From: Octopus vulgaris
Taxonomy: Eukaryota
Direction of reading: 5' to 3'
NCBI GenBank assembly: GCA_951406725.2
Contig: OX597818.1
Location: 65,782,001-65,846,000 of the forward strand
Length of the DNA: 64,000 bases
Shown: positions 1 to 64,000 of the stretch, in pieces
How positions within the stretch are numbered: the first letter of the stretch is position 1
How the letters are laid out: the number at the start of each line of letters is the position of its first letter
Notes under the pieces: generated by a model
What the model was told of the DNA's origin: nothing
What the model saw: the letters and a program-made list of their open reading frames with translations, nothing else
Databases searched by the model: none
Made by a program: the position numbers and the translations under genes

Positions 1-387
1 AGGTAGAATTTGTGTCATACATCTGTTTTTCCCCCTTTCGTAAACAACCACAGAGGATTATATAGGCGACCGTTTCCGAAGAATTGTAGGGGAATTTGAT
101 TTATAGGTTTACGTGTTTGTTTCCCGCGAGATGTCGCTGTGTTTTGCGTCTATGGTTATATATTATCGGTTTGCACTTATATTTAATATATTCAGATTTA
201 TATCCAGTCACAATTGTGTGTCCCTGTGTGGATTTGACAGTTGGGTGTTAATTACTCTGCGTTTGTCTGTTTTGGGCAATATATACTTCTGTAATGTATT
301 GCTTTCAGAGTATAAGAACGGGTAGCATCATGGGTGGGAATGGAGATTACGTAGGAGGCTTTGGAATACTCATGATCAGTGCATATT

Positions 388-804
388 CTTTTATTCTTTT
401 ATTCTTTTACTTGTTTCAGTCATTTGACAGCGGCCATGCTGGAGCACCGCCTTTAGTCGAGCAAATCGACCCCGAGACTTATTCTTTGTAAGCCCAGTAC
501 TTATTCTATCGGTCTCTTTTGCCGAACCGCTAAGTAACGGGGACGTAAACACACCAGCATCGGTTGTCAAGCAATGCTAGGGGGACAAACACAGACACAC
601 AAACATATACACACACACTTATATATATATACATATATACGACAGGCGTCTTTCAGTTTCCGTCTACCAAATCCACTCACAAGGCATTGGTCGGCCCGGG
701 GCTATAGCAGAAGACACTTGCCCAAGATGCCATGCAGTGTGACTGAACCCGGAACCATGTGGTTGGTTAGCAAGCTACTTACTACACAGCCACTCCTGCG
801 CCTA
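388..804 (-). mobile_element. tRNA-derived SINE, family A (CORE-like; possibly octopus OR2-type), full length
   Basis: Minus strand starts with tRNA-like head GGCGCAGGAGTGGCTGTGTAGT...GGTTCAGTC, then a TTGGGCAAGTGTCTT CORE-like motif, an internal CA/TA microsatellite and a 3' tail GACTGAAACAAGTAAAAGA. Candidate TSD TGCATATT at 380-387 and 805-812. Close copies at 4170, 5385 and 36395. Confidence 0.85.
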
Positions 805-1689
805 TGCATATTTCTCAATTCTTCTAATAGGTGGCATGAAGTATACAAAACATAATTAAAGTGCCGTACAAACTGAAATAAACGCATATATGCAGTGATG
901 AGATCTGTGGTGATAAAAACTCTTCGATATGCTTGTGTGTTTATAATTTGTTTTTCATGGTGTATTATTATGAATGTGAAGAACACGAGTGATTTTAGGC
1001 ATGTATATGTGTATGTATATCTTCTGAACACTAATGGTGGCGCCAAAAAAGTAAACAAAAACGAAACCCAAAAGAATGTAGCTGTGCAATTTTCATGTGA
1101 GTTTGTGTAATTCAAGTTATATCTATTCCCGGGTTTAATATTTTACGTAAAGGCAAGAAAATCTCTTGAACGCCCACTTGAAATAAATGTTGAACTAAAA
1201 ATATATCTATATATATAAGCGTATCATTGCATCTTATCTGTGAGGTTTCATTTATATAAGTTCAGCATCGTGTTTGTTTGTTTTTTTGTATTTGTTTTTA
1301 AGTCAAGTACATAATCATCTCCACACATTTCGGAATCTGGGAATTTAAACATAATAATATAGATTATCACTTATCTCGAAGCAATTCTGTATATGCTAAG
1401 CCTTATTCTAGCGAGAGGCTTGACTGTCGCCTTTATCGGTTTTAATCTGTGGAAATCTTGAAATTCTGGAAGAATATTATTATGAATAAATTTGGTGATC
1501 TAAATATCAAATGCTAGCATGAAATCCGAACAGATTATGTAACGTTTATATATATTAAAAGCACAATTGGTGTAACTAATCCATGTTTACACTATGGAGC
1601 CTTTATGATTTCATTTGATTTAAATCGCCTTAGAGTATTTGTGGTCCAAACAACTATAATAGGATGTGATTGCTTATGATATTCATTTC

Positions 1690-1895
1690 AAACTACGGCA
1701 CTAAGCCAGCAAGATCGATGGAGGCTTACGTCGATTCCATCGGTTTCAGTGCTCAGATAGCACTTATTTTATCGATCTCGAAAAGGAAGAGAGACAAAGT
1801 CGGCCTCGGTGAAATTTTAATTTAGAACGCAAATGTAAGCGAAATGCGCCAAAGATTTTTCCTGGGCTGCTAGTGATTCCTACAGCTCGCTGCCT
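1690..1895 (-). mobile_element. Degenerate SINE family B (Meta-domain-like)
   Basis: Diverged match to the family B minus-strand pattern (TTTATCGATCTCGAAAAGG...CAAAGTCGGCCTCGGTGAAATTT...AGCTCGCTGCCTT). Confidence 0.6.
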
Positions 1896-1925
1896 TGCTA
1901 CAGCTTATAATAGTAATAGTATTAT

Positions 1926-2130
1926 TAAGGCAACGGGCTGGCAGAACAATTACGACAGCAGACAAAATGTTTAGCGGTATTTCGTCGGTGTTTAAGTTCT
2001 GAGTTCAACCTCTTCTGTTATAGACGTGACCTTTCATCTTTCGTGATCGAGAAAATACGTTCCAGTTTTGTACTGTCCCAGTTTTAACCCTTGCCCAAAT
2101 TTGCTGGCCTTGAGCCAACATCCGAAAACA
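1926..2130 (+). mobile_element. Degenerate SINE family B, head-to-head with the previous copy
   Basis: AAGGCAACGGGCTGGCAGAA head, TCTGAGTTCAA B-box region, CCTTTCATCTTTCGTGATCGAGAAAATACGTTCCAG core. Confidence 0.6.
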
Positions 2131-3908
2131 AAATTAACCCCATAAATACAATTCTTTAATATATATTCCATCTTCCATAGGTATGACTTTGAATCTCCTT
2201 GCCCTACTCCTACTACTCTGCATGAAGTAGACAGTTACTAGTTAGATTATATGTTTATAATTAATTATTTTAGTAAGAAAGTATAGCTTTAATAAAGGCG
2301 TTCGCGATCATTGTTAATATATTTCCTTAGGGCGGTAACTTTTTGTTTTTCAGTTTCCTTTCGATTACGAAAATCGTAGTTCATAGCGCCTCAATTATCA
2401 GTGAAAATATGTAATTCTAAATTTCTAGTACTACAACTACCATAACTACGGCGGAAGGTGATGGTGCTACTTAGAACAATCACATACACACACACAAACA
2501 TACACACCTACAAACACATACACACATGCACGCACACAGAAAAATAAGCTTTCGCCCATAAGCATATAAATCATAAAAAAGCAAAATGAAATAAGTGGAG
2601 CAAGAGCAAACACACTGACGAAAAGTGTCGCTGAAAAGGTCTAGATTTGTGACGAAAGATTTCCGGACAATGGACTTCAGTTAGAATAACAACTGAAATA
2701 TACGAGTGATAAATAAGAATATAGCGTGTATATATTTGGCAAAAAAAAAAAAAAAAAAAAATGAAAATCATCCCGAAACACAACAATGCCATAATTTTAT
2801 ACCTCTGTTAATTGGATAAATATTACACCTATACCTAATAATCTATGTCAGGTGTCCATTTGTTTTTGAAACAATCTGTTTCGCTTTAAAAATTGATGTA
2901 TGAGGGATTGTCACCGTCGATATCTGTACGATTATCTTTCCTTGTATTTCTTTCCTATTTTTCTCTTCTAGATATTCGCTTTCTCTTTATTACTCTTCCT
3001 TCCTGTCTGTCTCTCCTTCTTTCTCTCTCTCTCTCACTCACTCTCTCTCTCTATCTCTTTCCCTCTCTCTCTCTCTATCTATCTATCTGTTTCTCGTCTC
3101 TGTCTTTCTCTGGTAAATTTCTTCCGCACTTCTAGAAATCTCCACTGAGTGACTTTATAGAATAATTAGCAATATCTGCCTTAATTAACATTTGTATATT
3201 ATCTTCGGCAGTCTTTTACGATTGCGCTGGTTGCATGCATAACTACTATAGTTATTTCAGCCATTTGATATACCGCAACATATATACGAAATCGACAGCC
3301 CTTATACTACGGTAATAAAACATGGAAATAAAATCGATTGATTGATATCCTTGTATATACCGCCCGCTTCAAAGAACCTTTATTCGGCGCAAATCAAAGT
3401 TCTTTAATATACTCTATCTCTGCAGGATGTCGCCACTATCTTTGATAGTTTGAGACTGAAATTGGCGCTTACCATTTCTCTATTCTTTGCGTCATGTTAT
3501 TAATTCCAATATATATTTGGTAAAACTTTCTTCATCTGCTTGATCACACCCTGTTTTGACTTTCTACTATCCCTCATAACTTACTTGAATCACCAATGTT
3601 TCTGATTGTCTTCCTATATCCCAGCGCCCTTTTCTGACTGTTTGTCTTCAGCGCGTGTCGTTGTGGTACGTAGAACAAGAGTACGACAATATTTCTTGTA
3701 TTAGAGTTTGAAAATGTAACATGCTCTCTGTTATGATTTCCAGTAGCTTTAGAGAGAATGTATTTCATACATACCTGGTTGTAAGATTTTATGTGCAAAT
3801 GAATTATAGCATTCGGTTCTTTTTTAATTTAAGTCACACACACACCCATATATGTATCCTGGTATGTACTCATGAATTGAGAAATAATATCGTGAAAAAC
3901 ACATACAA

Positions 3909-3958
<50 letters not shown>

Positions 3959-3959
3959 C

Positions 3960-4160
3960 GGAGATGTACTCGCATAGCAAGTAATTTTATCTGAGATCGT
4001 GTGCTGAAACGAAAATAATTGCAGCGTGGAAGGTGTTTATAAGCCATTTAAGAAACACACAAAAGCCGTTCGATTCACTTCAACATTTAAGTTTGATTTG
4101 TCAAAATAGTTTCGTCGCTAAAATCCGTGACCTGTTCACTGACAAAAATCCGTGCTGGTT
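3960..4160 (-). repeat. Probable Penelope-type terminal-repeat fragment with a degenerate hammerhead-like fold
   Basis: Minus strand 4146-4097 reads TTTGTC-AGTGAACA-GGTCACG...GCGAC-GAAA-CTAT-TTT-GACAAA. Stems I and II and GAAA are present but the CUGANGA core is altered. Bounded by (TA)n. Confidence 0.35.
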
Positions 4161-4169
4161 TATATATAT

Positions 4170-4577
4170 ACTCTTTTACTGTTTTACTTGTTTCAGTCAT
4201 TTGACTGTGGACATGCTCGAGCACCGCCTTTAATCGAGCAACTCGACTCCGGGACTTATTCTTCTGTAAGCCCAGTACTTATTCTATCGGTCTCTTTTGC
4301 CGAACCGCTAAGTAACGGGGACATAATCACACCAGCATCGGTTGTCAAGCAATGCTAGGGGGACAAACAGAGACACACAAACACACGCACGCATATATAT
4401 ATACATATATATACGACGGGCTTCTTTCAGTTTCCGTCTACCAAATCCACTCACAAGGCTTTGGTCGCCCCGAGGCTATAGCAGAAGACACTTGCCCAAG
4501 ATGCCACGCAGTCGGACTGAACCCGGAATCATGTGGTTGATAAACAAGCTACTTACCACACAGCCACTCCTGCGCCT
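4170..4577 (-). mobile_element. SINE family A, full length, inserted in (TA)n
   Basis: High identity by eye to 388-804 over the whole length. Confidence 0.85.
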
Positions 4578-5064
4578 ATATATATATATATATATATTTC
4601 AGAATGAGATACAGAACCAAGGCTGTGAAAATTTTAGAACATTTATAGATAGACGTTCTTACAGCTGTTTCCAGGATATTTATTATATCCCTCATCGGAA
4701 AGGGTGTGAGAAAATGGTTAAGCAATAGTTAATTTAGATAAGATACGAAATACAGGGTGAAATGGAAGAATGAAAATAGATGTGAGATATTGCATTTGCA
4801 GATCTATTTTTTAGGCAGAATTGTATACATATAAGATTCCAATAACTTTTGAGTAAAATCCAATAGTAATTAAAATTGGTCATTCCAAGTGTAGCGTTTG
4901 TACACTGTGCTATTGAATCAAGGCTTTTATTTAAAGTGACCTGAAAGTAGGAAACGTATTTGTAAGGCCATAAACGAAAACAAGAGGAGAAGAATAAAGA
5001 AAAGAGAAGAGAGAAGAAAGGAAGAAAAACAGGAAAAGAGGAATAAAGAAAAGAAACATCGCTT

Positions 5065-5181
5065 GTGTGTTTACACCCCCGTAACTTAGCGGATCGGCAA
5101 AAGAGACCGATAGAATAAGTACTAGCCTTACAAAGAATAAGTTCGGGTGTCCATTTCCTCGACTGAAACAAGTAAAAGAGA
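5065..5181 (+). mobile_element. SINE family A, 3' fragment
   Basis: TTAGCGGATCGGCAAAAGAGACCGATAGAATAAGTACT...GACTGAAACAAGTAAAAGAG matches the family A 3' end. Confidence 0.75.
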
Positions 5182-5384
5182 ATGTATTGTGCAAAAGTGT
5201 CCTTAGTACAAAAACGTTGCTTTTTTAGAAAACGAAATAATAGTTTCACCATTCCATATTTCAACATTAAGCAACAGTTTCAATTAACAATAATATTTGG
5301 TTGGTTACATAAAATTGTATCTCGATGCTTTTATGATATTTCCAGTCAGAAATAGCTTTGCAAATCTGTCGTATGGCAGACTTA

Positions 5385-5788
5385 CTCTTTTACTTGTTTC
5401 AGTCATTTGACTGCGGCCATGCTGGAGCACCGCCTTTAATCGAGCAACTCGACCCCGGAACTTATTCTATTGTAAGCCCAGTACTTATTATATCGGTCTC
5501 TTTTGCCGAACCGCTAAGTGACGGGGACAGAAACACACCAGCATCGGTTGTCAAGCAATGCTAGGGGGACAAACACAGACACACAAACACACACACGCAT
5601 ACATATATACATATATACATATATACGACGGGCTTCTTTCAGTTTCCGTCTACCAAATCCACTCACAAGGCTTTGGTCGGCCCGAGGCTATAGTAGAAGA
5701 CACTTGCCCAAGGTGCCACGCAGTGGGACTGAACCCGGAACCATGTGGTTGGTAGACAGGCTACTTACCACACAGCCACTCCTGCGCC
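5385..5788 (-). mobile_element. SINE family A, full length
   Basis: Near-identical to 4170-4577. Possible diverged TSD at 5372-5391 and 5789-5808. Confidence 0.85.
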
Positions 5789-6089
5789 TATGCAGGAGTT
5801 ACACTTTTGAAAAATGCTAAACTGTTGTACTACACTCAGACAGTTTCCATATCTCAGCATATGAAGCAGCTGGAGATACGATAGTTTGACCAAAAGAACC
5901 GGCTATTGCAAGCAAAATTCAACAGTGGTCATATTTAGACATACGACACTTTAACATAATAAATATTATAATAACATAATAACAATGTATATTTTTATAT
6001 ATGCATGAATACATATATTCCGGATTATGCACAAACACAATAGTTCGAGTCTTCTTGTCTCCATCTTTTAGATTTTATCGACAGTCCTG

Positions 6090-6167
6090 GAACATGCCAC
6101 TCAGTAGGATTGAACTTCGTACTATGTGGTTGGGAAGCAACCGTGTTACCACTCAGCCACGCCTGCG

Positions 6168-6170
<3 letters not shown>
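6090..6170 (-). mobile_element. SINE family A, head fragment
   Basis: ATGCCACTCAGTAGGATTGAAC...CAGCCACGCCTGCGCCTA matches the family A tRNA head. Confidence 0.65.
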
Positions 6171-6221
<51 letters not shown>

Positions 6222-6984
6222 CACACATACACCCACACCTGTGTGTCTGTATATGTAGATGTGCATACACAAAATGATAGATATATACATAGATAAATAT
6301 ATAGATGCATACATACATACATAGATACAGACACAGACGCATATACAGTCACGTGCACACATGCAAACACAGGCATTTGAAATTACCCTTCTCCCAAATA
6401 GAACAAACTAAAGTGTGAACGATGTGTGAACAGCAGGTGGCTTCACACTTCGTTGCATTCCAGCAGACACCGCCTGCCATATAAACTACATTACAGGCGC
6501 AAGCAACTGACCATTGTCCCTCTACTACGACTATGGTAAATTGTAGGCAGAAGCGCAACAATTATTGTAGTAGTAATCATCAGGGTCATATATCGGTGAA
6601 TTAAACCCTTAATAAAATTTTTCAAGAAAAGCAACTTTGGTTTTGAATTGCTCTGTCAATGAGAGAACATTATCTACCAAAGTAAGCAAAAAAAAACTGA
6701 CACGGCATTAAAAGCTGTTAATGTAATTGGGAAGTAATATTTGTGGCAGTATAATGGACCTTTAGTCTTGTAGATTATCACTTGTCTCTAGGCCGTGTTT
6801 CCCCTTGCAAAGCAATACCCCTATGGCACTCAAAAATGAAAAACAAAAGCGAAAGTACGCCAAAACACTTTAATATGTTTTGAAGACAGAGAAAAAGAGA
6901 GCTGGTTTATGGAAGACCATCGGGCATGTGACGATACTTATTGTTTGCAAGCCAGCAACTCAATTTATGAGTCGCTAAATAGAA

Positions 6985-7410
6985 CAGACTTAAGCTGAAA
7001 CATTACCGACATTCTCTGTTACTCTACTCGAATTTCATGTTTACGTTTTCACCTGTAATTAGTGAAGCACAATGATATGGAAACGCACTGCCTAAGTATC
7101 ACTCCTGCGAAATTAAGATTCTCTAGCCAGAATGGAGAAAGTTTTTTCGAAGACTAAAGTTTTCACTATTGCTGTAAGTGTAAAAATTTGTAAATTTGCA
7201 AATTTATCATTTAAGCATATAGGCGCATGTCTAGACACGCAAGCATATGCATGGGAATACATGCATGAAACAATACAAATCTGCTCCTGCACTGACACCA
7301 AATACTGCAAAATTAACTTGTTGATGTTGAAATTGTAATACAGGAATTTCAGGCTAGAAATCAGTTCTTTCTTCTTTGACAAAGATTCTTGAAATAAAAC
7401 TGAATGATGG
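6985..7410 (+). mobile_element. Old 3' fragment of an R4/Dong-like (REL endonuclease) non-LTR retroelement
   Basis: Similar to 7850-8480: GTAAAAATTTGTAAA..TTTATCATTTAAGCATA, TGATGTTGAAATT, CTAGAAATC..TTCTTTC, terminus TTGAAATAAAACTGAA. Confidence 0.55.
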
Positions 7411-7544
7411 CATACATTTAGACATAGATATATAGATAGAAAAATAGATAGATATATAGGTAGTTATGCAGGTAGGTATATACACACACACATACATACA
7501 TACATACATACATACATACATACTTACATACATGCATATATAGT

Positions 7545-8480
7545 CTCATCTACCGATGATACATGATTTTGTAGCTGGGAAACACTATAATGTAATCTAT
7601 CGAAAGGATAATCCCGAGGAGAAAGAAATAAGAACCCACAGTATGATAGAAGCTATAGCCATTCATAATAAAAAGGAGTGCTGATAGAATGCCCCTCTGA
7701 AAACCTCAATAAAACGAAGGACCATATCTAGTGATATGCAATAGAGAAGAGAAACTGTGTGCAATTATAGAAATTAGCTGCCCAGCGGATGTTAACATAA
7801 AGCTGAGGATCAGTGAAAAAGAGAATACCTATGCTGAACTATTGAGAAATCTGCAGTTACTCTATCCAGATTACAAGTTCCGGTTTATACCTGTAATTAC
7901 CGGGATCCTGGGATATGCAACACACCAATCTTGAGAAAGTAGGCTTCACAAACCCAGAAAGGTAATTCGATGATTTCAGATCCAATCCATCACTGGAACT
8001 GTAAAAATCTGTAAAACCTTCCAGAATTTTATCATTTAAACATATATGAGTTTGTCTTGATATACGACTCTATGCAAGAGAATACTTACATAAAGCAAAT
8101 CATACACATTTTTGCACGTGCATATGTACATACATAGAAACAAAAATACTCTGTTACCCATGTTGTACTCTTTTCACTGATCCTCAGCTTTATGTTCACA
8201 TCCGCTGGGCAGCTAATTTCAATAATTACGCACAGTTTCTCTTCTCTATTGCATATCACTAGATAAAGTCCTTTGTGCTTACGTCTTATTGAGGTTTTCA
8301 CTGGGGCGTTCGATCAGCACTCATTTTTATTATGAGTGGCTATAGCTTGTATCATACTGCGGGTTCTTATTTCTTTCTCCTCGGGATTATCCTTCCAAAG
8401 AAGGAGCCTTGGATCTAGATTAGAAACCGTCTCTTTCTCTATTGGCTAGAAATCTTCAAATAAAACTGAACAATATCATA
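7545..8480 (+). mobile_element. 5'-truncated R4/Dong-like non-LTR retrotransposon (REL domain plus 3' UTR) with an internal inverted segment
   Basis: ORF 7731-7934 ICNREEKLCAIIEISCPADVNIKLRISEKENTYAELLRNLQLLYPDYKFRFIPVITGILGY fits the PD..E..K..Y restriction-like endonuclease C-terminus. Ends AAATAAAACTGAACAATAT followed by CATACATACATA. 8166-8397 is an inverted copy of about 7600-7826. Confidence 0.75.
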
Positions 8481-9103
8481 CATACATATACACGGTGAGT
8501 GAGCAGGTGCTTAATATTTCCCGCCGAGTGACAAATGCAAATTTTCTGCTGATGTGAATATACCCCACCGCCCCCCAAAAAGACACTAAAACTAAACGAA
8601 TATCCACTGATTTGTTTCCGTTGTTAAATATTTCTTTGTACTAGGATCCATTCAAGCTATACTAGCTGCAATATATATTTACTGACCACGTATAATGCAC
8701 TTTATTTAACGGTAAACAATATATTATCTTTCTTGAAACATGATATCTTCCACAACTATCGTGTTATTTAAACAATGGCATTTCCAATGCAACCTCACAC
8801 ATATTCACAATTCCATAAATTGTATTAACTTGCTTTAAGATTTATTGTTACTAACACTAAAACGTACTAAATACTCGTATTGTTTTTCATTATTATCACA
8901 ATTCCGTCCCATTAATTTTTTCTAAACGTACATGTCCATGATTTTCTCGATTCAGTGTTGCTAAAAGTATTCGCATCTAAACAATTAAATTATGATATCT
9001 GCGAGAGTATTTCTTTTTATCTCGGGTCCGTAAATCGATTTGGTATGTTTAGTTTTAAGAAATTCTATTTCAATTTAACTCTTCTATAAACTCATCCGAT
9101 ACT

Positions 9104-9443
9104 TCAGGAGGATGAGACCTCCGTCGATCATGAATGACCATGGGATTGCACCTAGAAATTTAACCTCCGGGACACAAGTCTGGGCAGGGCTGTTTATGGA
9201 AGGCTAGCAATTGCCCATGCATACCAGCCTCCCCTCTCAACACCTCTGATGTTACCCAAAGGAAAGGCAAAGGCCGATAAAGTTTGGCACCAGTGATGTC
9301 GCAAATCCTACAGCTGAGTCAAATGGAGCAACGTGAAATAAAGTGTCTTGCTCAAGAACACAACAGCAACGGGGTAGGGGAATTGTACTCACAACCTCAC
9401 GGTCGTAAGCTCGACGTGTTAACCACTGAGCCATGCGCCTTCA
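9104..9443 (-). mobile_element. tRNA-derived SINE family C
   Basis: Head GGCGCATGGCTCAGTGGTTAA, TCTTGAGCAAGACACTT core, tail TCTAGGTGCAATCCCATGGTCATTCATGA. Candidate TSD CATCCGA(T/G)ACT at 9093-9103 and 9444-9454. Second copy at 61890. Confidence 0.8.
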
Positions 9444-10656
9444 CATCCGAGACTATACATTACAATATCACATAACTCCTTGTTATATTACATCAGTGAT
9501 ACGGTAATAGATGAAGATATTGTTGTTGTCGTTCTAATCTAATCCGGTATTCGATGAAAATGCTGTCAAGAATATTATAACTAAGTTATATATAAACAGT
9601 TGGATTGGAGGAAAATGAGTCCACTCAGATGTACACAATACAGTTGATGAGGTGGAAGTATCGCAAACCGTATTATGTGTAGTATAACCATAAGTATTCC
9701 GTGGATATATACCCATGTCCATTGAAAGTCTGTATCTAAAACTTTTAACCATATTAGCTACATTTTTTCTCGGGATCATAGTTCGATAAGATACATCCTT
9801 TTTAATAAATTGAATTATTATATTTTCCTCAACTCTCTATATGCAACACATTCCATGTTTCTTTACATCTGCAGTTCAGAGACTTCATTTAATACGTTCC
9901 CTCTTTAGATCAATACATCACTTGTTTTTACGATCGTTTTAATCACTTAAAATTTGATAATTATTGCCTTTGGATATGAACAAACAGTCTTCCCAGTTTG
10001 AATGGCTACGTTTATCAACTGAGAAGTTACAGCTCCCGTAACACGAAACTGTGAATGTAACGCAATCGAAATTCCTTAGGCTTTGACACCCTGCACGTCC
10101 ACCTATGGATAGGCTAGTATCAAATGGCTTGCATATTATGCAGTTTATCACACTTAGAAATGATGGCGAAATTCTGATGATGGATGCTTCTGATAGCATC
10201 CTATAGAGAAGGTCTTTCGTGGTGTTATTGTGTGTGTGTGCGTATGTGAGTGTGTGTTTGTATGTATCTATGTTGGTTCAGTTTGCAGAAGGCATGTGCT
10301 TGCTTAAAGATCTCAGTAAGAACCGCGAAGTAAGAAAGAAAATAATGATAGTTAACGTAATAAAATTTCCGACGTTTGAAAAGAAACTGCGGGATAAATG
10401 ACAATGGCAATTAAATTCCGTTTAAAATTCAATGGAATTCATAAGCGAATACCTTAATCAATTATCATTTAAACCATTCCTTTAAGTTCTCTGTCGACTT
10501 CCCCCACGAGGTACTACAGCTCAAAAATTCTAAAATTTATAACCCATAGTATATTGAAAGGAAAAGGAGTGTAATTTTTTGTACGATATGTAAGCGTGAG
10601 TTTGTTTTGCTCAAAATATGTGTATATTATATATTATATATATTCATATGTATAAA

Positions 10657-10720
<64 letters not shown>

Positions 10721-11246
10721 CATATATATTGTTGAGCGAAGGAGGTAGATCAATATTAGAAAACAACCGCTAAAATAATTTTTTCGTTTAACGCAAAACT
10801 AACATTGCTGTTGATTACAACCCAAAAATACAGCACGCAATGGATTTGATTATAATATTGTTTGTACATTCTAGATGTGAACCGCAGGTTAATTACTTTA
10901 GCTTCACAATTTTTAAAGATAATTACACATACTATAATATATTCATTTTGTATTCGGCAGAAATTAGATTTTCAGAAATATACATTCCTTCATTAAAATT
11001 GAAAACGACTGCATAAAACAAATCCGAACAAAATGGCAAGTGAAACTATATATGTAGTAATATAAGTCTTTCACGACGACAATCACGTGTGGCAAATGGC
11101 GTTTCTTGGTACAGAGATACCCATCTAAAATTAGGTTGGGTAATATACTAATAATATGTATATCTTCCCCACAATCTCTGTAGATATATGGTACAACAAG
11201 GAACCAATATTTACTGGAAGATATCAATCGTAATAAATACGACGCT

Positions 11247-11285
<39 letters not shown>

Positions 11286-11287
<2 letters not shown>

Positions 11288-11498
11288 CAAAATTAAGGAA
11301 CGGCCATAATAGGCCATTCAACCCACTAGAAATAGCAGCCAAGGCTTCAACCGCAAAACAATATTAATTCCGTAAACCAGGAGAAAAATTTTAAAATTTT
11401 CTCCTGGTTTACGGAATTAATATTGTTTTGCGGTTGAAGCCTTGGCTGCTATTTCTAGTGGGTTGAATGGCCTATTATGGCCGTTCCTTAATTTTGCT
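11286..11498. repeat. Near-perfect 213-bp palindrome with identical 102-bp arms
   Basis: 11286-11387 is the exact reverse complement of 11397-11498. The centre ATTTTAAAA is self-complementary except for one A. Confidence 0.95.
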
Positions 11499-12079
11499 GT
11501 TGAATTTATTAATAGTCTCTGACTATTTACTTTTTTCCCACTAGGCCGCTGGTGGCAAATAATTTCTACTGAATTTTTTGCCACCCTATATTGATTAATA
11601 AATAAATATATATATATATATATCTTACGCGACCCTCGCTGAAGAAGCGTACAGATATGCGGAACACTAGATGTTCAGTCTGAGATATTCTCGATTCGGT
11701 TATGGGAAGTTTCCTCCGTGTATCATCGCATGTCTATACTTTTGCGCTCTTCATACAACACAGGGAGTGTTTTACTTCTATTTCTACCAATGTAGGTGTC
11801 TCCGCACACAGTCACATTTAGTGACTGTGTATCGTATTGCGACCTACTGCTTATATTAATTTTATATAGAAATGAGTACGTGTGTTTATGCATACATATA
11901 CGTATACCTACCTACTTACACACACACACACAAATATATATATATATTTACACAAAACTGTGCATCATTAGAAAACATTTTAAGTCTGCTTACAATCTAA
12001 CTTTGTTTTTCATAGAACTCTCTTCGATACTTCATGAGTGTAGCCTCACCCACTAGGATGTTTGGAAAACTCATATGTG

Positions 12080-12170
12080 TTTTGGCTGATGAATACGGGA
12101 CACTTGTATTTGCTGCAATATTTGCAGCTTTTAATAAATATGTTCTTCGTATGAAACAATTGTACTGAAA
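12080..12170 (+). ncRNA. Minimal type I hammerhead ribozyme motif (Penelope type)
   Basis: Stem I TTTTGG/CTGAAA; core CTGATGA (12086-12092); stem II ATACGGG/TTCGTAT enclosing hairpin GCTGCAA-TAT-TTGCAGC; then GAAAC-AATT-GTA. Predicted cleavage after A12164. Confidence 0.65.
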
Positions 12171-12569
12171 AACTGATCCATTCTTGTTGCTTTTTTCTTT
12201 TATATATTTACACAGATATACCTCCAGAGGCGGTGGGGTTAAATATATGAATGTTTGAAAGCGAAGTTACTATCCACGCTTAGTTTGGAACAAGGCTGCC
12301 AATTCTGAGAGGCAGGGATGTTCTTTCCATGGCCTTCAGTGTTCAACTACTACACGTAATATCATCACTGCTGGGATAAAATGCAAATTAGAACTGAACA
12401 GCATCTGAATTTAGAACTGGGAAAGGTCTGTCTTAGCATCATGCACCACGCGGTGAAGATACTGCACATCGCCGATTTAGATCGCGTTATAAGAAAAACA
12501 GATTCACGTTAAGAAATTTTCATTACATTTGAATTAGGGACTAATCAATTCTATTTGCAGTTATGATAA

Positions 12570-12651
12570 GTATGTATGTATGTATGTATGTATGTATGTA
12601 TGTATGTATGTATGTATGTATGTATGTATGTATATATGTATTTATGTATGC

Positions 12652-12713
<62 letters not shown>
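12570..12713. repeat. Compound microsatellite (TATG)n-(TA)n-(TG)n
   Basis: Directly visible. Confidence 0.95.
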
Positions 12714-12716
<3 letters not shown>

Positions 12717-15700
12717 AATTCCCTTTCGAAACACTGTTAGGGCACAGAAATGTGTTAAAAGCCAGCTGGAGGAAATGTCTTCCTGGGGCTACAAGTAGCA
12801 TCAACCCTTGAGAGTTAACCACATTTAGGTGGCAAATATATATATTCTTTAAAATGGCTATAGGAATTCTTCAGTTTAATGATAACTGCGCAGAACTTTA
12901 CATAACAACAAACAACAATAAATGTCTGCATATGCACACAAAGTGTATGTGCCAACCCCATATTCCTGAATATTACACAAATATTTTAAGTTCCATGCGA
13001 TGCGTATTATACAGTATAACGATATTATTGATTCCTCTTTATACTCACATTTACATATTTGGTTATAATCTACTTCCGTATGCTAGGAAAGATTAAAAAT
13101 TTAATTTGTTTATCAATAGCAACTTCTGTGGTTCTGTTCTTCTGAGGCAAATAACCACCGCATACTGGTATTAATAAGTATTTACCATTTAATACGATTT
13201 CAAATATAGAGATGAAACATCTCAACTGAATATTAAAACAGATTATAACTGATAAACAGAATGGGGGAGGGGAGAAATTATTGGATAGTGTATGTATTTT
13301 ATATGCACTGGCTGCATCTGTGTGTGTATGGTTGCGTTGCCACAGGTGGAGATCAGACGAGTAGGAAAGAAATGGAACTGTGATGCACAGGTAATTAAAT
13401 TAATGCGAGTTCGAACGCGCATACTTCTATGTTAGGCAATTTCTGTAGTTTCCTCCAGATATTCTAGATATATAATCATTTGCGAATAATAAATCATTCT
13501 TTAGCATGGTGCATCGATGAATATGATTTTATAATTCACAATAAACTAAACCGAGTGAAATACGTCAGCGAGGATTATTTCTGTTTTCCTTTCAGTTTGA
13601 GATTTTAGTACGGTGTTAGCGTTGTTAAATAGTTATTGATGGAAAACAACATGCGTTGGGGTGGCCAACCGATAGATTCATAACGACCACAGTAGTATCT
13701 GCATTAGATTTTATTCAGTTTTGTTAACCTGAGACCTTTGCATTTACATATAAACTGCAGTCAAATAAATAGAAAATAATTCAAAAGTTATCAGATGAAA
13801 TAAGTGACAAATTAAACAGAAATAATTACAACATATTTTCAAAAAGCTCCCCAATTGAGATTCATGTAACGCCTGAATTAGTTGCAAGCATAACAAGTAG
13901 AAACAGTGAGACCATCTATCATGGAACTCAGAGACATTCGTTCGTGTGACGCCAAAGGTCTTTCTGTATGGGAAATAATTACTCCATATTTTTATAACCT
14001 CCCACACAATTTTTAGAACATTCGTCAAAAATATTTGGCAAGATTTCAACTCGCTTGCTGAAATATGCGATCTGATGGTCCTAGCCCCATTTAATTAAGC
14101 ATCAATGCCTTTTTATGTTTACAGTATGAATTGTACGTTAATGACCTTGCCTTTTATGTCTATATTGCAGGATGCGGCTCTGAGTTGGAAAAAGTAACGC
14201 ATGATTCTTCTCCCCAAAATTCGGTGACTGCCTCACTACGCAATATTTCATACAACATTAACTAATTCAGCTTCAAGACCAACTGTATCGTCATAAAAGC
14301 CATAAGTCACCACAAAAGACGTAGACTGTTACGGGAAAATAGCTCGACAAATCATCTTTCGCTCACTTGTTAGAAACGATGTATTGAAATCGAAGAGAAG
14401 CGTGTGAATTTTCAGTCCAAACAATCTGATTAAGATTTCTTCAAAATTTCACTTTCGGTTATAAAAATGTTAATGACAAACTAAGACTGGAACACAATAA
14501 ATGAGACTACGTTGTTCTCCACAGTGAGTTGGCTATTTCAATTTCTTTTACTTTTTCTTACTTAAAATATTGCTGTGGAATTCGACAAATGCCAAAAAAC
14601 TTGCAATTTCCAGTCACACGTTTGACGTTTATAAACAAATTTAACTCTTATTTCATCTTCTCTAATTATGACCTACATTCCTAACACGTTATAAAATTCC
14701 TAAATATTTCGTTACTTGCTTCATGGACATTGTTCCATTATTAACATATAGTTATCTAAATGTAAACGATGCGAGTTAAAATATATGAAAACGGACATAA
14801 ATTTACTGTGGTCCTTATTTTTTACATAGAACATACATCTGTGTAAATTAGGGAATTACTATAGAATAATTTATAACAAAACACCGCACAAAAAATGCAA
14901 AAATACCCTGGCATTAAGAGCGAAATCCACACCAAAATGTGATAATTAAGTGAGTCACAGGAATCTCTTAATTTATTGTTATATAACGATGATTGCTGTT
15001 CCGTGAACTAAGCTCAACTAAACTGATTACCAATGTGAAATTCGCCCAAACACAACGACGGTTATGGAGTGCAGAAATTAAATAAAATAAAATAAAGAAA
15101 ATATAAATTGTCTGGAACTTCTGTATTTGTTGACACCAGCACAACATATTGCACAGCACTGTATGAATATGCGATATGTTGTGAAAAAAAAGAAAAGAAG
15201 AGGCTATGAATAAAGAAAATATGAAAGTAAATTTGGCAACATGTGTTAACATCGAAGATATTATCTCTGTATTCACACACGAAAGAAAGCTATATTCGAA
15301 TATGAGAATTCCAACTGTGAGAAAATCACAGTTTTCTGGCTCACGTTCACTTTTTAAAAGAAAGAAACAAAAGTGATGAAAACGTGTTGAGAATTCTTTT
15401 TTTCATTCTTTGTCAGTAAGCATTGCAATATATTTTTATGTGGAACTTTTCATCAAGTATATGTAAACAATAAAAGTAAAAATTCACTGTACTTATAGTA
15501 TTTTAATGGTTACGGTGAGAAAAGCTTGCCTGAGTAGATATTGTATAGCAATAATTTGATATCATAAGTATATCTTTTAGGAAAAATAAGGCTATTGTGT
15601 CGAAATTTTTATTACACACACAGACAGACACACACACACACACACACACTCACACACATTTCCTCCTTTGCGCATTTACTCATTTAAGCTCGCGAGCTGT

Positions 15701-15739
15701 GGCCATGTCTGGCACTGCCACTTAGAGTTACTACATCTT

Positions 15740-16200
15740 CATAAACTCTTCTTTAATACTTCACATTTCCTGAATGAACAAGTTTGACGTCGCTTCCTGC
15801 ATCTGCGGTTTCTTGCCGTGAAGTCTATTTTTCATCGAGGACATCTACACCAACCCCCATGTAAGTTACTTTCAATTGTTCACAAATATTGTTTGTTGTA
15901 TTAATCAGTTGTGTTTTTTATGGCAAGTGTGGGACCTTTGGCGCTATGTAAATGCACCCTGTCCTGTTTTTAGTGTAACACTCAGTGCCTAAGTTTTTGA
16001 GAATATATACCAGGTTCTTCCAGATCTATATTACAACATACCTTTCTCTCTTTCACTCCAGAGATTAGAGCCTTCACCCCTTGGATATTCCCATTAGCTA
16101 ATCTGCAGTAGTTCTACTATATCTGTTTGTTGCATAGTTGGATTGTTTCGGGCTCTGTTACTAATTTTACAATATGTGGTGAACATAGTTGGTAGCATTA
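15740..16200 (-). pseudogene. Old CR1-group LINE 3' fragment
   Basis: Minus translation near 16080-15990 gives L*SLE*KRERYVVI*IWKNL, similar to the LYSL(E/Q)RRR(E/D)R motif in the CR1 at 55566-56345. Downstream N.LHGVGVDV-like segment. Confidence 0.5.
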
Positions 16201-16319
16201 AGGAAAATGTACACTTTTGTTTACTTTATTTATATTATTTACATTTGACGGATATCAGTCCTCATCTAGTTTGTTCTTAACACTATATTTCGGCTGACAT
16301 ACCCTCCAGCCTTTAACAG

Positions 16320-16388
16320 GCATATGGCGTAGTGGTTAAGAACACCGGTTACTAACACTAAGGTTACGTGTTCGATTCCAGGCAGTGA

Positions 16389-16445
<57 letters not shown>
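16320..16445 (+). mobile_element. Short tRNA-derived SINE or tRNA pseudogene with a (TAA)n tail
   Basis: A box TGGCGTAGTGG and B box GTTCGATTCC, followed directly by a long (TAA)n tail. Confidence 0.7.
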
Positions 16446-16446
<1 letters not shown>

Positions 16447-17081
16447 GTTCTTGAAATAGAAATTAGGTCTATGAATAAAAATTTTCTGATGACGCTGAAC
16501 GAAACGCCCTTGTTTCCAGAGATGATTTATTCAAAACCCCTATTTTTCATCTCATCACATAGTTATAATGCCCCCTCCCCCGTCACTACTTCTGCTCATG
16601 ATCAGAGATACAACCACCAAGGGACATGCTCAAATGATGAAGGTTAAACAACCGGCAAGCAGATCTGTGGTACTGAGCAGAGTATTTGCTGTAGTCCATC
16701 GTTAGTACCAAGAAAAACATAGCACATGATAACCCTTTCTATCACTTAAGACACGAAGGGTTATCATATTCCATAAATAGATACACGTCGAATCTTCATC
16801 TTCAAAAATATTGAGCATCGCTGACATTGTACTAGTAAAAGCATTATGTGGCTGTCACTTAAGTGTGCTTATAAGTTGGGGAATAGTTTTACTGTTATGT
16901 GTTCAGAAGGAGAAAGGGAGGGGGAAAAGAGAATGAGTAATATAGAAAGAGACAGAAAGGAGGAAGAGAGAAAGGGAGTAGCGTGAAAGAGAGGAATATA
17001 TAAAGAGAGAGAATATAAAGTGGAAATGCAATCTCGCAGTGAATTTAATCTATTTTCCTGTAGCTAAAATTTACAATATTA

Positions 17082-17215
17082 AAAGGCGGCGAGGTAGCAG
17101 TATAGTTAGCACGCCGGGCGAAATACTTATCGATATTTCGTCTGCTGTTACGTTCTGAGTTCAATTTCCGCCGAGGTAGACTATGTTTAGTCCCCTGTGG
17201 GCAATAAAGAAATAA
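17082..17215 (+). mobile_element. SINE family B, internally deleted copy
   Basis: AAGGCGGCGAGGTAGCAG...TTAGCACGCCGGGCGAAAT...GAGTTCAATTTCCGCCGAGGT. Confidence 0.7.
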
Positions 17216-17902
17216 ATATTTAAGATGTTTAAATTCAACATTTTGATAAAAGTATATCAAAATTAGAATTTTTTTGACCTTTCTTGACACTGTAGATTTA
17301 ATTATCAGCTTTATTGTAGTTAATCAAACCAACTCCTGCAATAATTTAGCGAAATCTACAAAATAGAAAATGCAAAGAAATAATTCAATTAGATAAGAAC
17401 TCATAACCAAAGAAATGGCACAAACGTTTATATTTAGGCTTTTTTCAACCACCTCTCATGACAAAACTATAAACCTTACAAAGGAAATGATTGCTTAAAA
17501 CATCGACAACGTTGCGTGCGTGCGAAGTGTGCGTTCGACGGTTTACTGGTAAAGATAGATTAATATAAAATTTGGCATTAACACACTTCGAATGATTTAA
17601 ATTTGAATTCTTTCCTAGATTTAATATCGTTTAAGGCAAGGATATTATCTTTGAGACTATAGGTATACACGGAAGAAACAGAGATACACAAAACTACACA
17701 TGCACATACGCACACACATGTGCGTCTGTATGTATGTATGTATGTATGTATGTATGTACATATATAGAGATAGAGAGACAGATAGATAGATAGATAGAGG
17801 TATACACAAAAGCTGTATATAGATAAGTATCCATATTTGTACGTATATATGTAAATATATATAGATATACATACTGCACACGCGTATACACAGATATGCA
17901 TA

Positions 17903-17971
<69 letters not shown>

Positions 17972-20900
17972 GTGTGTATTCATGTATATAGATACACATC
18001 TGTATAGTTTACTTGGTTACGACCACGATATACTTGAATATATTGTTTGCATCAGTTGTAAGTGAAAATCGAATTGCCAATAAATACACACGTCTGAGTA
18101 TATTTAGTTGCTTAAAATAATATACACACAAACATATACGAATACATACACCCACAAAAATCGACACATATAAACACACCAACGCGCGCGATTCGTGAAA
18201 TCACATGAGCGATCGTCAGATTTGAATTTCGATAAATATAGCAGAGTTTCGGTTTGAAATGCTTTATCACATATCTTGTATTTCGGAAAGACACTTATAC
18301 ATCGCCATTAAACAGCAATTATAGAGACAGTTCCAATAATAGACACTTCCTTGAATCTCTCACCGAAACTTACATTCCCAAACATTAACCAATACACCTT
18401 CCTTCACCGAACACTTAAACTATTTATCTATATTTTTAATTCGCTCTCTCCTTCTCTTATCCGCAGACTCACAAGCACTCAGTCATCATCAAATGTATTT
18501 ATGTCATCTGTTTTGAATGCTTAGAGTAAGTTAAACATTTTGCTGTATGAAGATTTATGGCAAACATAATTAAGCATTTTATTAAAGTTTACAGATTCCT
18601 CATTGATATCCTGACGAAATTTTATTGCTTTCACATAATCTATTCTGTTAATTTCCTGGTCTGTTTAGATACAGAACACATCAATAATGAGTCAGATGAA
18701 ATAATTACTATATATTTATTGGTATTTATCAGATGTCTATGAAGACAAGACAGTAAAACGGTAAATTTTTCGACAGTATATTGACTTGATTGAAAATTAT
18801 GCTCTCAGACTTTCTGTAAAACCTGAGAGTATGACAGAAATGTCATGATTGGTGGATCTGCAATTTATCCTTGTATATTGATAAAATAGTTAGTATAATT
18901 AATAACAGAATGGTGATTTATTATCATCTAGGATTAGCGGACATTTTGTTTGATTAAATTATAAACAACTCCATCGAAGTTCCTTGTAAAAGTTGATGCG
19001 TGGGTGCATCTGCGAGATGAGACAAGACTATATTGAAAATCGAATCTGCCGGAACATATTAACGTAGCAAGAAAAAATATATACCATTGTAAGCAAATCT
19101 ATTGACCAATAATTATTAGCGACAGAAACAGTGAATTTTAACTTTTATGCGGCTGAAGGACATCTGCCACTTCAGATTATCTGAAATTTCTAATACCCAT
19201 TGTAAATTGTCTTCTGTAAGCGATGCAATATAAATATGCATTTGAGGGCTTTATTCAAATTGCGTCCATACGTCCTCTCGGGGAAAATATCATAGTATAC
19301 GGTCTTTTGACAATGTGGCCATGTTAAGTTGGATGATAAGATTGCTTTTTAAAAAGTATTACTCCACAGAATCAGACTTGATGCAAAAGATTATTTTGTG
19401 AAACTTGGAGCTATTAATCCTTATGTTCTGAAATAAGCTTAAGGTTCCAACATGATTTATTCGTGTTCCGTTTACTATAGGGAAGCATGGAGAGCTAAGG
19501 TTTGCATCTACGATACCCACATAATCGGGTTTCTGTTAGTCAGAAGGACAGTATATCTGAGGTTAGATTTAAAGTCTGCTTTCCAAGTGTAACACTTGCA
19601 TGATTGTAACATATACATATGCCTATACATATACATACATACATACATACATACATACATACATACATACATACATGCATACATATATATATATATATAT
19701 ATATATTGATATATTGATATATATATAAATATATAGGTACACATAAACACACACACATACATATGTATACGATTGTGTAGACAAACGAAAGATGGGCACA
19801 AAACAGATTTATTGAGAATTAAATCTATAGATCAAAACACTTCGAATCAAATTATTTTCATCTATCTATCTATCTATCTATTTATTTATCTGTGTGTCTC
19901 TATATTTATGTATATGTTTACACATGCATATTTATATATACATAATATATAGTTACATGGTATATTATATAATATCATTACTACACAAGGATATCATGAT
20001 ATCATGATAAAATATCACTATTATACAAGGATGTTTTATGCATCTATAAATACATATCACTGATGTGTTCGGAATTTTTAGGAAATATCCACGACAAATA
20101 TTGACACATCTATTCACAAATGAGAGATATATCCAAGTGATGAAGATATCTGCAAGAAATAGAAACCAGATGTCCTACCAGCAAGGCGATTCCAGTGGAA
20201 ATATGTGCAGTGTTATGCATATTTTAGATTTAACAGCTATATACTAACGTAACGAACGTATAAAATGAGGGAACATCCCCCTTTTATATATATATATATT
20301 TAAGATACCAAATATATTTTTTGTCTAATGCATAAAATAGTACAGTAAACATATTTGAAGAAAGTACAGTACTAAGTTTCCAACGGAATATGGCATTGTT
20401 CTATGTGGGTAAGTATTCTGATTTTCTTCGTAAACTTGTCTCAACTCTATTCCAGCTACACATTTAAGGGTCTGAAGGATTTGTGGCTCTTCAAGAATTG
20501 CACTTCAGTAAATTCTATAGTAATGTATCATGTCGGCCGCTGATAGATCTGGTACCTCTCTGATCCATGCTTTTAAATACAGTATCCATTTTCAGAAAAT
20601 GAAAATCTAGAAAAATTAAGATATTTCAAATTATTTCAAAACCGCTTTCTATTTAAACTGAATACATTTCATTACTGATATCTAATAAAATGGTTACCCC
20701 TAATTCTATTTCAAATTTTGCTTCATTTACAGCCCAACAGTGTAACGGTTGACGAAATAATATATAGAATAGAAAGATAAAAAGCAAAATTGTCTTGAAG
20801 GAAAATACAATCTAAATGACAGAATCTACTAAATATAAAAGTCATTGCGCCAAAATTTTGTTTTCTCACAGTTTCCAAAACTTCAAGACGAAAAAGTAAT

Positions 20901-21218
20901 GGAAATTTCAATATCCTACGATCACAAGTTGAGCAAGGAAATTGGACTGCACATATCTTCGTTCAGACAATTTCCATACATTAAATACTCTGGTTATGTC
21001 AAACATTTTATTTCAGGAAAGATGATTCAAAATCATTTCCTTATTGTGACCTTTGCAACTTTCAAGTTTGACACCGTGAAATGTGTAAACGTCTATATTT
21101 AGGCTAGGTATGACCGTGTGATACATATACAAAAGTGAGCAAACACGCGCCAACACATACACACACACACACACATATATGGGTCTTAAGAATGTATGTG
21201 TATATAAGAATATATATA

Positions 21219-21291
<73 letters not shown>

Positions 21292-21598
21292 GAGAGAGAT
21301 AGAGAAAGATAGACAGATATTATTTCTATATATATATGTGTTTGTATGTATATATAAGGTTTTCTACGTGTATTTCCAGTGACTATCGCTGCGTTTGTGA
21401 TCGAAAATATGAAATCGGACTTCGTGAAATAATTGTCTTTCGTTTAGGAAATTGAATCAAACTACACTATTACAGTATTCATAGAGTTCATTTGATGTCA
21501 GGCCAATAAAATTGTTGTCCCTGGTATTTTTTTTTTGTCAAATTTATTTTTATTACTTCAATTGGCAAAACTAATTTTCAATATTTAATAGTTATTTC

Positions 21599-21602
<4 letters not shown>

Positions 21603-21655
<53 letters not shown>

Positions 21656-21687
21656 ATATATACATATATATATATATACATATATAA

Positions 21688-21737
<50 letters not shown>

Positions 21738-21765
21738 GTATATATATATACATATGTACATATGC

Positions 21766-21816
<51 letters not shown>

Positions 21817-21860
21817 AGTATGTATATGCACACACGCAGATATATATATATATATTCATT

Positions 21861-21892
<32 letters not shown>
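21603..21892. repeat. Long imperfect (TA)n microsatellite
   Basis: Directly visible; source of the YIYI pseudo-ORFs. Confidence 0.95.
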
Positions 21893-22472
21893 TTTATTGT
21901 TATATGTATGAACATATACGCTGAAACATACTGAAGTATGAATTTATAAATATATACGCATTCACATACACATATGCGTATACATATATATGTGCGGGAG
22001 TGCATGTGTATGTATATGTGTGTACTTGTGTGTTTTTGTATGTTAGTATATAATGGAAATACATAAAATTGTTATAGCCTTCAATGAAAAAAGATTATTG
22101 TGGCTGAAAAAGCAAAGAGGAAACATGTTTGATATAATTTCAGGAAGCCATCAGAATGAAACATACAAATATATTACTTTTGTTTTTTTTTGGCTTCACA
22201 AAAAACAAAAAAACAAAAAGAGAAAATTGTTCAGCTATTGCGGAAAACGTTGCTTTGAGTGCAAATATATCAATGATGATGGAGACTCCATCAATTCTAA
22301 ATACAAGAGAAATATTTCTGCTGACCCAAGTCCATAACAGTTTTAGATAAATTTTAAACCAATATCACTTCCTTTTAGTTCTAATTTTCTAGTATTTGTT
22401 TCCCTTGTTGTACTTATTTGTACAAACATTACGTTTTTATGTATTCATATTCATATTTAGATATGTTTAGAC

Positions 22473-22532
<60 letters not shown>

Positions 22533-23411
22533 ATGTGTGTGTGTGTGTTTCATATAAATATATATATATATATATACATACATACACACACGCATATATA
22601 TATATATATATATCGTATATACGAGTATTTATTGGCGAATGTTTGTCTCTGTGTAGTGTCGTCATTGCGATTTAGTGGTTCACCAAACGAAAACTATTGA
22701 ATAAGGATACTTTCGTTCGACTAAAAATTCTTGAAGGTGTGCTCCCGTATAACCGCTGTCTACTTACTAAATGAAGTGAACGATACAAGATACACTCACA
22801 CACATATGCTTATATAGGTACATACATATAAATATATGCGTGCGTGTGTGTAATATATATATATATATATATATATATAAGTATGTATGTATATACATAT
22901 ATGTATTTATGTATAATACATATCCTAAATTTCATTCTGAAGAAATTAATGTGATTTAGTTCGGAAAATCTTGATATTGTCATATTTAGAATTGTGTATT
23001 TTTACAGTCCAACGCATTTCATACTATTGATCAGCCAGTCGTGAAATGAGATCTTAATGATGTCTATTTGTAGCCTAAAAAATACTAAAATATAAGTTTT
23101 TGTAACATTCGTGTGGTGCCAGAACGGTAGGTATAAAGTCTGCCAGGTGTTGACTTCATCAGCTTCATGTCACCTGTGTCAATGGTCAATTATACAGCCA
23201 ATATGATTCTTTGAATTTAAACATTTAAACACAGAAATTATTTTCTTGATTTAAGTTTGTGAGGAAAATTGGCGCTTTTCGTCACCTTTATGCACGATAA
23301 CTTGGAGAATATGGGATTTGCCGTCAAAATTGCCGTTCGTACCGAAGAGCTAATATCCAGTTGTCATTGTTAATATTAAGCAAATCGTCTATGTTGGTAG
23401 ACAGCAAGGTA

Positions 23412-23745
<334 letters not shown>

Positions 23746-23747
23746 GT

Positions 23748-23905
23748 GCAGGCGTGTCTGTGTGATAAGAAGCGTGCTTCCAAACCACATGGTTCCGTGT
23801 TTAGTCCGCATGCGTTGCACGTTGCGTATGTTTTCCTATACTAGCCTCGTGCCGACGAGAGCCTCATGAGTGGTTTTGGTAGATGGAAACGTTTTCTGAC
23901 GTCCT
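23748..23905 (+). mobile_element. Degenerate SINE family A, 5' half
   Basis: GCAGGCGTGTCTGTGTGATAAGAAGC...CCACATGGTTCCGTGTTTAGTCC...TTTGGTAGATGGAAAC. Confidence 0.6.
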
Positions 23906-23924
23906 GTTCCCATATATACATATA

Positions 23925-23959
23925 TAATGATAATAATAATAATAATAATAATGATGATG

Positions 23960-24019
<60 letters not shown>

Positions 24020-24020
24020 T
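23925..24020. repeat. (TAA)n/(TGA)n microsatellite
   Basis: Directly visible. Confidence 0.95.
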
Positions 24021-24187
24021 AACATTATATTTTGGCTGCTATTTCTACTAAGTTCAGTATGTGGCAAAGTAATTTATTTTACTAAGCCCTAATTATATAA
24101 TGTAATATTTTGAATTCGCCTTAAATGGTCCTTTTACATACTTAACACTTGGTGAAATTGATTAATTAATTTTACCCTCAATTGTTG

Positions 24188-24226
<39 letters not shown>

Positions 24227-24433
24227 TATATACATCATTAGCTGTACATATATCGTATATATACGTGCATATATTGGTACAGGACACCACGAAACTTAAA
24301 CAACCTGAAATATGAAAACAAATTTCGCTATGCAAAGAACGTGAGAGGCAAATGGAAAACACGGCAGGTAACATAAATAACGACCCTTCATAAGATGTCC
24401 ACTGTCTATCTATTCCTCATTTCGAACATTATA

Positions 24434-24510
<77 letters not shown>

Positions 24511-25241
24511 GTACGTATATATACATACAGTGTGTGTGTGTGCGTGTGTGTGTGTGCGTGTGTGTTTGCGCTTGTGTGCTTCAAATTTGGAGATGCAGAC
24601 AATGAGAGAAGCAAATGGAAACAAGAGAAGTAACATAAAAACGACCCTTCATCAGCTCAACAACTGATTCTGCCTTGTGGCCTCCCAGATAAGTGAAGTT
24701 TCAGTAAAAGACCCAATGAACAGAAGTAACAGTCTTTAAACAATCAAAATACTGGTGTCGATTTGTTGGTATATCACCTTTCAATGCAGTGCTCCAGCAT
24801 GGCCCAAACAAGGAAAATTTGTTTATAAAGAACTTAAAAAAGAATATTTGGGAGAACAATATAGCGAATGTGTACGTTGTTTTATTATTGATAGACGCTT
24901 TCCTTCATAATTTTGATTCTCCCCGTGATAAGCCGCTGAATCGTTGTCCGGGGTTTGTGGTGTATCATCTCGTTCTCATAACTTTAAACATACAAATTCT
25001 GAATAAAAATTTCATGATTTCTAAGAGAGTCACCGTGAAAATTTCGTTTTCTTCAAATCCATATATTTGAAAAGACATGAATCTACAGCTACAAACTTTC
25101 AAATCTTTTCTAAACCAATTGTCCGTTTTACAGAATTTAATACTTCAAAAACTAGCTAAACAAAACTTTCAGCTTACCATTGATTGATTCAGTTTAGCAG
25201 GTGCATTTATCATGAATGAATTGATATTTTTTCTCAGTTGG

Positions 25242-25542
<301 letters not shown>

Positions 25543-25639
25543 AGTTTTTGTAGAGTACATATTTTTTATTTTTACACAAGAATGTTGGCAAAGACTTCGG
25601 GTGTTTCAGGCATGTTACCGAAATTTGCTTGTGTATGTG

Positions 25640-25673
<34 letters not shown>

Positions 25674-25739
25674 TGTATGTATGTATGTATGTATGTATGT
25701 ATGTATGTATGTATGTATGTATGTATGTATGTATGTATG

Positions 25740-26060
25740 AATGAATATTCTCTACTGCATATTAATTATTTAAATTCTTTCTCCGAGTGTAGGAGCTGGT
25801 TTCTAACAAACATATAAAAGCACCTTCGCCGGAATGTAGATTATAAAACGATATAATATTTAACAATTTTTGCATATTTAGTGATCCGCTGAAGAGTTTG
25901 TGTCCGTAATGTGCCAGTTATTTGCTTGATTTTTGCCAGAAGGCCAAAGCTTAACTCTACTCTCGCAGGCATTGTCTCACAAAACCACTTGCATCAGGTT
26001 TTATAGGTATTAATGCAAATTTGTTTAAAGAAGGTGGAGAATTCGAAGCAGTTGATCAGT
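25740..26060 (-). mobile_element. Old R4/Dong-like retroelement 3' fragment abutting (CATA)n
   Basis: Minus translation QLLRILHLL and KFALIPIKPDASGFVRQCL parallels ELLRNLQLL and KFRFIPVITGILGY at 7731-7934. 3' UTR TTCC..GAAGG.GC....TTAGAAACC matches 8392-8430. Runs into (CATA)n at 25645-25739. Confidence 0.6.
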
Positions 26061-27659
26061 CTTTCTCTTTCTCTATGTTTGTATTCCCGCATTTACGTAT
26101 ATAGAATGCATGAATACATATATGTATGTATAAATACGTGTGCGTATGTATGAATATATATATTTATATACACTAAATAAACAGCATTGATATATAGAAA
26201 ATATATACTGAAGTATGAATATATACTAAATAAAGAACATTACACTCGCACATGCATATACGCACACATAGATATGCATACCGATAGTATATACAAGTAT
26301 ATAATTGCACATGTAAATGTCGGTATGCATGTGTTGTGCTTCGTCTGTATGTGGAGGTGTGTGTGTGTGTGTGTGTGTTAATGCTGTTTACGGTTAACTT
26401 ATTTGTTTAAAATCGTAGAACTCGCTTATGCGAGCGTATAAGTTATTAGGTGAAAGACTTCAGTGACAAATCGTTCCTGCGTTGTTATTCAGGCATACCT
26501 GAATGTCAGCTTCGTGCGGAAGTGAAGATAAAACACCACCCACTCACCTTAATAAGTCTAATCAACTCTAGTTTACTTATATCTCAACTCCGACACCAAA
26601 GAAGTTACATTCCCCTGTTAAATTCGGATTCACTAAGTAAATTGAAGTGTGCTTCCTTCCAAACACTGATGTTATACTCAAACTTCTCGCGCGAAAGTGA
26701 AATACCATTCGCTACTGTTTAAACACAATGAGTTATAATATATTCAAACATTCAAAGAGTAGCCATAGCTGATATGGTGCGCAGATGTATTTGAGAAATT
26801 CAACTTCCAGCCAAACTGTTGAAAGACAGTTATGTGTTATTCACAACGTCCATGAATTATTCATCAATCTCAATGTAAAATGTGTAATATATATGTTGTG
26901 TCAGTGAGATGTTATGTCATTAATAATTACCCCCATCTCTAACGAAATGATAAGTCAACCTACACAAATTAGAAGGCCATGTCAGGGTTGGAAGTACTTT
27001 TACTCACTGAACTTTTATTCGTAGATATTGTAACTATGCAAAACAATAGTTTTGTACTAATTTTCTTTGGAGACTATATGCTAATGAGGCTTGACACTTG
27101 AAAGTTTTGGCTCGGCTTTTTGAACTGCGAATAAGCAAGTTGGTTCATCATATTATAGCACCTATCAACTCGATTGCCAAGTATATGCACCAAACAGCTT
27201 CACGTTTTATCCACATTTTTGTTTCTTATTTTGTTAGTCTGAAGCGTCAGTGTTTTTGAAAAACATATTTTTATAACGCATGGACAGAGCCTGAAAGATA
27301 AAAGTATTTAATAAATGTGGTTCTTCAAGTATTGTAATATGTTGAAACTATTAGTAGCTACTTCGGTTGTGTATTTCATTTAATATATGTATATAAAGAA
27401 GAATAATGAATAGAAAGTCTCTGGTATGGTATTGTATATTTGATAAAATTAGTAGAAATGGCTTTACTGATAATTTTCCACTTTCATAAATGGATGTTTA
27501 CAATTTATTAAGTGTTTACAAAAGGTGACTCCAATAGCAGTTTCTCACTTAAGAGCGGTTTTCAAACTGATAATTTTGAGTTTACTTATCACTGTGTAGA
27601 CAAGGTGCCTTTTATTACAAACATACACACATACAAATACCAACACCTAAAATATATAC

Positions 27660-27691
<32 letters not shown>

Positions 27692-27692
27692 G

Positions 27693-27754
<62 letters not shown>

Positions 27755-27829
27755 TATGTGTGTGTGCGTGTGTATGTATGTATATGCATATTAATAGTAA
27801 TGGTATGACAACAAAAAAATGAATGAGAC

Positions 27830-28175
27830 CTCGATATTATGTAAATAGAGGAATTTATCTGTAATATAATTTGTGACAATTATAAAACCCCGAGCTTTGG
27901 GTGTTGGGGCGGAAATCTGCTCTGGTATCTCGTCTGATTGCCTTGATAACTGACGAGATGCCGGAGCAGATCTTCTGACCCGACATCCGAAACTTTGAGT
28001 TTTATTATTGGTGAAATCTAATGCTCACAGCTTAGTTTTTTCCTTGGGGCTCGCCGAGTTGGAGCAAATATCAGAATTAATCAGCCGAAATTTGCCATGA
28101 TGATTCGGTTTCTGACTGAAGATTGAAGGCTTCGAATGACTTGTCTGTTTTCCGTGTTCGTCCCTTCGTGTATTT
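27830..28175 (+). mobile_element. Probable Penelope-like pseudo-LTR with inverted 5' segment
   Basis: 27877-27940 is a diverged inverted copy of 27945-28010. Contains a hammerhead motif and lies upstream of a Penelope RT remnant. Confidence 0.5.
27944..28007 (+). ncRNA. Type I hammerhead ribozyme-like motif
   Basis: Stem I TGATAA/TTATTA; CTGACGA (27950-27956); stem II GATG.CGG...CCGACATC with one extra C; GAAAC-TTTGA-GTT. Confidence 0.5.
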
Positions 28176-28233
28176 CACGTTCTTTATATATAAATTTTTA
28201 TTCCTATATATACAAATATATATATATACATAT

Positions 28234-28286
<53 letters not shown>

Positions 28287-28429
28287 TATACATATATATA
28301 TATATATACATACACACACACACATATATATAGACATACATACAAATGCGTGTATATGAAGAAGAAATTGTATATACATATATATGTGTGTGCGTGTGTG
28401 TGTTTGTGTTTGTGTGTGTGTGTGTGTTT

Positions 28430-29081
28430 GTGTATTATTATGGAAGGAATCCATTGCAGAGTGATGGTTCTGGAGTAAATTAGTGAACATTTCTGCAAGA
28501 AGCTAAATGAAGACGAATATAAAAACAAGCGCAAAGTAAACAGTCTCATCTCAAAACATCGAAACAGCCGAACGGAGAATGAGTTCAACTCTTTAACAGA
28601 CTCCGTAGTAAAGTCCTGTAACATCTATGGACTACCTAAGATCCATAAATCAAAAGTAATTAAAAACTGTTAAAAGAAGAAAATCAATAGTAGAAATTAC
28701 TAAACTTAAAGACTTGAACCTCAGTCCAATCATTGCAGGCCCAGCATCAAATACAAAACGCATAGCAACTTACTATATATAGTTTTAAGACCTTTATGCA
28801 AAATGATGCCAAGCTTTGTTCGGGATGATGAGGAATTTCTAAATTAAATGCCTTAAAGTGTCCATTAGGTGGCAATTCTCGTTAATTCTGATGCAAATAG
28901 TTTATATAACAATATTCCACACGACAGATTAATTGAAATTCTGAAGTTCTGCTTGACAATGCACTAAAACCACATCATGGTAAGATTTTCAAACCCTTTT
29001 GTTTTAGAAGGAATAAAATTAATACAGGCAAATAATCACTTCTTTGACAACATCTTTTTGCAAATAAAATAACCCGCGATG
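28430..29081 (+). pseudogene. Penelope-like reverse transcriptase remnant
   Basis: Motifs YGLPKIHK (28626), SPIIAG, SFVRDD, SLYNNIPH (about 28898) and NNHF...LQIK*PAM occur in Penelope RT order, with many stops and frameshifts. Confidence 0.75.
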
Positions 29082-29439
29082 TCGACAAAAGTCGATTTGA
29101 GGCGTTATTCTCTCCTTTTTTACCTCACATGTTCGAAATCTCAACTTTCTGAACCAAATTTCAAATTTTGTAGCTCAAAATGTAGCTTAGAAGGTGACCA
29201 ATCTGCAAAATGTATAAAAATAATCAAATTTGGTAAAAAAAAATTAGTATTAATGGCAAAGCCTAGAAATAGTCGCGAGCGAGTTAATGTTGACCTCAAG
29301 AATATCATTCTCCCACGTGCGTGAATGATATCTATTACACTGTGGTGTTTCCTATGAATATGAGGCAGATCTTTGTAAGGTACCTAAATACTGAATTGGA
29401 TTAATTATTTTACAATGTTAGTTTCCAATTTTGATTGCT

Positions 29440-29612
29440 GACCATCATATCCGAAAGGATGGGAAGTTGATAACATCGATCGCAGTGCTCAGCTGATACT
29501 CATTTTATCGAGTACCGAAAAGATAAAAGGCAAAGACAACCTCGGCGTAATTTGAACTCAAATGATTAAACGCTGTGAAACATCCACCCTGCGTCTTAAC
29601 GACTCAGCCAGC
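29440..29612 (-). mobile_element. Degenerate SINE family B
   Basis: TTTTATCGAGTACCGAAAGATAAAAGGCAAAGACAACCTCGGCGTAATTTGAACTCA. Confidence 0.6.
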
Positions 29613-29814
29613 TGGTTGTCTTAGTACAATAATAAGTAATAATATTGCTTGAAGATTGTTTTATGTACTTTTGGCACATGTAGCTTATCTGATGCCTATT
29701 TTCATTCTGAATATTTTCTTTGAAAAGATTAACATCCGGGCACTCGCCTTGATGAATTCTATCATATGAGCTAAACAAAAATAAGACGTTATTTATGCAA
29801 AAACAAAATATGTA

Positions 29815-31106
29815 CGAGGGACGTTCAATAAGTAATGCCCCTGACCCACTTGCAGTTGTTTGATTTAGTTGAAATTTTGCATGTGCAATTATTTATATCT
29901 CTATAGATTAAGTGGCAAATTACAGCTCTGAACTAATTAAGGTTTCTGATTTACAGGTGTTTGAACTGAGTCAAGTGTGAAACAGAGCCTGTTGAGTGTC
30001 GAGCAGTGATCCGGTTTTTGTATTTGAAAGGACGCACACCACGGGAAACTTTTGATGAAATGAAAGTAACTCATGGTGATGATGTCCCATCATATGACCT
30101 TGTAAAACGCTGGCATCGTGAATTCAAACATGGTCGGAACTCTGTGGAAACAGCTCCCAGATCTGGTCGCCCCCTTCTGTCATTGATGAGGCATCTGTCC
30201 GTCAAGTTGAGGGAGCCATTTTGGAAGATCGACGCATAACTATTCGCCAAATAGACCATGAGGTCAAGATTAGTACCGGGTCTGTGGAAACTATCCTTCA
30301 TGACCATTTGCATATGCAAAAGGTGTCTGCCAGATGGATTCTCAGGCTGCTCACACCTTTCCAGAAGCAGGAACGCATCGAGTGCTTTAGGATGAATTTG
30401 GAGATGTGCCAAGGAAAAGAGTCAAAATTTTTCAAAAAACTGATTACACAGGATGAAACCTAGGTCCATCACTATGATCCAGAGACCAAAGCCTAGTCAA
30501 TGCAGTGGAAAGCACCGTGACTCACCTCCTCCAAAGAAGGCAAGGGCGCAGCTCTCCGCTGGCAAGGTCATGCTCACAGTCTTCTGGGACCAGGACGGAG
30601 TAGTGATGACAGATTTCCTGGCAAAGGGTACCACAATTACAGGAGCCTATTATGCTTCACTTTTGAGGAAATTAAAAGAAGCTATCAAAATCAAGAGGCG
30701 GGGCAAGATCAGCAAAGGCATCCTCCTCCTGCAGGACAATGCTCTGGTCAACAAATCGCGTCTCGCCAGATCAGAAGCACAGGTGTGCGGCTATGAACTC
30801 CTCCCCCATCCCCCTACTCTCCTGACCTTGCACCCTCTGATTTTCACCTCTTCCCAGCCATGAAGTTGTTTTTGAAAGGAAAGCGTTTCCCGGATGATGT
30901 AGCCTTCATTTCTGAAGTCACGTCATGGTTGTAGGACCAAGCTGGGGTCTTCTACAAAAACGGTCTTCAGAGCTGTATCAAACGATGGGAGAAATGCGTA
31001 ACTCTGGGTGGTTCCTATGTAGAAAAAGACCAATAACTGTGCCAAGTTTCGTTGCTTTACTGCTATGGGGAGTGGGTCAGGGGCATTACTTATTGAACGC
31101 CCCTCG
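29815..31106 (+). mobile_element. Full-length mariner DNA transposon (1292 bp; TIR style suggests the irritans subfamily)
   Basis: 36-bp TIRs CGAGGG(A/G)CGTTCAATAAGTAATGCCCCTGACCCACT at 29815-29850 and 31071-31106 with 1 mismatch. TA duplication at 29813-29814 and 31107-31108. Confidence 0.95.
29982..31036 (+). pseudogene. Mariner D,D34D transposase pseudogene
   Basis: HTH and PRSGRP, WILRLL (WVPRLL-type), ITQDET, QDNA...YSPDLAPSD with D34D spacing after a 1-nt correction, and end WEKCVTLGGSYVEKDQ*. Expected start codon reads ACA. Several frameshifts and TAG stops. Confidence 0.92.
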
Positions 31107-31108
31107 TA

Positions 31109-32300
31109 GGTTTTGAATTTGCTTTTAGATGTTGCCACTGTTTTCGGCCCATTTGGACCCTGTACTATTTTTTTAGTAAACAAAAAATATGCAATTAGCA
31201 TCATGGGATTCCTGAAGTCGCAATCTATCAGAAAGGTCAATTTTAAACGAAGCTTTCTTATGAAAGAAGAATATATGGCGTGAAGGTCTATTTCAGGTGT
31301 TTTTCTTCGCTGATTTTTACCTCAGTGCATTTTATTTTTGCATATAGCTAACATGGATAGATTCCTGTAGTCGCGATCTAAAATATAAGCTAAAAGAATT
31401 TTTTTTTTCTTTTTACTGAACCAGATTTTATTTAGCTCGAAATGTTTCTTAGGATGAGCTGAACCTATAAACATAAACATCATTTGGTTAAAATCTGAGT
31501 CAGACAAAGACTAGAAGTGGTCGTGAGCGAATAAATGTTGATCTTAAAACGGCAGTGTGAATAATGTTTTTTTAAAAGATTAGCAGCATGACACACCTGT
31601 TGATGAGTTCCATCATATATAATAAAAAACAAAAATGGTTTCGAATTTGATGTTAGGCGTTACCCCTGTTTTCAGTACAATTGACCCCAATAGTTTTTTA
31701 TTAATTTTTTTAATGTCATCACCATCATAGGATTCCTGCAGTCAAGCTAAAAAAAAATCAAACGTTTTACAAAAAAACAAAATGTGTAGATTTTGAATTT
31801 GCTTTTAGGTGTTAACCATTCTTTTCGGTACATTTTGCCTCAGTAGACTTTTATTATTTTTTAATGTACTTTACATCATGTAATTAGCATCATGGGATTT
31901 TCGGCACATTTGGCCCCAGAACATTTCTTACTTTAGAATATTTTTTGATATAATTGGCATCATCAGATTTCTCTAGTGGAGATCTATAAGAAAATTTGGA
32001 ATTAAATATAGTTTTCTTTTGAAGGAAAAATTATATTTGAACTGAAAATCGATTTCAGGCGTTAATCTCCTTATTGTCTTTCACCGGTTTTTACCACAGT
32101 ATTTTTTCTACTGAATATTTTTGCATGTAAGTAACATAGATAGATTGCGCTCGTCGAGATCGATCATATAAGCGAAAATGAAGCATAAATTTCTTTTAAA
32201 AAAATATATTTTGACTCGAAGTCGATTTCAAGTTTTCGTCTCCTGTTTTTGACCTCACAAATTTTACTAAAATATTTTTTGTACCTAAGTTGTATGTTAT
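31109..32300. repeat. Unclassified degenerate repeat with internal subrepeats, related to 29080-29330
   Basis: Recurrent motifs TTAGCATCATGGGATT, TTTTGAATTTGCTTTTAG and TCGATTT(C/G)AGGCGTTA. 31430-31550 resembles 29170-29300. Confidence 0.5.
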
Positions 32301-32525
32301 TATTTTTCATACAATTCGAAATTTTTTCCATAATAGTAGTTTGAAATTTAACTGTCCCCTCTCGAGTGCAGCTACATCTATTATGGATACATCTTTTGTG
32401 TTTGATATATATACAATATATAACGTATAAATTATTTTTATTGCAAAAAAAATTTACAAATAATAATATTGTATACGACTTCAGGTATTTGCACTGCTTT
32501 AATGTTTGTTGTCCTCTTTAACAAT

Positions 32526-32556
<31 letters not shown>

Positions 32557-32581
32557 GTGTGTGTGTGTATATGTATGTGTA

Positions 32582-32619
<38 letters not shown>

Positions 32620-32762
32620 GTTATGCAAATAAAAATAATAATAGTTTATAAGGTTAGAGTTTATAACGACTAAACAAAATAGTCTGTTACTGGGCACGTA
32701 CGGCCTCGATTGAAAGAAGATTATGGTATGCGTACGGAAACCCTATATTTTTGCTCTTGACA

Positions 32763-32996
<234 letters not shown>

Positions 32997-33710
32997 TAGG
33001 ACACTAGATATTATTTCTTGATGCTGGTACGATCAAAGTAAAAAGGTTCCAAAAGTGATAACTATGTGTATCGAAATGATATAGAAATTGAGAAAGGAAG
33101 TGAAATGCATAAACACAAACTTCAGGAAATAATTTAGAACCGAATTCTTCCAGAAAAGAAACGAAGTACTTAATGTATATATGTGAGTGTATGTGTGTCT
33201 CTGTGTGTGACTGTTTTTTTTTTCTTTTTTTGTAGTTACTACATATTTTACATCGAAATCGATGTTCATGATTTGTAGTATTTTCTAATAGTTTTCGTTT
33301 CGCTTCATTCCACTCTTATAACAACATACATAAATGCTGTAAGCGGATACTTTTAAATAAAAAAAGAAAATATTATGCATGAGAGGTTAGCGATATTTAG
33401 TGGCAAACTATCTTGGGCATCAAATTGCAATCAAATTGGAAAATTTACTAGTAAAAGATGAAGAAAATTATAAAATTATATTCCCTGTTACACAGATTGC
33501 ACTAGGATTGCGTTTTAAAATAAATAAAAGTATCAAAAGCACACACATACACACACAAACACACACACACATATATATATATATACACATAAATACATAT
33601 GTGCGTGTGTGCATGCGTGTGTGTATTCGTACACAAACACACTAAAGTATATTATGTATGTACGTATCCACACATACGCAAACATACATGTACATATAAT
33701 ATATTATATA

Positions 33711-33788
<78 letters not shown>

Positions 33789-33791
33789 ATA

Positions 33792-33840
<49 letters not shown>

Positions 33841-34351
33841 ACGTACGTATAATATAAACACACACAGAAACACACACTAACACACAAACATATGCGTTAA
33901 ATGAAAGTGTGCGTACATTTATTTACTAATGTGCCTCTGTATATGTGTGTAAGTATGCGCGCGTTTGCGAAACAAAAGGAAAGATGTTTTATGAGGGAAT
34001 AATTTTCTTTTTCTAATGAATATAGTAACATAACCTACTTAAAAGTGTAAATAATTACTATCATTTTTATTCCTTTACTTAAAAACACATTTCTACAAAT
34101 ATATTTATTATCAATTTTTTTTTCCTATTTCTTTTAGAATCATGATTTTCTTTGTATCTTTGTTTACACCTACAAAGTTTGCAGCAAGTAATTATATTTT
34201 TAGTGCGCCAAGTAAGGAGAGAGTTCATGACATTTTATTGAGTGGTAATCATTTTACATAAATTTTTAGAAATATAAAATTTCTAAATAAATTTTCATTC
34301 AAATATGCAAACACATCTCCACATACGATAACATACATTTTATCTTTCATA

Positions 34352-35295
34352 AAGCTGCGAGCTGCCAGAAACTTTTGCACGCCGGGCGAAATGCGTAGCC
34401 GTATTTCGTCTGCCGTTACGTTTTGAGTTCTAATTCCGCCGAGGTCGACTTTACCTTTCATCCTTTCGAGATCGATAAATTAAGTACCAGTCACGCAATG
34501 GGGTCGATGTAATCGACTTAATCCGTTTGTCTGTCCTTGTTTGTCCCCTCTGTGTTTGGCCCCTTGTGGGTAGTAAAGAAATAGGTATTTCGTCTGCCGC
34601 TACATTCTGAGTTCAAATTCCGCGGTGGTCGAGTTTGCCTTTCATCATTTGGGGCTCGATAAATTAAGTACCAGTGACGCACTGGGGTCGATGTAATCGA
34701 CTTAATCCGTTTGTCTGTCCTTGTTTGTCCCCTTTGTGTTTGGCCCCTTGTGGGTAGTAAAGAAATAGGTATTTCGTCTGCCGCTACATTCTGAGTTCAA
34801 ATTCCGCGGTGGTCGAGTTTGCCTTTCATCATTTTGGGCTCGATAAATTAAGTACCAGTGACGCACTGGGGTCGATGTAATCGACTTAATCCGTTTGTCT
34901 GTCCTTGTTTGTCCCCTTTGTGTTTAACTCCTTGTGGGTAGTAAAGAAATCTGTATTTCGTCTTCCACTATGTTCTAAGTTCAAAATATGCCGAGATCGA
35001 CTTTGCTTTCATCATTTCGAGGTCGATTAAATAAGTACCAGTTACGCACTGGGGTCGATATAATAGACTTAATCCGTTTGTCTGTCCTTGTTTGTCTTTG
35101 CTTATCTCCTTGTGTGTAGTAAAGAAATAGGTATTTCATCTGTCTTTATAGGTTCAGATTTCAAATTCCGCCGAGGTCGACTTTGCCTTTCCTTCTTTCG
35201 TGATCGATAAATTAAGTAGCATTTACTTACTGGGGTCGATCCAATCGACTGTCACCTCCCTAAAAATGACAGGCCTTGCGCCAAGAGTAGAAATA
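34352..35295 (+). mobile_element. SINE family B (Meta-domain-like; possibly OR1-type) with five internal tandem units
   Basis: One head, then units starting at 34401, 34585, 34769, 34953 and 35131 (spacings 184, 184, 184, 178 bp). Each unit has a B-box-like GAGTTCAAATTCC and the CCTTTCATCCTTTCG.GGTCGATAAATTAAGTACCAG core. Candidate TSD TTT(A/G)TCTTTCAT at 34339-34350 and 35297-35308. Confidence 0.85.
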
Positions 35296-35569
35296 CTTTG
35301 TCTTTCATCGTTATTTCTTTACATGTTTCAGTTATTAGACTGCATCCATACTGCCGTATCAAATTGAAGAGTTTTATTCAACAGAAATCATCACAGTGCT
35401 TAATTCTTAAATTCTGCTAATTATTGTAGAGGGATTTTGCTGAGCCGCTGATTATGGGGATATTTTTTCACCAACAACAGTTGTCAAGTGTGGGTACATG
35501 ACAAACATAGACACGAATAAACGCACATACACAATCACACGCGCACACAAACTCAAACATATATATATT

Positions 35570-35570
<1 letters not shown>

Positions 35571-35657
<87 letters not shown>
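35571..35657. repeat. (GA)n microsatellite
   Basis: Directly visible. Confidence 0.95.
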
Positions 35658-35661
<4 letters not shown>

Positions 35662-35847
35662 ATGTTGGTAATGATCACTCAGATGACACTAAACACTGGA
35701 GTTGAAATATGAAATGTTTATTTGTTTATCGCTGAAAACGGAGAGAATCTGTTCATTAAGTCGCTACTTCTTCGTCAGAAGAAAGAAAGGAAAGTAGAAA
35801 GACAAATAAATGAATCACAGAAGAAGTCGATAAATGAAGGATATATT

Positions 35848-36310
35848 CCTTTCTACTCTAAGCACAAGGCCCGAAATTTTGGGGGGAGGAGGACAGTTCA
35901 TTAGATCGACCCAAGTAGGCAACTGGGAATCAATTTATCGACCTGCAAGTATGAAAGGCAAAGTTGAGCTAGGTAGAATTTAAACTCAGAACGTAAAGAC
36001 AGACGAAACACCGCTAAGCATTTCGCCCGGCGTGCTTAACGTTTCTGCCACTTCGCCGCCTTAGACGGAGTATATATTTATTTATTTATTGCCGACATGG
36101 GGTTAAATAATGAGGAGATAAGGAAGGATAGACTAAGGAATTAATTCGATTACATCGACCCCAGTGCGTAACTGGTACTTATTTAATCAACACCGAAAGG
36201 ATGAAAGGCAAAGTCGACCTCGGCGGAATTTGAACTCAGAACGTAGCGGCAGACGAAATGCCGCTCAGCATTTCGCTCGGTGTGCTAACGATTATACCAG
36301 CTCGCCACCC
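35848..36310 (-). mobile_element. SINE family B, two adjacent copies or units
   Basis: Reverse complement of family B with head motifs at about 36060 and about 36308. Confidence 0.8.
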
Positions 36311-36394
36311 TGGGAGGAATATATATTGAAAATATGTTAACAACGTTTCTCGTTTAATTTAGTAATATTTTAGTATATATTTACAGATCTTATA

Positions 36395-36760
36395 TAGGCG
36401 CAGGAGTGGCTGTGTGGTAAGTAGCTTGCTAACCGGTCACATGGTTCCGGGTTTAGTCCCACTGCGTGGCATCTTGGTCAAGTGTCTTCTGCTATAGCCC
36501 CGGGCCGACCAAAGCCTTGTAAGTGGATTTGGTAGACGGAAACTGAAAGAAGCCTGTCGTATATATGTATATATAAATGTATGTGTATGCATATGTTTGT
36601 GTGTCTGTGTTTGTCCCTTTAGCATTGCTTTACAACCGATGCTGGTGTGTTTACGTCCCCGTTACTTAGCGGTTGGGCGAAAGAGATCGATAGAATAAGT
36701 ACTGGGTTTACAAAGAATAAGTCCCGGGGTCGATTTGCTTGAAACAAGTAAAAGAGTAAA
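36395..36760 (+). mobile_element. SINE family A, near full length
   Basis: TAGGCGCAGGAGTGGCTGTGTGGTAAGTAGCTTG...GAAACAAGTAAAAGAG, with a small deletion near the 3' end. Confidence 0.85.
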
Positions 36761-38529
36761 CTAGAAAGAGAGTGTTCAGAGATAGCAACGAACTTACGAA
36801 TTTTCGTATTCGAATATGTCTATGCAAACCGTGTGATCGGTGATCACTTAGTAATTGGGGCATATGCTTATTTTAAGAGATTTTGGACGTTCATTAGCGC
36901 ATTTTCCAGCCCACTTTGTAAATACCAACCAATTTTAAAGGAATACATCAACGTAAATATTAAACATATTCCTATACGTAAAACTTAATTGATCACAAGG
37001 AAACATTATTCCCTTTTGCGACAATAATAAACTACCAGTTGTTACAAGTTAATATTGTGCCATGCTTTTTTCAGTTCGCCTCACATTGCTTTCATCTGTA
37101 ATATCATTGCTAAGGATTTTCTATTCAGTTCCGATCCGGCACAAAATGTTACACCGTCCCATGTACGTATACGTCTATCGTGAATATCTGCAGAGAAAAT
37201 ATTTCATAAATCTATGAACAGCTAACGCAAAAATAAGGGCACATTATTGATTTATAAGGCTTTAATATAGTCGATAGTATACCATCTATGCTAGCAAATG
37301 ATATTTTTATGCCAGTTATCAGGAATGTGCTTTATATTTTAAGTGTGTCTATCCAGTAATGTCATACTGCTAAATTTTGTTAAAATATCATGGGGGAAGT
37401 TAGAAATACGTGTTTGGATCTATTTTACATTCCGGCAGCCAACACATTAGGGAGACCTATCAACGCTTTCATTTCTCGCTATAAATTTACAGAAATTTTC
37501 AACACATGCTCAGTAGCTGGTTGTTCATATTACGGTTCACACAGACAATATATCATATCGTTACTGTCAACAATAATCCTTCAAAGCTCCACATGCAGGC
37601 ACTTACATACATATATGTACATACACACCTATGCATGCACAAATGCACATTCCCTACACACACACACACATACGCACACATACACACACAGATGCACGCA
37701 CACACGTCATTGCAATACTTTAATGACCCTCTGTTATTCTCTGCTCAAACAATTTTCTCTCCTCACCTATTTTCAGTAGTTCTATATTTGTAATTCACAC
37801 GAGGCGCATTAACAATATAACTTCCTACTACTTTATGACTTCTTTTGAGAAAACACAACTCCACGAAATATCGATATATTTCTTAACGTTTCTCCAACTA
37901 AAACACTGATTGTATTCGTTTCTTCATTCGTTTTTCGCTTTGTGCTTTCCATGTCACAAATCTTCTCCTTCTTTATACCTGTACGGTGATGCAGCATCCT
38001 TAACTCCGACTTACGGTTACTATGTCTCTGATGCTATTTTCTAGGTTGACTGGAGTTTATTATATTATGATTATATTCTGAAATCCTCCAGCTTTTTCTT
38101 AGAGCTACTACGGAATTAATGTTACAGTTAGTATTTATAAATACTATTTCCGTATCGCTGAGACTCGGTACTAATAACACCATTGTACACCCTTTTTAAT
38201 AGCCCTGAGATTTCTGGAAAGTTTTTCAAACACAATCCGATAACCCCTGAATTTCGATTCTAGTTTCAACAACCAAGGATACTTTATGTTTTTAACTCGA
38301 TTCGTCTTATTGCTTCAATTTCCGACGTCCACGTTTTGTTCAAAATGTTTTTCTTGCTATCGAATTCAATGTACATAAAAATGTGAATACTTAAGTGTTT
38401 TTATGTATTTTAGCTTATAAAATTGGTAAAATATTTCCTGTATAATTCTTTGTTAAGGTTCCATTTTCTTTGATGTTACGAATAATAATTTCCGTTTGAA
38501 AAACTAAATTTCTTACACACAGATGAAAT

Positions 38530-38545
38530 CAAATATTCTAGCGTA

Positions 38546-38612
<67 letters not shown>

Positions 38613-38629
38613 CATATATACATATACAT

Positions 38630-38675
<46 letters not shown>

Positions 38676-38775
38676 ATGTATATACATATATATATATATA
38701 TATATTTGTATGTATATACATATATATATATATATATATTTGTATGTATATATATATATTTGTATGTATGTATGT
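38530..38775. repeat. Imperfect (TA)n/(TATG)n microsatellite
   Basis: Directly visible. Confidence 0.9.
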
Positions 38776-40254
38776 ATTTATATAATTTGAATGATATCAC
38801 ATTTTGACTTCAATGAGAATTTGAAAGCATCTCACCTCTTGAAAAAATTATGAGATGAAATTAGTAGCAATAAGCAATTAAATATTGTATATGTTTTTTT
38901 TCTTTTTATGTTTACCTAAATGTTTTAGTAAGACAACAACGGTGTATAATATCGATTGTATAAGAAATATTTAACACATTATAAACAATAAATATCAAAA
39001 AGAATGAATTCAGAAAATACTAGAAATATATAAAACAATATACTGTCCATTAAGTGTTATTATTGCACAGCAAATTAAAAATATGATGGTGTGTTTGTGG
39101 AAGTGTGTGGATAATATTTGTTTCTTCCTTTTCTTTTTGTTTATCATTTTACCCGTCACTGACTTGAGATTTGTTTCAAAAAATATTTTTACAACCGGAT
39201 GTTATTGTCATTGATAAGCACGAATTGTTTGGTAGCTGAGGAATTATATAAACGCACACACATATATTAAAATTCATACAAATTTATATATGTATGTATG
39301 TATAAATTATATAGGTATGATATATATATATGTATATGTGTGTGTGTGTGTTGTGTGTGTGTGTGTCTACATTTGTCTTTTATTATTTTAAGGTGGCACA
39401 TCTGATTAAATAGTAAGGTGTGACTTCACTGTAAATTTTGCCTCCTAATTAAGACTTTATTTGGCCTCCTAATTATGCCTTTATTAGTTCAGCAACACGC
39501 CATTTTGTCTCAATGAAGAACATCCTATTTTAATAGAAATATATTCAGTACAATGATGTGTAGATGTTAGCCCATATACATACAAACTGTTGAGATCTAA
39601 TAAGTGTCTACTCTATGAACGACATTATTTCCAGAGAGATTTTTAAATACACAGGGAACATGATGCTCTGACATATGCATAGTATTCACTACATAAATAT
39701 AGTGATGCCATTCCTTTGAAGAAATCGTGTCATGTTGCCCCTTGAGGGATAAACAGTCTCTTATGGATACTATGTTCTGAGGTTAATCGATATCAGCTGC
39801 TTGACATATAAACACATACTTTCTCCACTTGATTAGAATGCATTGCCTATCGTCCATGACTGTTATTTACAATACTTTACGATCGTCCAAGATTGATATT
39901 TACAATATTTTAGGATCTGTTGTCTCCTTCAACCAGTGATACTCATTTAATTTCACATTTTCTATTACACACTCACCGGATCTTAGAGCGATGAACCATT
40001 AAACTTTCTCAGTGACGAACAATAGAGCTTGCTTTATTTTACATAGAATCTGATTGTCATGATGTTACTTGTCAATTCATTATTTATTTTGAGAATTAAA
40101 TATTTAACAGTGGTAAAACTCACGACATGCTTTTGAATCTTTTAAATATATTATTTAGACTTTTCAAAGTAGATGAAACGATCTCAGCTCTACCAACATA
40201 CATGGGTACTTTACGTTGTAAGCTATGTGGTGGAATCATATTTTATGATATTTT

Positions 40255-40840
40255 TTTACTATTCTAGGTACAAGGATCGAAAATTTGGGTGAGGGTGTCT
40301 GTCGATTAGATCGATCCCAATACGCAACTGGTACTTAATTTATCGTCCACTTAAGGATGAGAGGCAAAGTGGACTTCGGTGGAATTTGAACTCGGAGTGT
40401 AAAGACACAAAATACCTATTTCTATTTCTTTACTACCTACAAGGGGTTAAACCCAGAGAGGACAAAGAAGGACAGACAAACGGATTAAGTCGATTATATC
40501 AACCCCAGTGCGTCACTGGTACTTATTTAATCGACCTCAAAAGGATGAAAGGCAAAGTCGACCTCGGCGGAATTTGAACTCAGAACGTAGCGGCAGACGA
40601 AATAACTATTTCTTTACTACCCACAAGGGGCTAAGCACAGAGGGGACAAACAAGGACGGACAAACGGATTAAGTCGTTTACATCGACTCCAGTGTGTAAC
40701 TGATACTTAATTTATCGACCCCGAATTGATGAAAGGCAGAGTCCACCTGGGCGGAATTTGAACTGAGAACGTAACGGCAGGCGAAATACGGCTACGCATT
40801 TCGCCCGGCGTGCTAACGTCTCTGCCAGCTCGCCGCCTTC
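40255..40840 (-). mobile_element. SINE family B with three internal units
   Basis: Head at 40840 (AAGGCGGCGAGCTGGCAGA on minus) and three repeats of the GGCAAAGTCGACCTCGGCGGAATTTGAACTC unit. Confidence 0.85.
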
Positions 40841-41624
40841 TCAGATGTTGATGATAGTTCTTCACGATTAATCATAACATGCAACTCATGAATACGATTC
40901 GTCGATTTCCCCTAAACTTACATAAAGAGAAATTTTATTACCTTTGAAAACGGTACATCTCAGACTTGCCCAATAGGACGGATTGCATATTTTAAATTTC
41001 TATAGGTAGGTTCACAATTTTGTAATGAAGTACACCTTTGGTAAGAATACATGTTAGTTCATGCTGAAAAATCTTAAGCAAAAGAAACATATTTCGTCTA
41101 TTCTGTAACTAAAACTGAAGCAATATTAAACGGAAATTTGTAAGTAGGGTTTGATAGGTGAAATTAGCTTTTGTGTAATATTTCGTGTATTAAATTCCTT
41201 TGAAATATGTTTACTAAGTGAAACATAAGATATTTCTTCAACTAATAGTAGATTTCATATATCCTCATTTATTTTCTACACATGGTATCTTAAATAACGA
41301 AATAGCAGTCCACCACTTTTGGAAAGTATTCACATCACTTATAAATATCGTTTTCATCTAAAATATGACTGCAAGATTTATGAATGTGTAATTGAAAATA
41401 ATTAAAAAAAGAATTTTCCAGGCTTCGTGCAAACATTAACTAAAATGTGATGATTTCAATAAACAAAACTTATTTAAAGAACTAGGTCACCTTCGGAAAA
41501 AGTGAATTGAAAATAAATTTGAACGAACAAGGTTGTTTCCAGAAAAACTACATCCTTCCTTTACGAACTTGAAAATAAAAAGTGTAAGGTTTAATCGAAA
41601 ATGATTTGTTCAAATATTATATGC

Positions 41625-42032
41625 TTTTCTATTCAAGGCACAAAACCCCGAAATTTTGGGGAAGGGGGCAGTCGATTAGGTCGACCCCAGTACGAAACTG
41701 GTACTTAATTTATCGATCCCGAGTGGTTGGAGTGCAAAGCCGACCTCGGCGGAATTTGATCTCAGAACGTAAAGAGAGACGAAATACCGCTAAGCATTTC
41801 GCGCCACCTGCTAACGTTTCTTATTTCTTTACTGCCCACAGGGGGCTACACACAGAGGGGATCCACAAGGACAGACAAACGGATTAAGTCGATTATATGG
41901 ACCCCAGTGCGTATCTGGTACTTAATTTATCGACCCTGAAATGATGAAAGGCAAAGACCACCTGGGCGGAATTTGAACTGAGAACGTAGCGGCAAACAAA
42001 ATACAGCTAATCATTTCTGGCAGCTCGCCGCA
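41625..42032 (-). mobile_element. SINE family B with two units
   Basis: Same motifs as 40255-40840. Confidence 0.8.
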
Positions 42033-42061
42033 TTCGTTTCAAATGTTATATTAAAGAATTC

Positions 42062-42256
42062 AAGGTAGGGAGCTGGCAGAATCGCTAGCAACATTTCCTT
42101 CATCACTACGTTCTGGGTCCAAATCCCGTCGAGGTCGAATTTATGTTTCGTCCTTTCTTCATCGCTGAAATAAGTACCAGTTGAATACTGAGGTAATTGT
42201 AATCGACAATTTCATTCTCCCAGAATTTCGGGCCTTGTGCCTTTAGTAGAAAGGAT
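42062..42256 (+). mobile_element. SINE family B monomer, head-to-head with the previous copy
   Basis: AAGGTAGGGAGCTGGCAGAATCG...AAATAAGTACCAGTT...GGCCTTGTGCCTTTAGTAGAAAGGA. Confidence 0.75.
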
Positions 42257-42356
42257 TATATTAGCCAATTCATAGTGTCCAATCTGGGAACAAACTGTCA
42301 CAAAGCAAATATCGTGAAGTTACTATCTTGTATATATCCTTCACATTATAACAGAG

Positions 42357-42734
42357 TGGTCTGTTTTTTTTTGCCGTTTCCTCCCAGTTAGTGAAGTCGA
42401 TGTCACACTTTTTGAGGTTCGTTTCCAAGGAGTCCTTGTAGCGTTTCTTCTGGCCTCCTTTTGTACGCTTGCCGTCTTTGAGTTGGGAGTAGAAGATCCA
42501 TGAGGGAACGGCGACTTTCGAGTCGAAAATGTCTGCAGAGCTGGAGGAGAAAAGACGACGACGAAAGGAGCGCCAACAACAACCGGGTGCGACTCTCCCT
42601 TCCGGCACTAGATGTCCGCACTGCGACCGATCTTTTCAAGCAAGAATTGGTCTTATCGGTCACCTACGGACTCACCAGTAAATTTGCGCGAAGGCCATCA
42701 TCCTCAACCTTGAGGGATTGCCATCATGTATCAT
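42357..42734 (+). mobile_element. RTE-clade LINE 3' end with a 5' inversion
   Basis: Minus 42498-42352: IFYSQLKDGKRTKGGQKKRYKDSL...WEETAKKNRPL. Plus 42496-42681: IHEGTATFE...CPHCDRSFQARIGLIGHLRTHQ*, then the RTE-type tail ATCATCCTCAACCTTGAGGGATTGCCATCAT. TSD ATTATAACAGAG at 42345-42356 and 42735-42746. Confidence 0.9.
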
Positions 42735-43977
42735 ATTATAACAGAGCGATTCAATTTGTTTTTGAATTAGGATGCTGCTTATGGGTAGTTTATTCTCAAA
42801 GGTTAAATATCGAAGATGCTTTTTTTATCTTCTTCGTCCGGATAGAAGTTTACTCGGTGGGAGGAATATACTATTAAGCATGAAATATCTTCCGAATACT
42901 GGTAACAGCGTGGATTCTCCGCTAAAGGGTCACATGGTTGTTGTACGGTGGTGCGAAGTTGGGCGAGAAGCTAAGTCTACCAACCATGGTAGGATCTGAA
43001 CTCAGAGCCAAAAAAACAAAACGCGACAAATGTTGCGAAACCTTGAAATTAAGAAATAGGTTTTAGTATTTGATATACCTTGAACCGGTAACGTTGACAT
43101 GTACGCTTCCACTTAAAAAGTAAGAATGTAAGCAGAATAAAACCGTGGGAAGGTACTAAGAGTAAACTGGTAGCGTACGGCATCTTTAATGGAAATAGGT
43201 AAACGTTTAGAAGAAGTAAACTGTCAAAAATTTTGCTTTGAATTCCAGACATAAAAAAGTACTTTATAAATTTATTTGGTTTCAGACTTATATAATACAA
43301 AACCCATAAACTTTTATTCATCGCTGTACAATACTCATACATTTATGAATAGAATGCAATTGCATTCCTCAGTGCACATTAAATATCTCATGAAATGAAT
43401 ATCCGGTCAAATTCAGTGTTTTACAAAACGGAGTATTTTCACTTGACATCGTCTGTTGCTATAATTATATATTTAATTATCGATTAATGACGAGGGTACG
43501 GGCATCTCCTACAATATAAATCATTAATGCCAGGTTTATATGACTCGAAGTAACGTTTGGTGATATTCTGAAACATGCAACAAAGACAAAGCTTGGTGCT
43601 GCAAACAGTAGAAATTTCAGCTAAAATATTACGTAATTAAACGTTTTTAAATATTTTATTCTGTAGGGTAAGTTCAAATATCTCCATTTACCTAGCAGAC
43701 AGAAACGATGAATTTAGTTTTATATCTAAAAACAAAATAAAAGAAGAAAAGAACTACCAATAATGATAAATAAATATTATTCTATTTTTTTAAAATGCAT
43801 ATTAAGGTGCATAAAAAGAATAAATAACTTTGCAAGCTATAATAAAGTTGCAAATAATTAACTGTTTTAGATGGTTTATAACTGCCACTTATTGCAACAC
43901 GTAAAGAAACGGGTAATGAATTGAAGGATATGTGAGTGTATTCTGTGAGTTCAATATTTGCAGTAGGTTCATTTATA

Positions 43978-46068
43978 AACAAGAGTATTCAGAGAGCGCA
44001 AACTTCCTCCAGGGCAATACCAATGTCCTTAATTTTTTTTATTCCTCTCAAGGGGTAAACATACGTCGCTTGTGGGGTCACAAAACAGGAAAAAACAAAA
44101 AGGACAACGTATGAAAACATGCAATGACAATTGAAAATGAAAAATGGAATGAAGCTACTCGGCCCCACCTCCGACAACCTTCATCTATACCTTTCTTCCT
44201 TTGAACTTTATTCCCTTATCTATCTCCACGTTGTATTCCTCTACGAGGTCTATGTAATCCACAGCCAACGGTAACTTATCCCTGTCAATGTCTAGCCCAC
44301 AGCAAGTGTATCTATATTTAAATTTTTCGACCCTTGCCCTTTGTTCCCCCCATATCAACAAGCGTATATACCACACCATCACATTATCATATTTATGCCT
44401 GTTTACCACTACTAAATCTTTCCATGACATCATTCGAGATTTCCTTTTACGGTTCGAGTTATTACATATAATTGCAAAGCAACAGTTTTCCTTAGCCAGG
44501 GGGGAGTGGGAGGAGTTTGGGGGCTTGTGTGTGAATGTGTCTTATTTTTTTTGTGTTTTGTATCGGAGGGGAGTGGTTAGGTTTGGTGCATGTGCGGGAG
44601 GGTGGGGCAGAAAAGGTGTGGATGGTGGGTTTGGGCTTTAAGTCTGTATCACTTTCCTTCTCCCGCTACTGATTTTTACTGTCTGCTATGTCTCACCTTC
44701 CTCACCTTCCTTCAGTGTTGCTGATTGCAAACTCTCCTCTTCTCTCGCCGGTTCCTCCCTGGGCTTCTCCTGGTTCTCTTAGTTGGCGCTCTTATCAGCT
44801 CGCTCTGATATGACCCTTTAGGCTCCATTTAAAGCATCGAGGAATTCTGCCCTCTATCCTCACTCTCATTGCTACTTCATCCACTCTGATAATCTCAATC
44901 ATGTTTTCCAGGACATCCACGGAGGCGTGGATTGTCATCTCAAACCTTTGTCCTCTCCACATTTCACTATGTATTTTTGTGGCCTGGAGAACCGTTATGT
45001 CGACCTCTTAATCCAAGAGAACAGCGGCTACTATCCAGGCTACATCTATCTCTGGTGGATTTCTTCAACTCTGACTCTCGTTGCACGACCTCCCAGGTAA
45101 GTGGGTAGAAGCACTAATTCTCCATCCTTGATAGTCCTCGCTACTTACTTCTCAGCAATTCCTTTGAACCTTGCTTCTAATTTTCCAAATATTGTTATTC
45201 TTGGAATGTATACAATGTCCTGCCAAATTCGCCTCAATGCTTTTTCAGCTTGCCCTGTAGTTATCATATCAATTTTGTCTGCTTTTATCGAGTACGTTTT
45301 ATACGATATTGTTCTTTCTCTTAAGTCTTTCATTGTTTCTTGCCGGAGGGGGTCAATTCCACATTAGAACCGTCCTTACTCATCATTTTCTGATAGTTTG
45401 CAATTTTTTCTATGTCTACTTCGTTGTCTTGGCGTCTCGCCACATATGCGAACTTTCTGTCTTCCTTCATGTTCTCGTTCATTTTCCCAATGACTTGCAA
45501 CAATTCGTCTTCGGAAGAAGAGAACTCAGAACCACTGAGGTCTGAATAGAACATTTATAGTTTTTACTTTTTCCCATTGGGCCAACTCTCCTCATAAAAT
45601 GATGGAAAGCACAAACATACTGCCGCAAGGCAGCACAAAACAGTCATCACAGTGTTTAAAAAAAACTGACACAAAATTAAATAGATATGAACAATATGAA
45701 CAACACTGAAAATTACAAGCTGCAAAACACCCGAGGCAACACCAACGTCCTCTCAATGGTTAGCCAGGGATGATGTTTTAAATGAAAATATCTGAAATAA
45801 ACTGGATTCCTCTCACGAAAGAGAATACTAAGAATCAACCCAACCGTTCTCAAAAATTAAGTATTATGAAAAACAGGACAAATAATCCAGAATCCTTGTC
45901 AGGTACCGGATCGATCCCAAAATCTAATCATTGTGTGCCAGTCACGAGTCAAATCTTCACTGAAAGTTTCATCCGAATCCATCCGGAGATATCTTGTCCA
46001 CGGACAAACATACAAAACTACAAACACGACAGAAAACAATACCCCGCTTTCGCTAAGGCGGAAGTAAT
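43978..46068 (+). mobile_element. Helentron/DINE-1-like non-autonomous element (43978-44029 plus 45735-46068), split by a retroelement insertion
   Basis: 5' part AACAAGAGTATTCAGAGAGCGCAAACTTCCTCC; 3' part with GACAAACATACAAA repeats and terminal hairpin TACCCCGCTT-TCGCT-AAGGCGGAAGTA. The halves are joined through the duplicated 17-21 bp. Family assignment is from memory of such termini. Confidence 0.5.
44030..45734 (-). mobile_element. ORF1-only polyadenylated retroelement (HAL1-like; Tx1/L1-type ORF1), decayed
   Basis: Minus strand has a roughly 160-bp leader, a disrupted reading frame at about 45577-44185 with a decayed CCHC knuckle RCFKWSLKGHIRAS* (44836-44795), a short 3' UTR, and AATAAA plus an A-tail at 44043-44033. 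TSD GGCAA(T/C)ACCAA(T/C)GTCCT at 44013-44029 and 45735-45751. No RT or endonuclease motifs seen. Confidence 0.7.
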
Positions 46069-46609
46069 AAATAGCTGAAGAATGCCATAAGTCATTTGCA
46101 TGTCATAATACAACCTATCATTGTGTCAATCTTTGAATGACGAGAGACTCTTTTGAAAGTTGCTGGCAACATGCTTTTCGCTGTAATTTTACTTTCATTA
46201 GAGCATATATTTAGAGAAGGGTAGAAGTTCATTCTTCGTTAATAGCGTTATTTGAAATTCAACATCTCACATATAAAACTTTAAAAACGCGTTTAGTTTA
46301 GAATAAATGAATCTCGGCCACAATTTATATCTTTGAGTTTTCAGCTCTGTATATTCTACAGCTACTTGCAACTCGAACGTAATTCTGAGACGTGATCAGC
46401 GCGGCACAATGCTACCGGACAGATGCTTTAAATTATGCAGACAATCTAACTGACAGACTTCCCCACAGTTTAAGCGTTTCTGCTAGTGACAGCATTGACC
46501 GGTTTGGGGGCACAAAAAACATGGCACTTGCACTAGGAACGAACGTGGGAGTTGTGTACTGTGAAACGAGGTTTCTGACGATTAAGCCAAACTGCAACTC
46601 TGTCCTTTC

Positions 46610-46832
46610 ATTCTTTTACATTTATCTTTCTTTCAGTCGTTTGACTACGGTCATGCTGGGGCACTTGCACACGCACACATATGCATTCATATATTTGACA
46701 GGCATCCTTCAGTTTTAGTCTACAATGTGAATTCACGAGGCTTTTGTCCGTCCGAGGTTATAGTAGAAAACACTTGCCCGAAAACAGTGGGAGCGATCCC
46801 GGAACCATAGGATTCGGAAGCAAACCTCTTAG
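46610..46832 (-). mobile_element. Degenerate SINE family A-related copy
   Basis: TTTCAGTCGTTTGACTACGGTCATGCTGG...TATAGTAGAAAACACTTGCCC...CCCGGAACCAT. Confidence 0.6.
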
Positions 46833-49800
46833 CAATCCTCTCCGAGTGTACAATACTTTTATCTAAATCTTGCTTATAATACTCGCGTTGGTTCTTATAA
46901 TTCAGTGGAGCTGTAGATGCAAAAGATTAATGTCAAAGTTTACTTGCGCCTTCGTTGAACGCAGAACAGAAGAGGCATAAATTTAATTCACAATTTATTA
47001 TGTCCATTACTTTAACAAGAATTACAATTGATAAGTTTATTCCTTGTGGAGTCTCTACTACATATTATAAGATTTGTTTTCCTCGGGAAATTTGAATTTA
47101 TGTTGTAAATACATATATTCATATAGCGTATGAAGACCAACAGAACAGATGATTTGTGTGAGTCGATTTGTCTATGAGAACATGAGAGATATACAGCTAT
47201 AAGATTTGATTTGCAACATTAGATTACAGATACACGCAACAATATAAATATGTATGAATATATGTGCATCTCTAGGTATATCGGTATTAAAAGAGAACAC
47301 TTCATTTCCTGAGGTGATTATACAGTGATTAACGCAAGTGATAGAAACTGCAAGATTTCAAGTTTAGCTGAAAATGACATTGATTGGCATAATGTTATAT
47401 CTTATCCTATGATTTATACAAGTGAATTTAATTCTATAGTAATATACATAAGCTATGTATCTCTGATAATGTTCATACAAAAGTCTAGACAACATAAATT
47501 TCAAAAATATACTCTCTCACCCACTGTGCATAATAATTCTTTGTGAAAATATTCAAGAGCTGGTTGAGATTTTGTGTTTATGAGCGTGGAATGTAGTCAC
47601 ACATGTGACATAAGTTTAGTCTGATATTCAACAGATATGCAGTACGCTATCGTGAATACAAATGTTTTAACAATATTATACGCCAATAAACTACGCTAGA
47701 ATACAACAATATCAAACTAAATATGTCATAGTTTACCTTTAAGAAGTAAATATTTCTTGGTTCTAACTTTCTCGAAAGAATATGATATCATCTGCAATAT
47801 TTAAAACAAACGAAAGGAAATACAAGTATTATGGCGGTCATTCTTTGTTTTTCAGTATGTGTTTCGGTTTATCTGATTAAACATAAGTGAAGCATAATTA
47901 TAGAGAGATCGATTTAACGTCACATCGAAATATGTAGAAAATGATTGTGTGGGGAGGAGTGAGGATATATATAATGGAAAAACGTAGAAATCGAAATATC
48001 TCTGAAGCTAGAGACTTTAATCTGTATAAAGTAATACAGAGGAACACCAAGAGATAGAGAATTAATATATCATCACAAAGGTACGCACACATATGCATGC
48101 ACACATACATACACACATATATTTATCCTTTCCTGGTCTATTCATTTGTTTAATTTGAAAAGCAAGATGATGTTATATGAAAAATCAGGAGGTAGAGAAT
48201 ATGGGAAGTTCGACGCCAATATTTTAACGGGAAGTATTAACTGAAGAATATAACAAAATTAGAGTTACGTCTCTTTTGGCCGTGGAAGCAATATTTAATC
48301 TACTTGTTGCAAAATAGCTCAAAAGAGATCCCTTTAAAATTTTGTGAGACAGCCGCTCAGTCTAGAGAGAGTGTTATCCTCCAGTTTGCTAAGAGAATTT
48401 TGTCCATATGCTTGCATTTGCTGAGTTTCAGTTGTAGAATGGAATAGTGCGGTGGAAAAAGGTTAGATCTGAAAAGAATGCTCGATCTTTCAACTACGCT
48501 GAAATGGATCTGTGCAATTGAACATTTGCGTAGGCGAAATATCTCTTTAGATCTTAGAATTCAATTGCTCTCCTTCATTCCAGATCCAGGTACTTCTTTT
48601 TAATGAATTCTTTCACTCAAGCGATATTATACGTTATATTTATTTACCATTGTTCTGCTTTTATGTGTTGTTTGTATGTTAAAAGTTAGTGTTGGTGTGG
48701 TATTGCTTGGAAAACTCTTTCATTCTTCTCAATAGTGACTTGTGTTTTGTAAGTCTGATTTGTTTTCCGGTGAGATAAATGTTTTCTTAATGAATATAAA
48801 TTTGTTTCACATGCATTAATGACACAAACTGAACACTTTTACGTAAGATTTATAATGTTTCATTATTGGTACCAAGAAGTCCCAGTTTCAGCTATAGCGA
48901 ACATATCCATGTTTGAAATATTTATGTCAAAATTGCGAATGTAAGGATGTTTTTTTCCTTGAAAGTTACTGCTGTATCTCTTAGTACTTTTTCAATATTC
49001 TGCAATAAAACTGTTGTACATATTTGCAATAATATCATAGTGGAATTGTTAAATTTGAACTGATCCTGTATTCCTAATATTTGAAGATAAAGCAATCTGT
49101 AATGCTACTTTGCTAACAATATTCGGAAGTATATTTGAAAGAAATAACAAAGGAATATAGTGAAATAATCAAGTCAAAAGATTAAAGAAAATGTTTGTTT
49201 ATCTCTTTCCCTGAGCAGTTTCTGGAACTAAATAAACGAGGAATTCATCGTATTATGAATATCTTATTAACATCTAACCATATATCAGTACTACTGAAAT
49301 GAAACACAAGGGTTTTGTCAAAGCTTTCGAAAACTTAAGCACCAGAGATTACAGAAAATTGCAATATCAAAGATATCCCTAGGCAATATAATTACCTTGC
49401 ACATTGCCATGCTGTACATAATCATTGTTTCATGTAAGGTGTGCACAATATATTCCAGCTAATGGTTATTTCTAGAATGTAAGGATTAGAATGATAATAA
49501 CTCATGTTCGCCTTGGATGTTATAAGTATTCAACTTAGTTTATGGTAGCCAGTAACAGCTTTATGCATACTTCCTAGCTTTGAACACATCCAACACTTGA
49601 TAAGAGAATGCTTATTACTCTGGATGGAACAAAGTTTCTTTAACTTATTCAGGTATGTCACATAACTTCCCATAAATTCACAATTGTGTTGGCATCCAAT
49701 CAAGTCTCACTGAACCAAATGTATCTGGGCTTAAATTGACACGTTATTATATATATTTTTTATTTAAAGTTGTTCTCTTTGAAGTCGATGGTATGAAGAT

Positions 49801-50368
49801 AAGTTGAAGAGTATGTAGATGCGAGAATATATTATGACGGTTGTAATGCTATTATTATTTCTTTGACACTGCGATCAGTGAAAGCCATAGATATACAGCA
49901 ACGATTATTTGAGTTGCAATTGGAGGAGCGCTATAGTAAATATAACATCATTTATTATGTATGAGTGCCTTTCTGGTCAGTCCAGAAATATCGTTCAGGC
50001 CTTATGAAAAAAATGAAATAAAATAAAGAGAACATGATAACCAAATAGAGTCTGATGAAAATGATAATTTAGTGAAAAGGTAATCTAACATAAAAAAATA
50101 CCGGCCTGGATTTTCACATACATACATCAACACACACACACATATACATACATACACACACATGTATATATTCATATATCGTCTCTGTATATATATTTAT
50201 AAACATGTTCATATAATATATATCTGTTTTATACATACCTATATGTATATATATATCATATCTCACACGCTAGCTCTCTCTCTCTCTAACACACACACAC
50301 ACACACATGTATATATTCATATATCATCTCTGTATATATGTATATAATCCTATCCATATAACATATCA

Positions 50369-50419
<51 letters not shown>

Positions 50420-50714
50420 TATCTCCCAATCTCACACCCACGCTCACAATCATACACTCTCGAACACACACACACACACTTAACAATATATTGTACGAAT
50501 TTTCCTTACAATAATGCATTACTCATAATGTGAGGAAATGCATTTATCAGACTTCTTCATCTGCAATTTTTTTGGCCATTCCTACTTCACTAATATGTTT
50601 TGTTTCCCTGCATCATTCCCGATCCCAATTCTGGCTTTCTCATAAAAACCTGTTTCGGAAACTCTCACTTTTCTTCTTTTGTTTTGTTTCCCAAGAGAGA
50701 CAGGGAGTGTGTGC

Positions 50715-50770
<56 letters not shown>

Positions 50771-50780
50771 CAGAGAGAGA
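50715..50780. repeat. (GA)n microsatellite
   Basis: Directly visible. Confidence 0.95.
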
Positions 50781-51559
50781 AATGAGATGGAAAGAAAGAG
50801 ACCGCTCAACAGTATTTTTGCTATTTACTCCCAATTCATACGTAGATATGGTATTCTTTTCCATCCAGCGGTCGGGCAGAACACAGTATCTAATACAAGT
50901 TAAAATGATTTTATTATTCTGAATGTGTTACAGTAAAACTACATTTGTTGGTGGATAAATAATCCCGTAAATAAATGTGTGCAATAATATTGGAAATGTA
51001 TTTGATGTTCAAGTATATTGTCACATATATTAGCTATTGCCTGACAATATGCAACCTGAATTTTCGTTACCTATTCGGTGACAGTAATAAAGCTAATGAG
51101 AGACAAAAAAACGATGCTGAATACTGTGGCATCAAATATTATTTTCTGTGCTGAATACTTTAAGCAAATGCAATTCCGAATCTATAAATCGCAAACTATA
51201 TTCCATAACGAAATATGAAGAATTAATTTAAATATAACGAAGTCATTTTTGAATTGCAAATATGCGGTAAGTGAGCAGACAATGAGATTTTCCGGTGGTT
51301 TCTTAATTTCATTCCCTTCGTGCGATTTATAATATTTTGAAAATATCTCATATCTCTAGTGAATGCATTAAATATGTTAAAATGAACAATGAATAAATTT
51401 GTAGTGTCTTCAACACCCGAACTGTCCAAACTTTATATGCTTTCGTAATGTATCCTCATATCACTCACAAGTCTAACGTTTTTGAGTTAATACATTTCTG
51501 AGTTAATAAAACGATATTCTTAAAACACCTTACGGGATTCCTCGTTCTACGAACATCTC

Positions 51560-51860
51560 TATAGTTTTCTGAAAACAACTCATTATCTTTGAATCACTTT
51601 CCTCCGCCTCAAACCCAGAGCTCTCATATTATATAGATTTGGACTATGCAATATTAAGTAAAGCATTCGACCGCATCTCTCATTTGAAACGGTTCAGTTG
51701 CCGAAATTCGTGCTCCGTATGTCTTGCTTCGGAATGCTTTTAACGATTCGTGTAAATCGTGTTGTATATATGGAGTGTTCAATCTGTGTCTCATTCTTTT
51801 AAGCACCATCTGCCACAGGTCTCATTTTCTTCGATCAAACATCTTATACTCACCCATGAC
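51560..51860 (+). pseudogene. Very old CR1/Jockey-group RT fragment
   Basis: IDLDYAILSKAFDRISHLK (about 51633-51690) resembles the DxSKAFDxVxH motif. A PQ motif lies downstream near 51810. Confidence 0.4.
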
Positions 51861-53151
51861 TTCTTTAATATCATTTACATGCCCATTATACGCACATCGC
51901 ACTATACACCGCCACACTTGCGTAATGTTTTCTAACACTGCAAGCATCATCCACTCTCAATACAGACACCATATGTTAAATTCATATTCAGTCTTTCATT
52001 CAAGTCCATAGAGATCATTTTCCCATCGCTGTATAAAGATACATGCATATGTACACATACATGCATTCACACACACATACACACACATATATACACTTGC
52101 TTGTCTGCAAAATATACAAACAGCTAAAGAGAATAATTTTCATTTTGTAATATGAATGTTTATACTGAATGTATTGTTTTCCTAAACGAATAACTGTTTT
52201 TCTAGTTGTTACTGTCTAGTTCTCTCTCTCTCTCTCTCCACACACATGCGCACACAGACATACACATATACACGCACATTTGTGGACACATAAATACACA
52301 TCTTATCTTTTGTAAGACAAGGAAACATAAACCTCACTCGTATCGCAAAATATTTATCATTATAGAAGTGATGTTTTTTAAATACTACATTGGGAATCAT
52401 AGTAAAAATGAATGGACACACATAGGTTATAAGCGTATCTATATTAAATACAACTTTATAACTAACTTCATTCTTTAAATGATAACGAAACTTTGCTCAA
52501 ATGCAATTATATATTCGGCGCTATGAATCCTTATATCGACTGTACTATTAATCTCCACGTATAAATGTCAGAACAAATTCTGTGAAATTTCAGACGTTGA
52601 CACATAAAGCTATTGGCAATCTTCCCGTGAATGTACATATACTTGGCCTAAATTCTACATTTAATATCAATGATGCACAACATTGTAGAAAATTAAGTAT
52701 GGTAAATAAAATTCCATAAATATGTACGTATTTCTCTCCTTTCTCTCTCTGTTTAAACACATACACACTCATACATATATGTATACATATTTACACACAC
52801 ATATATATATATACATATACATTGTCAAACATATACATACATACATATATACGCACATATATATTTTGAAAGTAAGAAATATTTTATCAGTTTAACGCCT
52901 GACAAGATGAGGGACATGGGTATGAAATATTTCAGAGACCACTCCTTCCTCAGCAGCAAATTATATTATTAAAGTGGATTGTGAAGGAGGATATAAAACA
53001 GACGGAGAAAGGAATCAAGGACGGCATAAAGAAGATGAAAAATGTTCAAATGAGAAAGGCTCATATCGCAGAGGATAGTGTAATGGAAATTAGAAAATTA
53101 GAATCAAGTGTGTGTTACAAATGTGTTAAAATGCATTCTAAATTATACAGC

Positions 53152-53153
<2 letters not shown>

Positions 53154-53238
<85 letters not shown>
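53154..53238. repeat. (TG)n microsatellite
   Basis: Directly visible. Confidence 0.95.
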
Positions 53239-53240
<2 letters not shown>

Positions 53241-53332
53241 GTAGACTTTAGAATACATTTCAACTCATACCAAGAAGTTCTAATTTTTACTTCACTATCG
53301 CTTGATCTAATTCAAATCCCCTGCGATGAGAT

Positions 53333-53395
<63 letters not shown>

Positions 53396-53630
53396 TGAGA
53401 GAGCGAGTGAGAGATAGAGAGAGAGAGAAGATAAATAGAGGATAGAGAGGGTAGAGAGAGGGAGGGGGAGGAAAATTGAGAGAAATATAGATTCAACGAA
53501 AGATAGATGAATAGATAGTTAGAAATACCGTTTAAAAAAAGATAACTTAAATACCAAGACTAGAACAATTGAGCGAAATAGATCTCCACATCCAGTTCTT
53601 CTGATTTCTAAGTTGCAGCTTATCAGACAG

Positions 53631-53713
<83 letters not shown>

Positions 53714-53803
53714 GAGAGAGAGAGAGAGATAGGTGTATTTGCATGTATTTAGATATGTATATATGTGTGTGTGTCTGTGTACGTGTACATATATATGTAT
53801 GTA

Positions 53804-53834
<31 letters not shown>

Positions 53835-53837
<3 letters not shown>

Positions 53838-54670
53838 ATCGTGTCGGGTGTGGAATCTTCGGCCTCCTTCGGCGTTACAAATGTCACAAAGCAAGATTTT
53901 GTTCCCACTCTTCATTACAGTGGTGCTGAAGTATGCTTTTGGAGACATACAAATTGGTGGCAAATTCCAGTTTCGAACAAGTTGTGGATTATACAATCAT
54001 CAGCGATTAAAAACCAGAACACTGCGAAGCATCAGTTATCATTCTTGATCTACTTTTTTCAGATGATACTGCACTAGTAGCGACGTCCTTTAAGATGGCG
54101 CAGGAACTTCGAGAGAGGTTTTCTGCTGCAAGTACGGTCTTTGGTTTGACCATCCGCATAAAGAACACAGATGTAATCCACTAACCTTGTCCTACACCTA
54201 AAGAAATTCGTGCTAACAAGCATGGCCATTAGTTCACAATTTTTCCGACTCTCGTGTATAGGTTGATGGGAGAAATGTTTATCATATGAAGTCATTTATA
54301 TATCTTGGCAGTAAATTGCATCCGCACGCTTCCCTTGATGATGAAACTGTCAACCAACATATTTAGGAAACCTCGTCATCGCCTATGAAATGAAAAGGAC
54401 ATCAAACTTGACTCCAAGGTACATGAATATAAAGCTGCCATTCTTAGTACTGTCTTGTATGGCTCAGAATCGTGGTTACTCTATAGCCGACATATTAACT
54501 AACTAGACATCTTCTACAAAGTTTGTCTGGAAGCAATCTGTGGTTACTCGACAAAAGACAGAGTTTATAATACCGAATCGTGCTAATCGTCTACGTGTTT
54601 CAAGCATTTCAAGTGCGGAGTTGACATCTAGCAAAACGCTTGAAACTCAAGAATACCAAAGAACTGGAAT
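53835..54670 (+). pseudogene. Old RTE-clade RT fragment
   Basis: Motifs in order: FGVTNVTKQ..VPTL, FRTSCGLYNHQRLKT, LLFSDDTAL (FADD-equivalent), FIYLGS, KAAILSTVLYGSESW. Frameshifted. Confidence 0.75.
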
Positions 54671-54744
54671 CAGAATATTTTGTTCCATACATGTGACTCC
54701 CAATAAATTTGTCGAGTGGCCTTCTTTTTTTTTGTCCCCTCATT

Positions 54745-54789
<45 letters not shown>

Positions 54790-55348
54790 TTGTGTGCGTG
54801 TGTATAAAAAGGAAAAAAAACGAAAGGAAAGGGAAAAGAAGGAAGGGAAGAAAAGAAAAAAAAGAAAGTAAACAGAGAGACTTTCAGTAAGGACCATATT
54901 GCACTTATTTCTTGAAGAAGTCACCATCCTTAAACCCATTTCTATACAATGGTAAATGACTACCTGAATAAATGAATATTGAATAAGATGGGTATCCCCT
55001 TCCCTTCCTCTCTCTCCTCCTCTCTGTACCTACCTATCTACATTTCTATGTATCTACCTACCTATCTATCTATCTCTATTGTCATGGAACCTCACCACAA
55101 TAAACAAAAACAACGTTCTCCTCTTCTTAACAAAACCCCACAAACGACATCTGCTTTATTTGAATGAATAATTCGTTTGTACATTCACAAAATTCTATTT
55201 TAAGTTCGTGAAAGGCACGAAAGCGCTAATAATAATGTATAGATAAAAATATTCTTTTCCAAAATTCTGGCGACCTGTTTCCGCAATATGCAATTACTGT
55301 ACACCACACCTAAAACTATATGAATATATATATATATATATATATATG

Positions 55349-57955
55349 TAAACTTAGATAAACTCAGATATGTTTCGACCAAAGATTGGTCCAGGTCATG
55401 TCTAACTTAATAGCACCACATGATAGGATTATTCGAATCCTGTTTCAGTCAAGTTTTTGTTTATGGTCCATTCAAGTAGTGAGTTCTTGTTGGGTGAGTT
55501 GTATCCAATTATGGGTGGATTATCTGGTATTCTTTGAAGGAATCTATCCAGACTCCATTTAAAGTTCATGGGGTCTTTTTTTCCCATTTGATCTCTTTCG
55601 AGACAATGTTAAATAGGGCAGGGCCTGTTGAGGAAAATAAATTATGTTGCAGTGCACATGTATGCTGTGATCTTGAATTGGGCAGGGGACGTATGGCCCG
55701 TGGTCCCAGTCTTGAATGAACCTTGAAGCTAATGTTCAGGTCGTTTGGGCAAAGTTGGCGGTATATTCTCCACATCGTACAAATGATGAACCGGTCACGG
55801 CGACGCTGGAGAGAGTAAAGTTTCAAGGCTTTAAGGCGATCCCAATAATCGAGAGCAGCCATGCCTTGAATTCGTTTAGTGAGTGCCCTCTGGTGTGACT
55901 CAATCCTCGAGATGTTTTGTCTTGTATGGGGAGACCACAGTGGGCAGCAGTATTCGAGGTGTGGGCGTATAAAGGAGGAGAAAAGTGGTATGATGACACC
56001 TTGTTCTCTGGACCGGAAAGTTCTTAAGATCCAGGAACTAATCCTACGAGCTATATCGACCTTCTTGTTGATGTGTGCACTCCAACTGAGATCGTCATCA
56101 ACAATTACACTCAGGTCTCTGATATTGTTAGAGGCTGTGAGCGGTTCTCCTGAAGGAAGAGAGTATGGCTGTTTTAGGGAGGAATTTCTTCCAAAATGCA
56201 TCAGCTCAAATTTTCCCTCGTTCAGTTGCATTTTGTTTCTGTCTGCCAATTGACTCACAGCATATAGATCAGACTGGAGTTGAGTTCGGTCTGCTTCTTC
56301 ATTGACGATTTGCTGGAGCTTAGTGTCATCAGCAAATATTTTCACTTTGCAGTAATGTACGACATGGAAAGGTCGGTTATGTAAATTATGAAGAGTAGCG
56401 GACCCACGACAGTCCCCTGAGGGACACCGCGGGTGACTTTTGCTGGGCTTGAGTGGATTCCATCAACTACAACATGTTGTGTTCTATTCGCCAGGAAATA
56501 CTTAATCCAGTGTAGAACTTTTCCACCGATTCCAACATTTGCCAATTTTGAGAGTAGGATATTATGGTCAACCCTGTCGAACGCTTTACTGAGGTCAAGA
56601 TATATGACGTCAGAGTTCGAACCTGTTCCCAAGGCTTTGAGTACATCTTCAATGTGGTGTAAGAGCTGTGTTAGACAGTCCCTGCCACAGCGAAAGCCAT
56701 GCTGATTTGCATTTAGGAGTTTGTGGGTCTCCAGGAAGTTAGCTATACTTGATCTTAACACTCTTTCAAATACTTTAATGATGTGGGAGGTGAGTGAGAT
56801 TGGGCGATAGTTGAGTGCGAGGGATTTGTTTCCCTGTTTGAAAACCGGGATGACTGACTGGGATAGAAACTGTTTCGGTATATAACCTGCGTCTAACGAA
56901 TTTCTCCAGAGGCTGGTCAGAGGGACTGCAAGTTGGTGTCTACGTTCCTGCAGGAGACTAGCGGGGAAATCTATCAGGGCCTACAGCAGAGTAGTATTTG
57001 ACCTCATTTATTGCTGCTACGATGTCAGTGGCAGAGATTTTATGTTGGGAGTCAACTTCGTTCGCTTCTCTTACGTCAATATCAGTGGGAACACTAATGA
57101 CAGAGCAGTATTGTTTCTGCAGTATTTCTTTCATTTCTTTAGCATCGTTTTGGGGAATGCCGTTATCATCGATCAATGGCCCAATGGGTGAGACAGTGGT
57201 TCTATGCTTATTTGCATAAGAATAGAACACTTTTGGGTTCTGTTTGATGTTTGTGATTACCCACTGTTCCTCCACAGCTCTTTGATTTTCAATGGAGGTT
57301 TTCATGTCGATCTGCAGATGAAGTTTTTCCAGCTCTAGCCTTTTCATTGTTGTTGAATGGGGATGTTGTGTGTGGGAATATTTTAATTGGTTGATTTTTT
57401 TGTTGAATCTTTTGATGCACCTGATGAGTGTTTTTTTTTCTTTTTAGGGAGCCGGTTTCTGTTTGTGTTAATAGATTTCGTGGGAGCGTGTTTAGAGCAT
57501 GTATAGGTGACAATGTTTTCAAAGTGCTGCCATGCGGTCTCAATATGGGTGGAATTGAGAGTAAAAGACCAGTCGATGAAAGACAGATCCTTTTTGATTG
57601 ATCCCCAGTCCGCTTTGTGGAAGTTTATGTTGTCAAATGGGTGTCATGGAGTGGGATTGACTGGTTTGGTTTTTATATGTCGAGAATTAAAATTGCTGAG
57701 TACCACGTCGTGGTCTGAGAGGAGAGTTTTTTCAACTGAACACTGTGAACGAAGCTAGAGTGATTGGTTAATACCAGATCCAAGATCGTTTTATTCTGTC
57801 TCGTTGGTTCGAGCACTAGCTGAGTCAGAAAGTATTCATCCATTAGATTAAAGAGCAGTTCTGTTGCTGCTCTATCTGATGTAGAGCACTTGCCTAACTT
57901 CAGAGTATTTGTGGGCCAGTTCACATGAGGGAGGTTAAAATCACCCATCACTTGT
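55349..57955 (-). mobile_element. 5'-truncated CR1-group LINE (APE endonuclease end, RT and 3' UTR), inactivated
   Basis: MGDFNLP, EPTR..ILDLVLTN, QHGFR, YLDLSKAFDRVDH, GVPQGTVVGPLLF, FADDTK, RPHLEYC and LYSLQRRR spread over several frameshifted ORFs (57990 to 55566). 3' terminal repeat ATCTGAGTTTATCTAAGTTT. Confidence 0.92.
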
Positions 57956-57959
57956 ATGT

Positions 57960-58130
57960 GTGTGTATAGTGAGAATTTACGAAAGAACAAAAGACGAAGA
58001 CTGGTATGTAAACAGATGTATTAGTTTAACGTTCGGGAAGAAAGAAATACGTTTACGTTTCGAGTATACGCGCTTCGACAGAAAAGAACACAGAAATAAA
58101 CAAGGAGAGAAAATTTTTAAAAAATGTTTA
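57960..58130 (-). repeat. Probable Penelope-type terminal-repeat fragment with a degenerate hammerhead
   Basis: Minus strand 58086-58050 reads CTTTT-CTGTCGA-AGCGCGTATACTC-GAAAC-GTA-AA; core and stem II are altered. Confidence 0.35.
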
Positions 58131-60744
58131 GAGGCTAGCGATCTATCATATATATATAAAGATTGAGTGAGAGAGAGAGAGAGAGACAGAGAAACAGGAT
58201 ATCGATCAATCTCCACGCTCTATTTGACGGTTATTTTCGCACATAGATATGAAATATTTAACAGTAAAATTGCTATAATCACTTGCACGTGCCTTCCAAT
58301 CATAGTTTAAACATTCTTCACGTATTAAAATTTTCAGTGGATAACAAGAATTCTACGTTTCGTTTACAGTAATTATATCATGTATTGTATCGTACTTTAT
58401 CCACAAAGTATCTGTAATTCAAATTGAATGTATCCGGTTACTTGCAACTATGTAAAGGGTTATATGTTAAATGGTAAAATGAATTGCGATGATGTTTTCA
58501 TTATTTGCTAATTCTTAGGAAAACGAAGCATCAGATATAGATGGAAATATATATTTTCGATTACCATTACTGTGTGGATTAGTTTAAAATATTTCCCAAA
58601 TAGAATCTTAATATGCGATAGCGCACAGAATATGATTAAAACTGAACATATCTGTAAACGGATTAAATTCAGATTCAGTCGACTTAGTATATTTCTAATA
58701 TATTAGTGCTTAGATTAATTTTAGATACACTTTTTCCGTATGTATTGATTTGAAGTTATACCTGAATGTGTTTCGTTTCTATTTCTTAAAAACCCCTTTT
58801 TTTTGGAAGGGGGGAGGAAGTGCTCCACCAAATTTTAATGAAATAATGAAAAGAAATGATTCTCAATAAAATTCGCACAATTAAGTTTATTCTTTCCCTG
58901 TTAGGTGTCGCTTCATAAAGAAGACAATGAAAGCAGCGAATTGCTTTTCTGAGTTGTTAATAAGTGTATTTCACTAAGATCCATCTTCATTCGTTCGATG
59001 AAATGAGAAACTACATAAGCTCCTGTGTAGATTCATTACATCAGATTTATTGATAACTGTCGCATACTGTGACCATTGCTAATCCTTTAACGCCCCTGGA
59101 GTTTAATTTATCTTTAAATGAAAACGAACGTTGTACAATAAACACGCGTTTTTGATTACTTTCTTACAATTCTGATGTTAGTAAAACCGATATTCATAGG
59201 GAAACCCGTGTAATGTTTTGTAAGCATCAAACAATGAAATTTCTATTCAGCGGAATAGAAAACCTCCAAACGTCAGAGATAATTCTTGGAATCATGTTGT
59301 ACAATTAATTCTTTCAGTTGATTTCTGTGAAAATGGCTGTAATTGAATTTTTAAAAATACTCTGCCATTCTCTCACTCATTCAATATAGGACAATATAAA
59401 AGAATATATAACCAAAACCTATTGAAGCTCTATAGAAATATTCAAGAAACCGTTGCTACTACTTTGAAGAATGGAAGAAAAACGTTGCTTTACTCGAAAT
59501 ATATCAACGTGTCTCTTTTTTTTTCCTTTTAAGTGAAATTGAGAATAAATATTCCTTCCAGAACTCCAAAATATTATTTTGAGTTTGAATTGCCTTTGAT
59601 AATTATATTTTTTTATCAAAATAAAATTTTTATATTTTATGAATTTAGTTGCGTCTCACAAGCAAGTAAATATTTGAGGATGTAGGAAGACACGAAAATT
59701 GTTAAATTGTAAAATTCTTATGTTTGATTTGTGCTAATTTTCTGTAAATAGGAGGGTAACGAAAACAACAATACAGGTATGTGGCATATACAGGAATGTT
59801 ACCTGGTCTTTCGTAGACCATCTAAGAGATTCGAATACTAAGATAAATATTTGAGAATTTTTTTTCTGTGAAATGAAAACTGTGTTTCCTTAAAAGTAGT
59901 AGTTGAAGGATAACACGGGAGATGCGTACGAATGCTTATCGAAAAGTGTTTAATTTGAAGACCTCTAACAACTAAGAGATAGTAGATGAACATGTTATAT
60001 TTTCTATCAATGGCGATATGTAAGCCAGGAACAAGAGACGGAATGTTTTACTTTTAATCAAGAACGCACTTAATGACATTTCCTTGTATTTAATTTGCTA
60101 AGATTTAAGACAAGTAGTGTCATATCTATATACATAGACACACAAACACACATGCACACACACGCAAACACACACACACGCAAACACACACACACGCACA
60201 AACACAAGCAAGAACAATTATATATACGCACATATATATTATTACTCAAATAATGAAGGTTATAAAAAATATATTATGTATATAGTTTTACGTGAGATTT
60301 CAGTATTTGAGGATTGTGACGCCTACCTCAGGAAATATTTGGAGAAAAGTTGCTATAGCTGACAGCTCTCTCTTGTAATATGTGTGGGTGTAGGGTCGAT
60401 ATTCGTTGCTGGGGCAACCAATCTGCCGCGTGCCTCTGGCATCTATCATTAAGAACTTGTGTGTATTTCTTAAATAAAAGAGCATCTTTGTTCTCAAGTT
60501 CCTTATATTTTCTTTCGTTTAGCTTCAATGGCGGTCTGGATGTCTTGTGTGAGGCATTTTTCTAGATGTCTTTTGTCGAATGAATCTTTTGCATGGAGGT
60601 TTGCTTTAAATTTGATAGTACTTCCAAATCAGATTCCCTTGCCTTTGCTAAACATGAACTTATACACTACAAAGCAACGCAAAAACTTGTTTTCATTTCC
60701 GTTCCATCACTTGGACAGTGTGCCGCGATTTGCTTTGAATTGGG

Positions 60745-61058
60745 ATGGAAGCATTCCGTCGGTTACGACGACGAGGGTTCCGGTTGATCCGAATCAAAGG
60801 AACAGCCTGCTCGTGAAATTAACGTGTAAGGGGCCGAGCACTCCACAGACACGTGTACCCTTAACGTAGTTCTCGGGGATATTCAGCGTGACACAGAGAG
60901 TGACAAGGCCGGCCCTTTGAAATACAGGTACAACGGAAACAGGAAGTAAGAGTGAGAGAAAGTTGTGGTGAAAGAGTACAGCAGGGATCACCACCATCCC
61001 CTGCCGGAGCCTCGTGGAGCTTTAGGTGTTTTCGCTCAATAAACACTCAATAAACACT
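60745..61058 (-). mobile_element. Probable SINE family D body, 5' truncated, with an RTE-like tail
   Basis: GC-richer block whose minus-strand end CCCTCGTCGTCGTAACCGACGGAATGC resembles RTE-type tails. No tRNA head visible. Only one copy in the window. Confidence 0.5.
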
Positions 61059-61059
61059 T

Positions 61060-61800
61060 GTTAGGAAGCTTGGTAATGCCCTGGACTCAAGCGAAAATTT
61101 CTAGATATCCATTATCTATCAGGGTCTTTTTGAATTTTATGGTGTTCTTGTTCTGATTCTTGCTTTGTCACTGCTTAATTACGGAATCGCATTTCTAATG
61201 CAGGCCGTCATAGCTCTGTTGAGCAGGGATGAATAACAATACACGAATAGTTCTCTGAATATCACTTTTCGGTAAAAAGTTGTGGAGGTGGTTCCGTTTT
61301 GTGTGATGTTTTTTGTTCAAAAATAACAATAGATAAGAACCCGATGTTATTGGAATGACCCACTTCAAATTTCTTTATGCTCAGCAATATTATTCAAATG
61401 AATATTTTCTCAGCTGCACCAGGAAACGATCTTGATATGACGATGATATCCACATAACTGGCGCAAAATGTAGACGAGTGACATATGTTGAGTTAAGGGC
61501 CCAGTATTTGAAAACTGAAGGTTATACTGCCACAAAATTGTTGACTGCGCATTGCTTGCAGCGAATTAAACCAATTAGACATCTATTTTTGAAAGAGCTG
61601 CTTACTTCTTCTCATACAACTTTGAATCCTGCGTTCGATGAACAGACTTAACCTTTTATCTAATATCAATAATATGGACTCCCCTTCTAAATTTTTCTGA
61701 AAATACTAGCGTGTAACACAATCATTATGCCATTCAATTGAGGTTTTTTTTAATGATTTAAACTCCGTAATATCCATTCCTATCCTCGAGTTACATCAAC
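61060..61800 (-). pseudogene. Old Penelope-like RT/thumb remnant
   Basis: Minus motifs in order: SYVDIIV (YVDD-equivalent, about 61460), IGFL, TTSTTFYRK, SLLNRA, TLIDNGYL (NGYP-equivalent, about 61110). May continue at 60300-60700. Confidence 0.5.
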
Positions 61801-61889
61801 GTAGAAATATATATAAATGGCATAATCTGATCTGACAAAAGTCGTTTGCTTGCTTGTAACATTAACCTATTAAACATATAGCCATATAT

Positions 61890-62205
61890 GCGAGTGTTTG
61901 CGTCGTGAGGTTGACAATTCAATTCCCAGACCGGGCTGCGTGTTGTATTCTTGAGCAAGATACTTTATTTCACGTTGCTCAAGTTCACTCAGCTGTAGAA
62001 ATGAGTTGTGACATCACTGGTGCCAATCTGTATCAGACCCTTTGCCTTTCCTATGGATAACATCAGTGCTGTGGAGATAAAAGGCTGGTATGCACAGGGG
62101 CGATTGCTGGTCTTCCACAAACAACCTTGCACAGACTTGTGGCTCGGAGGGTAACTTTCTAGGTGCAATTCCATAGTCATTCGTGACCGAAGTGGCCTCC
62201 TCCTC
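61890..62205 (+). mobile_element. SINE family C
   Basis: Matches the reverse complement of 9104-9443 (TCTTGAGCAAGATACTTTATTTCACGTTGCTC...TCTAGGTGCAATTCCATAGTCATTCGTGACCGAAG). Confidence 0.8.
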
Positions 62206-64000
62206 CTTGAGTCGTGGTGCATGATTCTCTCTTCTTCTGTCTCTCTATCTCTCACTCTGTTTCTGAATACACACATATATTTATGCATGTATATATTCTT
62301 ACATATTCACACACTTGCAAACACGCATGTACATACCAACCAAGGATCATGGTAGAATGGGCCACTTTTTGAAAACGCAATGTCTTCTTGTTAAGGCTTT
62401 GTTAAGAAGACACATTCTGATTTTATATGAATACAATTTTAGTTCTAAACATACATATGTCACTACTATATATGTGTGTGTGTGTATGTGTGAGTGTGTG
62501 CCCGTGTGTTGGCGCGTGTTTGTCTGTGTGTCTGTGTATAAAGGCAACAGTTGTAACACAAAAAAATTATTTTCTTTGTTCTTTGAAATAAAGTCTGTTT
62601 AAAGAAGAAAACTTTGAAGTAGCCTCATATGATTACAGACTGCATCAATAAAATTAAGAAAACGAATTTCTTTTATAGAACGTATATATATTTGTTTTCA
62701 ACAAATCGAAAGGTGTAGATCAACTCCCCAGGAATTATATTACATGTTTTTAATACTATTTGGAGAACTCAACACATCTCAACGCATAATCCCATACAGA
62801 TATCTTAACCTGTTGATCCAAAATCACGTTGCCCTAATTTTTTCTTCATATGTTTGGTTATATACTCATAATCTTTACGTAATTATCTTTATTTCATTCG
62901 TCAAATATCTTTATTAATCCGTATTCGTAAGAGGCTTTTCTCGTAATTGCCTATTTGATACCAAGTGCAGCCTTAAGATATTTCTCATTTCATAATGTCC
63001 ATAGTTTATCTTTTTCTTGGTATCGTAGTGGGGGGGTCGTAAATACATGACCATCCAATTCAGAATGCTATGTGATGTCTCAGCATTCAATAAAGTGCTA
63101 TATAGAACTAATGTTTTGGATCTGAATTGAAACTGTACTTACGTAAGTTACAGAAGTATATCTCTGATTCTTCATGATATATTTGTATAAGCGTGTTGGA
63201 TATACACTGAAGAAGTGAAAAAAAGGACCTCCTTAAGTTGATAAATTTGTTTAGGAATTGTTGTCGTGAGAAATATCGTCAGGTCATCTGGCATGTTTAG
63301 ACTTTCAGATAATCTGAACCGGCCGCTCCATAAGAAAAGTGGGTAACGCTTAACAGCAGTCTAGGGTAGAGCAGGACAGTCATATCTCCTTTATATAAGA
63401 AGCATGGGCAAATTAAAAAAGGGAACTGTAGTTACAAGTTATTATTTTAGTAGCGGGCATAATTTACCCATAATGCTGTTTAATACGGTATACGCATAAC
63501 TAGATGTTCCTCTGTGATGTGTCTCGCAACTTAAAACCATTTGGAATTCATATGCGCCATACACTCTTGTTTGACAAAGAGTGTTTCCTGTGATTTAGTA
63601 TTTTTAACCACCGATGATATTCATGTTTTGTAAACCTTACAGGAGCAGATTTAAGTCCGTCGAATTAGATTTTAACATTAACAAGTTTTCAATATAATGT
63701 TTGCTAATATTCAAGTGATGCTCTGAACAGTGGGCAACCTCGTGAATTTTGCAAAGCATTGTGACGATCGATTTTAACACTACTTTTAATACTTGGAAAT
63801 TTTTTCAAATAAATACGAGAAAATATATCAAATCTGTAGTTTCTAGGAACATTTTCCCAGGTTCCAGTAGTATAAACAACGGGAGAGAGGACACGAATGC
63901 ATATTGATTGCATTTTTATTGCCGCGGTTGGCGCACTTCGTTATTTGTCTCTTGCCATTTAAGTAGTTGGCACTCTTCATCTGATTGGAATATAGTAACA

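What the first reader, a model, noticed from the sequence alone, without database searches (positions are those of the whole stretch)
44013..45751. ORF1-only (HAL1-like) retrotransposon with poly(A) and TSD, inserted in a Helentron-like element
Seen: a 1.7 kb unit bounded by a 17-bp TSD (15/17 match; 17/21 if extended), with an AATAAA/A-tail. It has one long decayed frame of about 450 codons: an acidic Ser-rich N-terminus, a Tx1-like LPTYLG..ATRVRV region, a CCHC knuckle, an acidic and Pro-rich linker, and an unrecognised C-terminal domain (44433-44185). There are no motifs or room for ORF2. Ordinary truncation keeps the 3' (RT) end, so an ORF1-plus-poly(A) unit implies a dedicated non-autonomous family. 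Known: HAL1 elements have this layout in mammals and some other eukaryotes. Inference: a possibly undescribed cephalopod family mobilised in trans.
Basis: partly seen in the sequence, partly recalled or inferred. Interest (0 to 1): 0.75.

Follow-up and report, generated by a model that had tools for sequence, protein, structure and literature searches.

The report
Octopus half-LINE targeting other transposons
This is an old, broken copy of a widespread octopus jumping gene that keeps only an RNA-binding gene, likely borrows its copying enzyme from full-length relatives that end in the same sequence, and in this lineage landed again and again at one exact base inside another small transposon, possibly to use a promoter there.

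Summary
Real. The window holds a decayed 1,705-bp element (minus strand, 44030-45734) between 17-bp repeats (15/17), inside a ~370-bp Helentron-like repeat. It belongs to a family of at least 127 distinct copies examined, all with ORF1 (predicted two RRM-type folds, a CCHC knuckle, an unassigned C-terminal domain) followed directly by a short 3' UTR. ORF1 was under purifying selection between subfamilies (dN/dS 0.07-0.21). Intact L1/Tx1-type LINEs in the same genome share the last ~60 nt and a homologous ORF1. Corrections: there is no poly(A) tail (fixed AATAAA..AT(T/C)A end), and the site is not random. Thirty-five junctions sit at this same base of the host; other subfamilies favour one base of a SINE or a mariner. 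Truncated copies, unrelated lineages at one site and A-to-G-edited copies show repeated retrotransposition, not hitch-hiking. Several sites lie ~30 bp behind a TATA box, suggesting promoter borrowing (inferred). No full LINE was found at this host site (0 of 35). The scan already reported this system on other DNA of this genome; this target site had no look-alike note. ORF1-only LINEs and transposon-targeting Tx1 are each known; I did not find the combination in print.

The parts
44030..45734 (-). ORF1-only non-autonomous retroelement (half-LINE), 1,705 bp, decayed copy
   Evidence: 78% identical over 55-1699 of 1706 bases to a copy on contig C2
45735..45751 (-). 5' copy of the 17-bp target repeat; identical to the host consensus in this copy, but more diverged than the adjoining host DNA across 10 full-length copies
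44013..44029 (-). 3' copy of the 17-bp target repeat; its first base marks the recurrent insertion point
44185..45577 (-). Decayed ORF1, about 464 codons, at least five frame changes
   Evidence: homologous to ORF1 of intact LINEs in the genome at about 35-42% identity over the core
44845..45340 (-). Region encoding two predicted RRM/ferredoxin-type domains (limits approximate, mapped from relative L234)
   Evidence: AlphaFold2 model of L234 with 143-row alignment, pLDDT mostly 80-98 over residues 1-200; tandem-RRM matches E 2e-4 to 1e-3; La RRM Z 9.0, rmsd 2.6, 83 aligned
44795..44836 (-). CCHC zinc knuckle, damaged in this copy
   Evidence: zf-CCHC at E 0.0013 and 0.0026 in relatives L023 and L029, below Pfam's cut-off
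44185..44480 (-). C-terminal domain conserved among ORF1-only copies; no family assigned
   Evidence: alignment; 150 scored genome matches of 493 candidates; no Pfam hit; no BLASTP hit to the LINE ORFs shown
44030..44095 (-). 3' tail shared with intact LINEs and, over its last ~40 nt, with an abundant SINE; fixed AATAAA-containing end, no poly(A)
45752..46071 (-). 5' part of the ~370-bp Helentron-like (HINE-type) host repeat, with a terminal palindrome
45776..45782 (-). TTTAAAA, a TATA-like word of the host 31 bases before the insertion point (promoter role inferred only)
43978..44012 (-). 3' end of the host repeat (3' subterminal inverted repeat, stem-loop, T-rich end)
   Evidence: an exact 24-mer across the empty site occurs 534 times, reversed control 0

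Best explanation
The element is a dead copy of a dedicated ORF1-only retrotransposon family that is derived from L1/Tx1-type LINEs of the same genome, was copied through RNA, likely borrowed the endonuclease and reverse transcriptase of a full-length LINE through their shared 3' tail, and inserted repeatedly at one base of a Helentron-like repeat. Shown: the ORF1-only layout across the family, ORF1 homology and tail sharing with intact LINEs, purifying selection on ORF1, TSDs, recurrent target sites, and RNA-editing marks in some copies. Inferred: the source copy's RNA is coated by its own ORF1 protein; a partner ORF2 protein binds the tail, nicks the target and reverse transcribes from the fixed 3' end without a poly(A) tail; the duplication rebuilds the target at the 5' end so later copies stack in tandem. 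More weakly inferred: favoured sites lie at transcription starts of the target repeats, so a full-length copy is transcribed from the host's promoter and carries the target repeat at its own 5' end.
For: Family: 55 DNA matches among 40 scored of 208 candidates; 150 scored of 493 candidates for the C-terminal domain; 127 distinct element ends with the tail within 750 bp of that domain. In the 40 longer regions the tail follows ORF1 directly wherever both were found. TSDs at unrelated sites: 31 of 127 passed a strict score (12-26 bp). Partner candidates: intact ORF2s of 1,125-1,148 aa with APE, RT and zf-RVT; 21 of 30 LINE loci matched the element's tail model at the expected place; ORF1 identity about 35-42%. 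Selection: dN/dS 0.07-0.21 in 29 of 36 subfamily-consensus pairs (7 saturated), against 0.77 for this copy versus its clade consensus. Repeated insertion at the host site: a 5'-truncated copy with its own TSD (L112), lineages only about 33% identical in ORF1 at the same base, 35 exact tail-target junctions with reversed controls 0. RNA stage: sense-strand A>G excess in L007 (83 vs 11 T>C), L017 (53 vs 10), L010 (75 vs 21), P below 3e-6. In a set chosen by protein alone, 24 of 75 ends sat at four recurrent sites (6 host, 7 SINE, 8 mariner, 3 another). At the mariner site 3 of 8 pattern matches had ORF2 upstream and 2 had ORF1 only; young ORF1-only relatives stack with intact LINEs. Promoter link: TATAAA 22-36 bases before the insertion in 6 of 21 non-tandem sites against a 1.3% background; young arrays start about 28 bases behind a TATAAA; the 5' repeat differs from host consensus at 39 of 170 bases against 28 of 310 in the adjoining host DNA (P 5e-5) and 33 of 323 in 3' copies (P 2.5e-4).
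Against: No ORF2 lay within 1.5 kb upstream of any of the 35 exact junctions at this host site, while the same profile found ORF2 in 19 of 19 control LINE ends, so the partner for this site is not identified. Most copies (51 of 75) are at none of the four recurrent sites. Three of the six TATAAA cases are one mariner site, so independent support is four site types; 15 of 21 sites had none. The word at this host site is TTTAAAA, not TATAAA, and the SINE site is not TATA-type. The 5'-versus-3' repeat comparison used different mismatch caps (3' capped at 5 of 17, upstream at 7 of 31, 5' uncapped), which favours the difference; this window's own 5' repeat has 0 mismatches and the copy shows no significant A>G excess (30 vs 14, P 0.09). 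Alignments for dN/dS were stitched from tblastn pieces, which favours conserved stretches. Trans-mobilisation was not tested by experiment.
Confidence: 0.85

Rival explanations
1. One ancient insertion into the Helentron-like repeat was then amplified as a DNA passenger of that repeat, so the recurrent site reflects hitch-hiking.
For: Several loci share both outer host ends with the window (46070 and 43974). Young arrays also sit inside a Helentron-like repeat with shared outer ends.
Against: Truncated copy L112 has its own TSD at the site; lineages about 33% identical in ORF1 use the same base; host-site copies are spread over several branches; host DNA beside the insert is closer to consensus than the insert's 5' repeat; A>G-edited copies; most copies lie outside this host.
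Confidence: 0.05
2. The copies are independent deletion or premature-end products of ordinary full-length LINEs, not a self-perpetuating family.
For: ORF1 is homologous to LINE ORF1 and the tail is shared. A second ORF1-only lineage falls among LINE ORF1s (AU p 0.042 against one clade), so ORF2 loss likely happened more than once.
Against: 16 ORF1-only rows form their own clade (98/99) apart from 13 LINE ORF1s; subfamilies are near saturation at silent sites yet keep ORF1; they have their own C-terminal domain and 3' UTR, with no match to LINE DNA beyond the tail.
Confidence: 0.04
3. Same family and mechanism, but site choice is carried by the element itself (target sequence in its RNA, or its ORF1 C-terminal domain) rather than by a site-specific partner endonuclease.
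For: 0 of 35 junctions at the host site belong to an ORF2-bearing LINE; target class follows the ORF1 tree (9 changes against a shuffled mean of 17.5, 0 of 1000 as low); 5' repeats look inherited.
Against: At the mariner site and in the young arrays full LINEs use the same or an adjacent site. Kin share labels, so clustering on the tree does not show cause. Kojima 2015 (PMC4494074, passages) states that target choice is mainly set by the endonuclease.
Confidence: 0.25
4. Retrocopy of a host RNA-binding gene.
For: RRM-type folds and CCHC knuckles occur in host proteins.
Against: The closest homologues in the genome are LINE ORF1s directly upstream of ORF2; the tail is a LINE tail; many diverged subfamilies.
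Confidence: 0.01

Closest known systems
HAL1 (half-L1), and the class of ORF1-present non-autonomous LINEs with HeT-A (Jockey clade) and Ag-Sponge (CR1 clade) (PMC5753468, PMC5786205; passages read; Bao and Jurka 2010 itself was not available)
   Same: Encodes only ORF1, derives from a LINE, needs a partner's ORF2, likely arose more than once.
   Different: Octopus host; ORF1 is of the two-RRM plus CCHC type; no poly(A) tail and a shared ~60-nt tail instead; preference for fixed sites in other repeats; an extra C-terminal domain.
Tx1-clade LINEs that target other transposons: Xenopus Tx1 in Tx1D; crocodilian Tx1-Mar and SINEU in Mariner-N4_AMi; Tx1-9_AMi in Harbinger elements (PMC4494074; passages read)
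   Same: Insertion at preferred positions in DNA transposons, tandem stacking, non-autonomous riders with the same preference, hitch-hiking excluded by truncated copies, transcription from the flank proposed.
   Different: The rider here encodes a protein under selection; targets include a Helentron-like repeat and a SINE; several targets within one clade; preference is partial (24 of 75 at four sites).
HeT-A/TART arrays of Drosophila telomeres (PMC5786205 passage; array details recalled)
   Same: ORF1-only and complete elements mixed in head-to-tail arrays (young relatives).
   Different: Arrays are interstitial, inside other transposons, and from a different LINE clade.
HINE / DINE-1 non-autonomous Helentrons (PMC4067079; passages read) - for the host repeat
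   Same: Subterminal inverted repeats, palindrome at the 5' end, 3' stem-loop, T-rich ends, no coding capacity.
   Different: No autonomous Helentron partner was sought; the assignment rests on end structure.

Membership tests
ORF1-present non-autonomous LINE (HAL1-like) | Encodes ORF1 only, no ORF2, as a family trait | tested here: met
ORF1-present non-autonomous LINE (HAL1-like) | ORF1 homologous to that of an autonomous LINE | tested here: met
   about 35-42% identity over the core, E down to 1e-40; tree
ORF1-present non-autonomous LINE (HAL1-like) | ORF1 kept by selection during spread | tested here: met
   dN/dS 0.07-0.21 in 29 of 36 pairs, 7 saturated
ORF1-present non-autonomous LINE (HAL1-like) | Retrotransposition hallmarks (TSDs, 5' truncation) | tested here: met
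   31 of 127 with strict TSDs; truncated copies L103, L112
ORF1-present non-autonomous LINE (HAL1-like) | Mobilised in trans by the partner's ORF2 | not testable with these tools
   inferred from the shared tail and shared sites
HAL1 in the strict sense | Derived from the L1 clade proper | tested here: inconclusive
   Partner ORF2 is closest to human L1 ORF2 among solved structures (E 3.5e-66) and to fish elements with ZCCHC3-type RNA-binding domains (29%); no RT tree with named L1 and Tx1 references was built
HAL1 in the strict sense | Poly(A) tail (recalled as an L1/HAL1 trait, not from a call) | tested here: not met
   longest 3' A run 2-10 nt in 127 of 127, followed by a fixed end
Tx1 clade (partner LINE) | Two ORFs; ORF2 with APE endonuclease, RT and C-terminal zinc domain (also true of L1) | tested here: met
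Tx1 clade (partner LINE) | RT groups with reference Tx1 elements | not tested
   no named reference RTs were returned by the tools; 'Tx1' rests on domain layout, ORF1 type and target preference
Tx1 clade (partner LINE) | Target preference for multicopy sequences | tested here: met
   LINE ends at the mariner site (3 of 8 matches) and at the young-array site; not found at this window's host site (0 of 35)
HINE / non-autonomous Helentron (host repeat) | Subterminal inverted repeats, 5' palindrome, 3' stem-loop, T-rich ends | tested here: met
   consensus of 20 empty copies, self-match 15-42 to the 3' end, folds
HINE / non-autonomous Helentron (host repeat) | Autonomous Rep/helicase partner with the same ends | not tested
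   not searched

The most novel reading that the evidence does not exclude
Octopus genomes hold an old, still-renewing radiation of promoterless ORF1-only half-LINEs that seek the transcription start of other repeats (Helentron-like, mariner, SINE, LTR-like), are transcribed from the promoter they land on, and inherit their target through sequence carried in their own RNA or through their novel ORF1 C-terminal domain, so that one partner enzyme serves many heritable, switchable targets.
Probability: 0.25. Interest if true: 0.78.

Novelty: new variant of a known kind. Interest (0 to 1): 0.52.

Why it matters
ORF1-only LINE derivatives are described for the L1, Jockey and CR1 clades, and Tx1 elements that target other transposons are described, but I did not find the two together or in a cephalopod (searches; open-access library only; Repbase and paper supplements not seen). 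A single clade that has switched among several fixed targets, with intact young relatives beside intact LINEs, is a natural test set for two open questions: why a non-autonomous element keeps ORF1 under selection, and how non-LTR retrotransposons change target. The window copy itself is old and dead; its value is as a marker of one more target site.

Tried and rejected
Folding L234 without an alignment gave pLDDT 34 and was discarded; the C-terminal domain stayed low-confidence with the alignment and was not folded alone, so its fold is open. Pfam gave no family for that domain. The ESM Atlas search with P0001 gave only leads at 0.87-0.90, including ZCCHC3-like clusters. Rfam on 18 loci found only microsatellite-driven miRNA matches below the gathering scores, so snRNA or tRNA genes are not the targets there. 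Expression: no RNA holder listed on record; contigs of four guessed-RNA runs cover a young relative but cannot show starts, ends or transcription; not used as evidence. A tight junction pattern found one match and was loosened. The idea that the direct repeats are LTR remnants was dropped because they match the host and differ by target. The idea that every subfamily has a strict target was dropped. Eight duplicate or mis-called rows were left out of the 103-row alignment before tree building, and 39 of 142 rows had too little coverage to enter it; the careful tree used 31 chosen rows.

Full report
Observation. The repeats at 44013-44029 and 45735-45751 match at 15 of 17 bases and enclose 1,705 bp on the minus strand. 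The frame runs from ATG 45577 to the stop at 44185, about 464 codons, across at least five frame changes; the knuckle has lost two of its cysteines in this copy. The element interrupts a ~370-bp non-coding repeat: an exact 24-mer across the empty site occurs 534 times (reversed control 0), the window's host halves are 85-87% identical to the consensus of 20 of 30 empty copies, and the ends show the inverted repeats, 5' palindrome, 3' stem-loop and T-rich termini described for HINEs (PMC4067079, passages). Named homologues of the protein come from Octopus vulgaris, O. sinensis, O. bimaculoides and Argonauta hians (8 of 10 looked up had names), so the family is octopod.

Family. A DNA search gave 55 matches among 40 scored of 208 candidates; the C-terminal domain gave 150 scored of 493 candidates. 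From the loci fetched I called 127 distinct element ends with the tail within 750 bp of that domain. In the 40 longer regions the 3' UTR follows ORF1 directly wherever both were found. There is no poly(A): the longest 3' A run was 2-10 nt in all 127.

Protein. A model of relative L234 built on a 143-row alignment is confident over residues 1-200 and matches tandem RRM proteins (best E 2e-4); the first domain matches La RRM at Z 9.0, rmsd 2.6, 83 aligned, and the second matches ferredoxin-like ACT and ribosomal S6 domains at similar Z, so 'RRM-type fold' is the safe reading and RNA binding is inferred. The knuckle matches retroviral nucleocapsid fingers weakly (E 6e-4). The C-terminal domain has no assigned family. 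Between nine subfamily consensuses dN/dS was 0.07-0.21 in 29 of 36 pairs (7 saturated); copies against their own consensus gave pN/pS 0.40-0.71 and the window copy dN/dS 0.77. The protein was therefore needed while the elements spread, and decayed after insertion.

Partner. The genome holds many intact two-ORF LINEs with APE, RT and zf-RVT. Twenty-one of 30 such loci matched the element's tail model at the expected place; the shared part is about 60 nt, and an abundant 184-bp SINE shares the last ~40. Their ORF1 is about 35-42% identical to the ORF1-only protein over the core. In a 31-row tree 16 ORF1-only rows form one clade (98/99) apart from 13 LINE ORF1s, and two others fall outside it (AU p 0.042), which weakly favours at least two origins. 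Tx1 versus L1 was not settled by an RT tree; Tx1 is the likelier label from ORF1 type, nearest database relatives and target preference.

Targets. The insertion point is recurrent. Exact tail-target junctions at this host base number 35 (29+2+4, reversed controls 0); 28 had an ORF1 or C-terminal-domain hit within 1.5 kb upstream (two of them weak) and none had ORF2, while the ORF2 profile found 19 of 19 control LINE ends. In a set chosen by protein similarity alone, 24 of 75 ends sat at four recurrent sites: 6 here, 7 in the SINE head, 8 just upstream of a mariner-like transposase frame (recognised by eye from its translation), 3 in another repeat; 51 were elsewhere, 13 of the 90 loci had no tail called and 2 were duplicates. 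Target class clusters on the ORF1 tree but switches (9 changes, shuffled mean 17.5, 0 of 1000 as low). Hitch-hiking on the Helentron-like host is excluded as the sole cause by a truncated copy with its own TSD (L112), by very different lineages at one base, and by copies with strong sense-strand A>G excess, the mark expected of ADAR editing before reverse transcription (L007, L017, L010). At the mariner site full LINEs are present (3 of 8 matches), and young intact ORF1-only relatives stack head to tail with intact LINEs inside a second Helentron-like repeat at 18 arrays examined.

Promoter link. TATAAA lies 22-36 bases before the insertion in 6 of 21 non-tandem sites (background 1.3%), though three are one mariner site. 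The young arrays start about 28 bases behind a TATAAA. At this window's site the word is TTTAAAA, 31 bases upstream. In 10 full-length host-site copies the 5' repeat is more diverged from host consensus (39 of 170 bases) than the host DNA beside it (28 of 310) or the 3' repeats (33 of 323), with shared changes, as expected if it travels in the RNA from a start near the insertion point; unequal mismatch caps favour this result and the window's own 5' repeat is unchanged. I put promoter borrowing at about 45% for this site. No transcript ends could be read.

Comparison and novelty. ORF1-only LINEs are known as HAL1 (L1), HeT-A (Jockey) and Ag-Sponge (CR1) (PMC5753468, PMC5786205; passages). Tx1 families that target DNA transposons, with SINE riders and proposed transcription from the flank, are known (PMC4494074; passages). 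Two octopus repeat surveys list L1-Tx1 but their main texts do not mention ORF1 (PMC13282606, first of three parts read plus term search; PMC8967140, term search); their supplements and Repbase were not seen and may hold such consensus sequences. Literature searches found no description of the combination. This scan has already reported the same system on other DNA of this genome (SINE site, Helitron trains, start-site landing, editing marks); a search with this element and host found no look-alike note. My TATA test and array analysis came before I read those notes; the editing test followed them.

Verdict. A real, dead member of an ORF1-only, tail-sharing, site-preferring retrotransposon family: a new variant of a known kind.

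Noticed in passing
window 34401-35250 and 40301-40788: Tandem arrays of a 184-bp SINE unit; the same SINE elsewhere ends in the last ~40 nt of the LINE tail and stacks into its own copies at two fixed positions.
   Followed up: partly
window 42270-42663 (-): 3' end of an RTE-type LINE (C-terminal motif recognised by eye, recalled), about 1.3 kb from the element.
   Followed up: no
L212 1260-6400; L213; arrays at 18 loci (L309-L344): Young ORF1-only subfamilies (89-97% identical to the query copy, some with open frames) in mixed head-to-tail arrays with intact LINEs inside a second Helentron-like repeat that itself carries a fragment of ORF1; that fragment supplies both the TATAAA word and the insertion site.
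   Followed up: partly
L030, L092, L128, L231: Other copies sit in the same Helentron-like host in reverse orientation at different positions.
   Followed up: no
L102 5200-5550: The last ~60 nt of the element plus 15 nt of target are repeated four times in tandem, as from repeated template jumps with target sequence in the RNA.
   Followed up: no
L174, L175, L215 (C2:73.04-73.07 Mb): Head-to-tail array of an intact LINE family that did not match the tail model.
   Followed up: no
L222 and L226: Near-identical copies inserted inside a LINE ORF2; probably a segmental duplication.
   Followed up: no
L101 1-1473 (+): 491-codon open frame that looks like a Penelope-type RT with GIY-YIG end (by eye).
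   Followed up: no
P0010: A database protein that is this ORF1 is annotated as 'EPM2A-interacting 1-like'; several others are annotated as uncharacterised octopus genes, so these elements inflate gene sets.
   Followed up: no
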